A DNA stretch of 64,000 nucleotides from a virus: IMG/VR virus record IMGVR_UViG_3300036770_008442, positions 32,001 through 96,000 of that record; one strand, 5' to 3'. Shown here in pieces: positions 1 through 64,000 of this stretch. The stretch's first letter is position 1. Every line of letters begins with the position of its first letter. The notes beneath the pieces were generated by a model. The model saw only the letters and a program-made list of their open reading frames with translations. It was not told the DNA's origin and made no database searches. Position numbers and translations under genes: made by a program.

Positions 1-2462
1 AGTTCCAATATTCCAGCTGCAGTATTTGTGATCTGAATTTGATAAATCACAGAAGCTATACTTCCAGCATCAGCTCCAAGAGGATCATTAAATATCTGAT
101 TATAATAACCAGCGTTAATTTTAATAGTGGAACCATTATTTACGATTTGTGAGTTGCCATCCTGATCCACGATCGATACCTGAAGTACACCCACACTTTT
201 AACAATCGTAGAACTCAATAAATTAATTTGATCTTGGAGTTCTGTTAATTTTCTGAATAGATCTACTGGATTACCAGAAGAGTCAAAAAATCCACTAGCA
301 ACACTATCAGATCCAATATAATATGTCTTATTGCCAGCAGTAAATTTTTGGGAAAGCAACCCATCTAAGCCTTTAGAAGAGAGGTCCTGCTGAATTTTAA
401 GTACAGCAGAATCCCTTAAATTGGATGTGAAATTAGCTGCAGTACTCTGAGTTGAAGCATCCTCGGGGAAAGTTATGATCACAGATTCGCTAAATTCAGA
501 CATTGCTGGATTATCGGGCCATCCAGCCTCTGAAATTGAACGAATTCTTATTTCCACTCTTTCACCCTTGGTAATTGGGATATCAAGTTGATTGATATTG
601 TTTACGTCTGCATTATCAGGTTGTTCCTCTACCCAAACATAAGTCCCTGTATTGGGATCGTAGACTTTACTACGAATCTCGGATTTTATCTCATTCCAGT
701 TACTAAAGGCCCCAGTCTTTCTCTGTCCGTTTTGATCCAAATAATTGATCTGCTCAACAGGAGGCACTGCTCCAGAGTCGCTAAGATATCTGTATTGAAT
801 GAGAAATTGTATTACATTCTGAGGACCAGTAAGCGGACTATCCTTAGGAGCAGGCATCGCCCAGAATCCACGAACTCTATATTTGGGTTCAACATTTAGC
901 TGAGGGTTTGTCTCTGAAATAGTTGTGATGTCGGAGACAACAGAAGCTAAAAGCTGTTGTTTTTGTACCCTTTGCTCCGTTAATGCATTTAGATTTGCAA
1001 TCTGGGATGCGTTATCAGTTGAAGCAGAAGTGCTTCGATTCTGAGCAGCCTGACCCAAAGACCTAGTAGGTGCAACGGCTGTTGTGGAATCACTATTAAT
1101 AGATGTTCTAATCTGAGAGATAGAATTATCTAATTGGGAGATTTCACTTTGGAGGGTTGATTTTAAAGAAACCTTTTCGTTTAGAACTCTGACATCAGTA
1201 CCTCCTGTCAATTGACGATTAATCTGGACAACCTTAAAATTTTCAGCAGCTAAGAGAGGTGGATTGGGACTTTCTGCATTAATTGCTGCGATCTTTTTCT
1301 CTTTCGCCATGCCCAGGAATATCTGTCCTAAATCAGCAACGGAGCTCAGATAAAATTGTTCTAGAGTCTGAACCCCAGAGAAAGTATTGATATTTAATTC
1401 ATTGCTAAAAAAAACAACACCAGTGGACCATGTTGACCCAATAACGTTGTAATTATCATCTATTTTCTTAAAAAAGATGCCCTGCCTTTCATCAAATCCC
1501 ACATTCACTTCAACGAATCTAGGACTAAATTGAGTTGAGAGGAGGGTAAGCACGTCTGCTCCTATTTCTACTGGCTGATAGCCCGAGGTTCTTTTTAATT
1601 GAACCGAGGTTTCTTCAATATTAACGCTCGTAATCTGATATCTAGATCCATCAGCAGTCAAAAGAAAGTCACCAACAGTTAGTGTTTTTCCATTTACTAC
1701 ATTAGTAGTCGTATCTGTGTAATTAACGCTTGTTAGTTTGTAATTCCTTCGGGTTTCCTGAGTTTGATTGCCATTCGAGTCTATAACAGTAACAACATCA
1801 TCATAAAAAGAAACCACCCCAAAATTACCCTTATTTCTGATCGTTCGGAGGGGTAAATCTATGTTTTCCTCATCAACAAAATAGATAATACCATTATCAT
1901 CTAAAGCATTAATAAAATCCTCTTCGCTTATGTCATTTCTTCCTTTCAGATTCTGATCAAAATAACTCTTTTGCTCGTCCGTCTCGGTATTGGCTATAAC
2001 CCTCTTAACCCTAATCCGGTCGGCACTATCGTCTATTTGACCTGTTACATCTATACTTATATAGAGAAGAGGAGATAGAAAGCTCTCGAAAAACCAATTA
2101 TCCCGGGTTGCAAAAGTACTTGGAACCTGAAGATTTACAAGAGGGGTTGGATCTTTAACAGGTTGAGCCTTATAAACTTGAGAATATGTACCGTCTGGAT
2201 TTCTAACAGTAGCAAAGCTATCTCCTAAACCAGCAAGAGACTGGATATTAGAATCAAGTCTTTGAATTTGAGATCTTAGATATCCATATCCTGGAAGGTT
2301 AGCAAAGGAAGGTAACCCATTCTCATCTAAAACCTCAATCTGAACATTCTCACTGGTGGAGGTTGCCACCTCATTCAATCCATTGATGATCTCAATGGAG
2401 TTTTTCTGGAGTCTTAAGAACTGAGCTACTAATGAGCTAATCGAATTTTGTGTCGCTGCCAT
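1..2462 (-). CDS. Large putative virion structural protein, runs off the left edge (>820 aa; not in ORF track)
   Basis: ATG at 2462 (MAATQNSISSLVAQFLRLQKNSIEIINGLNEV...). The frame stayed open as far as I translated towards the window edge. It has a coiled-coil middle and a FN3-like 'VEIRIRSISEAGWP' segment, and follows tail genes in the same operon. Confidence 0.75.
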   Translation of the reverse strand, partial: MAATQNSISSLVAQFLRLQKNSIEIINGLNEVATSTSENVQIEVLDENGLPSFANLPGYGYLRSQIQRLDSNIQSLAGLGDSFATVRNPDGTYSQVYKAQPVKDPTPLVNLQVPSTFATRDNWFFESFLSPLLYISIDVTGQIDDSADRIRVKRVIANTETDEQKSYFDQNLKGRNDISEEDFINALDDNGIIYFVDEENIDLPLRTIRNKGNFGVVSFYDDVVTVIDSNGNQTQETRRNYKLTSVNYTDTTTNVVNGKTLTVGDFLLTADGSRYQITSVNIEETSVQLKRTSGYQPVEIGADVLTLLSTQFSPRFVEVNVGFDERQGIFFKKIDDNYNVIGSTWSTGVVFFSNELNINTFSGVQTLEQFYLSSVADLGQIFLGMAKEKKIAAINAESPNPPLLAAENFKVVQINRQLTGGTDVRVLNEKVSLKSTLQSEISQLDNSISQIRTSINSDSTTAVAPTRSLGQAAQNRSTSASTDNASQIANLNALTEQRVQKQQLLASVVSDITTISETNPQLNVEPKYRVRGFWAMPAPKDSPLTGPQNVIQFLIQYRYLSDSGAVPPVEQINYLDQNGQRKTGAFSNWNEIKSEIRSKVYDPNTGTYVWVEEQPDNADVNNINQLDIPITKGERVEIRIRSISEAGWPDNPAMSEFSESVIITFPEDASTQSTAANFTSNLRDSAVLKIQQDLSSKGLDGLLSQKFTAGNKTYYIGSDSVASGFFDSSGNPVDLFRKLTELQDQINLLSSTIVKSVGVLQVSIVDQDGNSQIVNNGSTIKINAGYYNQIFNDPLGADAGSIASVIYQIQITNTAAGILE

Positions 2463-2478
2463 TTTTTATTTTAAGATT

Positions 2479-4689
2479 TTACCCATTATTGGTTAAACTT
2501 TTTCCAACTATATCAACCTGAAAGAGAAGACTATTTTCATCTATACACACTATATCTATGACTGGCAAATACCCATAAGAATTTATGTCAGAATCAACCA
2601 GAGAGATGATGAGAGTTGAATATTCAACACCAGATGGATTATCCACAGGATATCTGCCATTAGCGTTGGTAAGGAAGTTTATATTGTAATCTCCTGGAAT
2701 TATCTCATCGCCAAAACTGAATCTCATAACCTGACCTCTTTTCCACTGAACAGGACCATCATTAATTCTAATAACCAAATCGGAAGATAAAGTTATGGGG
2801 GTTCCATTATTTACGTGTTTAATGTAATTTCCAAAACTCCTGAGAGGCACCTCATTAAAAGTTGAATTTTGGAGGTTGACAATTCCGAAGTTGTTTCCGA
2901 TATTATAGGACTGATTATCATTGTAAATAATAACCTGATTTGGAATTCCTCGATCTACCAAGATTCCAGATCCCTGCTTAATTCCATCTAAATTATATGA
3001 GATCTCGACTGATGTTTCATTATTAATGATCGCTCGAATGAGCTCATAGTTTTGATTAATCAGTCCCATCACAGCCTGTGTGTTATTAAACAGGGCTTGG
3101 TTAGAGGCATATGAATTTTCAAGAGAAGCTATTCTTCGGTCGATGTTTACAGTGGTATCAGTAGAAAGTACTAGATTTTCCAAATTAGAAACTCGTGATT
3201 CCAAAGCACTGTATGTAGAAGCATTGTTATTTAGAGTTGATGAAGCATCCTGAAGCACGTTCATGGCATCCATAAACATAGTTAAGGAAAATGGGGAATA
3301 GTCATTAATAGCTTGTTCTACTCCGGTTTGATCTATATCAACATCAAATTTGATATTCAATTTAAGTCCGTATGAGTTACCATTAAGTTTAGTAACTATA
3401 TTCGGCTTATACTTCTTAAAAGTGGGTATTTGATAAACATCAGTTCCCGCCACTTGAACATCATCTAAAAAGAGAACTCCATATAGGTTAGTGGCAGAAT
3501 CTGTGGGGATAGCTGGATCGTAAACATCATAATACACTAGAACACAGTTGAACTCAAAATCTATAGACAGGGAGGTTGAATTAAATTCCTCGATCGTACT
3601 GATTGAGGAGTCATCAACAATTTGCTTATATGATCCTGGATCAAAATCAATTCCGACTGAATCGAGTTTGGTTCTTACATATTTCTGAAAAGCAACACCC
3701 GAAGTTGCACCTGAAACAGATTTTGATAAGATGAGCGAAGTTGGATCCGTAAATAAAGCATCAGTAAAATATGTGTTAGCCGTATCTCTTGGTGTATACC
3801 AATTTCCAGCTCCTGTTGTTCCATCGGAGGTATCCTCATAAGTAACAGAGGGAGATCCCAAAACATCATCGTCGAAAATAGCCAGATTAGTCAGACCACT
3901 AGGATTTAATTCATCATATGCTCTTCCTGTTAGATATTCTCTGTTTAAAGGATCAGATGGATTATTAGTCCACTGATAATCTGGGTAATAATTGGTATCG
4001 ACTACGTTTTTGAACAAAACAGTAGGGGTGTTACCATCCTTTGTTGGTACATGAACATAAACCTCAGAATACGTATTGTTGTTGTTCTTGACAGAGTTGA
4101 CTATATCCAGATTTCCGATGTACTGAACTACCCGATTATAGATAGATCCTGATAATCCATAAGATCCTGTACCTCCAATAGGGTCGCCCTCAACAAATCT
4201 TTTTTGGGTAACCGGAAGAGAATTGACAATAGTAACAGTGTTTTGATCTAAGGTGGGGACAACCTGAGCAGATGATGCTGGTTGGAATCTAATAGCTCCA
4301 ATTTCCTTTAACCATTTAAAAAATATTCTTTCGGAAATATTCTGCTTCAATGACGAATCATAAACATCAGAACTTAAAATTGTGGTTTCTAAATTCAGAC
4401 AATAGCTTTGAAAACTCTGGGAAAAATCAATGTTAGCATTACCTGTAATAATTTTTCCCGCACTAGATGCTTTATCTAAAAAAGCACTATCGGGAGCATT
4501 CAGTTTAATTGAATTTCCTAAAGGATCTCCTGAATTAATTTCAGGCAAATTCAGCAAAGCAAATTTAGAGAATTTAAATTTATTAACCGAATTATTAAAA
4601 GTAAAAGACAGGTCTTCAGCAGCAGAAGAAAAAGCATAAAAAGTTCCTCCCTGTATTTGAAGCGGTCTTATAAAAGGTGTTTTTGCCAT
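2479..4689 (-). CDS. Putative virion structural protein (tail/baseplate associated), 736 aa
   Basis: Long ORF within the tail operon with a short coiled coil (LESRVSNLENL). No enzyme motif. Confidence 0.6.
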   Translation of the reverse strand: MAKTPFIRPLQIQGGTFYAFSSAAEDLSFTFNNSVNKFKFSKFALLNLPEINSGDPLGNSIKLNAPDSAFLDKASSAGKIITGNANIDFSQSFQSYCLNLETTILSSDVYDSSLKQNISERIFFKWLKEIGAIRFQPASSAQVVPTLDQNTVTIVNSLPVTQKRFVEGDPIGGTGSYGLSGSIYNRVVQYIGNLDIVNSVKNNNNTYSEVYVHVPTKDGNTPTVLFKNVVDTNYYPDYQWTNNPSDPLNREYLTGRAYDELNPSGLTNLAIFDDDVLGSPSVTYEDTSDGTTGAGNWYTPRDTANTYFTDALFTDPTSLILSKSVSGATSGVAFQKYVRTKLDSVGIDFDPGSYKQIVDDSSISTIEEFNSTSLSIDFEFNCVLVYYDVYDPAIPTDSATNLYGVLFLDDVQVAGTDVYQIPTFKKYKPNIVTKLNGNSYGLKLNIKFDVDIDQTGVEQAINDYSPFSLTMFMDAMNVLQDASSTLNNNASTYSALESRVSNLENLVLSTDTTVNIDRRIASLENSYASNQALFNNTQAVMGLINQNYELIRAIINNETSVEISYNLDGIKQGSGILVDRGIPNQVIIYNDNQSYNIGNNFGIVNLQNSTFNEVPLRSFGNYIKHVNNGTPITLSSDLVIRINDGPVQWKRGQVMRFSFGDEIIPGDYNINFLTNANGRYPVDNPSGVEYSTLIISLVDSDINSYGYLPVIDIVCIDENSLLFQVDIVGKSLTNNG

Positions 4690-4706
4690 CCTCTAAAATT
4701 TATTTG

Positions 4707-5591
4707 TTAAGACCAAGACATATTTGACGATCCCAAAACTACCCACGATCCTTCTTGGTTACCCGTTCCCTTTCCAATTCTAGGTTCCCATTGAAGCTGT
4801 ATTGATGACTGATAAGGTCTATCTGCATCTACTGTAATTCCGGTAGAAGGGAATTTTCCATATGTGGAAATTGTATTAAATCCAGTATAGGATGATCCTT
4901 GAATTCCCGTCTTAATAACACCTCCAGAAGCTCCAGTATTCACAATTGTTATTCTTAATCCGTCGGGAATATTAGAAGCGGTAGCTCCAGTTGTTCCTAC
5001 GCTCATATAAAAACCAGGATTGCACTGAGCATAAATAACATCCTCTAGCCCAGTAATAACATAAGGACTACCTGAGGAAGTGGCTATCCCGCCTCCACCG
5101 GATGTCGAAACGGGGAATGGTGTTCCTGCAGTTGCTCCAGTAACAACAACGGTATTTTTGCTTCTAAAACTTCCAGCCAAATAACCAACGGTTAAAGCTC
5201 CGTTTAGATTAACAGCACCATTTAAATTAGTATTTCCGGTGAAAGTGCTGATTCCACTTTGGGCCAAGGCCCCAGAGAGATTAATAGCTCCGCTTCCGGT
5301 CAGAGTAGTAGTAGATAGACTTTGGAAGCTCGCAGCCCCCGATGAAGTAATCTGAGCAAGAGCAGTTCCTCCGCTAGGAACGATAATTGAATCAAATTTG
5401 CCGGATTTAGCAGAGATTCTTCCGGTTGATGCTAAGGATAGATCTAAAATCCCATTGGTAGAATCAATACCAAAAGTATTATTGTAAGAGTTAATCCAAT
5501 TCTGTAGTAGTAGAAAATTTGAATTAATAGTGGTCCTAGATGATGAGATAGAATCAGAACCTAAAATAGTCGTTGTGCTTACTGTCGCCAT
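4707..5591 (-). CDS. Tail fibre-like / Gly-Ser-Thr-rich virion protein, 294 aa (start moved to ATG 5591)
   Basis: MATVSTTTILGSDSISSSRTTINSNF N-terminus resembles fibre attachment segments. The track's upstream extension runs through a promoter region. Confidence 0.65.
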   Translation of the reverse strand: MATVSTTTILGSDSISSSRTTINSNFLLLQNWINSYNNTFGIDSTNGILDLSLASTGRISAKSGKFDSIIVPSGGTALAQITSSGAASFQSLSTTTLTGSGAINLSGALAQSGISTFTGNTNLNGAVNLNGALTVGYLAGSFRSKNTVVVTGATAGTPFPVSTSGGGGIATSSGSPYVITGLEDVIYAQCNPGFYMSVGTTGATASNIPDGLRITIVNTGASGGVIKTGIQGSSYTGFNTISTYGKFPSTGITVDADRPYQSSIQLQWEPRIGKGTGNQEGSWVVLGSSNMSWS

Positions 5592-5626
5592 TTGGTAAGA
5601 ATTTTTTAATTTCTGTAATTTTAGAA

Positions 5627-5634
5627 TATATATC
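5627..5634 (-). promoter_or_regulatory. GATATATA late-promoter-like motif
   Basis: Recurrent intergenic 8-mer, 35 nt upstream of ATG 5591. Confidence 0.6.
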
Positions 5635-5774
5635 TTATCATTTTTAAACTCCAAAATATGTCCGGACAAAATTTGGTCCGTCTTCATAGACTTCCACTCA
5701 GGATTCCATTGGAAAATTGCCACGGAAAAGGAATAAAGAACCCAAAAAATCAAATTATAGATCTATCTTAAATC

Positions 5775-6434
5775 ATGTCAGAGAACCAATCAAAAAGAGT
5801 TCCCCGCGGGGAGATGAAATTTTCAATAGTTTTATCAGAAGAACAAAAATCAGCTAAATCTCAAATCCGAAACCACCCCTTTAATTTTCTAACTGGAAAA
5901 ACTGGAAGCGGAAAAACATTGTTGGCTGTACAGATAGCACTGGACTCTTTTTTTAAAAGAGAAGTTGATAAAATAGTCATTACCCGACCAACCGTCTCTA
6001 ATGAAGACAACGGGTTTTTGCCCGGATCATTGGAAGAAAAAATGGAGCCTTGGCTAGTCCCCATTCGATCTAATATGAGAAAGGTTTTCGACAATCCGGA
6101 AATTTTGGATCGGATGGAAAAAGAGGAATGTATAGAACTCGTGTCTTTAACTCATTTCAGGGGTCGGACTTTTGATAATTCTGTTGTTATAGTTGACGAA
6201 TTCCAAAATTTAACTAAACAGCAGCTCGGGATGGTGCTTGGAAGACTTGGAAAAAATTCTAGGATGATCCTATGTGGAGACGGACAGCAGATAGATCTTA
6301 AATTTGCAAACGATTCAGCAATTCACGACATCCCCAAGCTCAAAGAATCTAAATATGTCTTTACAATTGGATTAAAAGATAATCACAGACACGAATCTCT
6401 AGATGAGGTGTTGAGGCTGCTATTTTCTTTTTAG
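5775..6434 (+). CDS. phoH: PhoH-like ATPase
   Basis: GKTGSGKT P-loop, ITRP, GFLPG, RGRTF, IVDEFQN, GDGQQID: the full PhoH motif set. Confidence 0.95.
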   Translation: MSENQSKRVPRGEMKFSIVLSEEQKSAKSQIRNHPFNFLTGKTGSGKTLLAVQIALDSFFKREVDKIVITRPTVSNEDNGFLPGSLEEKMEPWLVPIRSNMRKVFDNPEILDRMEKEECIELVSLTHFRGRTFDNSVVIVDEFQNLTKQQLGMVLGRLGKNSRMILCGDGQQIDLKFANDSAIHDIPKLKESKYVFTIGLKDNHRHESLDEVLRLLFSF

Positions 6435-9400
6435 TACTGATTGAAAGTTGCGTCTGGATTATCTGGAATAAATATCCCAGATCCAAATTGAATTCTATTA
6501 TCGAATAAAATCTCTAGGCGTTCTTTAGATAGATCCTCTGCTAGCTGGAAAGATTTTGAATTCCGGTCTACCTTAGTTTCTACATATCCATAATCAGCAG
6601 AATTAACATATTCTGGATTTGGATCGTCCGCAAGAGGAATTGATTGATTGACAACTTTAATCATGGCGGGTTTGGAAATTTCATAAACATTACCCGCCGA
6701 GTCCTCAACTGAATTAACAATGGAATAATATCCAGATCTAGTAAAAGTGTAAATAAAATAGGGAACATTCTTAACATCTAGCAAGATCTCTCCTGTTTTA
6801 GAATTAGAAAGAACCCATCTGTTATTTCTTTTACCAAATATTTTGGAATCGTAGTTGCTCAAAAAAACTGTCGATAGCATGGGAACATAAAGATCCCTTT
6901 CTGAGTTATGAACATCAAACCAAGTCCATGCTCCAGATCCTGCTCTAGAGATGATTTCTCCCATGCTCTTACCAGTTTGAGGTTTATAGCTTTCCAGAAG
7001 ACTAACAAAGGATCCGGTTCCACCCTCATATGGAAGATTTAGTGGTCCATTATTGCCATAATAAGATCCCGCCACGAATAAATCAGAATTGCTGGAAACG
7101 TGATATTTAAGACCAAACTGATCTATAGCCAGTGGGGTTAAACAAATCTGAGCAGCACCCGCCTCCATGTTTGTCGGAAGGGTTCCAGTAACAGATCCAT
7201 TTAAATAATTTATCTGGAAAAAAGAACCAAGATTACTGATAGAGCTAGGCACAAAAGACCCGGTATTTCCAGCTGAATCTGTGATAGAAATAGTAAAACT
7301 AGCAGCAGGAATATTAGAAAGAGTTCCGGAAATATCCAATCCGCTCTGAGATGCATTAATTAAAATAGCTCCACTGACTGGAGAGAAATAATAAGCAATA
7401 GCACCATTTACTGGTGGATTAAAACCAGTTACTTGAAAATCAACAGAATAACAACTAACTGGGAAAGTAGAAAAATCATCGATAAAGGTACCAGTCACGT
7501 TTCTTTTGATTAAAAGATGACCTTTCTCTGTGCTGCCCGGAGTCTTGGGATAATAAAAAGAAGAGTAATAATCATTATCTGTATTAGCATCGCTAGATCC
7601 GGCTTGACTCACATAATAAGTATCCTCATAAGATTCAGGTAAGACCTCATAATTGGAAAGAATCGAATAATAACCACCTGGTTTAACAGAAAGGGTTCCA
7701 AGATTTAGAGATCCAGAAGCTCCCGGTGAAGTAATGATGTTGCCATTGGGTGAATTTGAAAAAATAGCATTCCCCGTGTATAAGAAATCTAAATAATATT
7801 GAGATCCCGACTTAAATGGAGAAATTGTATTTCTCCAGTTTTGAAATCCCACTGCGTTTTTATCCGAATTTTTAATAAAAGACCCGCCAAGAGCAGAATT
7901 AGAAGAACTGTTTAAAATAAAGAAAGGCATTGCATATCCTGGCTTTGGATGGATCAAAGAAATACCGGGAGATGACACATTATATTTTGAAGTTCCAGTT
8001 AGTAAATATGTTAGAGAATCGGGAAGACCTGAAATTTTATCCAGCGAAAGAGACTGAGTGTTAGGACCGGTATCCCCAATCGAAACACCGTTTTTAAGAT
8101 CCAAATAAGAATCTAAATCTATTACCGTCCCGCCGTCCGTATAATTAGGGCCAAAGAAATTTGTAAAAATAAAATCTGGAGATTGTGGCATATCGCCAAA
8201 GTTTCCGTATTGGTTTTTAAGCAAAGAAATTCCCCCGCTATAGTTTACTGTCATGCGGACAGAGTTTTTAGAAACTGCTAAATCAACAGATCCAATTTTA
8301 TTAGGAGAATCTGCAGTAGGAACGCCAGGTCTAGGGTCATAAACAGAACTAGCTCCCGGGAAGTATCTAAAATTCTTTAGACAATAAGAGGACTGAGGGG
8401 TTTCACCCTGGGAAAAATCTATTCCGCCGTAACTAGTTTGGTTTCCAAGATCGAAATCAACCTCAGCTAGAAAAAATCCGTATCTGTCAACAAGAATACT
8501 AGTGTCGGGTAAATAAATTCCACTAGTTGCTCCGGTCGGTCCATTTAATATCCAAGGATAGTCATAACTGCTGGTAATTCCGGGCGTTGCTATATTAGAG
8601 AATCCTATCGGAGAACCGGTTGGACCACTAACTCCAGTTGCCGTCATATCAGGAGCTCCTGGATATTCGGAAGAATAAACGAATTTTCCGGCCTCTATGT
8701 ACTTCTTAAAAGCCCCGGCAACATACAAGGTTGAATCATCCAGTGAAGGAACCGCTTTAAAGACATAGGTAGAACTTCCCCTAAAAGGAATACATCCTAA
8801 AACTTGACCTCCGTCTGTATAGAAAGCTATGAATCCAACTGGATTAGGGGATCCACTAGAATCAGTTGGATTGGGATTAAGTAAAGTGTAACTCTCCTCC
8901 AGATTAGAGGATTGTCCGAGTACAATGGAAGGACTATCGGAATACCCCGTTACTACATTATATCCCCTGAATTTACAGGTGGAGGTCACCGTAAAGGGGG
9001 ATGTATCCTGGAGCCAAGAATTTGACGGAATCTTCTTAGCAAGATCCTGATCTTCAATAGGTATAACTGGTCCGTTGTTCCAGTATGCTTGTTCTCCTGC
9101 CCGATTATTTGCTATATCTTTGAAATCTGTTTCCAAAAAAAGATTTCTTGGGTCCATTCCCGGATGGGCAGTTATTAGATAATTAAGATCCCGATTGGTC
9201 CAGGTTGGAAAGGTCCAGGTGTACTTATCGGCCTTAGGTAGTCTAGCATGATCGGTAGTTGCACCTTCTGAGGTGGGTGTATAATAAACGAAATTCCATC
9301 CGGTCGAGCCAACATATTTAGACGTAGCATAAATATGAGGAATCTGGTAATCGAAAAGAACCAGATTATTCCCAGAGACAATCCAAAGATCCCCTGGATA

Positions 9401-10417
9401 AGCAGAGGATGTTGAGAAATTACTTTTCTCCTGGACGAGCATAAGATCAACTACCCGATCATCAATAAGATCGGAATTGGATTGATTATAATTCGTAAAA
9501 GTATCCCCGTTGAAATGATAGAATCCATCGGTAACACTCGTAGTAACCAGGGTTGGATCTCCTATTTTAAAGAAAACGTGTCCATTTTTTCGGGCAACCA
9601 CTTTAGTTACCCCTAATCCCCCACCAACATCCCATCTATAGTATTTTTGACCATCCCAATAGACTAATCCGTTTTGGGTTCCAAGCCAATAATTGGCGTT
9701 CTCATCAAAAGAAATTGAATAGACAATATTTGACCCGATCCCTGAGTTAGATGTATTTTTTTTAATCAGGTTTGGAATAGAAATCAGGCCATCCAAGAGA
9801 ACAGATGAATCAATTTTTCCATCTGGAATAATTTGTAGTCCGTCAGAGGTACACAGATAATACTCATAGTCACCATTAGAAGTACCCAAAGCAGTGATAT
9901 CATAAATATGTGGCCAAGTGTAGTCTTGAACAACCTCCTCCCAATTTTTTGAAAATTTATCATATCTCCAGAGGTATCCCCCTGTTGTTCCCACATCGCC
10001 AGTTGCTCCGGTTCCTCCACCCCCATTTAAAGGAGAGATAAATGCCAAAACATCGTTCCCGTATGGACATCCATAGATAGTTGGGACCTCCCAATTTGGG
10101 CTAATCGAAGAAAGAGATCCAAAATTAGAAAGATCCCAAGATTCACCCTCTTCTACAGACTCTCCGCTCAGATAGAAAACAAGATCCTGTCCAATTCCGG
10201 ACGTAACCGCACATCCAACCCATTTATTATTTTGAGGATCAATAGAGATTGATCTGGTATCTTTAAAATAAGGTAAACTACTAGGAACTGCAGAATTAGT
10301 AGAATTATAATAAAACCAATTGTCTCCATCAAATTTGTTTACATTTCTACCAACGCACCAGACAGACCCAAAAGAATCTAGAGAAGCCTGATTAATAAAT
10401 AAATTTTGGTTTGCCAT
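6431..10417 (-). CDS. Large beta-propeller-rich virion/tail protein, 1328 aa
   Basis: Regulator-propeller-like blades (NSGIGSNIVYSISFDENANYWLGTQNGLVYWDG; NSDLIDDRVVDL) and a PKD-like C-terminus. Lies downstream of baseplate genes. Confidence 0.65.
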   Translation of the reverse strand: MANQNLFINQASLDSFGSVWCVGRNVNKFDGDNWFYYNSTNSAVPSSLPYFKDTRSISIDPQNNKWVGCAVTSGIGQDLVFYLSGESVEEGESWDLSNFGSLSSISPNWEVPTIYGCPYGNDVLAFISPLNGGGGTGATGDVGTTGGYLWRYDKFSKNWEEVVQDYTWPHIYDITALGTSNGDYEYYLCTSDGLQIIPDGKIDSSVLLDGLISIPNLIKKNTSNSGIGSNIVYSISFDENANYWLGTQNGLVYWDGQKYYRWDVGGGLGVTKVVARKNGHVFFKIGDPTLVTTSVTDGFYHFNGDTFTNYNQSNSDLIDDRVVDLMLVQEKSNFSTSSAYPGDLWIVSGNNLVLFDYQIPHIYATSKYVGSTGWNFVYYTPTSEGATTDHARLPKADKYTWTFPTWTNRDLNYLITAHPGMDPRNLFLETDFKDIANNRAGEQAYWNNGPVIPIEDQDLAKKIPSNSWLQDTSPFTVTSTCKFRGYNVVTGYSDSPSIVLGQSSNLEESYTLLNPNPTDSSGSPNPVGFIAFYTDGGQVLGCIPFRGSSTYVFKAVPSLDDSTLYVAGAFKKYIEAGKFVYSSEYPGAPDMTATGVSGPTGSPIGFSNIATPGITSSYDYPWILNGPTGATSGIYLPDTSILVDRYGFFLAEVDFDLGNQTSYGGIDFSQGETPQSSYCLKNFRYFPGASSVYDPRPGVPTADSPNKIGSVDLAVSKNSVRMTVNYSGGISLLKNQYGNFGDMPQSPDFIFTNFFGPNYTDGGTVIDLDSYLDLKNGVSIGDTGPNTQSLSLDKISGLPDSLTYLLTGTSKYNVSSPGISLIHPKPGYAMPFFILNSSSNSALGGSFIKNSDKNAVGFQNWRNTISPFKSGSQYYLDFLYTGNAIFSNSPNGNIITSPGASGSLNLGTLSVKPGGYYSILSNYEVLPESYEDTYYVSQAGSSDANTDNDYYSSFYYPKTPGSTEKGHLLIKRNVTGTFIDDFSTFPVSCYSVDFQVTGFNPPVNGAIAYYFSPVSGAILINASQSGLDISGTLSNIPAASFTISITDSAGNTGSFVPSSISNLGSFFQINYLNGSVTGTLPTNMEAGAAQICLTPLAIDQFGLKYHVSSNSDLFVAGSYYGNNGPLNLPYEGGTGSFVSLLESYKPQTGKSMGEIISRAGSGAWTWFDVHNSERDLYVPMLSTVFLSNYDSKIFGKRNNRWVLSNSKTGEILLDVKNVPYFIYTFTRSGYYSIVNSVEDSAGNVYEISKPAMIKVVNQSIPLADDPNPEYVNSADYGYVETKVDRNSKSFQLAEDLSKERLEILFDNRIQFGSGIFIPDNPDATFNQY

Positions 10418-10428
10418 TTTTCTTTCTG

Positions 10429-10436
10429 TATTTATC
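10429..10436 (-). promoter_or_regulatory. GATAAATA late-promoter-like motif
   Basis: Variant of the recurrent motif, 11 nt upstream of ATG 10417. Confidence 0.5.
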
Positions 10437-10466
10437 TGCTGTTAAACTTCTCTTTATTTTAATTCA

Positions 10467-10715
10467 TCAAACGGGGACAACAGTAACCAAATTGGATAGG
10501 GTCAGAGTATTAGAAACCCTTTCAGAATCTGTTACTTTCAGGGTCACATCAAAACTTCCTAGATAATTATAAAAAACAGAAGCAGTGGGACCGGTAGCAG
10601 AGGTAATAGATCCACCAACGAATGTCCATTCATAACTATAAGGTCCAATACCCCCAGTGGAAGTTTCCTGAAAAATAACAGATTGTCCTTGATTGATTTG
10701 AATATTATTTGGCAT
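10467..10715 (-). CDS. Stand-alone PKD (Ig-like) domain protein
   Basis: GQSVIF...SYEWTFVGG...GSFDVTLKVTD matches the PKD pattern. Confidence 0.8.
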   Translation of the reverse strand: MPNNIQINQGQSVIFQETSTGGIGPYSYEWTFVGGSITSATGPTASVFYNYLGSFDVTLKVTDSERVSNTLTLSNLVTVVPV

Positions 10716-10729
10716 TTTTCGTTTGTTTA

Positions 10730-13700
10730 TTATGGGCCAGTTGCATAAGTAAATGAAACAACTAAGGGAGCTGGTGCACCAGGAATACTAGCTGGAATAG
10801 GGGCTGTTCCCCCTGTTGCAGGGACGTCATAAAAACTTAGATCCAAAGGAGCAGAGGTGGTGAGGGATGCACTAGCAGTGGAGGGAATAACCCGATAATA
10901 AAAATTAGTAATATTGGGATCTGAAGAGTTGTTTAATTGGTCTACGGCAGACTCCAAAACCAGATAAGCAGAAGCACCAGTTGATCCAGTAGTTCCAAAG
11001 GTTACCCCCGTTGGAAATGGAAATGTTTCAGCCCCGGTACTAATTTTTATATGATCCCCAATCTTAGAACTGTGGATTTCATATCCTCCAAGCCAGCCAC
11101 TCTCATACCCGAAATCATCCCAGGAATGAGCATATGCTTCGTCCCAAGATGGATCCGTAAAAGTCTCCCAGTCTAAGAACTTGGTTCCGAAATATTTCAA
11201 ATTATCAACCGGCAGATTACCTTCTGCTGGATCCCAATTGACATAGGAGGTTCCCCCCGTAACTCCACCCGATAGAAAACTATCACTAGAAACCAAAATT
11301 AGAGATCCGGTTAAATTAACAGTTAAGGACTTGTCGTTTCCAATACTTCCACTGCTAGGATCTGCCACTATATTAATAGTAGCAGGATCTGAAGAAGGGG
11401 AAAGAGACTGGGCAAAATAATCAGGTTGAGTTGTGACCTTATTTATTTCTTCGATAATGGAATTAACAGTTGCCTGTAAATTAGATCCGGATGAAGTTGC
11501 TCCTATCACTCGTCCATCCACAGAAACAGATATTCCTCCACCTCCCGTAGTTTTTTGATCCGGATAAAGATCAGGCAAGACGTAATATCCAGTTCCCCCG
11601 ACTATGGAGGAAATTCCAGAGGTCAGACCAACCCCAATCTCATTATTAATGACATAAGGAACCTGAAAACTGTAACCAGTAGCTCCTTCAGGAATTATAA
11701 CTTTCCAAGACTTATTTAGGGTCGGGATAGATCCCGTTATGAATATATTTTCACCCGAAATGAAGTTATGCGGTTCCGTGGTGTGAATGGTAGCAAATCC
11801 ATATTGATCACCAGATATAAATTTAGAATACGCCTTGCTTATAGTCAGAATATTTTGGTCTATAACAAAGTTACCAGATGCACCCACGGAAGGAATTTGG
11901 GCAAGAACTGATAAATTTTGGCCATCCACTGCGTTATTTCCGTAAATAGCGAAATCCAGAATTTCCTCAGGTATTTCCTTGGTTAGATCAGAGTATGATT
12001 TTCCCTCTGCTGGATATTCCCAAATAGAATCATAATCGTCCCAAGAACGGATAGTCTGATCCCAGATGTATCTTTCATTTTCTCTATATCTTGTCCAGGC
12101 ATCAATTTGAATTGTTCTAGGAGAAACATTTATAGCCTGTTTCCTTATTTTTCTATTTTTAAAATTGAAAGAATCATAGATGTAACAGGTTACATCATAG
12201 ATACCAGGATAAGGTAAAAAATGTGCTAGCTTGTAAAAATTAAAAGCATAACCGCGATATGAGAAATAATATGGACTGCCGGATTGGGTTGGTGATTTTT
12301 GTATGATCCATTCTATTTCATTATAGGTCGAAAAATCAATGGAGTCCCAAGTTAAAGCTTGATTATCGAAGCTAAAAGCAGGCAAAGACATAGAGTCCCA
12401 GCTCATGCCCATTTCAGCCCAGTCCCAGGTGTCAACCTGGAGTTCTAAAACCAAAGGCATTCCGATAGGATTGATATAGGGATCTCCAGTAACTGGATCT
12501 AGGTCCGAAATAGGATCTTGAACGTTATCCCCCAGATTTTCTAAAAGCCCATTCTCCTTATAATAATAGAATTCAGAGATAGCGTTAATGAGGGATAAAT
12601 TCTGATTCTTATCGTATCTCTGTCCATTATGGAGGGGATTAACAATATTGCCAAAATCCGAGATGGGAGCGTTATTGACATTAATAGATCCTGTTAATTT
12701 CACAGGATTTATAGATGAATAATAATACAGAGTAGATTGCTCTTGAGGATTCAGATCCAGGACGACAGATCCGGTGGAGGCTCCATTGTTCAAAATCCCC
12801 AATGGATCAACCTGGGTTAATCCAGGATCAGTGGTTATATAAAAATCATACCCACTGGTTAGAACGTTAAAAATGTATTTTTTGCCTCTTGATAATTCAA
12901 GGGTGCTGTTCAATTTAGGAGAAGTCGAGAACAAAAAAGCATCTCCTGTAGGACCAACAACAGTCACCCCAATTTCAATAGCATCATCATAATTCATAGG
13001 GGCCTGAATAGAAATTGGACTAGTCCTCGTTCCAAATGCTCTAAGATCTTCAATAAATCCAAAATCTGGGTTTACGACAAAATCAATATTATTGCCAGAG
13101 GTAATATCATATCTCTCAACAAAATCAGTCCATTCCTTCGCATTATAGATGTTGTAATAAACTCCTTCCCCTGTAATATCAATAATTCTTGCATTTAGTG
13201 GCAGATAAGATTTTTTCAATCTTTCCTTCAGAGCAAAAAGTTTTAGGAGAACCTCTTCCTGAGTAAATGCGAATGCTTCCGGGGTTATGGGGTATCCATA
13301 ATCATCTAAAAGATCGGAAGTTCTATTGATATCATAATACAGGCCAAAGAGAGAAGTCTTTTTATAGGTTCTGCTAGGAACTAAAGTATTTTCAGACGAA
13401 ACGTCTAAAATATATTCACCATCCTCGTTTGGCCCATATGTTTGCTCCAGTCTGTATTTTCCACTGTTCTCATTGTCTAAGACATCAGCAATTAGAACTG
13501 ACTGATTAGCAGTTATGCTATTATCATAATTATCTAGAAAAATCTTATTCTCCTCCAGAGGAGTTAATTGAGTTTGATTAAACTGAAGATTCAGCCAGTA
13601 CTCCTTAATCCTAAGATCTTGATATCCAAAAAATTTAAGAGCACCAATTAATCCTTTGTAACTACCGATATAGGGAAAAATCTCTTCCCCCGCTACCATT

Positions 13701-14776
13701 AATTCTTTTCTCTTCTCGTTAATCTCTAAATAGTTTGGGAGTGGCTCGTTAGGATCATGATTTCTTAAAATAGGAGAATCAGATCCAAAGAAAGCTCTAC
13801 CTAAGTTTTTTGTCAATACATCAAGTCTTGAGTCTTCTCCTATTACCTGTCCATAAAAAAGTATCTCAGCAACCTTGGAAGGGGAATCATAAGTAATGTC
13901 TTCAATTATGAGTCTTCTCTCGTAGATTTCGGCAGCTATTTCTGGAGCCCCAAGAGCAACATTTACACTCAAAGCCCGAGAAGGAGTTGCCGATTCTGGG
14001 GTAACAATATACCCGAAAGAATAGGAATCTGATGGATTTTTAATAACAGGAAAAGCTATGTTTTCATAGTTCTTAATCGAAGGATCCCCGTTCAAATCAG
14101 GATCGTTTTCAACTATTTGGTAGGTGAAAATAATATTTGAAACATCGGTATTTCCATATGTTTGATTTTCCCACCGTGTTCTCCATAAAGGATTAGAAGC
14201 AGATCCAGTTGCACCCGTGTGGGGCAAACCCACGAAAGGACTATTAGTGGAAGAATCTCTAAATTCCTGAACAATAAAAATCTGCTCATTTTCAAAAAGT
14301 CCAGCAGAAACAGGCTCGAAAAAAACGGATCCCGTAAAATATCCGCCGGGAAGATTTTGGGTCAAACACTCCAAGTATGCGGTATTTCCATCGGAAATGA
14401 TGGTTGTTCCGAGAACACGGGAGAAGTTAATTGTAAGAATAGTAGCACCGATAGAAATAGAGGAGATTTCACCTTCCAGAATATTAGCAGGGTAAAATGT
14501 AGTCTTCAGAATTATCTTTCCTCCTTGAGAAATCTGGGTATTAATCGTATTTGCCCAAAGGGTCAAATCGTACCCATTCATATCTTTCTTATTCAGATAG
14601 ATAATATTAGAAGAGATGTCATAAAGTGAAATTCCACCCTGGGGTGGCGAAGCACTATAAGAGGAGCTCTCGTAATTAAAAGTATATGTTAGAGGTGGCT
14701 CTGCACTGGGTCCAACGTATTCAAAATTTAAGGGATGACCTCTTTTATCGAAAAATTTAAGATTCCTGTTTGCCAT
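10730..14776 (-). CDS. Baseplate wedge protein (T4 gp7-like) with accessory domains, 1348 aa
   Basis: IFPYIGSYKGLIGALKFFGY resembles the gp7/gpI core. Lies after the gp25- and gp6-like genes. Confidence 0.6.
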   Translation of the reverse strand: MANRNLKFFDKRGHPLNFEYVGPSAEPPLTYTFNYESSSYSASPPQGGISLYDISSNIIYLNKKDMNGYDLTLWANTINTQISQGGKIILKTTFYPANILEGEISSISIGATILTINFSRVLGTTIISDGNTAYLECLTQNLPGGYFTGSVFFEPVSAGLFENEQIFIVQEFRDSSTNSPFVGLPHTGATGSASNPLWRTRWENQTYGNTDVSNIIFTYQIVENDPDLNGDPSIKNYENIAFPVIKNPSDSYSFGYIVTPESATPSRALSVNVALGAPEIAAEIYERRLIIEDITYDSPSKVAEILFYGQVIGEDSRLDVLTKNLGRAFFGSDSPILRNHDPNEPLPNYLEINEKRKELMVAGEEIFPYIGSYKGLIGALKFFGYQDLRIKEYWLNLQFNQTQLTPLEENKIFLDNYDNSITANQSVLIADVLDNENSGKYRLEQTYGPNEDGEYILDVSSENTLVPSRTYKKTSLFGLYYDINRTSDLLDDYGYPITPEAFAFTQEEVLLKLFALKERLKKSYLPLNARIIDITGEGVYYNIYNAKEWTDFVERYDITSGNNIDFVVNPDFGFIEDLRAFGTRTSPISIQAPMNYDDAIEIGVTVVGPTGDAFLFSTSPKLNSTLELSRGKKYIFNVLTSGYDFYITTDPGLTQVDPLGILNNGASTGSVVLDLNPQEQSTLYYYSSINPVKLTGSINVNNAPISDFGNIVNPLHNGQRYDKNQNLSLINAISEFYYYKENGLLENLGDNVQDPISDLDPVTGDPYINPIGMPLVLELQVDTWDWAEMGMSWDSMSLPAFSFDNQALTWDSIDFSTYNEIEWIIQKSPTQSGSPYYFSYRGYAFNFYKLAHFLPYPGIYDVTCYIYDSFNFKNRKIRKQAINVSPRTIQIDAWTRYRENERYIWDQTIRSWDDYDSIWEYPAEGKSYSDLTKEIPEEILDFAIYGNNAVDGQNLSVLAQIPSVGASGNFVIDQNILTISKAYSKFISGDQYGFATIHTTEPHNFISGENIFITGSIPTLNKSWKVIIPEGATGYSFQVPYVINNEIGVGLTSGISSIVGGTGYYVLPDLYPDQKTTGGGGISVSVDGRVIGATSSGSNLQATVNSIIEEINKVTTQPDYFAQSLSPSSDPATINIVADPSSGSIGNDKSLTVNLTGSLILVSSDSFLSGGVTGGTSYVNWDPAEGNLPVDNLKYFGTKFLDWETFTDPSWDEAYAHSWDDFGYESGWLGGYEIHSSKIGDHIKISTGAETFPFPTGVTFGTTGSTGASAYLVLESAVDQLNNSSDPNITNFYYRVIPSTASASLTTSAPLDLSFYDVPATGGTAPIPASIPGAPAPLVVSFTYATGP

Positions 14777-14778
14777 AA

Positions 14779-15309
14779 TTAAAATACCCTCTTATTATTA
14801 AAAGGAACTGTGTAATTGAAAGTGTTTCTAATCTGTTTGACTGACTCGACCAGAGCAAAAACTATCTTTTGAAGCGAAAATAGGATCTCTGTTCTTTTAG
14901 GATCCCTAAAAATCACATTCGACATGGTCCGAGGAAATATTTGTTCCTTGTAATTAAAACCCTCCTTAACTCGATCATAAGCAGAATCTCTAATATCAAA
15001 TAGATTATCGGTGGGATCGAATTGATAATATCTCCTTTCCATATTATTCTCATTTATGCTCTTCATAATCGAAGTATAAACACTTACAGAAGAACAAGGA
15101 CCATATAGCATATCTCCCTTTGCATTAATAGTTGCTTTTCTATATCCACTGCAACCTATATTATAAGATCTTTCCTCTGCCTGAGCAATAGTCGGATAAA
15201 GATCGTTGTTCGTTTCAAAAACGGGAGTAGATGTCCGGTAAACTATTTTTCCAACATTATAGGAGTTCTGTTTTTCCTTCTCTAAATAAGGGCTATAGTT
15301 TCTATTCAT
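14779..15309 (-). CDS. Hypothetical protein in baseplate operon
   Basis: 176-aa ORF abutting both neighbours (1-2 nt gaps). Confidence 0.6.
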   Translation of the reverse strand: MNRNYSPYLEKEKQNSYNVGKIVYRTSTPVFETNNDLYPTIAQAEERSYNIGCSGYRKATINAKGDMLYGPCSSVSVYTSIMKSINENNMERRYYQFDPTDNLFDIRDSAYDRVKEGFNYKEQIFPRTMSNVIFRDPKRTEILFSLQKIVFALVESVKQIRNTFNYTVPFNNKRVF

Positions 15310-15310
15310 G

Positions 15311-17041
15311 TTATCTATTGTTCGATATAAGTCTTGATTTCGTTTCAGAATTTAATTCATTCAAGAAATTTCTGGGATTAATAGACACAATGGAAATATT
15401 CAGAGCTGAAGGCTTACCTGAAACTATTCCTTCCTCGTAATAAATACCATTTCGATCTGCCCAGCCTCCCCTCATCAGGATAAGTTCTCCGTTTTTAATA
15501 ATGACATCACCAAAATCATCCAATCCAATCTGTTTGTTCTTCTGTTCATTACTAGCATTCTCCAATCCATCAATTATAGTGTGATAATTTTCATTCTCTT
15601 GTCCTATGAAATAAAAAGAAACAGAGTCAACACCTTCTATGGATTCTATAATAGCTATGATGTCTGATTTTGGTATACGATCCCTTCTTTTATTATTGAG
15701 CATATATTCAGAAATAGAAGATCTGACCTTATCTTTGACTAATTCTGGATCGTATCCTTCGAAAATAGACATAACCACATTTCCTACAAATCTTCTAATT
15801 TCGGGCTCAATGATCTTCACTACTGTTGTCGCTATCATTCTGCCTGAATCCTCTATCAGATTTAGAATCGAAAGTTTTTGAGAAGAGGTTAAAAGAAAAT
15901 TAGATTCAGGGATATCAAAATAATCCTGATTGCTGGTCATACTTATGGTCACATCAGGAACTAGAAAAATGTAAACAACGTTATCATCATCTAGGTATTC
16001 ATCATCAAAAGTTGAAAAGGCCTGAATCTGAGAAAAGATATTAAATTTCTGCAGAAATATTTCATAGTTTTCCGCATTAGCGAAAACAAAGGATCTACTT
16101 GTTTTGGGTGCTACTAGTCTTGTGATTTCTATTGGCTCTGGATCAGATCCAAAGGAGGGATCAAGAACTCCCAAAACTTTTAAATAATTGTCCAGATTAA
16201 CAGTGTTTCCAAATAAATCTTCCCCGGGATCTAAGAATTTGTAGGTTAGGGTTTGATCTGGTCTACTTTGAATATTTCCACTAAATCCAGAGGTCTGTAG
16301 ATATTCTATTCTAATACTAGATCCCGCCTGGGGAATTTTTCCGAAATTAGAATTTCCGAAGTAAATATCTATTCCCTCCTGAATCCCGGATCTAACTAGA
16401 TATCCCTCTCTGTTTAAAGGAATATCATATAATGATTCGTATTTTTTCCATTTGTTTCCATTCACATAAACATCAACATAGAACTGATCTATTAAAGCAC
16501 CGGATTTAGAAGGAAGATTATAGCTTTGCAGTGCCCTACCAGTTCCAGTAAAAGTAGCAGACCCAAATGCACCCTGAACTATCTTGAAATTGAAAGAGGA
16601 TGATCTATTGAGCGGGACCTTAACAGAAGGGGATCCCAATAAAAGAGTATATGGCAGACCGTTTTGAAGGCATTGAATTCGAGGAGTTCCTCTTAAAACA
16701 ACAGCTCCACCTCCAACATCAGACTCCTTTAGATTCCATGCTATGGATACTTCCCCCTGTGCAGACATACCCCGAACTGGATCATATCCAGATATCCTAG
16801 CTAAACTTTTGATAGAATAGCTTCTTGTCGCCTCCTGCATATTCAGTTCTGTGATAGAATCCTCAATAAAATAAAGTATAAGCTGGGAAAGATTTTCAAG
16901 AACAAATAGGATTTGTCCCCAAGCAGAAGCAACAGTAAAAACGTTACGGGACTGACTATAAGTACGCTGTAAAAACTGGTAGGAATCATTTAAGAGACCT
17001 CCTATGAGAATATTGTTCTTTTTAAAAATATTTTCCGCCAT
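15311..17041 (-). CDS. gp6: Baseplate wedge subunit (T4 gp6 / baseplate J-like)
   Basis: ATRSYSIKSLARISGY, IYFGNSNFGKIP, IEYLQTSGFSGN, GSDPEPIE..R..AP are typical gp6 motifs. Confidence 0.85.
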   Translation of the reverse strand: MAENIFKKNNILIGGLLNDSYQFLQRTYSQSRNVFTVASAWGQILFVLENLSQLILYFIEDSITELNMQEATRSYSIKSLARISGYDPVRGMSAQGEVSIAWNLKESDVGGGAVVLRGTPRIQCLQNGLPYTLLLGSPSVKVPLNRSSSFNFKIVQGAFGSATFTGTGRALQSYNLPSKSGALIDQFYVDVYVNGNKWKKYESLYDIPLNREGYLVRSGIQEGIDIYFGNSNFGKIPQAGSSIRIEYLQTSGFSGNIQSRPDQTLTYKFLDPGEDLFGNTVNLDNYLKVLGVLDPSFGSDPEPIEITRLVAPKTSRSFVFANAENYEIFLQKFNIFSQIQAFSTFDDEYLDDDNVVYIFLVPDVTISMTSNQDYFDIPESNFLLTSSQKLSILNLIEDSGRMIATTVVKIIEPEIRRFVGNVVMSIFEGYDPELVKDKVRSSISEYMLNNKRRDRIPKSDIIAIIESIEGVDSVSFYFIGQENENYHTIIDGLENASNEQKNKQIGLDDFGDVIIKNGELILMRGGWADRNGIYYEEGIVSGKPSALNISIVSINPRNFLNELNSETKSRLISNNR

Positions 17042-17046
17042 TTCTT

Positions 17047-17418
17047 TTAACTTAGTTTCAAAACAATTGCTGGGGATTCATTGCTATAATCCGGTAAATA
17101 GAAATCCAAAAAAGCTATATCTCTATTTACCCCCTGATAAAATTTGAGATCAAAATATCCTCCCAATTGTGAAAAAAGGGGAACATAAATTCTTAGATGG
17201 TCATTGATTCTTTCTTTTAGGCTTTCTTCTGAAAGATCCATAGAAAACACTAATTCGTCAAGATTTAAACCAAATTTAGGATCACCCAATACTTCCCCTT
17301 TATTGGTTAAAAGAATCATTTTAATTTGGCCAATACAAACGTCAGTAGGTTTTGTGACCTCTACAATATCCTGTTTGTAATTAAAATCTTCTGGGTCCTT
17401 ATTGTAAATCTCAACCAT
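17047..17418 (-). CDS. gp25: Baseplate wedge subunit gp25-like (start moved to ATG 17418)
   Basis: IKMILLTNKGEVLGDPKFG matches the GPW/gp25 signature. Confidence 0.85.
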   Translation of the reverse strand: MVEIYNKDPEDFNYKQDIVEVTKPTDVCIGQIKMILLTNKGEVLGDPKFGLNLDELVFSMDLSEESLKERINDHLRIYVPLFSQLGGYFDLKFYQGVNRDIAFLDFYLPDYSNESPAIVLKLS

Positions 17419-17447
17419 TGGGAATCTAAAATTTCCCAATATATATC
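17417..17447 (-). promoter_or_regulatory. GATATATA motif joined to an 8-bp hairpin that includes the gp25 start codon
   Basis: Minus strand reads GATATAT-ATTGGGAA-ATTTTAGA-TTCCCAAT-G. Arms are 17440-17433 and 17424-17417. Confidence 0.6.
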
Positions 17448-17451
17448 GAGA

Positions 17452-18228
17452 TCAATTCCACTGCAAGAAATACGACGGAGTGTTTTCTCCGTTGATCATA
17501 TCCATCACTTCTTGCAGCTCCTTTTCTCCGTCAGATCGGAGTTCAGATGTGTTAACACTGATTCCCCCAGGTAAATTATAATTGAAAGCACTAAGAACTC
17601 TGGAAAGGCTGATCTTGGATTTAGCCAAGCAATATCTGATAAAAAGTTCGTCATCATAAAGGTCATCATCATCAATGGCAACAAAACAACGAACTGCAAC
17701 ATCCATTCCATTCTGATCATACCCCGTTCCGACTCCTGTCGATCCAGATCTATTTGGATCTCTTCCCAAAATTGTTAGTTTCTTGGTGTTCTTATTCCAC
17801 TTAAAAGCGTAAGTAGGGAGAAGATAGGCTTGAGCTAAATCAAAATAAGAGTACATGACCGTCCGGTAAACAAGATTATCTCCAGTAAAAGGGGATAGGA
17901 GAAGTTCAGATCCTAGAAGTTTAGAATCACCGAAATCCCTATCTGGGTTTCCTGAGATCCCCATCCCATTCACCTCCCTAACGTCATAGACACTCACAAT
18001 TCTTTCAGGGAGATTAATCTGTCGGGTTTTTCTAAAACTTGGATTCGAAAAAAGATTATTGGCCAAAATAAAAACCCTATCTTCCACTGCATATTGATAA
18101 TTATCATACATGTATTGCTTTGCCCTTTTGACAATACGATGAATCTCATCATCATTTAAGTTATAAGGCAAAGAACAACTAGCTGAAATGTCGTCTTTGA
18201 TCTCTTGTACCAATTCTTCTAAAGTCAT
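17452..18228 (-). CDS. Neck/head-completion protein (T4 gp13-like), start moved to ATG 18228
   Basis: C-terminal FIRYCLAKSK...NYNLPGGISVN...DGEKE matches the gp13 'LPGGV.lnG' pattern. Confidence 0.75.
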   Translation of the reverse strand: MTLEELVQEIKDDISASCSLPYNLNDDEIHRIVKRAKQYMYDNYQYAVEDRVFILANNLFSNPSFRKTRQINLPERIVSVYDVREVNGMGISGNPDRDFGDSKLLGSELLLSPFTGDNLVYRTVMYSYFDLAQAYLLPTYAFKWNKNTKKLTILGRDPNRSGSTGVGTGYDQNGMDVAVRCFVAIDDDDLYDDELFIRYCLAKSKISLSRVLSAFNYNLPGGISVNTSELRSDGEKELQEVMDMINGENTPSYFLQWN

Positions 18229-18229
18229 C

Positions 18230-19627
18230 TTAGTAATTTTGATTTTTAAATTTAATTCTAGAAATGGGATTGTTAAGATCCTTGAGTCTAGAATCAGAAA
18301 TGAACCGGTCTTGCCTAATTTCATTGAAGTCCTTAATCTCCTCGGTTTCCTTGCTAACTTCAGCACTACTCCCGATATCTGCTTTTCTAATTACCCCTCC
18401 ATCAACCCGACAATTAATCATTTTTCGGGGAGAATCAATATAGCAAGATTCCAACAAATTCCCATAATCTGCGTTGGTATTATGGATCTTACTGTGAAAT
18501 ACTTTATTAGAATTTATGATCTGTGATTCCTGAATTTCAGAATCTCTAACCTCACAGCCATATAAATTGCAATTAATAAGCTTAGAATTTTTTATTTTAC
18601 AATTAATAAGATCCAGATCTGTCAGAAATGAAGCACCCTTACACTTGGCATCTTTGAGCTGGAATCTTCCATTGCTCGTGTCATAATTAAAAAAAGCATG
18701 CTTGACGTTGCCCTCGACTATGATATCAAAAACCTTTTCCCTAATAAAAGGAAAATAGGTCTTAATATTTTCATCAAATCCTTTTAAATCAACCAGAAGA
18801 TGAAAATCAGGAAAATTGGTAAAAAATGATTCGACGTCAGAAAAACTCCGGACTACCTTGGTGTAATCCCTCATCATTTCCTGGAGCTTTTCAAGATCTG
18901 CTTTACTATATGGCCTTCTATTGGAGAGAAGATCGTACAGATAAAGGACTACATAATCAACAACCTCCCTGATAGCAGAGATCTTTTTCTCATAGTCCCT
19001 TCCCCCTAGATATCTTATTTCAATATAACCCTTTGGAATTTTAGAAAAATTAGCACCGTAATACTTCTCCTCTGGAACTTTAAATAATCTAGGATCTATG
19101 GATGAAATGTTTTCTAGGATAGAAAATCTATTTCTTGGGACTATTTTTTTTACAGATTTAGCGTAAACGTTATTAGTTCTATTGCCAAATTTAGAATAAA
19201 TAAGTCCTTCATCGATCCCTAGAATGAATTGGAGTTTATCCAATTCTTCCATCCTTTTAAGTTCCCTATTTGATCTATCAAAACTGATGGAAAATTGAAA
19301 AGCACACTTATCATCGGTCCATCCATTTTCATCTATCCACCTTAAGGTTTTAATCAAAATAGGCATAGCCTCCTGATAAGAAAGAGGACCTGTAATAAAT
19401 TCGTTCATTTTAGAACCACCCGAATAATCTGGCTCGAGTTTAAAAGACTCAGAAGTAACCGGTATTTTAGAGTGATATTTGCTACTCAGAACTACCTTTT
19501 TACCTAGAATCTTTTCAAGCCCTTCCGTTATTCTGCCTCTAGTTAGGTCCGAATAAAATTCAAACTCAAATCCGATTTTAGAATCAGAAAGAGCACCAGA
19601 TTTATCGAAATGGGAACGTTCAGCCAT
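18230..19627 (-). CDS. Putative amidoligase (COOH-NH2 ligase fold) with C-terminal beta-helix-like repeats
   Basis: IGFEFEF, LEPDYSG, EFITGPL, KYYGANF, YIEIRYLGG. C-terminal 5-residue periodicity (LINCKIKNSKLINCNLYGCEVRDSEIQESQIINS). Confidence 0.7.
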   Translation of the reverse strand: MAERSHFDKSGALSDSKIGFEFEFYSDLTRGRITEGLEKILGKKVVLSSKYHSKIPVTSESFKLEPDYSGGSKMNEFITGPLSYQEAMPILIKTLRWIDENGWTDDKCAFQFSISFDRSNRELKRMEELDKLQFILGIDEGLIYSKFGNRTNNVYAKSVKKIVPRNRFSILENISSIDPRLFKVPEEKYYGANFSKIPKGYIEIRYLGGRDYEKKISAIREVVDYVVLYLYDLLSNRRPYSKADLEKLQEMMRDYTKVVRSFSDVESFFTNFPDFHLLVDLKGFDENIKTYFPFIREKVFDIIVEGNVKHAFFNYDTSNGRFQLKDAKCKGASFLTDLDLINCKIKNSKLINCNLYGCEVRDSEIQESQIINSNKVFHSKIHNTNADYGNLLESCYIDSPRKMINCRVDGGVIRKADIGSSAEVSKETEEIKDFNEIRQDRFISDSRLKDLNNPISRIKFKNQNY

Positions 19628-19630
19628 TTA

Positions 19631-20785
19631 TTATTCTTTAGGTTTTGCAAATAATTTACCCATTACTGGATCCACCTCATAGATTTCAACTTCAATCTTA
19701 TCGCCAGTTTTAAGCGATTTATGCTCTCTTGTCATTCTTGCCTGCGGAATAACAGCCATAATTCCCATCCCGTTTAGCTCAATCAAAGCTCCATTTTTCC
19801 TTCTGTGCTTCAGAGTTGCCATAGAAGATATTGGACCGCTTTCTTCTATCTCTCTCTTCATATCATACAGTTTTACTGTTTTTTCTATCGGCTCCCCGAA
19901 AGTGAGAGTTAATTTATTATCGTCCTTTACCTCTTTGATGTAGAATTCAATTTCATCTCCGGGTCTAAATCCCTTCACAACCTCATTTTCAAATTCGGTC
20001 TTATGGATTAATCCTGTGTAAACATCCTCCCATTCAACAAAAACACCAAATTCTGATGTGCCAGTTACATATCCTTTGTATTTTTTAGTTAAATCCAATT
20101 CCTGGATTTTGTCATCCATAATCTTTTGGAGATATTTCTTATACGAGACCACGAAGATATCTTTCTGCGGTACATATCCATCTATCATAACATAAATACT
20201 TTTTCCCACATAAGATTCAAAATCGCTGATTTTATTGGCAGCAGCTAGAGATCCGGGCAAAAAGCATTCTAGACCTTGGACTTCTACCATATATCCGCCC
20301 TTGTTGACAGATTTTACAGTTGCTTTGTAGGCTAGGGTTTCTTTTTCTATTTGTTCAAAAAACTCAGTTCTAGTGTTGTTAATAAATCCATCTACAACAG
20401 ATCCATAATAGGTGCTCATAACTTTTCTGACAGTGGCGTGGATTTCATTACCAACCGAAAAATCTATTCCAGTAATACTTAATCTTTTGGCGTCTTTAAA
20501 CTCTTTTACGAGATCTATGTAAACCGATTGTCCACCGTTTGTTTCTGCAATAGCATATTCATCATTGCTAAAAACAACTCTACATTCGTAAGAATGCCCA
20601 CTAGTTAAATCTTTGGAAATATCACTATCTCCGATTTCATTAATATATTTATTATAAGTATCCTGAGCGTAAGGCTCATGACAATAGACTTTGGACCCGT
20701 CCCGGGTTTTTACTTTACGATTAACAACATAACCATTGAGTAGATTCCAATCGAAGTCTTCGATTGGGCTTGAAAAATTAGACAT
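19631..20785 (-). CDS. rpsA: Ribosomal protein S1-like protein (about four S1/OB domains)
   Basis: VNKGGYMVEVQGLECFLPGS and GYVTGTSEFGVFVEWEDVYTGLIHKTE are typical bS1 domain motifs. N-terminal PIEDFDW. Confidence 0.85.
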   Translation of the reverse strand: MSNFSSPIEDFDWNLLNGYVVNRKVKTRDGSKVYCHEPYAQDTYNKYINEIGDSDISKDLTSGHSYECRVVFSNDEYAIAETNGGQSVYIDLVKEFKDAKRLSITGIDFSVGNEIHATVRKVMSTYYGSVVDGFINNTRTEFFEQIEKETLAYKATVKSVNKGGYMVEVQGLECFLPGSLAAANKISDFESYVGKSIYVMIDGYVPQKDIFVVSYKKYLQKIMDDKIQELDLTKKYKGYVTGTSEFGVFVEWEDVYTGLIHKTEFENEVVKGFRPGDEIEFYIKEVKDDNKLTLTFGEPIEKTVKLYDMKREIEESGPISSMATLKHRRKNGALIELNGMGIMAVIPQARMTREHKSLKTGDKIEVEIYEVDPVMGKLFAKPKE

Positions 20786-20790
20786 TTATT

Positions 20791-20827
20791 TAAGTTTTAA
20801 AGTTAGCTTATTATATATCAAAACTTA
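20791..20827 (-). promoter_or_regulatory. GATATATA motif (20812-20819) within a 10-bp hairpin whose 3' arm lies in the S1 leader
   Basis: TAAGTTTTGA (20827-20818) pairs with TTAAAACTTA (20800-20791), one G-U pair. The arm ends 5 nt before the ATG. Confidence 0.55.
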
Positions 20828-20846
20828 GAAATAATCCGGGAAAAAA

Positions 20847-23624
20847 TTATTTCTTTAGAGAGGGTAAAAGATAAGTTCTTATGAACCAAAGCTCTCTATT
20901 AATTAATATTCTTAGGTCTCTAGCCTGAACTTTCTCAGGGAATCCCTGGGTAGTCACTCTATATTTAGAGAGTGCTTGTCTTAGTCTTCCTGAATAAAGG
21001 TCCGAAGATATACCCTCCCGATTTTTTCCCCTTACAACAAAATCAATTTCGTTTGTATCCAGTTCATCAGAAGAAAAGTAGTCTAAATTCCTATATTTAT
21101 AGAGAACAGAAAGTAAAATTTTAGTGCTTATCCCCAATTCATTAACAGAATAAGATCCATAATAAAAAGAATTTTTATTGGGCATGGAAGTGCTAAATTT
21201 ATAGGAATTATCCCCCTCTTCTCTGTTATACAAGAAATTTTTACCCAGATCAGCTCCGCCTAAATTTTCAGAGGATAATTTTTCTTTGAACACTGATCTG
21301 TCCAATCCTAGTTCTTGAAGCTGCGAATCTAAATCATAGAATAAAGTCTCTATCGGAGATTCATCATCATTGAGTATCGAGTTAAAAGCTTCTCTAATCC
21401 CCTCATTAAACTCGGGTGTTGCAAAATCCTTTACAGTGGACTCATAAGCCCATGATCTTGAAGCAAGATCTAAAATTTCATCCAGAGAATCAACAGATAC
21501 ATCAGGAGATTCACCAATGTCTTCGCCCTTCTTGATTTTATCTACTCTTTGATTTAAATCCAATTTGTTTAGTCCAAATAGACTTCTAATGATAGCGGGA
21601 AAAATAGAAGGAATCTGAATAGCCAAAGCGCCGAAAATAGCTAATATCCCTTTTATAGATTCCCATATTATAATAAGTTTGAGGGGTAAATATTTTTCTA
21701 AAATAAATAATGGTGTCTTGTTTTGGTTATTCACAGTCAATTGAGAAGAGAATCTAGCAATATTGATTCCACGAACGGCTCTCTCTTCATTAGAGATCTG
21801 ATCTTCCCCGGTTTCCGTAATTTGTTTTAAAACACCATATTCAATAAAATCTTGGTCTATTCTTTTGTAGGTAATTCTAAATTTTTGGAATCTTTCTCCA
21901 ACGAAAAGAGTAATTATTTCTCCGACCGTAACGTTAACCAACGGTGCCAAAGCATTCGATACATTCCCTGTCTTATAAGATACCCGGATTCGAGTAATTG
22001 AATCAATATTACTCGAATCTGCTGTTAATTGTCCAGCTTCTGGAATTTCTAGACTTCCAATAAAATCGTATGGAAAAGAAAGAGGAATTTTATCAATCTG
22101 ATCTCCCTGCCCTGCTTGATTCAATTCAGTCCGAATAGAATCTAAAAAATCTTTGCTAGGTGTGAATTTTTTTAGATCCCTAGAAAACTTACCACAAACC
22201 ATATCACTGATTAATGGTCTCAATCCTCTACCTGGATCAATCGGATCCTGTTTTGCCTCTGAGTATGGCATAATCGGAGTGATAAATTGAGCAATATAAG
22301 GTTCTATGAATTCAAGAATTGCTTCTGAAATCAGATCACAAAAAAGTTTAATGGGATTCGTTATTCCTAGAATTACAATTCGGATAAGACCAATAGGATT
22401 GGTTATTTTTTTTGCAAGTCCAGCCAAGGAAGAAAGAAAAACATGAACGGGAAGCAATAAGAGTTTTAAAATATTAAGGATGATCTTGATCAAAAAAAAT
22501 GGATTTTCTGCTCCGATCTGAATTAGTCTGGCGAAAGAAACCAAATCTTCTTTTCTTTGTTCTCTCTTCCCCTGCTGGCTGTCTGGATTTTCTTGGGTCT
22601 CTTTAAAATCTATTTTAGGAAATTTGCCTTCTAGAATTCCAGAAAGAATTTCGCTGAAGTCCAATCCAGATTGTGCTCCCAATTCTTGCAGATATTTGGC
22701 AGTTGGGGAGTCAGGAGAAACTTTAGAAAAATCCCCAATAACCAAATTAATTCTAGACAGAAGGGGAAAATTAAGTCCAAGCACAGAGAAAGGTATAATC
22801 AAGGACCCATCTTTGATGAAATTCCGGAGTATCAATCTTCTAGAAGTCCGAATTTCAACATTGGAAAAATTTGGGATTGTAACAGATCCAGATGAATTGG
22901 ATTCTTCAAAACTTAAAGAAAGAAGAGTCAGTCCAAATTCATAATAATCGGGGGTTCCCTTTATTTTTCTTATTGAAGTGACTCTAAAAGATCCATAATT
23001 AGGACCATCTGTTATATCCAGATTATCACCTATTTTTAGCAGGGATAAAGAAAAATTAGGGTCAGAATTTTCTGTTACTGTACTGACCCTTATCGTCCTA
23101 ATCGTTGCTAGAGAAGAAGAATTTGTAGTGATCTGACCTTTCTCGGGTGAAGACGAGGAGAGAAAAATCGTCTCGTAATTATATCTTTCCAGAGTGGAAT
23201 CAATGGGATCCGGTCCTGAATTATCAATGAGACTTTTAAGTCTATCCACATCCCCAGAGGATTCACCAATTCTCAATTCTAAAGGAAACGGGAATTCTTT
23301 TAATGTTGAGTTAAACCCCTCATCCAATAAGAACTGTAAAGGACTACTGAATATGGTTTTTATCGAATTAAAAGCCGTTCGAATTTCATCTAGTCCTTCC
23401 CCACCAAGAGCCTTTTTACCAATAAAAATAGGAGCAAATAAGGAGGATAAAGATTTTTCTAGTATTTTAATTTGCAACTTTACCAAAAGTCCCAGCCCGA
23501 AAAGATTTTGGTTTGGAATTTTGAATTTCGAATCACTAACAATCTCCCCAGAGGTAGAGTTTGTTCGATCTATAAATGCTCCAATTTCTTCATCTTCTAG
23601 TATTTTATCAGGTAACAATCCCAT
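20847..23624 (-). CDS. Hypothetical 925-aa protein with hydrophobic helices and an internally duplicated beta domain
   Basis: Long ORF directly downstream of the spike gene, with several apolar/amphipathic helices. Confidence 0.6.
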   Translation of the reverse strand: MGLLPDKILEDEEIGAFIDRTNSTSGEIVSDSKFKIPNQNLFGLGLLVKLQIKILEKSLSSLFAPIFIGKKALGGEGLDEIRTAFNSIKTIFSSPLQFLLDEGFNSTLKEFPFPLELRIGESSGDVDRLKSLIDNSGPDPIDSTLERYNYETIFLSSSSPEKGQITTNSSSLATIRTIRVSTVTENSDPNFSLSLLKIGDNLDITDGPNYGSFRVTSIRKIKGTPDYYEFGLTLLSLSFEESNSSGSVTIPNFSNVEIRTSRRLILRNFIKDGSLIIPFSVLGLNFPLLSRINLVIGDFSKVSPDSPTAKYLQELGAQSGLDFSEILSGILEGKFPKIDFKETQENPDSQQGKREQRKEDLVSFARLIQIGAENPFFLIKIILNILKLLLLPVHVFLSSLAGLAKKITNPIGLIRIVILGITNPIKLFCDLISEAILEFIEPYIAQFITPIMPYSEAKQDPIDPGRGLRPLISDMVCGKFSRDLKKFTPSKDFLDSIRTELNQAGQGDQIDKIPLSFPYDFIGSLEIPEAGQLTADSSNIDSITRIRVSYKTGNVSNALAPLVNVTVGEIITLFVGERFQKFRITYKRIDQDFIEYGVLKQITETGEDQISNEERAVRGINIARFSSQLTVNNQNKTPLFILEKYLPLKLIIIWESIKGILAIFGALAIQIPSIFPAIIRSLFGLNKLDLNQRVDKIKKGEDIGESPDVSVDSLDEILDLASRSWAYESTVKDFATPEFNEGIREAFNSILNDDESPIETLFYDLDSQLQELGLDRSVFKEKLSSENLGGADLGKNFLYNREEGDNSYKFSTSMPNKNSFYYGSYSVNELGISTKILLSVLYKYRNLDYFSSDELDTNEIDFVVRGKNREGISSDLYSGRLRQALSKYRVTTQGFPEKVQARDLRILINRELWFIRTYLLPSLKK

Positions 23625-23627
23625 GAT

Positions 23628-24296
23628 TTATCTTGTTTTTGAAACATTAGACAGATGGGATGGATCTGATGGAATTACAGGGGGAGATGTGGGTGCTCCC
23701 AAATTTCCTATATGAGTATGAGAATTAAAATAAGTTTGGAAAGTATTTCCTTTGATAACAGATTCAATAGCAGCTTCCCCCAGTTCTATATTATTAGAAT
23801 TAATTATGACCTTATTATTCTCCATTCGAATTTGGTCATTTCCCATTTGAACCACTATTCTTAGAGCTCCACCATCTTGGGTATCCAGCTGTATTTTAGC
23901 ATCACCTAGAATTAGATTCAGACCCTTTTTTTTAGTGTAAAAAATTTGAAGAGAACCTGGCTCTGCCGTATTATCATAGATCAAAGAATGAGCACCTTCA
24001 TAAGAATCAGCAATCTCTTCTTTTAAATCAGGGGATGTCTCAAAATCTGAATAGTAGTATGAGTTATAATAATTCTGTCCATTAAATTCTAATCCTACTA
24101 TAGATCCGAGCTTGGGGATAGAGATATTACCACCCCCCAGTCTACCAAAAGAAGGGGGTTTAACCTGGGTAGACCAAGGAATGTCTTCATTCTCGATACC
24201 ATCAAAAAGACCAAAGACTCTAACCCTTGCCCTACCCTCTTTCTTGGGATCGTTTATATCAACAACCTCTCCGAGATAAATTTTTGGTGATGCCAT
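23628..24296 (-). CDS. Baseplate central spike (gp5/gpV-like OB fold)
   Basis: YLGEVVDINDPKKEGRARVRVFG...IPW is the gp5 N-terminal OB signature. C-terminal HTH (HxH) metal-binding tip. Confidence 0.85.
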   Translation of the reverse strand: MASPKIYLGEVVDINDPKKEGRARVRVFGLFDGIENEDIPWSTQVKPPSFGRLGGGNISIPKLGSIVGLEFNGQNYYNSYYYSDFETSPDLKEEIADSYEGAHSLIYDNTAEPGSLQIFYTKKKGLNLILGDAKIQLDTQDGGALRIVVQMGNDQIRMENNKVIINSNNIELGEAAIESVIKGNTFQTYFNSHTHIGNLGAPTSPPVIPSDPSHLSNVSKTR

Positions 24297-24298
24297 AG

Positions 24299-26863
24299 TT
24301 AGACTTCATAATCATCTGGATTGAAATCACCCAAACTGATGTTATATTTATCCGAAGGTTTAGAATTTCCTAGATTTAGGGGGGATTCCATTATAAAATC
24401 TCCGGATGTTAAGGGAAAAACATTTCCCAAATTTTGAGGTTTCTTTTGCCTATTTTGATCCACATAAACATTACCCGGGGATTGATCGAAATTATTTTCT
24501 CTATTTCTTAATTCTCCCCGTGATTCAATCTGGGTAGATTGCTCATAAACTTTAGAAGCTTCTAATTTAGGCGAAAAATCTTCTAATCTCGAAGGAAATT
24601 CGTTTGATAATGAATTTGGTGCTTGCGTATTTTGATTTGGAGAATTATCATAAACAGTGGAATTAAAAACCGGATATGTCCTATTAGGTACCCCTAGATC
24701 ATCCCCAGGAACTTCCCGATATAGATCAGAATCTAAAGATGGATACTGTCGAATAGGAACCCCTAGATCAGCTCCGGGAACATCTGGATAAACATCAGAT
24801 TTTATAGATTCATAGTCCCGGGACGGAACCCCCAAATCAGCTCCAGGAACACCTGAATAAACATCATCAACAAGACCGGGATACTCCCTAGTAGGAACAC
24901 CTAAATCTGAACCGGGCACACCCGGGTAAACATCATCATTAAAATCTGGATAAACCCTGTCTGGAACTCCCAGATCAGTCCCAGGAACACCCGGGTAAAC
25001 ATCATCATTAAAATCTGGATAAACACGGTCTGGAACTCCCAAGTCTTGACCTGGAACATTTTCGTAAGCGTCTCCGCTCGAAGGAGGATAAACCCGATCC
25101 GGAACCCCTAAATCAAATCCAGGAACATTCACATAAACATCTTCTTTTGGTTCTGGATAAATCCGATCTGGAACACCTAGATCGGTCCCAGGAACATTTG
25201 AATACAAATCATCTTCTACCGTCGGATAAACCCTGTCAGGAACTCCTAAATCCGATCCAGGTACATTTGGATAAGCATCAGCCTTTACCATAGGATAAAC
25301 TCTTTCCGGAACTCCTAAATCTGGACCAGGAACACCCGGGTATGAATCCGAATTTCCTCCCACTGGGGGATAAACTCTTTCCGTTGGTCCGCCCTGTCCC
25401 ATTTTTTGAGGATTGGGGAGATTTCCTTTAAAAATATTGTCTATCCCAGTTTCAGCTGCTCCATTCAAAAAGTTTTCAAGATTATTAAAACCAAGTTTAC
25501 CGCTTTCATTAGTAAATCTAGCTAATTGGGTTGGATTAAATGAATATATGTTTCCCAATAAACTTTGATCCAGTCCGCTTAAAAATCGATCAGACAGAGA
25601 TCTTATCCCTTCGTTAACAAGATCAGAAACAGCATTTGAAACAACGTTAGTTAAAAGTTGTCCAGCGTTTCCCAGAAGCTGTTCGAGACTTAAAGCATCA
25701 GAAGCTCCAAGGTCCTGTAAAGAAGATCTATTTTGATCGTATCCGTCAGCTAAAATGAGGGGTTTACCGTCACCTCTAATGTTGGGATATTGGGATTTAG
25801 TCCTTACTTTCCCGACATATATTCTGAACTGATTAGTTTCAGGTTCTGCTGAGGAAGATCCCATATCAATCGTTGATTTTATCGGGGTGGTTTCGCTAAA
25901 ATCAAATTCACACTGTTGGCATTCATAGATCATAACAGGTTTGATGCCCAGCTGATCTGTTTGGTTTGAAAGAGCAGCGATGTCGTTTGAAATTCCAGAT
26001 TGACCCAAAATATTGTTCGTAAAACTAGAGAAAGAGTTGCCCCTCCCTGAATCACTGCCACCAACAGGATCAGAGGTCAAAGAGGATAGTCCGCTTCCGA
26101 TACTGCTCCCTGCATTATTGTTAGTTTGTAATAGGTTAGAAAGACTATCGATAGCGGTTAATGTAGTACTTGAATTTATCAGTCTGCTGGTCTTGAAAAA
26201 ATTCCTAATTTCTGTAACAAAAATCCACATCGTGAACTTCCTCAAATTTCTCGGGACTAGCCATCTCATATTATCATAATCAAAGGTGGCCTGATTATAC
26301 AATTCAGCTAAAGCAGAAATTCTAAGGTTTATAGATTCTAAAGTTTTAATATTTAGATATTTTTCTGCTGTTCTTTGGGTATCAAAAGCATCGAATTGAT
26401 TTGATGTTTGAAATCCAGATCTGGAAACTTGGGACAATTTATCAAGTCCATCGATTGACTGAAAAAACCAAGGCGAATTGGCATTTATTTCTTGTAAAAG
26501 TTTAGTAAATTGTAGAATAGCATTTGCTCTCTTTGTCCTATTATTCTCAGCATCAAAAGACCCTTCTCTTTGTAGCAAATAATTATAAGCAGAATAGTAC
26601 ATTAATTGCGGGTTTGAAGCAGCATATTGTGGCTGACCAAAGGGATTATTGATACTTTCAGCCATTGATGAGTTATCTATAGAGTAATTTTCTCTTTTCA
26701 ATAAAGGACTAGGAGCCCATCCATAATTTGGATCAACCGTGAGATTTCCAAAATCAAACATTATTTTAAATCCAAGATAAGTTGGATCCTCATTTTTGCC
26801 CGAATTAGAAAGCTTAAATCCTTTAAGGAATAGACTCCTTTCTCTATCTGTTGCTTGTATCAA
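24299..26863 (-). CDS. Probable baseplate/tail-tube junction protein with proline-rich repeat region, 854 aa
   Basis: N-terminal part (PWFFQSIDGL, LESINLRI, VPRNLRKFTMWIFVTEIR) is tube-fold-like by context, between hub and spike genes. TTG start. Confidence 0.5.
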   Translation of the reverse strand: MIQATDRERSLFLKGFKLSNSGKNEDPTYLGFKIMFDFGNLTVDPNYGWAPSPLLKRENYSIDNSSMAESINNPFGQPQYAASNPQLMYYSAYNYLLQREGSFDAENNRTKRANAILQFTKLLQEINANSPWFFQSIDGLDKLSQVSRSGFQTSNQFDAFDTQRTAEKYLNIKTLESINLRISALAELYNQATFDYDNMRWLVPRNLRKFTMWIFVTEIRNFFKTSRLINSSTTLTAIDSLSNLLQTNNNAGSSIGSGLSSLTSDPVGGSDSGRGNSFSSFTNNILGQSGISNDIAALSNQTDQLGIKPVMIYECQQCEFDFSETTPIKSTIDMGSSSAEPETNQFRIYVGKVRTKSQYPNIRGDGKPLILADGYDQNRSSLQDLGASDALSLEQLLGNAGQLLTNVVSNAVSDLVNEGIRSLSDRFLSGLDQSLLGNIYSFNPTQLARFTNESGKLGFNNLENFLNGAAETGIDNIFKGNLPNPQKMGQGGPTERVYPPVGGNSDSYPGVPGPDLGVPERVYPMVKADAYPNVPGSDLGVPDRVYPTVEDDLYSNVPGTDLGVPDRIYPEPKEDVYVNVPGFDLGVPDRVYPPSSGDAYENVPGQDLGVPDRVYPDFNDDVYPGVPGTDLGVPDRVYPDFNDDVYPGVPGSDLGVPTREYPGLVDDVYSGVPGADLGVPSRDYESIKSDVYPDVPGADLGVPIRQYPSLDSDLYREVPGDDLGVPNRTYPVFNSTVYDNSPNQNTQAPNSLSNEFPSRLEDFSPKLEASKVYEQSTQIESRGELRNRENNFDQSPGNVYVDQNRQKKPQNLGNVFPLTSGDFIMESPLNLGNSKPSDKYNISLGDFNPDDYEV
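24671..25381 (-). repeat. About 10 tandem 69-nt (23-aa) coding repeats, consensus DRVYPxxxDDVYxxVPGxDLGVP
   Basis: Ten DLGVP units counted in the translation; two adjacent units are nearly identical at DNA level. Confidence 0.95.
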
Positions 26864-26883
26864 CTTTAGAATAATTATTTTTG

Positions 26884-26891
26884 TATTTATC
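26884..26891 (-). promoter_or_regulatory. GATAAATA late-promoter-like motif
   Basis: Overlaps the stop of the upstream gene, 20 nt before TTG 26863. Confidence 0.5.
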
Positions 26892-28392
26892 CGGAATAAA
26901 GATTTAATGGGAAAGATTTCGGGAATGTTCCTGCACTATTCAGAGTCCATTCTCTTTTTCGAAGATGCAAAACCTGATAAATTCCGCCATATCTTTCATA
27001 ATTAACCTCTATTCCATCCAAAATGTAAATCCCCGAAAGAAATTGATCCAGTACCGGATTTATCTCTTCCTCTATTTTTTCATCATTTGAAGTACCAGCA
27101 TTATTTTTTCTTATTCCCTGGTCATTGACATAGATTAAAACAGGAATTGCCTGACCCCTGTAAAAACCAGCATAATAAGGCCTAGTTTGAACTCTCAGAG
27201 TAAATTTTGTGATCTCCTCATTATTTATTTCATTCTGGATTAAAGCCTGAATGAAATTTTCATGAACCCCTCCCCTACCGGAATCACTGCTGTTTAGAGT
27301 TCCGTACCAATTTTTTCGTATTTCTTGCCTATAAAGATCCTCTTTAGGTCTTCCCTTCTGAAGAATCTGATTTTCTCTCAGATTTTCTGTTGTTGTACTT
27401 TCAATTGTATATCTGATGTATTTCTCACTATAATTCTCCGTATTTAGTCCGCTGTCATAAAACTGAACTTCCTGGATGTATCCCCTATTATTAACAACGT
27501 TTCCTGCGTTTGATACTAATGTATAATTCGAAATATAAAGCGGAATATCCTGACTACCTTTTTGGTTCGTTAGCACCAAAGGCATTTCCTGCATTTCAAG
27601 TTCTATTCCTTGGAATTTGGTATCGTTAGCAGTATTCGTAGACATTCCTCGAATGACTTTTACCTGCTGTACATAGTCAGTAGCAGTCAACTGATTTTCC
27701 AGATTTACGAAATTCAAATTATAATAGGGATCTATCCAGACTTTAAAAAAACTTCGATCGTCTTTATAAGATCTACTAGCAACTTCCTTAATAAAATCGT
27801 AATACGAGAGGTTCGGACAAATCCACGTCATAGAGTCATTCAGATTCTGTTCATTCGAAGAGAAACCGAGATTTAATTCTTGAGAAACCTCAAATAGGGT
27901 ATCATAGGAAGTCTTTCCTCTAAATGCTTTAGATATTTCAGAATAAAGACCAGGTATTCTAGTTTCTGCCAAAATGCTGAATTGTATCCCATTGCCCTCT
28001 GGATCGGCAGATTGTCCGGATTTAACAGAGAGAATGTTGAAATCCATACGAAGAGGCTTATATACTTCTACCCATGATCTTAGATAAACAGAAACAATAT
28101 CCCCATCTTTTGGATAATTAACACTAATAAATAGAGGATCTCCCATAGTGAAATTAAATCTTAGAACTGGAATAATTCCAGTCATGTCTAGGGAGAAAAA
28201 AGATAGGTATTTTTGGACATAATATCCATTGACAAAAACCACCGGAGTATAGGCCCCGAAAGATTTCTCGTCCGCATCTTGCAATAAAGGCTGATCCCGA
28301 TTAGCATCCCCACTTCTATTCGGAACAACCAGCTCATCTAATCTAATGCTAGTTCGGGCAAAGTTATTTATGATGATCTGGTCAGAAGGCAT
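26887..28392 (-). CDS. Probable baseplate hub protein (gp27-like)
   Basis: Position between gp53-like and spike genes. C-terminal LSGIYILDGIEVNY...LHLRKRE is typical of hub proteins. Confidence 0.6.
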   Translation of the reverse strand: MPSDQIIINNFARTSIRLDELVVPNRSGDANRDQPLLQDADEKSFGAYTPVVFVNGYYVQKYLSFFSLDMTGIIPVLRFNFTMGDPLFISVNYPKDGDIVSVYLRSWVEVYKPLRMDFNILSVKSGQSADPEGNGIQFSILAETRIPGLYSEISKAFRGKTSYDTLFEVSQELNLGFSSNEQNLNDSMTWICPNLSYYDFIKEVASRSYKDDRSFFKVWIDPYYNLNFVNLENQLTATDYVQQVKVIRGMSTNTANDTKFQGIELEMQEMPLVLTNQKGSQDIPLYISNYTLVSNAGNVVNNRGYIQEVQFYDSGLNTENYSEKYIRYTIESTTTENLRENQILQKGRPKEDLYRQEIRKNWYGTLNSSDSGRGGVHENFIQALIQNEINNEEITKFTLRVQTRPYYAGFYRGQAIPVLIYVNDQGIRKNNAGTSNDEKIEEEINPVLDQFLSGIYILDGIEVNYERYGGIYQVLHLRKREWTLNSAGTFPKSFPLNLYSG

Positions 28393-28397
28393 TTTAA

Positions 28398-28982
28398 TTA
28401 TAGATTAGCATTTGGGTTTGGAGTAGCATTACTGACATCTGGGGCTAGAGCTATAACAGATCTAGTTCTAACTGTTTGTCTTTCTCCTTCTTGCATTAAG
28501 TTAGGAGGCAGAATTTGGGGTGGCAAATTCTTAGCTTTAGCTGTCATTTCAATGAATTTGGATCTCGATTCACTAGTTTTAAACTTTCTTTGCTCTTGAG
28601 ATTTTCTAAATTGAGTGTTAGGATTAGATGTTCCAGATTCTTTCTGGATAAGTTTGGCTTTCTGAGTCACCGCACTATCCAGGGTTTCCTTGAGAGGAAA
28701 AACTGCTATATCTCCCTCTCCTACCGCAAAGGGATTTGAAATTCCATTGAATTTCATAAAAGATCCGGTATAGGATATTTCACCATAAGAAAGATAGGCC
28801 AATCTATCAGGTCTCATAGAAAATTCCTCCGCAACTATTTTATAATTTCTAATTTTTTGAATTACCCCGGTATAGGTTAAGCTGGATTTAGTAAGATCCC
28901 AGATACCAATATTTCTGGACTGAAGCTGGGTATCAGGATTAAATATACCCTTGTTTTTAGAAATTGTATCTATTTGTAGCAT
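28398..28982 (-). CDS. Baseplate wedge gp53-like / LysM-like protein
   Basis: RPDRLAYLSYG...MKFNGISNPF..GD is the gp53/LysM-like motif. Confidence 0.75.
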   Translation of the reverse strand: MLQIDTISKNKGIFNPDTQLQSRNIGIWDLTKSSLTYTGVIQKIRNYKIVAEEFSMRPDRLAYLSYGEISYTGSFMKFNGISNPFAVGEGDIAVFPLKETLDSAVTQKAKLIQKESGTSNPNTQFRKSQEQRKFKTSESRSKFIEMTAKAKNLPPQILPPNLMQEGERQTVRTRSVIALAPDVSNATPNPNANL

Positions 28983-28993
28983 TTCTGTTTTTA

Positions 28994-30883
28994 TTATTGA
29001 ACTATAACACTCGTTTGCTGCTGAAGATTCTCTAAAGGACTTGTTTGGGTAGAATCATCAGGATTAACAGCAGCAGAAGATCCATCCGTGTTTGCAAGAG
29101 CAGAAGTGGATTGATTAGACGAATAAGTCGGAAGAGAACTTTGATAAAGTCTTTGTTGACCTCTGTTAAAAATCGATTCAATCTCCCCCTTATCCCGATC
29201 TCTTCCGTGTTTGAGACTAAAAGTGGCAACAAGTTCAGTCGGAAAATCATCAGGCCCAAGAACTTCTCCAAATTCAATAGAAACGCTATCGCAAATCAGA
29301 TTACCTATCATAGCAACAGGATTTAAAGGATTACCAACAACCAGATGCCATTCACCAACAGGAGCACCAGTATAAAGAGAAAGTGGGAGTCTAATGTCTT
29401 GTATTAAGTCATCCGCTAGAGCAGCAGCCAATACATTAGAAGCTGCTCCCTCAGCATCAGCAGCGATTGCTTTTAAATCTCCTTTCTGGAACTGTTCTAT
29501 AACAGAAGCAAGATCCTGAACTGCTCTTTCGATAGAATCTTGAGTTTCCTTAAGGTCCTGAGAAACCGGATTATTCATAGTGGTTCCACTCGGATCTGCT
29601 AAAAATTGAATAGCGGTTTTGGTCCAACCGATAGGATCTGTAAAGAATCTTTTTAAACCGTCATCCCCTCCCGGGAATCCAATTGCAGGGAATTTGTTAT
29701 CATATCTTATTTCAGGGGTCAAGAAATTTCCATAATTGGTACCTAAAGCTAACAGATTTGCTATAATATCAAACATTGCTGCTTTGGTATTAACCTCCCC
29801 AACAGAGGTTAATTCATAGTGAAATTTAATATCGATAGCTTTATCTATATTAAAGGTTAATCCCCTGCCTCTAATGTAAGTTTTATCCACAGTATCAACA
29901 GAAACAAAAATAAAATCAGAAAGAGGCCCTCCTGGCTGAGTCATTTTATCACGGAGAGCAAAATTGATCTTAGGAATAGTGACCTCTTCTAATCCAGTTT
30001 GACTAGCTTGAACTGCAATATTGGCGGTGTTCCCTAGAAGTGCTAAGAGTTCACCAGCTCCCGCTTGTTCTGAAAGTCCAGTAAATGCTCTGCCCAAAAC
30101 CGATTTAAAAAATCCTTGATCAAATCCCTCTTGCTTTAATAAGTCAGCCTGGGTTTTTGACTGCCACACAAGTCCAGTAGAAAATCCTACAATATCACTT
30201 AAAGAATTATCTGTTGCTCCGCCCCACCAGGTAACAGCTTGGGCAACAGGCCTACCCGCTCCCTGAAATTTAAAGTAATCAGATTGAATAACTCCATCGG
30301 GCAAAGAAAGATTATCCCTCATGGGAGAGGGAAATCTTCTAAGAGTAATCATATAATTATTGGGGATAGTTCCATAATATTTACAATATAAAAAATCACC
30401 CCATGTATAGGGAGCAGAAGCACCTCCCAAAATTTGAGAAGTCTGAAATGATGCAGACTCACTACTCCCTCCGCCTTCTGCTGCTTCTATAGCTTCATTA
30501 GAATATTTAACCAGGGATCCAGCACTTGGATTTTTCGATTTAAAGGATGAAATTCCTGTATTAAAATCAGTTCTTTCCGATTTATAATACAGGTCAGTAA
30601 AATTATTTCCGGAAGGATTTCTTAAGGAATAAAATAAAAACTGACCATATTTGTCCTGCCCATCTTGATAAAAACCTCCTCTATAAAAAAGAGTTCTTGC
30701 AGTTGGGACAGTTAACGGAATGGCAGATCCTAAATTAGATCTAGCAGAAATCAGATTATCCGCTCCTTGCTGTCTTCCTACTTCACCTAGTGAGAAAGTT
30801 TTTTCTGCCTGATTTTCCCTTATGTTTCTTTCAACTTCGGCGGAAGTAGGTGAATTAGTATTCGTAAATGTTTCGGATGACAT
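28994..30883 (-). CDS. Probable tail-tube initiator/baseplate protein (gp48/gp54-like)
   Basis: C-terminal GNLICDSVSIEF...DDFPTELVATFSL resembles the end of the tube fold. Lies just upstream of the gp53-like gene. Confidence 0.55.
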   Translation of the reverse strand: MSSETFTNTNSPTSAEVERNIRENQAEKTFSLGEVGRQQGADNLISARSNLGSAIPLTVPTARTLFYRGGFYQDGQDKYGQFLFYSLRNPSGNNFTDLYYKSERTDFNTGISSFKSKNPSAGSLVKYSNEAIEAAEGGGSSESASFQTSQILGGASAPYTWGDFLYCKYYGTIPNNYMITLRRFPSPMRDNLSLPDGVIQSDYFKFQGAGRPVAQAVTWWGGATDNSLSDIVGFSTGLVWQSKTQADLLKQEGFDQGFFKSVLGRAFTGLSEQAGAGELLALLGNTANIAVQASQTGLEEVTIPKINFALRDKMTQPGGPLSDFIFVSVDTVDKTYIRGRGLTFNIDKAIDIKFHYELTSVGEVNTKAAMFDIIANLLALGTNYGNFLTPEIRYDNKFPAIGFPGGDDGLKRFFTDPIGWTKTAIQFLADPSGTTMNNPVSQDLKETQDSIERAVQDLASVIEQFQKGDLKAIAADAEGAASNVLAAALADDLIQDIRLPLSLYTGAPVGEWHLVVGNPLNPVAMIGNLICDSVSIEFGEVLGPDDFPTELVATFSLKHGRDRDKGEIESIFNRGQQRLYQSSLPTYSSNQSTSALANTDGSSAAVNPDDSTQTSPLENLQQQTSVIVQ

Positions 30884-30895
30884 GAAATAACAGTA

Positions 30896-31234
30896 CTATT
30901 TTTCATCAATATGGATGGTATAGTCTATTTTTTCTTCTATTTCATTGTCTAAGAAATACCTTAGATTTTCAATGAAAGAAGAAGAAATATTCTTATAGAC
31001 CACCAAAATATCTTGAGTTTTAGTACTATATATTCCTTGTATAATTTTCCTCTGAACTGTATAGTTTATGACAAATTCGGACTCGGATGTCAAAAATTCT
31101 AAGCTATATCCGAGTTCTCTAATAATTTTACCAATATCTACTATAAAAAAAGAAGACTCTGGACAATGTTTTTTCTTAGCCTCTTTCGGGGAGCAATTAG
31201 TAAGAATAAATCTTATTTCCCTTGCTCCCTCCAT
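30896..31234 (-). CDS. Hypothetical protein
   Basis: 112-aa ORF in operon. Confidence 0.6.
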   Translation of the reverse strand: MEGAREIRFILTNCSPKEAKKKHCPESSFFIVDIGKIIRELGYSLEFLTSESEFVINYTVQRKIIQGIYSTKTQDILVVYKNISSSFIENLRYFLDNEIEEKIDYTIHIDEK

Positions 31235-31236
31235 TA

Positions 31237-31581
31237 TTAGGCAATCTTTTCTTTAGAATCTAGAAAATTATCAGAATCAGATCCCTGAGGTAAATCGGAA
31301 TTCTGTAAATAATTAGAACCTAAAAAATCAAAAGAAGATCCAGAAACATTTTCATTAGAGTTGATGAGACCGGAAATAGATTCTCCCTCTATTCTTTCAG
31401 TATTTTTTCTCTCAGATTCAAGTTCTAAATTTTTAATTCTTTCCAAATGTCCGAGATGTAAATATTTACCCATCTCTTGGGATCTTCTATATCTTTCCCT
31501 CTGCTGATCTAAAGTTTCTTCTTTCCCTAAATACCCCAACTTTTTAGCAAGTTGTCTTCTTTGTCTTCTAGATTCACTCAT
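31237..31581 (-). CDS. Hypothetical protein with basic N-terminus
   Basis: 114-aa ORF, SRRQRRQLAKKLG. Confidence 0.6.
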   Translation of the reverse strand: MSESRRQRRQLAKKLGYLGKEETLDQQRERYRRSQEMGKYLHLGHLERIKNLELESERKNTERIEGESISGLINSNENVSGSSFDFLGSNYLQNSDLPQGSDSDNFLDSKEKIA

Positions 31582-31592
31582 TTTAGAATTTT

Positions 31593-32153
31593 TTAAATTG
31601 TACTTGATTTCGAAGGAGACGTACTTTGTATATCTATCCCCAAAACATATTTGAAAAGTTTTAAGAAGAGACCAGGGATAAAAATATCTTTAGCTTTTAC
31701 GACATCATTGGCTGGAATAAACATAAATTCCATCTCCTGTTCTTTCTGACTACCGTCTGTAATAGGATCTCTCTTTTCTATATTCGTAACATCAACCGCA
31801 AAGCAAGGTTGTTCGTGTTGGACGAATTTAGACGAAGTTACAGATCCAAGATAATACCATCTTTTATTATCAGAAACCTCGAATCCAGCTTCCTCGAGCA
31901 ACTCTCTTTTGGCCGTTGTCAATAAATCAGGATCTTCGTCTTCAGTTGTTCCTGTAATCAGGGTAACAGAATATCCTTCATCCCTGAATGGATTTTTTTC
32001 TTTCAAAACACCAATTCCAAGTGGAAGTCCTTCCTCATCAGAAACAAAAGGCATAATGACAACATTGACAAAGAGAGGCATTACACCCACTTCATTATCG
32101 ATTTCTATTAAATGTATATTTGGCGCCTCATACAGAATTTTGCGTTGACTCAT
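31593..32153 (-). CDS. Nudix hydrolase
   Basis: Nudix box GTTEDEDPDLLTTAKRELLEEAGF. Confidence 0.85.
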   Translation of the reverse strand: MSQRKILYEAPNIHLIEIDNEVGVMPLFVNVVIMPFVSDEEGLPLGIGVLKEKNPFRDEGYSVTLITGTTEDEDPDLLTTAKRELLEEAGFEVSDNKRWYYLGSVTSSKFVQHEQPCFAVDVTNIEKRDPITDGSQKEQEMEFMFIPANDVVKAKDIFIPGLFLKLFKYVLGIDIQSTSPSKSSTI

Positions 32154-32781
32154 TTTGTTCTGCTATATTTTTGGTTGTTTTTTTCTTCTCATAATATGCT
32201 GCAATTGACTCAGCCAAAGCAGATCTGACGTCCTCCATATCAATTCCTTCCGTTACATAATCAATTATCTCCGAATCCGCATCTTCAAATGAACTGACTA
32301 GAACTTGATAAAGATTCTTCGTTGGAAGATTGATTTTTAGATTTAAAGAAACCTCTACCCAATTGGATTTTTGTTTTTTTAATAGTGTATATATCGGAGA
32401 TTCTTTGATCTCAGCTTTAGCAGAGGAAACATGATTTTTTCTAGTTTCTTGTTCTTCTATTAAATAATTATTGGGTAAAATAGCTGGAGAAGATATTGGG
32501 ATAATATCATCAGGAATAGGAATCGAGTATTGTTCCATGTACTCTTCTAGAATGTCTAGATTTATCCTTTTACCACTCCTGAAAAGAACATAGGTCATAC
32601 CCGTTGATTCGTCAATCTCAACATCTTTATATTTCTCAGATGATCCCATGCTTTCACCTTTGATCCAAAGAAAAGTTTTTTCGGAGAGATCCGACTTAAT
32701 TTCTTCTAAAGTTTTTTCCTTTATTTCCATATTTTTTTTTCTAGAGAAAATCGAATTTAACCATCTCATAAATTGAGACAT
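32128..32781 (-). CDS. Hypothetical protein
   Basis: 217-aa ORF; the true start may be the later MEIKEK. Confidence 0.6.
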   Translation of the reverse strand: MSQFMRWLNSIFSRKKNMEIKEKTLEEIKSDLSEKTFLWIKGESMGSSEKYKDVEIDESTGMTYVLFRSGKRINLDILEEYMEQYSIPIPDDIIPISSPAILPNNYLIEEQETRKNHVSSAKAEIKESPIYTLLKKQKSNWVEVSLNLKINLPTKNLYQVLVSSFEDADSEIIDYVTEGIDMEDVRSALAESIAAYYEKKKTTKNIAEQNESTQNSV

Positions 32782-32833
32782 TAAGAAATATTTTAGTCAC
32801 TATTCAGTAAAATAGTATCCAGGGGATTTAGAC

Positions 32834-32862
32834 TTTTATATTCGATAAAGAAATTAAGTTCC
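32834..32862 (-). promoter_or_regulatory. Variant of bipartite promoter (GGAACTT-N17-TAAAA)
   Basis: Same GG-to-TAAAA distance as the two exact copies at 54403 and 58862; intergenic. Confidence 0.4.
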
Positions 32863-32865
32863 GAT

Positions 32866-33792
32866 TTATCTCTTATAAAATTTAGATCTCGCATCAGAAT
32901 ACATTTCCTCTATGTGTTTTACCGGTATAGTATTCTTTAAAGCATCCATGACTTGAAGTATTTCCAGATGCTCTTTTTTATTTTTCTGTATATCTTCTTT
33001 AGAATTTGAATTATCCTTCCAGGTGTGATATTTCAATGATTTCAGCAGATAATCCACCAATTTTTTCTGGCCTGGTTCCGTATCTAAACCTAAACAAACC
33101 TGAACGAGATAAGAGTCCATGGGTGAAGATAGCATATCCCCTATCGAGTCATGAGAAGCCTCATACTTACAATGTTGGGTTTTATATTTACATAAAAAAT
33201 CCCCTCCTGTTTTATTGATTACGAGACATGGATGAACATCAGAGTCCTTTTTGAAAAAAGAAATTTTCTTAAACAGATTAAGATCATCTTTCTTCAGTAT
33301 CTCCACAAAATACCCATTTTCCAACTCGCATTCATAGGACTTTTGTCCGAGTCTATGGATTTTTTTTACCCTTGAATCTAGACCTAGTGTATCCAGTAAA
33401 ATTTCTAGATCGTCCGAAATTTGACTGAGCGGATCCTGAATTTTAGAAATTTTAGAAGTCAGATAATAATCAATGAAATCCTCAAATAATGCAGAGTTCC
33501 GATCGTCATTAAACCAATTCATATCGGTTTTTACTGTGATTACACTTTTGGAATCTAGATCTTTTTTAGATATGCATTTAGAAGGAATTGATATTTTTTG
33601 ATCCTTAAAATTAAAGGTCACATTTTCATCATCCTCGTCTAAAGAAATGCGGTCATTGTTCCCATTTTTGGAGACCTTGATCTTCAGGGTGCCATCAATA
33701 AATGGACCTAATATCCCGGCTTCCTTTTTCGAAAAAGAACCTAGTGATTCTTTTTTCTTAAAATTTAAAAAGTTAACTGCTTTGTTACTCAT
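32866..33792 (-). CDS. Hypothetical protein
   Basis: 308-aa ORF. Confidence 0.65.
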   Translation of the reverse strand: MSNKAVNFLNFKKKESLGSFSKKEAGILGPFIDGTLKIKVSKNGNNDRISLDEDDENVTFNFKDQKISIPSKCISKKDLDSKSVITVKTDMNWFNDDRNSALFEDFIDYYLTSKISKIQDPLSQISDDLEILLDTLGLDSRVKKIHRLGQKSYECELENGYFVEILKKDDLNLFKKISFFKKDSDVHPCLVINKTGGDFLCKYKTQHCKYEASHDSIGDMLSSPMDSYLVQVCLGLDTEPGQKKLVDYLLKSLKYHTWKDNSNSKEDIQKNKKEHLEILQVMDALKNTIPVKHIEEMYSDARSKFYKR

Positions 33793-34222
33793 TTTCCCCG
33801 AAAAATACGACTATATAAAAATCTTTTGGATTCATTGATTTTTTCATATCAATAGACAGTGAAACGGGATTGCTTGGAATAATTCTTTCCCCCTTTTTGC
33901 ACAAAACCAAAGATGGATCAATATTCTCGCCTGGAACTATATCAAACTCAAACTCTTTTGGTGGATCTGGATATTGATCACAATAAATTTCAATTTCTAT
34001 ATTCGATATTTTGAAGGATAAGTCCTGAATTCCCTCTTTGGATCTTTGAATACTAACTTGATATTCAATCTCACACTTAAGGTCATCGACGTCAGTCAAT
34101 TCGGGAGGTCTATTTGACAATTCAACATCCAAAAAAGAAAGATCACAAAAAAAAGTGTGATCACTCGAAAAGTTTTTATTTTTAGAAACGCTGTATGAAT
34201 TATAGTCCTGAATTCTAGCCAT
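33785..34222 (-). CDS. Hypothetical protein
   Basis: ATG 34222, preceded by the GATATATA motif. Confidence 0.6.
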   Translation of the reverse strand: MARIQDYNSYSVSKNKNFSSDHTFFCDLSFLDVELSNRPPELTDVDDLKCEIEYQVSIQRSKEGIQDLSFKISNIEIEIYCDQYPDPPKEFEFDIVPGENIDPSLVLCKKGERIIPSNPVSLSIDMKKSMNPKDFYIVVFFGENE

Positions 34223-34245
34223 CAAAAATCGGGTATTTTACTGCC

Positions 34246-34307
34246 TATATATCCAATAAAAAAATACTATTTCTTTCCAAATCGGATTTTCTAAATCTGA
34301 ATATATA
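34246..34307. promoter_or_regulatory. Divergent pair of late-promoter-like motifs
   Basis: GATATATA on minus (34246-34253) and AATATATA on plus (34300-34307), between divergent genes. Confidence 0.5.
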
Positions 34308-34316
34308 AAATAAAAT

Positions 34317-35054
34317 ATGCGTACCATGAAGGATTTAAAAGCAACATGGTTTATCGAAAATCCTATTGATCAAGAACATAAGCAATATCTGCTGCTTGAC
34401 TTTCTAAAGAGTGTTAATCAGGATATTTACGACGAAGACATTTACTATCCGATTAAAAGAATTTTTTCTATGATCAAGGAACTCACCTATTCTAGAATTC
34501 TAATTCAGGAAGGAAATGAAATTTCATCCAAAAAATTAAACAGAGAATTAGAAGCCATCAACAAATACATTCAGGAAGCAAACTTATCAACAGAGGAAAA
34601 AGAGGAATGTCTAAAAATCATCGAATCTTCCCTCTCAATTTTATACAAGTATGCAGAACTCGGAATGGAGTTATGGAAAAATATAGAGAAGAGAATCAGA
34701 ACTTATGATCTGCAAACAGCCAAAAAATCAGATCATCAAGAATATGGGATCTTGCTTTTTCGAAACATGGCTTCGGATAAAATTTATCCCTACTGGTGGC
34801 AAAAAGAGAAAACAAATTCAGGATCAAAGGGTGGAACCCTTTTAAAATATGTAGAAATTAAAAATCCATATTTTATATTATCCTATGAGTTCTGTGTTCA
34901 TGAAATTATCGAATCCATGGGATTAAAAGATAAAAGGGATCCAGTAATCACGATCATGGAGGTATATGAAGATTTCAATAAAGAATCTGTGATTTTGAAA
35001 ATAGCAAAAGAGCTATTCATAAGAAAAATATACCTCGAGGAGAATCAAAGATAA
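34317..35054 (+). CDS. Hypothetical protein (one of only two + strand genes)
   Basis: 245-aa ORF filling the gap between minus-strand genes. N-terminal WFIENPIDQEHKQYLLLDFL. Confidence 0.75.
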   Translation: MRTMKDLKATWFIENPIDQEHKQYLLLDFLKSVNQDIYDEDIYYPIKRIFSMIKELTYSRILIQEGNEISSKKLNRELEAINKYIQEANLSTEEKEECLKIIESSLSILYKYAELGMELWKNIEKRIRTYDLQTAKKSDHQEYGILLFRNMASDKIYPYWWQKEKTNSGSKGGTLLKYVEIKNPYFILSYEFCVHEIIESMGLKDKRDPVITIMEVYEDFNKESVILKIAKELFIRKIYLEENQR

Positions 35055-35056
35055 AT

Positions 35057-35725
35057 TTATTGGGATTCTTTCCAAACATTATCTATGAGTGAAAATCCTT
35101 GGTGTTGAACTGCTAATCTTTCTTTGATGATTGCAAATCTAGAATTTCCACTAGACCAAAAAGCCTCATTAAACCAAATATCAGGACTATCCCAAGATAA
35201 ATTTTCTAAAGCATTTAAAATAATCTGTCTAGAACTTTGGGGTATAACCACACAATGGGCCAGGATAATCTTGTTAGTGATGTAGAAATTCAGATTCTCC
35301 TGATCAAACTCTATATAAGGAGATTGTAAATGACCATTAACGTATCTCGATCCAAGAGAAAGATAATGCGCCTTCTTTTCATTCAAAAATTCCAAACCCT
35401 CCTTCAGTCTATTCACAAATTCATCATGGCTACATACTAGGATACAATCACATTCACAGAGTACTAAAGCTTCAATGTCCTCTGTAAAATTATCCAGGAT
35501 AGCCTTTTTAAAAGACTGAAATGCTCCATAATGACCCGGACCGTGATTAGTAAAAGGTGATTGAGTTACGGCAGGAATTTTTTTCCAATCTTCTCCAGAG
35601 TATCTTTGATTGATCTGTTGAATGTAATTAATACCCATATTTCCCAAAGGAGAAAGGGATTTAATAGATTCCTGTTCTCTCTCCGTGTCTACCTCCGTTA
35701 GAATATGAACCAGTTTTATATTCAT
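35057..35725 (-). CDS. Glycosyltransferase (GT25/GT-A-like), start moved to ATG 35725
   Basis: PGHYGAFQSFKKAI...ALVLCECDC...LAHCVVI...PDIWFN parallels GT25 motifs (GCxxSH, lIlEDD, haYii, pvD). The track's extension overlaps the tRNA-like element. Confidence 0.65.
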   Translation of the reverse strand: MNIKLVHILTEVDTEREQESIKSLSPLGNMGINYIQQINQRYSGEDWKKIPAVTQSPFTNHGPGHYGAFQSFKKAILDNFTEDIEALVLCECDCILVCSHDEFVNRLKEGLEFLNEKKAHYLSLGSRYVNGHLQSPYIEFDQENLNFYITNKIILAHCVVIPQSSRQIILNALENLSWDSPDIWFNEAFWSSGNSRFAIIKERLAVQHQGFSLIDNVWKESQ

Positions 35726-35742
35726 GATAACAATTAAAATTG

Positions 35743-35813
35743 ACAGGATAGCAGGATTCGAACCTGCATTTCTGCACACTTCACAGATGCGCTACCCATT
35801 GCGCTTTATCCCG
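35743..35813 (-). tRNA. tRNA-like element with non-canonical anticodon loop (nominal anticodon AGT; identity undetermined)
   Basis: CGGGATA-AA-GCGC-AATGGGTA-GCGC-A-TCTGT-GAAGTGT-GCAGA-AAT-GCAGG-TTCGAAT-CCTGC-TATCCTG-T. All four stems pair and the T loop is canonical, but it has A8, A33, a 3-nt variable loop and no CCA. Confidence 0.75.
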
Positions 35814-35850
35814 AAATAAGATTTGTAAAAATAGGATAATCGAATTCCAA

Positions 35851-36219
35851 TTAGAATTTGTTGGAATCAAATTCATTTAATCTAGAAATGAAGAACTCAT
35901 AAGATTCATTTTCCGAAGTGTCCATAGTGGCTCTCATCCCAGGATCAATATTAGTGCTTCCGACCCCGTTAATATAATTTCTTTCGCCAAAAGCATTATA
36001 TCCTGGAACCTGTATTCCGGCTTTTTCTGGTGAAAAAACAGCATCTGCATATCCAACCCAATCGTAAGCAGGCTCTCTCTTTATCTTATGTAATCCAGAT
36101 CTGCCCTCTGTACTTGTCTGATTTTCTTCAGAAAATGGTTTAAAATTTTCATCGTGGACTTTTTTTCTGAATTGATCAAAGTCTAATATTTCTCTTTTAG
36201 AAACGTCGTTTATATTCAT
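35851..36219 (-). CDS. Hypothetical protein, possible internal head protein
   Basis: ILDFDQF and ENES/RLNEF motifs. Confidence 0.6.
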   Translation of the reverse strand: MNINDVSKREILDFDQFRKKVHDENFKPFSEENQTSTEGRSGLHKIKREPAYDWVGYADAVFSPEKAGIQVPGYNAFGERNYINGVGSTNIDPGMRATMDTSENESYEFFISRLNEFDSNKF

Positions 36220-36231
36220 GACAAATTAAGA

Positions 36232-36885
36232 TTAAGTGAATGCTTTAGCTTCTTTTGCTCCCCCAGTAGATAAACTAGATAATCTAGATAGAAAATCATC
36301 CACCATATTACCCGATTTTTCAGATTGACCAGATTTAGACTGAAGAGCGCTTTCCATTTTAGACCTTTCTGATGGAGTAAGATTTTTAGCAAATTGATCC
36401 TGAGATTCTGGTTGAAACCCAGTAAAGGCTTCCAAATAAAATTTTTCTAGGGATTTTCTAAATTGTTCCCTTTTAACTTGATTACTAAATAATTCGGAGA
36501 TAGTTTTATAAATCAGCCCTTTATTATCGATCCCCAATTTTTCAGCTATTCCATCTAGACCCATTTCTACTAAAAATTCCATAGTTGCGTCTGCTGCTTT
36601 AGGAGCTAAATATCCAGCTTTAGCTTTACCCTGGAAGATAATTATGAAATAATCTGTTACTGGTATCTGCTCAATAAAATTCTGAACTAGTTTACTAAAA
36701 ATAGAATCTTCATTTATTCCTAGCATAGAAAGAAGATAAGCAGTAACCTTAGCCTTAAAAACATCTCCTATGGAAGTTGCAATAGAACTAAATCCAGATC
36801 CAATAGACCCAAAGAAATCCTTTAAGTCCTCATTCATATCAAGGGATCCGTTTTTATTTATACGAAATTCATGAAAAGTCATCAT
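36232..36885 (-). CDS. Hypothetical protein, possible internal head protein (start moved to ATG 36885)
   Basis: MMTFHEF...MNED tag; GATATATA 20 nt upstream. Confidence 0.65.
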   Translation of the reverse strand: MMTFHEFRINKNGSLDMNEDLKDFFGSIGSGFSSIATSIGDVFKAKVTAYLLSMLGINEDSIFSKLVQNFIEQIPVTDYFIIIFQGKAKAGYLAPKAADATMEFLVEMGLDGIAEKLGIDNKGLIYKTISELFSNQVKREQFRKSLEKFYLEAFTGFQPESQDQFAKNLTPSERSKMESALQSKSGQSEKSGNMVDDFLSRLSSLSTGGAKEAKAFT

Positions 36886-36905
36886 AGATGAATATCTTTT
36901 TCTCT

Positions 36906-36913
36906 TATATATC
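36906..36913 (-). promoter_or_regulatory. GATATATA late-promoter-like motif
   Basis: Intergenic copy. Confidence 0.6.
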
Positions 36914-36931
36914 AAAAGAAAATAGATTTAT

Positions 36932-38326
36932 TTAATCCATGAAAGAGTCAACTACTTTTTGTCTATAATTTATCTTGTCAATCTTTATATCTGGATTTTT
37001 TAGAGCTTCTTTATCACGATAAACTATCTCATGGGGTAGAAGAACGTCAAAAGTATCCTTCAGAATTTTTTTATTCTTTCTCCATTCTAAAGGAAGGTGT
37101 AAAGCAAATCTAACTATGTCTAAATTTAAAAAAGGATTACGTAGCTCAAGAGTGTGGGCCATTGAAAGTTTATCCAGTCTAGGCAAATGATAATAGCTCA
37201 GCTCGTCAAAAATATCTGATTTTTGGGAGTCATACTCGTTGATTCTTCTATATCCTCCAAAAAGTTCGTCTGATCCATCCCCGCTTAGAACTATTCGATA
37301 CCCTCCAAATTTTTTAACAGCTTCAAAAAGATAGTACTGAGGTATAACAGATCCAAGATCTATAGGTCCCTCGTTCCATTTTTTGTAAATCTCAGAGTTT
37401 TTCTCCTCTGTCATAGAGTAATCCAAAAAAGTAATCTCTCGGGAAAGTCTTGAAGCAAGAAGATTGACATATTCAGTCTCTCCATTTTCAATACTAAACC
37501 ATTTTACATCAGATCCAATCTGATCCAAAATGGATGCTATAATAGAAGAATCTAGTCCCCCGGAAACAAGAAGAGAGACGGGGAAATCCTTGGAAATAAG
37601 ACGATTTGAAACAGATTCAAACATTTTACCCCAGAGCCACTCCATGTGATCTTCATAGCTTGCCCCGATCAATTCCGAAATAGGATGATCAAATCCCTTA
37701 TAATATTCGGGATATTCCGTTTTAAATTCCGGGTAATCTAATTGGTAATAATAGAGAGTGTTTGGTAGAAATCTTTTGACCTCCTGGTATGTGGTTCGAT
37801 TGTTTGTGTTATATCCCCACTTTCTAATCTGTCCCATAGTCACTTGATCTATCTCGCTATTAGAACTAGTTAAGCCCTTAATCTCAGAACAGATCTCGCC
37901 TAAGTTATTGTAATATAAAGGTTTTTTGCCTAATGGATCGGTAAAGCAAATAACGCTATTATCCGTAGCATCATAGATAACGATTGCCCAAAAACCATCC
38001 CAGGTTTGGATTTCAGGCAAAAAGAGGGAGCAAAACATTTCAAAAGATCCGCCCCTATATCTAGAAAAAAGTTGATACAAATATTCACTATCTGACGAAA
38101 ATCTTTCCCTGTCATAGTTGAATATTTCACCATTGAATAGAAGAAATATTCCCTCTGAAATTTCAAAAGGCTGTTTCCATGAATCCCCATCCTTAGTTTG
38201 AATGGGAAGTCTGTGGTGACACAAATACCATTCATTTTTAGAGATTACATTTCTTTCTATTCCTCGATGACTAATTGAATTTAGGTTAGTCTCCGTTCCT
38301 GTTTGAGTGATTAATATTCCGCACAT
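36932..38326 (-). CDS. asnB: Asparagine synthetase B-like glutamine amidotransferase
   Basis: MCGI (Ntn Cys), HRG, HHRLPI, FNGEIFN, SGGLDSS, LSGDGSDELFGGY, DKLSMAHTLELRNPFL. Confidence 0.92.
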   Translation of the reverse strand: MCGILITQTGTETNLNSISHRGIERNVISKNEWYLCHHRLPIQTKDGDSWKQPFEISEGIFLLFNGEIFNYDRERFSSDSEYLYQLFSRYRGGSFEMFCSLFLPEIQTWDGFWAIVIYDATDNSVICFTDPLGKKPLYYNNLGEICSEIKGLTSSNSEIDQVTMGQIRKWGYNTNNRTTYQEVKRFLPNTLYYYQLDYPEFKTEYPEYYKGFDHPISELIGASYEDHMEWLWGKMFESVSNRLISKDFPVSLLVSGGLDSSIIASILDQIGSDVKWFSIENGETEYVNLLASRLSREITFLDYSMTEEKNSEIYKKWNEGPIDLGSVIPQYYLFEAVKKFGGYRIVLSGDGSDELFGGYRRINEYDSQKSDIFDELSYYHLPRLDKLSMAHTLELRNPFLNLDIVRFALHLPLEWRKNKKILKDTFDVLLPHEIVYRDKEALKNPDIKIDKINYRQKVVDSFMD

Positions 38327-38327
38327 A

Positions 38328-38864
38328 TTATAAATTCTCTAATTGCTTATAGACCTTGTAGTCAAAAGTGTTCTGAATTTCTTTGACCTTAATTTTATAA
38401 GAGGAAGATAGAGTCTGAATAAAATCATCCATGATATTTTTCTCATCCTGGAGACCATCTCTGAAATCCCAATTATCTTTATCCCTTTTGTTTTGATTTG
38501 GATTATTCCCTGTAACATAAACAATTTGGCAATTCTTTAAAAGACCCTGCTGGTTGATCATCTGAAGCTCGGAAAAAGCTTTGGCTTCGGAAATTCTGCC
38601 CGACATCACACCCCAAGTAAGAACTGTTAAAATTCCCCTATCCAAAATAAAATCAGGCAGAATACCATCCCTATTTAATTGAAGGAGCATAAGTTCTTTA
38701 CCCAGAGCAAAGTCATGTGTTCTCTCACCATTATCAGGTAATTTAAGAGAATTGAACCAGAAAGCAAAATCGAATTTAAAAACAGGAATTGCTTTTAAAA
38801 GAGAATATTTATCCACTAAAAAAGTTTTACCCGAGTTTCTGGGTCCTTCAAAGATTGTGATCAT
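38328..38864 (-). CDS. P-loop nucleoside monophosphate kinase (thymidylate kinase-like)
   Basis: ITIFEGPRNSGKT and ILDRG motifs. Confidence 0.75.
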   Translation of the reverse strand: MITIFEGPRNSGKTFLVDKYSLLKAIPVFKFDFAFWFNSLKLPDNGERTHDFALGKELMLLQLNRDGILPDFILDRGILTVLTWGVMSGRISEAKAFSELQMINQQGLLKNCQIVYVTGNNPNQNKRDKDNWDFRDGLQDEKNIMDDFIQTLSSSYKIKVKEIQNTFDYKVYKQLENL

Positions 38865-38876
38865 TAAATCTTTTGT

Positions 38877-39734
38877 TTAAATTCTTACAGCATAAGGAGA
38901 GATAGATTTCCACAATTCATGATTAAGCCAAACAGAAACAGATTCATCCTCTAGCCGTAGACGACGATCCTTAAAAACATATTTAGGAAAATCTGCAGGC
39001 AGATTTTTATCTAGGATGTGCTTATACATAAGGCATCCTAAAACCTGCTGCTCCGGACAGAGATGAGTAAAATCAGGATAGGGATTTGGATCAGGAAATT
39101 TGGTTAGAAGATTCTTATTTGAGCAGAGGTCCAGATATTCTTTAAAAAAAGATCTGGACCTTTGAGTATTTCGAATGAAAATCCGGCTAGAAGCTACTTC
39201 TCTGCATCTGGAAACTATTTCAGATTTTTGGGGATCTCCTATAATAAAATCTGTAGTGTATCTTTTTCCATGCATAGATATAAGAGGAACCCTATCTTCA
39301 TTATATTCAAAAGGAAAGAAGAAATCTGATTGATTAGAATCAAGTAAAAAATTTACAGTCTCTCTTATTTTGGGCCAATCTGTTTGCCAATATTGAGGGT
39401 ATTTAGAAAAGTTACAATCGTGATAAATTAATAAAGATCCCTCCGGGATTGTCTCCAAAGTTGTGTGAATAAGAAATGATTTAAAGTCTCCACATCCTAT
39501 CGAGCTTAATCCCGGATTCATAGGAAATTCATCGGGATAAGAATTACAAAATCCCTCAGATCCAGGAATAGATTTAAGTGTTCTGGGGGTGTGAATAAAG
39601 ATCTCGTCAAAATATTCCCCGAATAAAGATTTAAGATCGATAGAATTTTGAGATAGATTCAGTCCATTGTCAAAAGGAGGACCCTCCGTACAAAAAGTTA
39701 AAAAGTATATTTTCTCCATCCTATTTAAATTCAC
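38877..39734 (-). CDS. Putative glycosyltransferase-like protein
   Basis: FKSFLIHTTLETIPEGSLLIYHDC (WKP..I...l...gd.liY.D pattern) and EQQVLG resemble GT-A-type proteins. Confidence 0.5.
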   Translation of the reverse strand: MNLNRMEKIYFLTFCTEGPPFDNGLNLSQNSIDLKSLFGEYFDEIFIHTPRTLKSIPGSEGFCNSYPDEFPMNPGLSSIGCGDFKSFLIHTTLETIPEGSLLIYHDCNFSKYPQYWQTDWPKIRETVNFLLDSNQSDFFFPFEYNEDRVPLISMHGKRYTTDFIIGDPQKSEIVSRCREVASSRIFIRNTQRSRSFFKEYLDLCSNKNLLTKFPDPNPYPDFTHLCPEQQVLGCLMYKHILDKNLPADFPKYVFKDRRLRLEDESVSVWLNHELWKSISPYAVRI

Positions 39735-39767
39735 ATCCTTGTATCAAAATCCCCTAAAATATTTCAT

Positions 39768-39797
39768 AAAAAAAGCAGAAACGAATTCTGCTTTTTT
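39768..39797. terminator. Bidirectional intrinsic terminator
   Basis: AAAAAAGCAGAA-ACGAA-TTCTGCTTTTTT. Ends the operon that starts at 44458. Confidence 0.85.
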
Positions 39798-39816
39798 AAA
39801 ATTAGTATGGGGCCAT

Positions 39817-42210
39817 TTAAGATTTTTTCGGCTCAATAATAAAAATAGAATTACCCAGATCTCCTGATATTGAGTCTTTATCTATGATTGACATCCTTTT
39901 CAGATGATTCTTTTTGCTCTTGAGAATGGCTGGGATTTTTTTAACAGTCTGATAAACTCTAGAGGTGTGTTGATCCCCCATATCTCCATCCATGTCCCAG
40001 CATTCCATACATTGAGAATTATTCGCATCTTCTTTAACGGGAGAGAGTGAACACATTGACTCCTGAACCATCGAAGATCCAGATTTAAACATGGGATTTT
40101 TTGTCATCTTTTCGAGAATCTCCTGAGTTTCAATTCCAAATTTTTCAAGCATCATTTCTAATGCACATCCCCATTTTTCTTTTTTCTTATCATAAGAAAC
40201 TAAAGGAGAAAGAAAAACAATATTATTATAGAGAAATCTTTGCTCGGAGGGGGAAAGTTTGTCCAAGTGAATATCATCCCCGCAAATTCCATGAACGGAA
40301 GAGCAAATGGAATCTAAAGATTTCGGGGGAATAAATCCTCTTTGAATGTGATCCGAAGCAGGCTTCAGAGAATCATGACAGGATCGATATGGTGATTCCA
40401 TCTCTTTCAAATGGCTTTTTGCAAGATCTGCATTTTTTCCAAAGACTCCATCGATGGGTTTACATTTAGTTTCCTTATCAACACCGCAAAAATTCTTGTA
40501 ATATGAGGTGTAAAGATTGCCATAATCTTTGACATCATCTTCTTCCGTACCAATCATAGAAGAGTATTTAGCCCAGTTTAAAGGCTTGTTAACATTAGAT
40601 GTCAATTTTTTGGTGGGATATAAAGATCCAGGTCCCTTTTCATCCGCAATAAAGAAGTAGGCAAACTCCTTGTCATTGTTTACAGTATCAGTCCAAGCTG
40701 TGACAAAATCCGCAGGATATGATCCTTTAAGACTTCCATCTTCTCTCAAGAAATCCTCAGCCTCTGCGTTTTTATTATATCCCTTTACTCTTAAAGATTT
40801 TGCCAGCTTTTCTGCAAGCAACGAATCGGAGGGCTTGCTGCTTTCTTCGTTAAAAGTGCCAAGCTCATCCTGGTATTTTTTAATCTCATTTTCTATTTTT
40901 TCAGGATCCAAATAAGTTTTATTTTCAAACGTTCTCATAAATGAATCGACATTTAAAACAAAGGACTCCGACAAATTAGCATAAGAAGATCTCAGTTTTT
41001 CAAGGGAATCCTTTATCCCCTGTTTATCATCACCAGAAACCTGGTCTAGCTTAAGAATTGAATCAACAAAGGATCTATCAACTTCTCCGTTAGAATTCTT
41101 ATTGCCCATAACACTTTGTATGGATTTTATAGCAACAGAGGTAGAAGATTCAAATTTACCATTAGCTCCACCTGATGGATTTAAGATGCTTTTAATTGGT
41201 GCATAAGCATCGATTAAAGCCTTTTGAATCGATTTTATAAGATCTGAATTTTTTAATCTGGCATCTGAATCTTTATCTCCCATCTTCAAAGGAAAAACCC
41301 GATCATTCATCTTAGATTCTTTTTCATCCATATCATCTCTCATTTTGGACTGAATTATACCTTCCTGAGTATATGCTTTGGTATAAGAATCTAAAGCTTG
41401 AGTTAAAAGATCATTGACATCCCCCATTTTTTTCATAAGATCCTCATTTTTCTGGATCTTCTGCATAATGAGTTCAGATGACTTAACTATATAATTGTGA
41501 TACTCCTGAGATAGATTATCCACTTTTTTCTCTAAGTCCAAAAGCTCTTTTCTATCTGAATCAGAAACCACATTTTTCTTATCAAAAGATAATCCATCTA
41601 ATTTTTGATCAAGTTGGGAAAAGATCCTTTGCCAATCCCTTCCATATCCAGATTTGGCATCTTTGCCCTTGGAATCTATAATCAGAGATGTTAGAATTTT
41701 TTTTAACCTATTGTATCTTCCGCTATGGCCAATTCCTAAACTCTCATTCAGTTGTGACTTTGCAATCAAATTTATTCCAACTAAAATTCTTTCAAGAATT
41801 TTTTCCAGAATTTCAATAGTTTTAGCCTCTAGGGAAGAATCAATTTCAATCATCCTGGAAATAGTTTCCCCCGTTTCTTTCATGGCCTGAAGATAAAGCT
41901 GTTTGTTTTCTGCATAAACAGGATCTACAACCTCAGTTTCAGAAGCAATATCTTTTAGCTTAGCCAGCAGATTTTTAAACTTGGGGGATCCCTTAATAAC
42001 TTCGACTTTTTTGCTAAAAGATTCCGGATTTCTATTTTTATCCGGAGCTAAATCAAAGACTATTTTCTTAAATATTCCAGCTAGAATCTCTGCCGACTTT
42101 TTAGAAAGATCGATAGCTTCAGAACTCTCATTGAGCATAAAAGAACTAGAAAAAATAGATCTAGCAGCAGGATTGTTTCTTAAATAATCGGTTCTCATTT
42201 TTTTATTCAA
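39817..42210 (-). CDS. Probable internal virion protein with peptidoglycan-binding-like domain, 797 aa
   Basis: PLKMGD...IKSIQKALI...GANGKFESSTSVAIKSIQ...NGEVD is PG_binding_1-like. Several LNES/LSES sites. Confidence 0.6.
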   Translation of the reverse strand: MNKKMRTDYLRNNPAARSIFSSSFMLNESSEAIDLSKKSAEILAGIFKKIVFDLAPDKNRNPESFSKKVEVIKGSPKFKNLLAKLKDIASETEVVDPVYAENKQLYLQAMKETGETISRMIEIDSSLEAKTIEILEKILERILVGINLIAKSQLNESLGIGHSGRYNRLKKILTSLIIDSKGKDAKSGYGRDWQRIFSQLDQKLDGLSFDKKNVVSDSDRKELLDLEKKVDNLSQEYHNYIVKSSELIMQKIQKNEDLMKKMGDVNDLLTQALDSYTKAYTQEGIIQSKMRDDMDEKESKMNDRVFPLKMGDKDSDARLKNSDLIKSIQKALIDAYAPIKSILNPSGGANGKFESSTSVAIKSIQSVMGNKNSNGEVDRSFVDSILKLDQVSGDDKQGIKDSLEKLRSSYANLSESFVLNVDSFMRTFENKTYLDPEKIENEIKKYQDELGTFNEESSKPSDSLLAEKLAKSLRVKGYNKNAEAEDFLREDGSLKGSYPADFVTAWTDTVNNDKEFAYFFIADEKGPGSLYPTKKLTSNVNKPLNWAKYSSMIGTEEDDVKDYGNLYTSYYKNFCGVDKETKCKPIDGVFGKNADLAKSHLKEMESPYRSCHDSLKPASDHIQRGFIPPKSLDSICSSVHGICGDDIHLDKLSPSEQRFLYNNIVFLSPLVSYDKKKEKWGCALEMMLEKFGIETQEILEKMTKNPMFKSGSSMVQESMCSLSPVKEDANNSQCMECWDMDGDMGDQHTSRVYQTVKKIPAILKSKKNHLKRMSIIDKDSISGDLGNSIFIIEPKKS

Positions 42211-42476
42211 TAAATATTTGTCTTATCCCCGGATTTATCCTTAGCCTCCATAGCCAAAGCCAATTTGTTCAGTAAAGCGGGGAGTTGGCCATAGAGAAGT
42301 GCTTGCTTCTTAATTGAAGCTGCCTTAGCAGAGGTCGTTGTTGCTTTTTTTTCCACTGCAGATTCGGCTGAAATTTCTGAAAATTTTAAATTAACATCAG
42401 CTTTAGCCTTTGCTAAATCTTCATTAACTCCCTCGTTAATGCTGAATTCTGATAGATTTGTAATCAATTTATTCAT
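42207..42476 (-). CDS. Small helical protein, possible internal head protein (start moved to ATG 42476)
   Basis: MNKLITNLSEFSINEGVNE tag; overlaps both neighbours. Confidence 0.6.
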   Translation of the reverse strand: MNKLITNLSEFSINEGVNEDLAKAKADVNLKFSEISAESAVEKKATTTSAKAASIKKQALLYGQLPALLNKLALAMEAKDKSGDKTNIY

Positions 42477-43359
42477 ATCTTCTAGCAATAGTAATTTTTG
42501 TTCTAAGATCACGGATCTGTCTCATTAAATTTTCTCTAAAATCCTTGAATGCTTTACTTGCATCCTTATTCTCAGATCCTTTTAAAACTCCCGAAGCTTC
42601 TAGACGATCTCTTTCAGTATCGATAAATGCGTATCTCTCGTTTCTCTCTGTCATCAAAACCTTTATTAAGACTTTAATTTGTGATTTTTCTAATCCTTGA
42701 ACATATTTAGTAAACTGAGCTGCATTCATGGCTAGAATGGGATCTAAGGAAAATTTAGGTCTGTCCAAATTATAGACCTCCTCTTCATCATCTCTTGCTA
42801 CTGATTTAGAAAAATCAAGTCTCCCAAATTTCTTTACAAAATTAGCATCTTTTTCTTTTGCAGAAATTAGTGCTTTCTTATATTTACGATAAAGTTCATC
42901 TGAAACTGTTTCATCCGTTAAATCCTTTGAAATCTTGTAGATCTTTTCAGCTAAATCTGCTTCTAACCTAGATTTTTTAGAATTCCAGTAAGAAATTAAT
43001 TTAGAATTTTCTCCAACTATTTCTTCTACCTTATTATCTATTTTAGCTATTTCAGCCGCCTTTTTCTTATTCAGAGCAGAGATTAAACCTCTATTTCTGT
43101 CTATCATTCTCTCCAATTTTTTATACTCCGCTGCATCATTTTTTGTCTGACCTTTTTGGATATCCAAAGCATCTATCTCGGTTTGAATCTCGTTCCAATC
43201 TTTAATATATTTCGTTTCTATCGTATTAATTTTCGACAGAAGATTATCTATTTTAGAAATAGATCCGCCAAAATTAGAACTGAGCCAGTTCATAATCTTA
43301 TCCATAGAACTGGACTCGTTTACAGATCTATTATCCCATTCAGAAAATCTTAAAATCAT
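42469..43359 (-). CDS. Coiled-coil protein, possible internal head protein
   Basis: MILRFSEW...VNESS tag; paralogue of the upstream gene. Confidence 0.65.
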   Translation of the reverse strand: MILRFSEWDNRSVNESSSMDKIMNWLSSNFGGSISKIDNLLSKINTIETKYIKDWNEIQTEIDALDIQKGQTKNDAAEYKKLERMIDRNRGLISALNKKKAAEIAKIDNKVEEIVGENSKLISYWNSKKSRLEADLAEKIYKISKDLTDETVSDELYRKYKKALISAKEKDANFVKKFGRLDFSKSVARDDEEEVYNLDRPKFSLDPILAMNAAQFTKYVQGLEKSQIKVLIKVLMTERNERYAFIDTERDRLEASGVLKGSENKDASKAFKDFRENLMRQIRDLRTKITIARRYE

Positions 43360-43360
43360 C

Positions 43361-44458
43361 TTATTTAATTTTTTTTATAGCGGATTCAACCTGTTGTACA
43401 TCAGGAACTGGATAAATCTCCAATAGTAGCATTTCACTTGTTAAATTCTTATCATCAGAAACCGCTTTATTGATCTTTTTAAATAATTCAGACAAAGAGG
43501 GTTGATCCTTAATTTTACCCGAGATTTCTTTTCTGCTGTTACCCAAATCAGAATAAAGTTTTATCAGATTATCACAAGAATCAATTTCCTCAGAAAACCC
43601 ATATATTTTTTTAAGATCTTGATCGAAATAGCTCTGTTTATAAGAAACACCTTTAGAATTAACATGTTTAATTTTTTTTAGCAGATCTTCCAAATAGTCC
43701 TTTAATTCTTTTTTTAGATCTTTAGCCCTATCCTGTGTTTTTTTCTTAAGCTTCACAATGGTATCCGGATCGTTTTCTTTAATTACCTTCTTCAGTTCTA
43801 TTATATTCGATAGATCTTTTTCGTCAATGTTCAATTCTTTATTCTTATTAGTTTGGGCTTTGAATCTATTAACTAATTCCTCAGCCTTTGATTGAGCTGA
43901 TGCTAATCTTTTTTCTAATTTTTTAATCTCTACCGCATCCTCACTTCTTTTTTTAGCATTATCATATTCAAATTTGGCTAGTTCAGAAGCATCTTCTGCC
44001 AATCCCGCCTCAAAATATTCCTTCCTTCTTTCATTATCGCCTATTGTTTTTTCAGCAAGTTTTAGACCTTTTTCGATCTGTGTTTTTTTGAACTTAACCA
44101 AAGAAGAATATTCTTTTTTCTTTCTTTCCATTTCATTTTGTACTTGAAGAATAGCTGATTTTTCACCGGATCCCCTGGTCTTGTCAAGCTTTAATTCCAA
44201 AAAATCAATGTCATCCGAAATTTTATCCTTCGCTAAAATTAATTCTTTGTTTATTGCAAGATTGTTTTTTCTAATATCGTCTAATATATTTAAGCGGGAG
44301 AGACCACCTAATAGGTTCTTTGATAAGAAATTCTTAATAGAATCCAATCCGCTGGATTCATTTAGTTGCTCATTAATATATTTTACATCACTGCGATTCA
44401 GAGGCTCCGTTAGATCCCTTATGATTAAAAAATCGCGATGACTTAAGATTTTTTTCAT
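43361..44458 (-). CDS. Coiled-coil protein, possible internal head protein
   Basis: MKKILSHRDF...INEQLNESS tag; Lys/Glu rich. Confidence 0.65.
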   Translation of the reverse strand: MKKILSHRDFLIIRDLTEPLNRSDVKYINEQLNESSGLDSIKNFLSKNLLGGLSRLNILDDIRKNNLAINKELILAKDKISDDIDFLELKLDKTRGSGEKSAILQVQNEMERKKKEYSSLVKFKKTQIEKGLKLAEKTIGDNERRKEYFEAGLAEDASELAKFEYDNAKKRSEDAVEIKKLEKRLASAQSKAEELVNRFKAQTNKNKELNIDEKDLSNIIELKKVIKENDPDTIVKLKKKTQDRAKDLKKELKDYLEDLLKKIKHVNSKGVSYKQSYFDQDLKKIYGFSEEIDSCDNLIKLYSDLGNSRKEISGKIKDQPSLSELFKKINKAVSDDKNLTSEMLLLEIYPVPDVQQVESAIKKIK

Positions 44459-44481
44459 AATAAAAAAAGGTTTATTTCATT

Positions 44482-44489
44482 TATATATC
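44482..44489 (-). promoter_or_regulatory. GATATATA late-promoter-like motif
   Basis: Immediately after the capsid-gene terminator, 23 nt before ATG 44458. Confidence 0.7.
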
Positions 44490-44492
44490 TAC

Positions 44493-44532
44493 AAACAAAA
44501 AGAAACCCCGGGTTTTTTAACCCAGGGTTTCT
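44493..44532 (-). terminator. Intrinsic terminator of the major capsid gene
   Basis: AGAAACCCTGGGTT-AAAA-AACCCGGGGTTTCT (14 bp, one G-U) followed by TTTTGTTT. Confidence 0.92.
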
Positions 44533-44554
44533 AAAATCAATTTAAACTAAAGGA

Positions 44555-46249
44555 TTAGGAAAGTCCTCCAGCAGGTACATTGACGTGCAAGCAGAAGTAC
44601 ATGGTTTCGGGGTGGAAACCAGCTTCGACGAGAGCGTAACGTGACTTAACTGCGATCTTCGGAGACATCGTACCCTCTGAGATGGTCTGAATAGATTCAG
44701 CCATCATGTAAGGCATAAACTTGAGACCTGGCTCATCATCTCCGCCCTTTCTTCCAATGAGAATTCTATTGTCGTTGAATTTCATGTTCTGGTCGACGTA
44801 AACAGTCATACCAGCGAGAGAACCAACTGGGTAAAGAGTTCCATTGTTCTGGGTCAGGGTATTAGAGAAAGGAGCAAAAGTAAACTGTGAAATGTCCTGA
44901 AGTGCACTTGCAACGTTAGCGTTAGTAACGATAAAGTTAGCAGGGCCTCTTCTTCCTCTGTTAGCAACTACGTTTGCTCCAGCAAGAATTCTAGAGAAGA
45001 GTCTTCTCTGGAGAGTAGACAAGTTCTCGTAGGTTCCTGAAGCAGGACCAGCAGTACCAGCAAGGGTTAAACCGGTGTCTGATTTTCCAACGTAAGAAGG
45101 AATGGAGTAAGAACCAGCAGTACCACCGATAACGAGGTTGAGGTTCAAGTTTTGTCCTTCTGTAGTGAAGAAATCATAGTGGTTAGACCATCCAAGGGCA
45201 AATGCTCTAGAAAGGATGTGCTTATTAATAGCCTGTGAAACTTCGTTAACAAGAGCATTTTCAATCATTGAAATAACGTCAATTCCAAATTGCTTATTCA
45301 AGTCTTGGATTTGCTCAGTGGTAACAGAAGCAGCTACCTGGAATGTATCAGCCTCCACGAATTTTGTGAAAGTCGAAAGACCCATTGACTGGTAGTAATT
45401 ACTTTCACCGTATGCTCTAAGCATTGGGTTGTAGGTCTTAGTACCATCAACGAAAGGTCCTTGCCAATCATCGGAGTTTTGGAAGCCAGCTCCAGAGAAT
45501 CCTTGGATGTGATCCTCGAGGGCCTTAACCAATTCAGCAGAAGCTGTAGTAGTACCAGCTTGTGATCCGTTAATTGAAGTACCTACTTTAGTTGCTCCAC
45601 CATCAACAACAGCAGCTACAGATTCCCCCGCTGTAATTCCATCAACCTTAAAGATTGGGAATCCGTCGATTCTGGAGAGTCCGACAAATTTGGTTGTGAT
45701 GTATGCACCAGCAGAGGTAGCATTGGTGATGTAGTAAGTTGTACCAACTGCAAAATCACCAGGATATCCAGCTGCAGGGCTCGTAAGTCTGAGCTTAATC
45801 ATAGCAGGAGCTGCTGCCAAAGCATCAGCTGCAGTAGATCCAACAGAGGTTGGGCTAAGCTTACCACCAGCATAAACGTAATCTAGGTAAGAAAGAACAC
45901 CGGTAGGTCCAGACATCGGGATAACCGGAACGATGTCAAATCCAACCGTCTTCGCAGCAACCTGAATTGCCAAGGGAAGAAGTGAAGGAAATTTATCGCC
46001 AGATCCTTGCCAAGATGTGTTGTAAAAACCAGCATTAGCGTTAGTGCTAGTTGGGAAGGTTGGAGGTACAACTGCTCCCATACCGTTTACAACATTGAGC
46101 GACTGGTATGCACCAGCAGACTCATTCAAAGAATGGTAGTGGCAGTATTTGCTCAACCATGTCTTCTTTTCAACATCAGCGATACCTGCTTTTTGCTCAA
46201 TGATAGGAGCCCAGGTATCGAAGATTTCTGCTTCATTAATCAGTTTCAT
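44555..46249 (-). CDS. gp23: Major capsid protein (T4 gp23-like)
   Basis: DIVPVIPMSGPTG, TTEQIQDL, RRGPANFIV, GLKFMPY, TMSPKIAVKSRYAL are gp23 motifs. Followed by a strong terminator. Confidence 0.95.
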   Translation of the reverse strand: MKLINEAEIFDTWAPIIEQKAGIADVEKKTWLSKYCHYHSLNESAGAYQSLNVVNGMGAVVPPTFPTSTNANAGFYNTSWQGSGDKFPSLLPLAIQVAAKTVGFDIVPVIPMSGPTGVLSYLDYVYAGGKLSPTSVGSTAADALAAAPAMIKLRLTSPAAGYPGDFAVGTTYYITNATSAGAYITTKFVGLSRIDGFPIFKVDGITAGESVAAVVDGGATKVGTSINGSQAGTTTASAELVKALEDHIQGFSGAGFQNSDDWQGPFVDGTKTYNPMLRAYGESNYYQSMGLSTFTKFVEADTFQVAASVTTEQIQDLNKQFGIDVISMIENALVNEVSQAINKHILSRAFALGWSNHYDFFTTEGQNLNLNLVIGGTAGSYSIPSYVGKSDTGLTLAGTAGPASGTYENLSTLQRRLFSRILAGANVVANRGRRGPANFIVTNANVASALQDISQFTFAPFSNTLTQNNGTLYPVGSLAGMTVYVDQNMKFNDNRILIGRKGGDDEPGLKFMPYMMAESIQTISEGTMSPKIAVKSRYALVEAGFHPETMYFCLHVNVPAGGLS

Positions 46250-46280
46250 TTTTTGTATTGTTTATTTTTTTTTAATTTTT

Positions 46281-48305
46281 TTAGAACTTGCCTTCTAAAG
46301 ATTTAGCTACCCAATTCAGATAATCATTTGAGTATCCTTTAACGGGGAGTTCATTCTTTACAGACTCTGTGTTTTGTTGATTCTCATTCATCTTTTGAAG
46401 ACCAATACTATTCAAGCCTAAAGTCCGAGTAGCCCAGAAGTTCTTAATCTGATATGGGGTATCTAAGTTATAAAAGGCAGATTGTGCAATAATAGATTGC
46501 TTCTGTCCTTCATTTAAAGACTCCCAAATCGGGGAAAAAGACTCTGGCATTTGGTCGATAAACTTGTAACCAGTTTGTGTTCTTTCAGATTCATTTAGAA
46601 TCTCATCTGCTTTTTGTGTTTGAGCAGTTGACTGGAATTTCTTCGCAGCCTCATTTATGTTTTGTTCGGTTTTTTGTGTTTTAACCGATTCAATTAAAGA
46701 ATCTATCTTGTTAGAGATTGAAGAATAATCTCCAGCAAATCCAGATTCATTTAAATCACCACGAGATGCTACTTCAGCGCTTCTTCTTAAGTTGTTATTA
46801 TTAGAAGAAGATCCATTAAAATTAAATTTCTCTGAAATAGAATCAACTTGAGAAATATTACCGTTTAATTTTTCAGCAAGATAATCAGAATAAGCAATAC
46901 CCTTATCCAAATTTTCTGCTAGGTATTCCGAATAGTTAATATTCTTATTTAAATTCTCAGCAATGTATTCAGTATATTCAATTCCTTGGTCAAGTTTTTC
47001 TGCCAGATATTCAGAATAAGCAATACCCTTATCCAAATTTTCTGCTAGATATTCAGAGTAGTTAATATTCTTCTCTACATTTTCTGCTAGATATTCAGAA
47101 TAAGAAATACTAGAGTCTAACTTTTCTGCTATGTATTCAGAATAAGAAATGTTCTTCTCGAGATTTTCAGCAACATATTCTGAATACTGAATTCCATCGT
47201 CGACCTTTTCTGCTAAATAATTAGAATACTCGATGGTCTGATCAACCTTTTCCGCAATGTATTCTGAATATGAAATAGACTTGTCCACATTTTCTGCTAG
47301 ATACTTAGAGTAAGAAATAGTTTTATCTAGATTTTCAGCTAAGTATTTAGAATATGAAATACTGCCGTCGAGATTTTCAGCTAAATACTCTCCGTATTTA
47401 ATAGCATTCTCTAAATTTTCAGCGAGATATTCTGAATATTTTTCTAACTTGGCAACTCTTTTTTCCAGAGCAGCACAATCAACATTATTATTTGAAGATT
47501 CGCTAACATTTTTCATACCAGAAATCTGGGCTTCTATATCTTCCATTTTTCTTTTGAGGAAAATGGAATACTGATTCAGTTCATCAGCAGTAACGTATTC
47601 TTTTTTAGACTCCATGATATTGGATTTATTTTTTTCGGTGTTAAATATTTTTTGAAACTCTTCGTTATTTTCAACTTTATATATCTTCAGATCGGAATGA
47701 TTTTTTAAACCCAACGACTCATTTACACATTCCAATTTATCTGTAATTGAACCCTTGGTAATTTTAGAAAAATCATCCATTGTAAATCCTGCGCTTTCGT
47801 ATACTCTTTCCAATTGTGCATCCTTAAATCCAGGATCTGCAACGAGATCATAAGTGAAAATTTTCTTGATCTGAACTTTTTTATCGGGTCCGACATTACC
47901 TGCAGCTCTAGAAGAAATACAAAGGGGTATTCCTGCATCAACTAATTTTTTAGCGATTTGTCCAGCCGGGGTATCTAAAAGACGGACCTTAATTTTAATT
48001 AGTCTGCCCTCCTTATCGTGTTCTAAATCCTCGATAATATGGGAAATATTTTTTAAAGAGACATCAAATTCTTTCGGGTGATCCAATTCACCTAAAAGTC
48101 TTTTCTGTTTGATTTTTTCCCTTAAGTATTCAAGATGGGGTAAATATTCTCCCTCTTCGTAGACTCGATTATTATTATTTTCCTTTCCAAATTCAGCAGC
48201 AATACCTTTCAAAACATATTCATCCTCCGAAGTTTTAGAAACCGAAAGATTATTATTCTGTTTTTCTAAGATAAATAATAAATCCCCATTTGAGAAATTG
48301 TGCAT
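46281..48305 (-). CDS. gp21: Prohead protease (T4 gp21-like) fused to a scaffold-like repeat domain
   Basis: NNNNRVY, LGELDHP, ISH, LDTPAG, ISSRAAG, TYDLVADPGF in the first ~170 aa; helical repeats after that. Confidence 0.92.
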   Translation of the reverse strand: MHNFSNGDLLFILEKQNNNLSVSKTSEDEYVLKGIAAEFGKENNNNRVYEEGEYLPHLEYLREKIKQKRLLGELDHPKEFDVSLKNISHIIEDLEHDKEGRLIKIKVRLLDTPAGQIAKKLVDAGIPLCISSRAAGNVGPDKKVQIKKIFTYDLVADPGFKDAQLERVYESAGFTMDDFSKITKGSITDKLECVNESLGLKNHSDLKIYKVENNEEFQKIFNTEKNKSNIMESKKEYVTADELNQYSIFLKRKMEDIEAQISGMKNVSESSNNNVDCAALEKRVAKLEKYSEYLAENLENAIKYGEYLAENLDGSISYSKYLAENLDKTISYSKYLAENVDKSISYSEYIAEKVDQTIEYSNYLAEKVDDGIQYSEYVAENLEKNISYSEYIAEKLDSSISYSEYLAENVEKNINYSEYLAENLDKGIAYSEYLAEKLDQGIEYTEYIAENLNKNINYSEYLAENLDKGIAYSDYLAEKLNGNISQVDSISEKFNFNGSSSNNNNLRRSAEVASRGDLNESGFAGDYSSISNKIDSLIESVKTQKTEQNINEAAKKFQSTAQTQKADEILNESERTQTGYKFIDQMPESFSPIWESLNEGQKQSIIAQSAFYNLDTPYQIKNFWATRTLGLNSIGLQKMNENQQNTESVKNELPVKGYSNDYLNWVAKSLEGKF
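46854..47441 (-). repeat. 14 tandem 42-nt (14-aa) repeats, consensus xYSEYLAENLDKxI
   Basis: Counted in translation, aa 289-484 of the protease ORF. Confidence 0.95.
47678..47685 (-). promoter_or_regulatory. Intragenic GATATATA, candidate promoter for a nested scaffold ORF starting at ATG 47615
   Basis: Exact motif in the protease-scaffold linker, followed by an A-rich leader and in-frame Met231. Confidence 0.45.
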
Positions 48306-48330
48306 TCCTATGTATCTTTTATTTTGTTAC

Positions 48331-48338
48331 TATATATC
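48331..48338 (-). promoter_or_regulatory. GATATATA late-promoter-like motif
   Basis: 25 nt upstream of the protease ATG. Confidence 0.7.
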
Positions 48339-48368
48339 GGTTTTATCTGTAAAAAATTTGACGTTTTT

Positions 48369-51116
48369 TTATCTTGAGCTTTTTATGGAGCTTTCGATGT
48401 CATTTACAAATTTCACAGCTTCTTCGAATCCTAATTCCCCTCTTTTAACTACTCTTTTTCTATCACCTACTCTAGAAAGTTTATTTCTTAAAATAACTTC
48501 AGTCGGTTGATCGAATCTGTCATATCTAATTTTTGCATATGTTACATTTTCCCAATCTGATATTGCCAGATTGTTTTTTAATTCCTCGGTACCAAATTGC
48601 TCAAGTGGATTTATCCCTTCTCTTGGTTTAGTATCCCTAATAATCGATGCATTTTTTCTAGATTTCAAGGAAAGATCACCACCATCTCCAGTATCTTCTT
48701 TATCCTCAACATCCTCTATTTCTATTTTTTCTTCAGGTTCTTCCTGTTGCTCCTCCTCTTTTTCTTCCTCCTTATATTCAAAAATTCCATATCTGGGGTT
48801 TTTCACCTTGTCGTCAGATGTAACCTCCACCCGAATTGGATCACCCTCTGACGGGCTCATACTAGAATTATCTACTACAAAATAATTGAAATCGCCTGGA
48901 TTTTCTAAAATTTCAGGATTTGCATATTCCTTTTCAACCACTTTATAAACTATGACTGGGATTTGACCATATTCATTGGAACTTGATGCAGGGGATTTTT
49001 CAGGATCGGTCTCGGGTTCAGGAAGACCCTGTGCCCATTTTTTATCATCCTCCGTCTCTTGGTTATCCTCCGTCTCTTGGTCAGGATCCTCTTCTTTCTT
49101 TTCTTCTCCTTTCTGATCTTCTTCTCTTTGTCCTTCTGCTTCTTCGCCCCTTGTTTTTTCCTCCTCCTTTTCATTACCAGCATCTTCTTCTTTCTCAGCT
49201 AACAGAGAGAATTCATCAAAAGATAATGCTCTATTTTTAGAGATTCTCTCTTCTTTATTATCAATCGTAAGAGATTCATTACTTTTCTCATCGATAACAG
49301 GAAAAATATTATCTAAGGGAAGATCTTTAATCTGTGATTCTGAAAGAAGAGATCCTTTTACGTTTACAACCTCTCCCGATTCGTTTGTATAATAGAAAAC
49401 GTAATCTTCTGAAGCATCTTTAGGAACTGTCAACGGATAGTCAGGTGCTTTTGAATATTCGTCCTGCAAGAGATCCCAATCACAAAATCCGACTAAAGAG
49501 GTCGAAAGCATGTAATCTTCTATATTAGGAATAGCAAGAATTCTAAGTTCTAGGTCATCGTTATCGGCAAATCCCCTTGAAAATTCAGAATCATTATCGA
49601 AAGAAAGCAGAACTAGATTGTTGTCTTCCACAACATTCTGAAGCATTTTGGAATTAACCTGGAGCAAAATAAAGATCGATCTATTCTCTTTTTGTCCTAT
49701 TTTTACAAGCTCCATGGTAGTTCTAGTGTCATTCTTGCTCATGCTCAATACATCTATAACAACATCCCATCCGCTTGCTCCTCCGTCACTAGTCCAACAG
49801 ACAGTAATAGATCTCCCAACCGGAATGTTTTTTGGTTTAAAAGATCCATATGCGAAATCATCAACCTCTGAAAATTTAGGAGCCTGTTTGTCGCTTAACC
49901 AATTCCAGGTTTGATTTATTCCACTGCCTACTACCTGAACAGCTAAAAGTATCCAACCAATCGGATTAGATGCCTCTGCAGCTACAGTGGCCCCAGCTGC
50001 TCCTCCGGCTGCTGCTCTAGCTCCGAAGATAGAAGCTGCTCTTGCTCCACCTGAAGCAACAAGTCTTTGTGCAGCTTGTTTTACACTTGTAGCTGCTGCT
50101 CCTCTTAATAATGCTCCGTTGCTTGCATAAGCAGCACCACCTTTAACAAAAGCCCCAGAAGGTAAAACCACCTTTCCAGCATTAAGTAAACCGGATAATC
50201 CAGCTCTAGATGCAAGTCTAGATCCAAAAGCTTTTAGACCCGCTAGCCCGCCTACTCTAGAAGAAGCAGGAGCCAAACTTCTGACAACTGCACTATTACC
50301 GAAACTATAAATATTTCTTGCAGTCTTTGCTAAAAGCCAGGTACTATAGATTCCACCAACAGCGGTAAGGGCTAAATAAATTCCGCCTATAGCACCCAGC
50401 CCAAGGGCAACATCAGCAACATATTTGGATATATCATCCAAAAGACTTTCTGTTTCTTTCACCTCTCCAGTAGGTATGGCGTAATCAAACTCACATAAAA
50501 TCAGATTCCCAACATCATATTTTCGGGTAATTCTAAGAGCACTTCTAGAACTATAAACAGGATTTCCCGCTTCATCCAAGAAATCAACAATTACAGCTTG
50601 TGGATCACCCTCTGGAAAATCTTCATCCACCGTTAATTCAGTCTTCAGTTTTCCTTCATTAATTAGTTTTTGTACCGCAAAAGTTAACTTCTGAAATTTA
50701 GCTAAAAACTCTTTATTTGGTGAATCCTCTTCCGACTCTTCCTCGTTCAGGCGAACATATTCAGAAAAAGAAATAACTTTTTTTCTCTCAATCAGATTAT
50801 AAACTTGATCCTCCGCGTAATCGTAAAAAATATTAGATGTTCTAGATGATTTTTCAAGGAGAGCTTGAGATTTTTTATAGATGTTTTCTGCAGATTCAGC
50901 TTGCCATGATCTAGGATTTGATTCTAGCCATTTTTTCCATTTGTCTGTATACGTCCACCATTGAAAATCATTCAAAGAGAGTTCTTCTCCTTCAAGATCC
51001 ATAGGAATATTTATAATGGGAAATAGATTATCCTTAGAAATTTGACTCGGATTTACAGATTGGTCAGTTCCAGCAGTTCCTATGAACTTTAGACCTTTTT
51101 TAAAAGCTATAATCAT
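48369..51116 (-). CDS. 915-aa protein with Ala/Gly-rich hydrophobic region and acidic linkers, probable virion protein
   Basis: Hydrophobic VALGLGAIGGIYLALTAVGGIY and NPIGWILLAVQVVG segments; internal ISFSEY..LNE and LSFDEF..LAE motifs. Confidence 0.65.
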   Translation of the reverse strand: MIIAFKKGLKFIGTAGTDQSVNPSQISKDNLFPIINIPMDLEGEELSLNDFQWWTYTDKWKKWLESNPRSWQAESAENIYKKSQALLEKSSRTSNIFYDYAEDQVYNLIERKKVISFSEYVRLNEEESEEDSPNKEFLAKFQKLTFAVQKLINEGKLKTELTVDEDFPEGDPQAVIVDFLDEAGNPVYSSRSALRITRKYDVGNLILCEFDYAIPTGEVKETESLLDDISKYVADVALGLGAIGGIYLALTAVGGIYSTWLLAKTARNIYSFGNSAVVRSLAPASSRVGGLAGLKAFGSRLASRAGLSGLLNAGKVVLPSGAFVKGGAAYASNGALLRGAAATSVKQAAQRLVASGGARAASIFGARAAAGGAAGATVAAEASNPIGWILLAVQVVGSGINQTWNWLSDKQAPKFSEVDDFAYGSFKPKNIPVGRSITVCWTSDGGASGWDVVIDVLSMSKNDTRTTMELVKIGQKENRSIFILLQVNSKMLQNVVEDNNLVLLSFDNDSEFSRGFADNDDLELRILAIPNIEDYMLSTSLVGFCDWDLLQDEYSKAPDYPLTVPKDASEDYVFYYTNESGEVVNVKGSLLSESQIKDLPLDNIFPVIDEKSNESLTIDNKEERISKNRALSFDEFSLLAEKEEDAGNEKEEEKTRGEEAEGQREEDQKGEEKKEEDPDQETEDNQETEDDKKWAQGLPEPETDPEKSPASSSNEYGQIPVIVYKVVEKEYANPEILENPGDFNYFVVDNSSMSPSEGDPIRVEVTSDDKVKNPRYGIFEYKEEEKEEEQQEEPEEKIEIEDVEDKEDTGDGGDLSLKSRKNASIIRDTKPREGINPLEQFGTEELKNNLAISDWENVTYAKIRYDRFDQPTEVILRNKLSRVGDRKRVVKRGELGFEEAVKFVNDIESSIKSSR

Positions 51117-51127
51117 CTTTTATTTTT

Positions 51128-51919
51128 TTATTCAGAATAAATCCTAGAATAAGATTTAGAAATTAGACTTATTAATTTCTCTATATATCCACTATTTCTA
51201 AGCTTTTTAAAGACAAGATTACCGACTGAAAATTCCCCGGATTTTTGCAATCCGTCCTTTCTCATTTTTTGAATTTTTGTTTTTAAATTATTCAGTCTTT
51301 TATAAAGATCTTTAGCATTTTCGGGGAGTCTAGAAGCCAAGACAAGATCTGACTCCATCTTATTTATTTCAGCTACTATTCCCTCAAACTTTTTTGTTAC
51401 ATCTTGCTCATCGATACTAGGCGGATCAAATTTGGGCTTTCTGATCCATTTTCCATTTTTTAAAGAGTATAGACCAGATGCAGTGTGAGGTTCAGAGACA
51501 TCCTGAAGATAGAGCTCAACATCATGACCTCTAATTACAACATCATGTCTCAGATTCCAAATAAATCTTATTCCGTCAATAGCGACTTTTAAAGCCTCTT
51601 TTGGAACTTTTATTTTAGAAAAATCCACTAAGACATGGACATCTAAATCCGAATTTTCAGTGTAATTAAAATTAGAAAGGGATCCGGTGAGCTGAATGTC
51701 ACTGATTTCAACATTCCCTATCAGTTCCTCAAATTTCTCAAAAAAATCTTTGGATATTCTAATTAATTTTTTTCTAACTAGAGAATCAAATACCCACTCT
51801 TTTTTACCATCTTTAGTCTTATACGAATCCCAGAATTTTGGATTTAATTCATCATTATAAAACTCTCCTATCTTTGATTCGTTTAAAAAATATGAAGAAA
51901 AACTTTTAATTTGGCCCAC
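51128..51919 (-). CDS. Nucleotidyltransferase (Pol beta superfamily)
   Basis: LTGSLSNFNYTENSDLDVHV (GS...DxD) plus a third acidic residue in DVELY. GTG start. Confidence 0.8.
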   Translation of the reverse strand: MGQIKSFSSYFLNESKIGEFYNDELNPKFWDSYKTKDGKKEWVFDSLVRKKLIRISKDFFEKFEELIGNVEISDIQLTGSLSNFNYTENSDLDVHVLVDFSKIKVPKEALKVAIDGIRFIWNLRHDVVIRGHDVELYLQDVSEPHTASGLYSLKNGKWIRKPKFDPPSIDEQDVTKKFEGIVAEINKMESDLVLASRLPENAKDLYKRLNNLKTKIQKMRKDGLQKSGEFSVGNLVFKKLRNSGYIEKLISLISKSYSRIYSE

Positions 51920-51959
51920 AAAAAAAGGATTATTTGGAATTTATATATCCAAATAATCC
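51920..51959 (-). terminator. Intrinsic terminator containing the GATATATA motif (51942-51949)
   Basis: GGATTATTTGGA-TATATAAAT-TCCAAATAATCC-TTTTTTT-GTG: perfect 12-bp stem, T7 tract, then the start codon. Confidence 0.85.
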
Positions 51960-51981
51960 AGAGTTAATTTTTTATAGTCTA

Positions 51982-52686
51982 CTAGAAAGATACCCTTTGC
52001 AAAATTTCTATAACTGTTTTTACATCTCTTTCGCAATAAGATGCAATTTCCTCAATTGGGTTTCCGGACCAATAATGGAGATTAACTTTAGATCCATCGA
52101 TTTGATCCTTGGGAGAATCTATTCCCAGTGAACAAGAAAGAAGATCCAGGGATAGATATCTTTGTTGGGACCAACTACCAAATGAAAATATTTCAGATGT
52201 ATCTAAATAATTAATCTCCCATGGTTTTTTATTCCACACCATTAAATTTGAAGGAAGATATTCTGGACCAAGAGTATACAGAATTCTCTTGCCCAAACAA
52301 GGAACATCAAATCCCTTTATGTTGTGCCCAGTCAGCCTCAAATTTTTAAGGTTGGCATTTGAAATAACTTTAAAGCATTTTTTAAGAATTTCCTCCTCGT
52401 TCTCGTCATAAAAAGAATTAATTCGGACCGATCCCTCATGAATTACTCCAAAGGAGACACAAATAATTTTACAAAATTCAGGCTCCAAAGAAGCTTTTTC
52501 GAGGTATATCTGGGCATCGTCAAGATCTCTCATTTCCTCATAAGTAGATCTATAATATTTAGCTCTGCGAGACCATAATAATGCAAGACGGGGTGATTCC
52601 TCTTCCAGAATACGAAAATCTGATTTCTGCGTGACTGTCTCGATATCTAAAAAGAGACAGCTTTCTAATATTCTTTTCTCTATCAT
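51982..52686 (-). CDS. 3'-5' exonuclease (DEDDy, PolB-exo-like)
   Basis: FLDIET, GHNIKGFD, YCERDV are the Exo I/II/III motifs. Confidence 0.88.
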   Translation of the reverse strand: MIEKRILESCLFLDIETVTQKSDFRILEEESPRLALLWSRRAKYYRSTYEEMRDLDDAQIYLEKASLEPEFCKIICVSFGVIHEGSVRINSFYDENEEEILKKCFKVISNANLKNLRLTGHNIKGFDVPCLGKRILYTLGPEYLPSNLMVWNKKPWEINYLDTSEIFSFGSWSQQRYLSLDLLSCSLGIDSPKDQIDGSKVNLHYWSGNPIEEIASYCERDVKTVIEILQRVSF

Positions 52687-53462
52687 TTTTTTGTAATTTT
52701 TTTGGGATCATACCAAAATCTACGACCATTTACGTCAACAACATTATTCATAGCCGGATTTCTATAACATAAAATTAGATCGCTTATGTTTGAAACCTCT
52801 CCGAATGGATTTTTCCAGTCCTGTAGTTGTCCCCCGCCTAACTCATAAACTTTTAGAGGTATATCTCGGCAAAGATCTAGAATTTCCGGATTTTTTTCTA
52901 TTGCGAGTTTAGAACTAGTCCAGGGATCCAAATCAACCCGATATAAAATTTCGGCTCTGAGATAATTCCCAATTCCATTAAACCATTTTTGGTTCATTAA
53001 AACCTCAAAAATAGGTTTGCTAAAATCCCTGGAATTAAATCCATTCGTATAAATATTTTGACAGAATTCCTCGAATTCAAAGGTGGGATCTGGCCCTCTG
53101 TTTTCACTCCAATTTCCCCAATTCCATCTGCCAAATCTTCTAACATCCACAAAAGACAAAGAACCAAATTCGGATTGAAAACTAAGGTGAGCATGTTTAG
53201 CAATCTGACCCGGTTCTAACCATTTAAAAAATCCACCCATGCCCATAGTCATCATCAGATTGGATTTTCTTTCGGATTCAAGATCAGCTAGGATAAGCAT
53301 GATCTCCTTCCCCCTACTCAAGGACCTGATCGTAAAATTAGGAGAGAATTCTATCTCTTTTCCTTTATGAACTGGATTTTTTCTAATTGTTTTAAAGATC
53401 ACCCCTTCCGACATCCGATTGACATAATCAGAAGTCAATTTCAATTCAGCTAATTCTGGCAT
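52683..53462 (-). CDS. mutM: Fpg/Nei family DNA glycosylase
   Basis: MPELAE N-terminus, RGKE, FVDVRRFG, LMNQKWFNGIGNYLRAEILY (H2TH). No zinc finger. Confidence 0.9.
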   Translation of the reverse strand: MPELAELKLTSDYVNRMSEGVIFKTIRKNPVHKGKEIEFSPNFTIRSLSRGKEIMLILADLESERKSNLMMTMGMGGFFKWLEPGQIAKHAHLSFQSEFGSLSFVDVRRFGRWNWGNWSENRGPDPTFEFEEFCQNIYTNGFNSRDFSKPIFEVLMNQKWFNGIGNYLRAEILYRVDLDPWTSSKLAIEKNPEILDLCRDIPLKVYELGGGQLQDWKNPFGEVSNISDLILCYRNPAMNNVVDVNGRRFWYDPKKITKK

Positions 53463-53504
53463 TATGTTTTTATTGGCCTAAAGTAATCAAATTGAGGTCA
53501 TTAA

Positions 53505-54395
53505 TTACTTAGAAGAAATTTTAGAAATAACCTTGGGTTTTAAAGAAAGATAATCCATCATATATTTAACACAGGATTCATCCCCCGCTGGGGATTCTAT
53601 AACACAATCCAAATTTAAACTAAAAGTTGGAATTCGGTGGCTTAAAAACTTCGATGGTTCTTTAGAAAGGGCTAATCCATTTTCATCTATCTGATCAGGC
53701 TCTCCGTGGATCATAATTGGGATTTGTCCTAGTTCCCAAGTGGAAACGCTAAGAAAAAGTGCTTCTCTAAAAGAAAGACCTCCACTATTAAAAGAATGGG
53801 AAAGAGATCTGAAAGTAATTGGAATTCCGCAATCGTAATAAACACCAGACAATAAATCTGTTACAGAAAAAAGACTGGGTTTTTCATCATTACAGACAGT
53901 AATTAATTTCTTGACATTCTGAGGCAATGAATTAACCACCATAGAAAATCTTCTTGCCGTTTCTTTCCTATTTGAATATGCGGTCCCGATTCTTAAACAT
54001 ATGGATCTGGAAGAAATACCTAACAGATCTAAAAAATGGGAAATTTTTATCAATTCTCTTTTAGTCTCCCTGACTACTTCTGATTTTTGAGATCCTAGAA
54101 AGAAATAGGACGGTAGATAAAAAATGATACGATGTGGGTTCTCATCGTTAATCTCTTTCGCAAAGTTTTCAATACTCAAAACCAGGTTTTGTGGTTCTGC
54201 TGTAAAGTCAGGAAATATAAAATTAGGGGGTATGGTAAAACAAGAAACTTTAATACCTAAAGAAATATCAGCAAATACCCGGTCTACAAAAATATTCAGA
54301 AATCCTTGACCCGTAGAGGGATCAGAAGAATTTATGTTTTTTAAAAAAACATTATTTATACACCCAATATTATTGGTTCCCCTGTTAAGTATCAT
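53505..54395 (-). CDS. UV-damage endonuclease (UvsE/UvdE)-like protein, catalytic motifs degenerate
   Basis: CNDEKPSLFSVTDLL...GIPITF...GGLSFREALFLSVSTW...PIMIH follows the UvsE C-terminal layout. Confidence 0.65.
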   Translation of the reverse strand: MILNRGTNNIGCINNVFLKNINSSDPSTGQGFLNIFVDRVFADISLGIKVSCFTIPPNFIFPDFTAEPQNLVLSIENFAKEINDENPHRIIFYLPSYFFLGSQKSEVVRETKRELIKISHFLDLLGISSRSICLRIGTAYSNRKETARRFSMVVNSLPQNVKKLITVCNDEKPSLFSVTDLLSGVYYDCGIPITFRSLSHSFNSGGLSFREALFLSVSTWELGQIPIMIHGEPDQIDENGLALSKEPSKFLSHRIPTFSLNLDCVIESPAGDESCVKYMMDYLSLKPKVISKISSK

Positions 54396-54402
54396 ACCAT
54401 GA

Positions 54403-54433
54403 TTTTTACAGGGTAATTTAATGAAAGTTTCCC
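54403..54433 (-). promoter_or_regulatory. Bipartite promoter-like motif GGGAAACTT-N12-CCTGTAAAAA
   Basis: Identical boxes and spacing to 58862-58892; heads the repair genes. Confidence 0.65.
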
Positions 54434-54916
54434 TTAACTGCCAGTCGATTCAACCCCTAAATCTGTGTTATTGAAAACAGTAGGAGAATTATAGACATCT
54501 GAAGGGAATGAATCAAATTTAAATTTAGAGATCACTTCCATATGTCCCTTATTACCATTATCCACAAATTCGACCGTATCTGGAATCAACTCAAGAACTT
54601 CTTCTTTCTTTTTTCCCTTAGAATTAACTTGTGCAAAATACCGATATGATTTATTATCAGGTGATCTTTCAGATCTAACGATCATACCAGCAACCTTTTT
54701 TTTATCATTAATAGGAACTCCAATTACGATGTCCCCTATTTGAAATTCAGATCCTTTGATATTTCTTTTGACGTTTGGATCTGGTCCTACACTCACAGAA
54801 AGATCCTTATAGGGCTTATATTGAATCTTAAATATGCCGTTAGCCCCACCATATCCGTAAGTATCTCCAAAAACCCCGACATCAAAAAATTCATTTATGC
54901 TCTTTAGGTGTTTCAA
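54434..54916 (-). CDS. Hypothetical protein (start moved to TTG 54916, MKHLKSINEF)
   Basis: GATAAATA 20 nt upstream, A-rich leader, and the move removes overlap with the upstream gene. Confidence 0.6.
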   Translation of the reverse strand: MKHLKSINEFFDVGVFGDTYGYGGANGIFKIQYKPYKDLSVSVGPDPNVKRNIKGSEFQIGDIVIGVPINDKKKVAGMIVRSERSPDNKSYRYFAQVNSKGKKKEEVLELIPDTVEFVDNGNKGHMEVISKFKFDSFPSDVYNSPTVFNNTDLGVESTGS

Positions 54917-54935
54917 AATTAAAAAAATATTTCTA

Positions 54936-55478
54936 CTATTTATCCGATTCAGATCCAGCATCTGCCAGATCTAAAATATCTTTTATCTTCTTGGCTAATT
55001 CGTAATTCTCTTTCTTCAAAGCACTCTCCATCATATCGCTTAAGATTTTATATCCTGGGTTTTCGGAGATCTGGGATGGTGCTGCATTAACAGTCAAGCA
55101 GATTCTCTGGGGAGAATAGATAACCTCTAATCTAGAATCAAAATTAGCAATCTCTTCTTCCGGAGAATCAGATTCATCCAATTCTTGATCTTGATCTATT
55201 TCTATATTTCCCCATTCTTGATTGAACCAAAATATCATCCATTGGCCATAAGCTAATTTTGAAACATCATTCTCTATGGCAAATTTAATTAAAGATTTAA
55301 GCTCATTTTTTATATCGTTTTTTGTCAACGATTCTGAATAAATTTTCCTTTTAATTCCGGGAATCACCTCACTTCCTTCCCCTACCCCGAATTTAAATAC
55401 TTTATGTACTTGATAAATTGAATCCCAATCCAGACTAGATATGGTGGTGTCAATTAATTTCTGAAAATCTTTTCTCAT
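54936..55478 (-). CDS. Hypothetical protein with C-terminal UVR (UvrB/UvrC) motif
   Basis: LSDMMESALKKENYELAKKIKDIL. Confidence 0.65.
   Translation of the reverse strand: MRKDFQKLIDTTISSLDWDSIYQVHKVFKFGVGEGSEVIPGIKRKIYSESLTKNDIKNELKSLIKFAIENDVSKLAYGQWMIFWFNQEWGNIEIDQDQELDESDSPEEEIANFDSRLEVIYSPQRICLTVNAAPSQISENPGYKILSDMMESALKKENYELAKKIKDILDLADAGSESDK
54937..54944 (-). promoter_or_regulatory. GATAAATA late-promoter-like motif
   Basis: Overlaps the stop of the upstream gene. Confidence 0.5.
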
Positions 55479-55494
55479 ATCGATTATTATATTC

Positions 55495-55502
55495 TATATA
55501 TC
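55495..55502 (-). promoter_or_regulatory. GATATATA late-promoter-like motif
   Basis: Intergenic, 16 nt before ATG 55478. Confidence 0.55.
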
Positions 55503-55506
55503 AAGA

Positions 55507-55938
55507 TTATTTCAGATCCATTGACATTTGTTGAGAAATATGGGCAATCCAATCAGAATATTCATTGGGATAAAACTTTTTAAGATCCTGAATTTCTCTC
55601 TTTGAAATTTCGAATTTTTCCATCACAAACTTTTCAGCCTCTTGATTATGATCGACCTTAATTGCTGATTTTAGGGGATTCTCAGATTTTTTTGTCTTGG
55701 TAAAAATCCAATTTGGGGTCTTGGTATAATATCTACTTAAATTATTATGCCACCAATCCACAACAGGTCTTGGGGAGATTTTAGTGTGATTAAATTGGTT
55801 AGCTTGGACTGGAAATTGGATACTCATGATCCTATTTACCATAAAGAAATTTTTGGTCTTATCGTTTCTGCTAACCTTATTCCAGTCTTTTTCGGACTTG
55901 AAAATTTTTTTTACTAATTCAAAAAGTTCCATCTTCAA
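55507..55938 (-). CDS. Possible clamp loader small subunit (T4 gp62-like)
   Basis: MELFE..., FFMVNRIMS motif, size, and location in the gp44 operon. Confidence 0.5.
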   Translation of the reverse strand: MKMELFELVKKIFKSEKDWNKVSRNDKTKNFFMVNRIMSIQFPVQANQFNHTKISPRPVVDWWHNNLSRYYTKTPNWIFTKTKKSENPLKSAIKVDHNQEAEKFVMEKFEISKREIQDLKKFYPNEYSDWIAHISQQMSMDLK

Positions 55939-57068
55939 AAACTATTAAAAGGATCAAAATGTTTAGGAACAGACTGCGTAGTAACCCAATTAGTTCCCTC
56001 TAGAATTTTAATACGATCTAGAGTTATAGATTTTTTTTCCAGATTAATTCCCCTTTTAATTTCCGATATAATCCCACTTATTACGCTCATCGGAATAACT
56101 TTCTTATCCAGCCACATAAGCTTGTAATTCAATAAAAGATTTTTTGCAGCCTTCTCCCTATTTTCCTTATTATCCACGTCTTGCATAAGACGTAGAATTA
56201 ATTTGGAAATAAAATCAAGAAATTCCTCATCCCCTATCAAAGAATCAAATCCGTCATTATTCCATCTGGAATCCAAAAAAGACTCCATAATTTGGTCTGC
56301 TTTTTTAGGGGTTATCCTGTGGATTTTACCAGATTTCTCCATTTCCCAAGCGCTAGGAACATTATCTCCCTTGTCCCCTATTAGCATCTTATTAAAGATG
56401 TAATATTTTGGATCTACTTCTTGAAGATCAGCTTTCTTAATTAAACTCCGGAGCTTGTCCTTATCTGGATCTAACAAGGATCCCATACTAAATACAGTAG
56501 GCTGATCTACCGTATCTAACCACTTTTCTTTCCATCCAATTGGGGTTGTGAGAACATTATTTTTAGAATTATTACTCCAGACCAACGTCCAATTGTCTTT
56601 ATTCCACCTAGCCAATTGATGCAGATCCTTATCTGCAGAAACAACTATACAATTTTCTCCCTTTGTTGTAAAATAGTCTGACCAAAAATAAAGAAGGTCA
56701 TCACCCTCGGCACCTTCGGATTTAGAATAAATAAATCCCATTTTTTCAAGGTGATTACCAAAAGAGTGTAACAAATTAAAAAAGATGCTCCAATCAACCT
56801 CTTCATCTTTTATCCGGTTTGCCTTATAACCCCCACCTTCTATCTGAACATCCTTTCTCCAGCTTCTACTATCTGCAGTGAAGATCAATCTTCCTCCAGT
56901 GGGAATGCTTCTAAGAGAAGAACAAAGATCTGTCGATATTTTTCGGATAAACATGGATTGGTCAGATTCACTGCCAAGAATTTCTGCTGGGTTTTTAGAT
57001 CCCCAGCCTCCAAAAACACCCAGTGTTTTATGGAAAATATAGTTACCGTCTATTAGAACGTTTATCAT
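55935..57068 (-). CDS. rnh: 5'-3' exonuclease / T4 RNase H-like flap nuclease
   Basis: LIDGN, SWRK, YKANR, AEGDD, VSADKDLHQL, GDKGDNVP. Confidence 0.9.
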   Translation of the reverse strand: MINVLIDGNYIFHKTLGVFGGWGSKNPAEILGSESDQSMFIRKISTDLCSSLRSIPTGGRLIFTADSRSWRKDVQIEGGGYKANRIKDEEVDWSIFFNLLHSFGNHLEKMGFIYSKSEGAEGDDLLYFWSDYFTTKGENCIVVSADKDLHQLARWNKDNWTLVWSNNSKNNVLTTPIGWKEKWLDTVDQPTVFSMGSLLDPDKDKLRSLIKKADLQEVDPKYYIFNKMLIGDKGDNVPSAWEMEKSGKIHRITPKKADQIMESFLDSRWNNDGFDSLIGDEEFLDFISKLILRLMQDVDNKENREKAAKNLLLNYKLMWLDKKVIPMSVISGIISEIKRGINLEKKSITLDRIKILEGTNWVTTQSVPKHFDPFNSF

Positions 57069-57598
57069 GGATTATAATTTTCCGGATTTGTCCAATCACC
57101 AGAGATTGGAAAGTATGGGTCAGTAATTTTGAGATCATAATCTCCAAAATTCAAAAAATCTAAGTTATCTGTGTGAAGCCTTCTTTCAGTTGAATCAGCA
57201 TCGTTTCTTGCAGAGAGCCTTGCTCTTCTTGTTTCCTCTTCTATATCAAGATAAACAATAAAAGAATCAGAACGATCTAGATCATTTAGAGATTTGAGGG
57301 ATGAAGGGGTCATGATGAAAAGATTAGAGGATCGAAAAGTATTTTCTGGAGTGCCATAAAACCAATTATTGAAATAAGCATGCTCGTAGAAAAACCCAGC
57401 AGACAAAAGACTTCTATGTTCCTCTTCGGAGATAAAGAAATAGTCTATTCCGTTTTCTTCTTTTTCTCTTTTAGGCCTAGTTGTAAAAGGAACACCAAAA
57501 GAAAAACCCCTTTTTTGAAGGGATTTTCTTAAATAATCTTTGCCGGATCCTCCGGCTCCTGTTATTATTAATCTTTTCTTGAATTCACTATTCTTCAT
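57065..57598 (-). CDS. gmk: Guanylate kinase-like protein (start moved to ATG 57598)
   Basis: GAGGSGKD, TTRPKREKEENGIDYFF, WFYGT. Confidence 0.88.
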   Translation of the reverse strand: MKNSEFKKRLIITGAGGSGKDYLRKSLQKRGFSFGVPFTTRPKREKEENGIDYFFISEEEHRSLLSAGFFYEHAYFNNWFYGTPENTFRSSNLFIMTPSSLKSLNDLDRSDSFIVYLDIEEETRRARLSARNDADSTERRLHTDNLDFLNFGDYDLKITDPYFPISGDWTNPENYNP

Positions 57599-57899
57599 TA
57601 TCTTCTTCAGTAGATAAAATACCCTCCTCAAGATCGTTAAATCTCTTCTCCGCTAAATGATATCTGCTGCACGCCCACGCCCACTTACCAAAATCTTCAT
57701 TACCCGGAAATATTTCTCTTTCTGGCATATGAACTCCAAAAACTATTTTGGGCTTGTCTATTTTGATTTTAAAGACCTCCCATCCTATAGTCATATCCAA
57801 TTCTGGATCAAATTGTTCATAGATCATGGACTTTTCTCCCCTCTTATTCAACTTATAGATAAATCCATTTTTTCTAATCTCAGAAGATAATAATTCCAT
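57588..57899 (-). CDS. Hypothetical protein
   Basis: 103-aa ORF coupled to both neighbours; FPGNEDFGKWAW. Confidence 0.65.
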   Translation of the reverse strand: MELLSSEIRKNGFIYKLNKRGEKSMIYEQFDPELDMTIGWEVFKIKIDKPKIVFGVHMPEREIFPGNEDFGKWAWACSRYHLAEKRFNDLEEGILSTEEDNEE

Positions 57900-58846
57900 T
57901 ACTCGATCAATTTTTGTATTTTGAAAATCAGAGACAAAAGGCTGACCACTGGATCTATTACCACCTGTCTTTGTGCCTGGTGTTCTGCAACTAAAACAAT
58001 GACGCCCGGGATAATAACAGCATACGATGATTTGTTCTTAATAATCCAATTGATAAACTCTTCGCCTAAGGCTGTCATAACATCATCTACCTTAGAAGAA
58101 TATTGGCCTACAATAGCCTGATAGTTTTTAACTGGATCTTTAGATTCGAAAATCATTCTGTAGATATCCTCATAGGACCATCCAGAATCATTAATTCTAG
58201 ATGAATCTATTTTATCAACTCCCTCAATTACCCAAGATTGAATTCTATTCAAGGAAGATCTAAGATCCGGAAAATACTCCTTTTCAAATTCATCCAAAGA
58301 ATCTTCATCAATTTCAATCTTCAGTTTTTGAAGTATTAGTTTAATTCGGGATCTCCATTCATTTTTAACATAATCCTCCTCTTCTTGAGAAATCGGATCA
58401 AAACTTATAACCTCAAATCTGCTTTGGATAGCTTCAGGAACCTTATTGATCCAATTGCAAGTTGCAACGAATCGAGTGTTAGCTGCAAATTTTTCTATCG
58501 TTCCTCTTAAAGCTTTATAGAACTGTTCGGATGCTCCATCAAACTCATCGAGTACCACTACCTTTTTTGATGATTTACCATCTAAGATAGAAATGGTAGA
58601 ACAGAAATCATTAATTTTCGTTCTTATGGTTTCAACTGAGCTCTCATCTGACACATTGATAAAAATATGGGGGGATCCGTTAGATAAAATTTTAGCAAGA
58701 GTTGTTTTACCACATCCTGGGCTTCCGGTCAAAAGAACATTATGATTTATGCCTTTATTCTCAAATAAGGATCTAATCCTCTTAGGCAAAATCATATGCC
58801 GTATTTCTTTGGGACGAAGTTTTTCAGTTAAAAGCTGATCAATCAT
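57899..58846 (-). CDS. gp44: Sliding clamp loader large subunit (T4 gp44 / RFC-like)
   Basis: TEKLRP, GSPGCGKTT, VLDEFD, ALRGTIE, IQSRF, FPDLR. Confidence 0.92.
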   Translation of the reverse strand: MIDQLLTEKLRPKEIRHMILPKRIRSLFENKGINHNVLLTGSPGCGKTTLAKILSNGSPHIFINVSDESSVETIRTKINDFCSTISILDGKSSKKVVVLDEFDGASEQFYKALRGTIEKFAANTRFVATCNWINKVPEAIQSRFEVISFDPISQEEEDYVKNEWRSRIKLILQKLKIEIDEDSLDEFEKEYFPDLRSSLNRIQSWVIEGVDKIDSSRINDSGWSYEDIYRMIFESKDPVKNYQAIVGQYSSKVDDVMTALGEEFINWIIKNKSSYAVIIPGVIVLVAEHQAQRQVVIDPVVSLLSLIFKIQKLIE

Positions 58847-58861
58847 AAGGATTCCTTTTGC

Positions 58862-58892
58862 TTTTTACAGGAAAAGGAGCCTTAAGTTTCCC
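58862..58892 (-). promoter_or_regulatory. Bipartite promoter-like motif GGGAAACTT-N12-CCTGTAAAAA
   Basis: Second exact copy; heads the clamp-loader operon. Confidence 0.65.
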
Positions 58893-58895
58893 CTT

Positions 58896-60236
58896 TTAAA
58901 AAAGATCAGATAGATCGTCTGGATCTTTTTTATCACTTCTCAGCTCTACAAACCTTGGCAAAAATAGACTCCTGTTATTATGTTTATCTGTGATGGGAAC
59001 ATTATATTGAACGGAAATAATAGATCCAATAAGTGAATCTGGATCTTTACTCAATTCAACCAGATCTAGATCTGTAAATCCCGCTCCTATCTTAACTCGA
59101 AGGGTTTTGGATAAATCAGTACAAACTAGACCACCAATAAATCCTTCTCTTTTCCCTTCACCCTCGTACCACCCCGTCACAATCAAATCGCACTCATTTA
59201 CTTCTTTTAATTTGACCCAATTTTTGCTTCTCTTGCACTCATAAAAGTGATCGTTTTTACAGATAACACCCTCACCTCCCTCGGAAACAATCTTTTTATA
59301 GATGGCCAGGATTTCCTCCATATTGTCCACCTCCCACATTTGACCCAATTTTATGAAGGTATAGTCTTCACGAGGATCAAAAAGATCAGATAGATTCTTT
59401 CTTCTTTCCGTATACTTAATATTCCCAATTCCCGATTTTAAAGTTTGTGAGGAATCTAGGTCAAAAATGTGAAATATGAAGTTTTTATCAATGTCTTCGG
59501 GGGCTGTTCCTTTTAGGATCTGCGTCACTTTACCAGAAACGGATTTTCTATTTAAATCGGTAAGCTCCCCATCGAAAAATATGTTTTTTAATCCCCCTGA
59601 TATTTTTTTTAGTTCTTTTGCTACATTCTTCATTCTAGAAGAATCAATCTCATTAAAGGCTCTGGTAAAGAATGAAAAATTTCCATCATCGTTCAGAATT
59701 GCAATGACTCTGACCCCATCATATTTTTCTTCACAGTATGCATTTTTCCATTTTACAATTTCACCTGAATCATCAGTAGCTAGCATAAGAGAAGGATCAG
59801 GGATTATCTCCCTCCCAATTGCCTTATTAATGAGCTTGGCACCAATTCCAATATTCATTCTCTTGGAAAGAACTTTGCCTAAAATTTTTCTAATTTCAAG
59901 ATCCCGATCAGGATCCAAGTGAAATTGATATCTTAAGATATTAGAAGCTCGAAGTCTCAATGAATCATTAGCAGCTGGTGCCTTTTTCAGATCCTCAACA
60001 AGTTCCACAAAGGTGTCCCAGAAAATCTCCTCACTTCCCTCGTAATTAATTCTATCGAGTCTAGAATTATCTATTTCTAGTTTATGAATTTTAGTGGTTA
60101 CAAAGGGATTAAAACATATATCTAAAAGATACAGCATCTTATCAGATAAATTTTGGGAGATAAGAGATTGCTTTTTTTTCTGCGAACCCTCGCCCGTACA
60201 TTTTTCCATTTCCAGAAAAACATCTAGTTCTTTCAT
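58896..60236 (-). CDS. lig: ATP-dependent DNA ligase
   Basis: EEKYDGVR, FDGEL, FHIFD, EGVICK, WVKLK, SLFLPRF. Confidence 0.95.
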   Translation of the reverse strand: MKELDVFLEMEKCTGEGSQKKKQSLISQNLSDKMLYLLDICFNPFVTTKIHKLEIDNSRLDRINYEGSEEIFWDTFVELVEDLKKAPAANDSLRLRASNILRYQFHLDPDRDLEIRKILGKVLSKRMNIGIGAKLINKAIGREIIPDPSLMLATDDSGEIVKWKNAYCEEKYDGVRVIAILNDDGNFSFFTRAFNEIDSSRMKNVAKELKKISGGLKNIFFDGELTDLNRKSVSGKVTQILKGTAPEDIDKNFIFHIFDLDSSQTLKSGIGNIKYTERRKNLSDLFDPREDYTFIKLGQMWEVDNMEEILAIYKKIVSEGGEGVICKNDHFYECKRSKNWVKLKEVNECDLIVTGWYEGEGKREGFIGGLVCTDLSKTLRVKIGAGFTDLDLVELSKDPDSLIGSIISVQYNVPITDKHNNRSLFLPRFVELRSDKKDPDDLSDLF

Positions 60237-60311
60237 GTAATTAAAATCTTTGAGAAATAATTCTCCTAAAAATAAGAAAGATTAACAACTAAAAAAAATA
60301 ATTAGGGGGAA

Positions 60312-61304
60312 TTAAAGATAACTTTTTTCCGGTATCTGAATCTTTTTTTCCCCCATATACTCATAGATATCATTCGGATCAACAGGTACAGCACCCGAGA
60401 TTCGACAAACCAAAGATCCGGAGAGATTAGAAACATCTATACAATCAGTAAGGCTAAATCCGCTCAAGAACATGAGCATAAAAACAGCACTAACTGTGTC
60501 ACCTGCTCCAGAGACGTCCACTATATTAATCGAATGACCATTTACACTAAAGTTTGAATCATTCGAAGATAAAGCCATTCCCCTTTCAGACATGGTGATC
60601 AATGCATATTGGATGTCATATTTAGAAATTAGATTCTTTGCAAGATCAAAAATCTCAGCGACTGAAAGATTCTGGTTTTGGTTGATTTTCAATCCATCCT
60701 TAAGTTCCGATAGATTGGGCTTCAAAATGGTAGTTCCCTGATATTTAGTAAAATCCTTATCCTTAGGATCGGTTAAAACTGGGATTTTTAAGGTCTTACA
60801 TCTACTAATAATTTCAGAGATCAAACCCCTAGTTAAAACTCCCTTGCCATAATCCTGAAGAATAACACCGTCTAAATTTTGACAAATGGAATCAAAGGAT
60901 TCTAGAATAGAGAAAAACACATTCTCTGGAATATCAGAGGTTGTTTCATTATCTATTCTTGTTATCTGATGACCATTTCCTATGATTCGGGTTTTTACTG
61001 TAGTTGGCCTTTGATCAGAAATTAGGATCGGGGTAATCCCAGCCTGTTCTAATAAAACATTTAGAATATTAGAATACTCATCCTCTCCTGAAACTGAAAT
61101 TAAATAGCAGGTGGAACCAAAAACAGAAATATTCTGGGCAACATTAGCAGCTCCGCCCAAGCAATAGATCTCATCCTCTTTCAGAACAACAGGAACGGGA
61201 GCTTCGGGGGAAACCCGGTTAACTTTCCCATAAACGTAATGATCTAAAATGGAATCTCCGATTACTGCGATCCTTTTATTCGCAAAAACATTCACAAAAT
61301 TCAT
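60312..61304 (-). CDS. rfaE: Heptose-7-phosphate kinase (RfaE/HldE kinase domain, PfkB family)
   Basis: VIGDSILDHY, RVSPEAPVPV, LGGAANVA, QDYGKG, DVSGAGDT. Confidence 0.92.
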   Translation of the reverse strand: MNFVNVFANKRIAVIGDSILDHYVYGKVNRVSPEAPVPVVLKEDEIYCLGGAANVAQNISVFGSTCYLISVSGEDEYSNILNVLLEQAGITPILISDQRPTTVKTRIIGNGHQITRIDNETTSDIPENVFFSILESFDSICQNLDGVILQDYGKGVLTRGLISEIISRCKTLKIPVLTDPKDKDFTKYQGTTILKPNLSELKDGLKINQNQNLSVAEIFDLAKNLISKYDIQYALITMSERGMALSSNDSNFSVNGHSINIVDVSGAGDTVSAVFMLMFLSGFSLTDCIDVSNLSGSLVCRISGAVPVDPNDIYEYMGEKKIQIPEKSYL

Positions 61305-61314
61305 TTATCAACTG

Positions 61315-62919
61315 TTAAAGAGTAAACTGTTCTGGTTCATCTTCCCCTCCCTCACCCCCTCCTTTTTCCTTAGCTTCCTTCTCCGCTTGCTCTGCTTCTT
61401 TTTTCTTATATTCCTCATTTTTCCGATATTCATCCATCGATAATCCTAGCCATCTCTTAATTAAAAATTCCTTATCAAAATAAGGTTCCTCTTCATCCCC
61501 TATTCTTTGATTCATTTCCGACATAGAGTTTACAAATTCAGATCTCTTTGTTAAATTTTGGAGATTTAAGAATTCTTCAAAGATGTTTTCCCTTACATAA
61601 TCCAGTCCTAGATTAGACTTAAAGGATCGGTCTTTAGATAATTCTGGAAAATCTAAACACATTTGGATATAAAGAGGCTTAACCAATATTTCCTGAAAAA
61701 CCGATCTAATTCTGGTTAAAAACTTTTCATAACGGATTTCATCCCTCTCTAGCTGATCTATACTAATCTGATAATTAGCCGGGGTTCCACCTCTAAAAGA
61801 AAATCTAGCATATGGAATTTTTGAATCTAGTTTGAGCTTATTGTAGAAATAAACAACATTTTCCATCACATTAAAATCTGGTCCATTGGGATCTAAAGTC
61901 TCGATAGAAGGGGACTGTCCATCTTTTTCAGGAAAAAGATAGTTCTTGTAGAATTGCACCTTAGGTCTACCATTGACTGTCAATTCTCCAGAGAAATCAT
62001 TCAGTTCTATCTCCTCCTTGTAAATAGACATTAATTGACCCAAAGTTTGCATGGCTTTCTGCTGGGATTGGCTTCCAACCGGTATAACAAATTTGAGACG
62101 ATATGAAGCATTCATAACATTCCAAATAACCCGGGTATTCTCCATAATTCTAAGAATATTGTACGATCTCACAAGTCTTTCTACATAACTAACTCTAGAG
62201 ATCGTATTTCCCTTAGCATAAGACAAATAAATCACCTGCTCATTTTGGAGCTTTCTGGTCATATTATTATCATTTGGATATTGGATCCAGATCTGTTTAA
62301 ATTCACCATTTGGCTGAGGCTCTGTTGCTGGCTGAAGGGAAGTCGGATCCAATTCTTTGAATCCGACTATCTTTTTACCATTTGTAGAATAAACAATCTC
62401 AAAAGCCAAAAATCCATCAATAAGAAACTGTCTGAAATATTGCCAAGCTAAAACTGATTGTTGAAACCCAAACATCATATACAGATTCCTATATGATTCA
62501 TCTATTCGATCTAATATTTCTTTCTTAATTTCTATATTAGCAATGCCGGGATATGAAAAGAAGTTCTTATCGTCATAATTTATAGCATCATCTGTCAAGG
62601 TATCCAGAATAAAATCAATCTCCCCGTTGAGAGAAAATTTTCTTAGAAAATCCCTTTTGCCCAGATAGTCTTTATCAAAATAAGCAATATATTTTCTAAT
62701 TTTTGTGTCCTGATATCCCAAAGTCCAATAGAAGGCGGAATTTTCAGTAAATCCGGTTCCTTGCTCTTTGAAAAAATTAGATTCAGTTTGGCCAATAGCT
62801 TGGGAATTCCGGATTACCATATCCTCGTATTTCATCCCAAACTTCCCTATGCGACTCAGGTTTTTATATAAGACGTTTAAAAAACTTCTTTCCTGAACGT
62901 TATCCAAAAATCCGGCCAT
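61315..62919 (-). CDS. gp20: Portal protein (T4 gp20-like), copy 1
   Basis: FRQFLIDG, ELDP, LRIMENTRVIW, YFYNKLKLDSKIPYAR, LERDEIRYEKFLTRIR correspond to gp20 motifs. Confidence 0.88.
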   Translation of the reverse strand: MAGFLDNVQERSFLNVLYKNLSRIGKFGMKYEDMVIRNSQAIGQTESNFFKEQGTGFTENSAFYWTLGYQDTKIRKYIAYFDKDYLGKRDFLRKFSLNGEIDFILDTLTDDAINYDDKNFFSYPGIANIEIKKEILDRIDESYRNLYMMFGFQQSVLAWQYFRQFLIDGFLAFEIVYSTNGKKIVGFKELDPTSLQPATEPQPNGEFKQIWIQYPNDNNMTRKLQNEQVIYLSYAKGNTISRVSYVERLVRSYNILRIMENTRVIWNVMNASYRLKFVIPVGSQSQQKAMQTLGQLMSIYKEEIELNDFSGELTVNGRPKVQFYKNYLFPEKDGQSPSIETLDPNGPDFNVMENVVYFYNKLKLDSKIPYARFSFRGGTPANYQISIDQLERDEIRYEKFLTRIRSVFQEILVKPLYIQMCLDFPELSKDRSFKSNLGLDYVRENIFEEFLNLQNLTKRSEFVNSMSEMNQRIGDEEEPYFDKEFLIKRWLGLSMDEYRKNEEYKKKEAEQAEKEAKEKGGGEGGEDEPEQFTL

Positions 62920-62939
62920 TTTATTTAATTAACTTTTGT

Positions 62940-64000
62940 TTATGCTGTGGGTTCTTCAGTTCCTTCCGCGGGTGGAGCGGGCTCGCTCGGGGTGGCTGCG
63001 GGAGCTTCTGGCTGCTCGCCTTCTGGACTTTGTCCTTCAGCTTCTCCAGATTTTTCGCTCTCTTTCTTTTCCTTTTTTCTTTTCTCTTTTGCTTCCATGT
63101 TTGCCTTAATATCATCCTCGGTCATTCCCAGATAATTTTCTATCAGATAAGCAAGAGAAAAGAAAGGTTTTCCATCTGCATCTGTTAATCCATATAGAGA
63201 CGAAATAGATTCTTTTTTCTTGGACATAGTTTCCATCTCCTGATTAATTCGAAATGGATTATCAGAAACAAAGGTTAATCCTAATTGGCTTTTAAACAGA
63301 TGATCCTTTTCTAGTTCTGGAAAATCTTTACACATCTGGATCCAAAGTGGCTTTATGAGGATATCCTGGAAAATAGATCTAAGCCTTGTAATAAACTTAG
63401 AGAATCTTATTTCCTCCTTATCCAAACCCTCTGCAGAATTTGAATATTTTCCAATTGATCCACCGTCCGGTCCCTGAAATCTCGAAAATGGAATTTTAGA
63501 TTCTTGAGCAAGCTTATCGAAGAAATAAGCTAAAGGACCAGGGTCATTTAAATTGGGTCCAGCGTTGCTGATTGGTTCTATTGTAGGAGTACCATTAACA
63601 CCAGAAGGCATCAGATAATTTTTATAGAACTGAATCTTAGGTCTTCCGTCTATAGTTAATTCTCCGCTTTCGTCGTTGAATCTGATATCCTCTTTATAGA
63701 TACTCATTAATTCTCCCAAAGTCTGCATAGATTTTTGAGGAGATTTGGTACCAATAGGAACGGTCATTTTCATTCTAAATGAAGCATTCATCACGGACCA
63801 AATCACCCGAGTATATTCGATAATTCGGAGAACATTGTATGGTCTAATCAGTCTTTCGGTATAGCTAATTCTAGAAACCGAATTTCCCTTTGCGTATGAA
63901 ATGTAAATAATCTGGGAATCGTATAAAAGCCTTCTTCTATTCTCATCCTTTGGGTATTGGTACCAAACATTTAAATAAGTTCCATCTTTTTGTTTTTCAA
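62940..64000 (-). CDS. gp20: Portal protein (gp20-like), copy 2; 5' part lies beyond the window
   Basis: Frame is open from the right edge (EKQKDGTYLNVWYQYP...ISYAKGNSVSRISYTERL...) and aligns colinearly with copy 1. The track's start at 63806 is an edge artefact. Confidence 0.88.
   Translation of the reverse strand, partial: EKQKDGTYLNVWYQYPKDENRRRLLYDSQIIYISYAKGNSVSRISYTERLIRPYNVLRIIEYTRVIWSVMNASFRMKMTVPIGTKSPQKSMQTLGELMSIYKEDIRFNDESGELTIDGRPKIQFYKNYLMPSGVNGTPTIEPISNAGPNLNDPGPLAYFFDKLAQESKIPFSRFQGPDGGSIGKYSNSAEGLDKEEIRFSKFITRLRSIFQDILIKPLWIQMCKDFPELEKDHLFKSQLGLTFVSDNPFRINQEMETMSKKKESISSLYGLTDADGKPFFSLAYLIENYLGMTEDDIKANMEAKEKRKKEKKESEKSGEAEGQSPEGEQPEAPAATPSEPAPPAEGTEEPTA

Follow-up and report, generated by a model that had tools for sequence, protein, structure and literature searches.

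Two old, equally preserved portal protein genes in a clade of uncultured huge phages suggest a capsid DNA ring built from two kinds of subunit

The sequence analyzed here is a window of 64,000 nucleotides that corresponds to bases 32001–96000 of a 128,254-bp viral contig. The list of open reading frames for the end of this window contained two minus-strand ORFs, the second of which was open at the window end (62940–63998, 352 aa visible). The downstream gene, designated portal paralog A (gene position 61315–62919, minus strand), is complete and encodes a protein of 534 aa according to the ORF list, profile searches and structural modeling. The other gene, portal paralog B (minus strand), occupies positions 62940–64000 of the window, which encode the C-terminal 352 aa of its product. 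Since both genes are located on the minus strand, transcription reaches B before A, and the copy that runs past the window end is the upstream one. Retrieval of the full second gene, which had been recommended in the first-pass annotation, placed it at contig positions 94940–96589 (window-equivalent 62940–64589); the gene is intact and encodes 549 aa, so the upstream truncation of the second copy that was considered there is ruled out. The two genes are separated by an A/T-rich spacer of 20 nt (62920–62939, minus strand), which extends from the stop codon of B to the start of A and reads ACAAAAGTTAATTAAATAAA.

The A and B proteins share the N-terminus MAGF and are 51% identical across residues 1–531 when the full-length B is used; a BLASTP comparison of A with the visible part of B gave 50% identity over 303 aa (E 9e-111). 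All four peptides that had been quoted earlier as colinear between the copies were found in the ORF translations. The C-termini differ, as had also been claimed. The acidic tail of A (61315–61419 with the stop codon, minus strand) ends in ...GGEDEPEQFTL, the last residues of which form the hydrophobic peptide QFTL. The longer acidic tail of B (62940–63098 with the stop codon, minus strand) is rich in Pro, Glu, Ala and Thr and ends in ...PAEGTEEPTA, without a terminal hydrophobic peptide.

Both proteins were attributed to the T4-type portal family. The Pfam profile Portal_T4 (PF07230) matched A with 201.1 bits and the window part of B with 146.3 bits (cut-off 22.9), and the match of A covered profile positions 9–433 of 433; together with the ORF list, these matches bear out the description of the locus as adjacent gp20-like ORFs 20 nt apart. 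The portal profile phrog_213 was matched by A with an E value of 2.7e-55 and by full-length B with an E value of 6.3e-56. Modeling using AlphaFold 2 led to monomers with helices and strands in identical order, although the mean pLDDT was only moderate (62.9 for A, 61.1 for B) and the clip and stem were modeled poorly in both. In these models, the wing, stem, clip, tunnel loop and crown follow the canonical portal order in A and B, with the reservation on clip and stem just given. A Foldseek search with the models returned T4 gp20 chains as the top matches (E 4.5e-17 for A and 3.4e-15 for B; probability 1.00, TM 0.38–0.53). By sequence and predicted fold, A and B are complete T4-type portals.

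The pair is located in a head and neck morphogenesis module of the tailed-phage type. Its upstream neighbors include genes for a gp55-like late sigma factor and a gp4-like head-completion nuclease (phrog_218; Pfam TnsA-like N domain), and genes for the large terminase, sheath, tube, prohead protease and major capsid protein were found on the same strand of the contig. A 202-aa ORF between the gp4-like gene and portal B, as well as several other neighbors, gave no Pfam or PHROG match at E <= 0.01. A terminator scan of the locus did not reveal a terminator-like site between A and B, and no obvious Shine-Dalgarno sequence was seen in the 20-nt spacer. Over the whole locus, the numbers of terminator sites (5 vs. 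3.1 expected) and sigma-70 promoter sites (16 vs. 16.8 expected) were uninformative. The T4 late-promoter motif TATAAATA occurs 2 times in the 19-kb locus vs. 2.4 expected, and a count so close to expectation provides no evidence for a late promoter.

To evaluate the spread of the pair, related viral loci were collected in two samplings. The order B then A was found in 76 of 80 loci, 71 of which contained both ORFs complete, and in 66 of 74 loci in the second sampling. All exceptions in both sets were cut by contig ends with the upstream DNA missing, and none of the loci in the two sets that had room for both genes was found to carry a single copy. The contigs of the first 80 loci carry about 71 different dataset prefixes, as counted from their names, and the A/B junction was bridged with zero differences by a contig originating from another sample within that study. 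These results rule out both a strain-specific duplication and an assembly artefact, two of the outcomes that the first-pass annotation had regarded as damaging to its proposal. The rule of one portal gene per genome is broken here: the contig has two full-length paralogs, as does each related locus that is long enough to hold both. A tblastn search with A as a query (E <= 1e-5) found no record with two full-length matches among 1,969 deposited phage records. A second match was obtained only in LR756501 and LR756503, which are records of equal length, and was identified in LR756501, where it was checked, as a 101-aa C-terminal fragment ORF.

The phylogeny that had been proposed earlier as a check was built with 98 rows and revealed that A and B form separate clades, both of which persist across relatives. 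The A clade (45 rows) had an SH-aLRT support of 99, the B clade (48 rows) 100 and the joint A+B clade 99. The sister of A+B was the LR756500 group, which has one portal gene. Near-complete contigs of the clade are 250–349 kb long, and the pair was also found on a 373-kb contig. The pair arose by one old tandem duplication in the ancestor of an uncultured huge-phage group and is clade-wide. The tail-tube gene is also doubled, with a distribution matching that of the portal pair, and LR756500 has one copy of it. In a relative with a 99%-complete genome, the large terminase and the major capsid protein are each encoded once, and the only further capsid-like ORF is a distant one of 298 aa. The idea that the clade is devoid of a gp13-type 12-mer adaptor, with a hexameric neck protein binding the portal directly, was considered and rejected because a phrog_211 (gp13-type) match was found in the clade genome G001 (E 3e-8); LR756500 matched the same profile (E 1.7e-15), and no match was detected in G000, G002 and G003. 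A gp14-type domain was found in all five genomes (G000–G003 and LR756500).

Estimation of evolutionary rates indicated that both copies are under strong and equal purifying selection. For A, the median dN/dS over 8 pairs was 0.015; for B, 9 pairs gave a median of 0.013. Among 525 shared columns, 278 in A and 276 in B were at least 90% conserved, and the conserved-column values were similar between A and B in each domain, including the clip, tunnel loop and wing. The pairwise divergence of A across 41 genomes closely followed that of B (r 0.975, slope 1.007). The nucleotide identity between A and B was 57–60% in 33 of 33 genomes, and no gene conversion was seen in the core of the two genes in these genomes. 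The tails have been converted in some genomes, the last 30 nt sharing 20–28 identical nt in 7 of the 33. Since the duplication, all descendant lineages have thus kept both paralogs under purifying selection, as an obligate hetero-oligomeric ring would demand.

The positions of the differences between the paralogs were then compared with the portal domains. The domain limits in A and B were mapped by alignment to T4 gp20, the T4 limits being those stated in the consulted passages of PMC4493910. The clip domain of A (61867–62109, minus strand) comprises residues 271–351, derived from residues 279–358 of T4 gp20, and that of B (63543–63785, minus strand) comprises residues 269–349. The tunnel loops correspond to residues 367–392 in A (61744–61821, minus strand; Arg376 codon at 61792–61794) and residues 365–391 in B (63417–63497, minus strand; Asp375 codon at 63465–63467). 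A total of 28 fixed A/B differences were found, 10 of them in the clip, and most are conservative replacements (S/T, I/V, D/E, Y/F, R/K). They are concentrated in the clip, stem and tunnel loop, where 22 of 84 columns conserved in both paralogs differ vs. 6 of 114 elsewhere (Fisher p 4.7e-5). According to the consulted passages of PMC4493910, the T4 clip builds an inter-subunit beta-sheet and the tunnel loops contact the loops of neighboring subunits; at the level of whole regions, the fixed differences are thus enriched where T4 has its inter-subunit contacts. The paralog-specific clip residues include positions 273, 277, 279, 321 and 329 of A and 271, 275, 277, 319 and 327 of B.

The clearest single difference is a charge reversal in the tunnel loop, where R or K is present in 74 of 74 distinct A sequences (Arg376) and D or E in 77 of 77 distinct B sequences (Asp375). 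The T4 equivalent of Arg376 in the gp20 alignment is D383, and this site is D or N in the outgroups and T4, so the acidic Asp375 of B represents the ancestral state. At the clip tip, all 74 A sequences contain Q (Gln284) and all 77 B sequences K or R, and a channel-loop site is V or I in A and D in 77 of 77 B sequences. The ancestral residues are distributed in a complementary manner: among the clip sites, 7 have retained the ancestral residue in A and a single one in B, whereas in the stem helix alpha7 and tunnel loop 5 sites have done so in B and one in A (p 0.026 for the contrast with the clip). The suggestion that the whole channel loops have opposite net charges was found to be only partly true, since the complete tunnel loops of A and B in the window are both about neutral; their charge difference is confined to the N-terminal half (+2 in A vs. 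0 in B) and to single diagnostic sites. The terminal motif [FVI][TKE][LI] was found in A in 30 of 33 non-redundant genomes and in B in 12 of 33, none of which belongs to the window's subclade.

The presence of two old and equally preserved portal copies suggests that two kinds of subunit make up the DNA ring of the capsid. In our opinion, the best reading is a dodecamer in which A and B are mixed and probably alternate; its chance of being correct falls just short of even. We infer both the presence of the two proteins in one ring and their order there. A and B would be transcribed together, being 20 nt apart, and both proteins would most likely be made in every infection and co-assemble into a single 12-subunit ring at the portal vertex, probably with six A subunits alternating with six B subunits. 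Both subunit types would have kept the capsid-binding wing and the common N-terminus, and each copy would have fixed its own residues at the contacts with subunits, DNA, packaging motor and neck (clip, stem, tunnel loop). A one-gene ring could have become an obligate two-gene ring by this route, via complementary interface changes after duplication. In its most complete form the proposal is only slightly less probable: an obligate A6B6 portal with true sixfold and not twelvefold symmetry and with tunnel loops of opposite charge on neighboring subunits would be followed by a tail tube of two paralogs, so that the whole conduit would alternate, and it would be the first hetero-oligomeric portal of any tailed virus.

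Alternatively, A and B could form two separate homododecamers, one of them the canonical portal at the tail vertex and the other a ring at a second vertex or stacked in the head, perhaps to load, hold or release internal proteins or an end of the DNA. Universal retention and equal constraint are also expected from two individually essential rings, and the presence of the terminal hydrophobic peptide in A and its absence in B in the window's subclade hint at separate partners within the capsid. However, the wing, clip tip, channel loops and tunnel loop are equally conserved in the two proteins, so that both copies look fit for vertex, DNA, motor and neck. In addition, the sole large terminase and sole major capsid protein of the 99%-complete relative argue against a second ring, and another subclade keeps the two tails identical (7 of 33 genomes), from which it follows that the tail difference is not inherent in the pair. 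The capsids of T4 and P22 are nucleated on a single portal during assembly, and we know of no second-vertex ring formed by a portal homolog. We consider two separate rings rather unlikely. Both ideas go back to the first-pass annotation: its heteromeric ring is favored by the equal constraint, by the clustering of fixed differences in ring and channel parts and by the tunnel-loop charge reversal, and its second vertex for protein cargo gained no specific support.

It is also conceivable, with a low probability, that either paralog alone forms a working homododecamer and that the choice depends on the host, the condition or host defence, for instance as an escape from portal-sensing immunity. 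Some bacterial STAND-type defence proteins recognize portal proteins, and the completeness of A and B as T4-type portals by sequence and predicted fold would suit such a role. Copies that are redundant or used only under some conditions should sometimes vanish or evolve faster, but both genes were present wherever the locus was long enough, A and B have evolved at equal rates (slope 1.007) and dN/dS is low in both. The fixed differences map to buried parts of the ring and channel rather than mainly to exposed surfaces, and the spacing of 20 nt without a terminator-like site leaves little room for the separate regulation of the genes. Finally, a decaying duplicate or an assembly artefact is hardly credible, as 71 of 80 loci contain two intact ORFs and the remainder are cut by contig ends, dN/dS is about 0.01 in both copies, about 71 dataset prefixes are represented among the first 80 loci and the junction is bridged in a second sample.

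No other machine part of tailed phages and herpesviruses is as conserved as the portal, and the rule in tailed phages is one gene and a homododecameric portal. To our knowledge, every solved portal ring consists of twelve identical subunits. The combination of a 12-fold portal with a 5-fold capsid vertex and a 6-fold tail is a long-standing assembly puzzle. A clade that, throughout its sampled members, maintains two diverged portal subunits with equal and strong selection on both represents a natural experiment. If the ring is mixed, it would demonstrate that the symmetry of the portal can be reduced and would reveal at which contacts (with subunit, DNA, motor and neck) two subunit types are tolerated or exploited; a one-gene ring would then have turned cleanly into one that needs two genes. 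In the case of two rings, the second would be a new virion component. No report of paralogous or heteromeric portals was found in full-text literature searches, and such portals are not mentioned where a comparative review of jumbo phages (PMC7824862) deals with the portal.

A comparison with known systems indicated that T4 gp20 (PF07230; PDB 3JA7, 6UZC, 9MKB, 9LU6/9LU7) shares its profile and secondary-structure order with both A and B and is the best structural match of both. The clade also contains a T4-like late module, with a gp4-like nuclease, gp55-like late sigma factor, large terminase, sheath and tube. However, T4 has one portal gene, whereas two genes with products of about 51% identity are present here, and the identity of A and B to gp20 is only about 16–21%. 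The closest named relatives are LR756500 (462 kb), LR756504, LR756501 and the Lak phages, with one full portal gene per genome; the identity of their portals to both A and B is 45–47% for the LR756500 group and 34–37% for the rest of this set. A precedent from the same group is provided by T4 gp23 and gp24, a duplicated head gene whose copies occupy different fixed positions in one particle. T4 gp24 is a paralog of gp23, and its gene carries the annotation capsid vertex protein. In contrast to the mixed ring proposed here, gp24 forms its own pentamers and does not mix with gp23 in one oligomer, and the two belong to a protein family different from that of portals.

A precedent for a DNA conduit ring made of two diverged copies of one fold is the tail-tube protein pb6 of phage T5, which is relevant to the doubled tail-tube gene of the clade. 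Two fused tube domains are present in pb6, and its trimer has pseudo-sixfold symmetry. In pb6 the copies are fused in one polypeptide that forms a tube and not a portal, whereas the clade has two genes. The fungal V-ATPase proteolipid ring, the proteasome rings and CCT became hetero-oligomeric after gene duplication, and their co-assembly has been shown experimentally. The proteins of these rings are unrelated to portals, and for A and B co-assembly is proposed from the pattern in the sequences. Taken together, the equal constraint on A and B, their fixed differences in the regions of ring contacts and their complementary ancestral residues fit the route taken by such duplicated ring subunits.

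The ORF listing and a BLAST comparison of the downstream gene (A) with the visible part of the upstream gene (B) confirmed the two adjacent portal ORFs of the first-pass annotation, both of the T4 family and on the minus strand. Portal A (window 61315-62919, minus strand) is complete and encodes 534 aa, while the minus-strand ORF of portal B (62940-63998) is open at the window end. The genes are 20 nt apart, their products are 50% identical over 303 comparable aa (E 9e-111), and both match Pfam Portal_T4 far above the cut-off. Truncation of the second gene had been considered, and it was found to be complete on the 128,254-bp viral source contig (CheckV completeness: 46%), of which the window covers bases 32001-96000; portal B spans contig 94940-96589 (window-equivalent 62940-64589) and encodes 549 aa. 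Full-length B has the same N-terminus as A (MAGF), and the two align over residues 1-531 with 51% identity. The spacer is A/T-rich and a terminator scan found no terminator-like site between B and A, so the two genes are likely co-transcribed, B being upstream. An A/T-rich leader lies in front of each start codon (window 62920-62939 and positions 3079-3104 of the analysed stretch L002), and no Shine-Dalgarno-like sequence was found in either. The closest cultured portal relatives belong to phages of Bacteroidota, namely Prevotella, Tenacibaculum and Chryseobacterium phages.

A crude ORF call placed 113 of the 117 contig ORFs on the minus strand, and a PHROG scan revealed a T4-like late region. 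In order of transcription, it contains genes for the large terminase, a 1,085-aa sheath and two tandem tail-tube paralogs; nucleotide-metabolism genes; genes for a gp55-like late sigma factor and a gp4-like head-completion nuclease (also TnsA-like in Pfam); a 202-aa ORF without assignment; portal B and then portal A; genes for a PfkB-family kinase, an ATP-dependent DNA ligase and a clamp loader; and, further on, genes for the prohead protease, one major capsid protein and the baseplate. The PfkB-family sugar kinase gene (window 60312-61304) adjoins the portal pair on its downstream side. Elsewhere, the contig encodes a 634-aa protein with a cytidylyltransferase domain (L083:3813-5717) and carries two glycosyltransferase-like genes (L086:5252-7485). 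Together with the kinase, these may belong to a nucleotide-sugar pathway, perhaps one for DNA or virion modification. Only four of the 117 ORFs begin with Met-Ala-Gly, namely the two portals and the two tail-tube proteins (MAGL); this coincidence may be due to chance. The portal of LR756500, a single-portal huge phage, also begins with MAGF.

An IMG/VR scan yielded 204 relatives of A, and the best 80 of these 204 loci were searched with A and B by tblastn. B followed by A was found in 76 of the 80, with both ORFs complete in 71 and one copy cut by the contig end in 5; in the other four, the contig starts inside A or at most 40 nt from its start. Across these loci, identity to A is 66-88% among A-type copies and identity to B is 65-88% among B-type copies; the two copies within each genome are about 50% identical throughout. 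A second scan with a divergent A ortholog added 74 loci (approximately 56 new contigs, counted from names), of which 66 carry B then A; in the remaining 8, A is preceded by no more than 370 nt. Among the contigs with the pair, the largest measure 250-373 kb, and three have completeness ratings of 92-100%. In addition, the junction between B and A is spanned, with zero differences, by a contig of the same study that derives from a different sample. These loci and the bridging contig rule out an assembly artefact or a strain-specific duplication, both of which the first-pass annotation had left open.

Both copies are under strong and similar constraint. As synonymous sites are saturated in most pairs, dN/dS was taken from those with dS of 0.05-1.2: the 8 A pairs have a median of 0.015 (range 0.003-0.031) and the 9 B pairs one of 0.013 (0.005-0.032). 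In a set thinned at 97% identity (32 A and 35 B sequences), conservation of 90% or more was reached by 278 of the 525 shared columns in A and by 276 in B, and the two copies are similarly conserved in every domain; the domain limits come from T4 gp20 (PMC4493910) and were transferred by alignment, with anchors that agree with those of HMMER. Pairwise divergences of A and B across 41 genomes are correlated (r 0.975, slope 1.007). No sign of gene conversion in the core was found, the A-B nucleotide identity being 57-60% in all 33 non-redundant genomes. Decay of one copy and redundancy of a recent duplicate are excluded by the data. The wings and N-termini are nearly identical, and A and B therefore look like complete, working portal subunits that would face the same capsid.

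A maximum likelihood tree of 98 distinct sequences (IQ-TREE quick search, LG+C20+F+G4) revealed that both clades persist across relatives. The 45 A sequences all group together (SH-aLRT 99), as do the 48 B sequences (100); the two clades are joined (99), with the LR756500 group as their sister (98). The stems are similar in length (0.69 and 0.85), and the same three subclades recur in both subtrees. The portal of the LR756500 group is 45-47% identical to A and to B alike. It is the only portal gene in the whole 462-kb LR756500 record, and a single one was also found within the flanks of five related contigs. LR756504 and LR756501, two further huge phages, have one full portal each, and two full copies were found in none of the 1,969 deposited phage records matched by tblastn with A. 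The separate A and B clades and the single portal of the LR756500 group and deposited records point to one tandem duplication in the stem of the clade, after its split from the LR756500 lineage. Note that the 735-kb LR756501 record contains an isolated ORF for a 101-aa C-terminal fragment (LR756501.1 15166-15351), which lies far from the full gene and matches only the last 58 portal-profile positions.

The two tail-tube genes, which lie in tandem outside the window (L085:14513-15661; contig 109442-110590), encode proteins of 192 and 184 aa that are 52% identical. Each of the three clade genomes with completeness ratings of 92-100% has two such genes, and LR756500 and its 50%-complete relative have one each; thus, the tube and portal pairs have the same distribution among the genomes compared. 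When the 345 ORFs of G002, a 99%-complete 270-kb relative, were compared all against all, the portals and tubes were the only full-length pairs at 50-57% identity, and one large terminase and one major capsid protein were found. G002 also has a 298-aa ORF (178333-179229) whose product matches the major capsid protein at 24% identity across 271 aa and might represent a vertex-type paralog comparable to T4 gp24. A 151-aa ORF (L083:948-1403) shares a 46-aa stretch, 52% identical, with the major capsid protein (window 44555-46249), and G002 has the same kind of small ORF; this stretch may be a targeting or processing segment for proteins entering the prohead. Between the tube and portal genes lies a far more diverged tandem pair of small proteins (L085:5977-7196, contig 100906-102125; G002 25741-26755, 29% identical), for which no family match was found in Pfam or PHROG.

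Among columns conserved in both copies, 170 are identical and 28 are fixed but different. Ten of these differences lie in the clip, seven in the two stem helices and five in the tunnel loop, i.e., 22 of the 84 both-conserved columns in these elements vs. 6 of 114 elsewhere (Fisher p 4.7e-5); many of the 28 substitutions are conservative. Diagnostic sites were scored in 74 distinct A and 77 distinct B sequences. The tunnel-loop site A376/B375 (T4 D383) is R/K in 74/74 A and D/E in 77/77 B, with D or N in the outgroups and T4. At the clip tip (A284/B282), A has Q (74/74) and B K/R (77/77; outgroups and T4: K, K, L, L, M). The channel loop has D (74/74) vs. N (75/77) at A348/B346 (E, D, N, N, N) and V/I (74/74) vs. 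D (77/77) at A351/B349 (D, D, E, E, N). B has P in 77/77 sequences both in stem helix alpha5 (A252/B250; A S 74/74, LR756500 group S) and at the start of stem helix alpha7 (A354/B352; A N/S 74/74; outgroups and T4 A, T, V, M, D). In the inner clip loop, A has E-K-D-G-Q and B has S-G-V-N-G. With the LR756500 group as the reference for polarity, the ancestral state is retained by A at 14 of the 28 sites, by B at 7 and by neither copy at the remaining 7; the clip is ancestral in A (7 vs. 1), and helix alpha7 with the tunnel loop in B (5 vs. 1; p 0.026).

AlphaFold2 monomer models built from a 69-sequence alignment were of moderate confidence (mean pLDDT: 62.9 for A, 61.1 for B), good in the wing and long bent helix and poor in the clip and stem. 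Both show the same succession of elements, and in Foldseek searches of the PDB the ten best matches of each were T4 gp20 chains (9LU7, 9MKB, 6UZC, 9LU6), with 3JA7 at rank 13 and other phages' portals next. According to PMC4493910, PMC12929587 and PMC12929629, the T4 clip forms the sole main-chain inter-subunit sheet and binds both the packaging motor and gp13, the neck protein that inserts an arm between clip helices of adjacent subunits; the tunnel loops contact those of neighbouring subunits and hold the last-packaged DNA. With domain limits transferred from gp20, most of the fixed differences fall in the elements through which portal subunits would contact one another as well as DNA, the motor and the neck proteins.

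The simplest reading, which we hold tentatively, is one ring with two subunit types, probably alternating. Complementary changes at the subunit interfaces after the duplication would have fixed such a ring, and neighbouring subunits may touch at the tunnel-loop site that is basic in A and acidic in B. Full-text literature searches and the portal sections of a jumbo-phage comparative review yielded no description of paralogous or heteromeric portals. Conditional use of A and B as alternative portals seems improbable, since it fits poorly with the universal retention, the equal rates of the two copies and the 20-nt spacer. Retention and constraint agree with two separate essential rings as well as with a mixed ring; however, every DNA-, motor- and neck-facing element is equally conserved in both copies, and there is a single capsid protein and a single terminase, which makes separate rings rather unlikely.

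Two separate rings would also fit the differentiated tails of the window's subclade. Both proteins end in an acidic low-complexity tail, and the terminal hydrophobic peptide [FVI][TKE][LI] is present in 30 of 33 A and 12 of 33 B copies from non-redundant genomes. The different acidic tails first noticed in the window hold throughout its subclade, where the B tail is longer, Pro/Glu/Thr/Ala-rich and devoid of the hydrophobic ending. In seven genomes of another subclade, A and B share their four C-terminal residues as well as 20-28 of the last 30 nt, which looks like local gene conversion. The tails of T4 gp20 and of the outgroups are likewise acidic stretches closed by a hydrophobic or aromatic residue.
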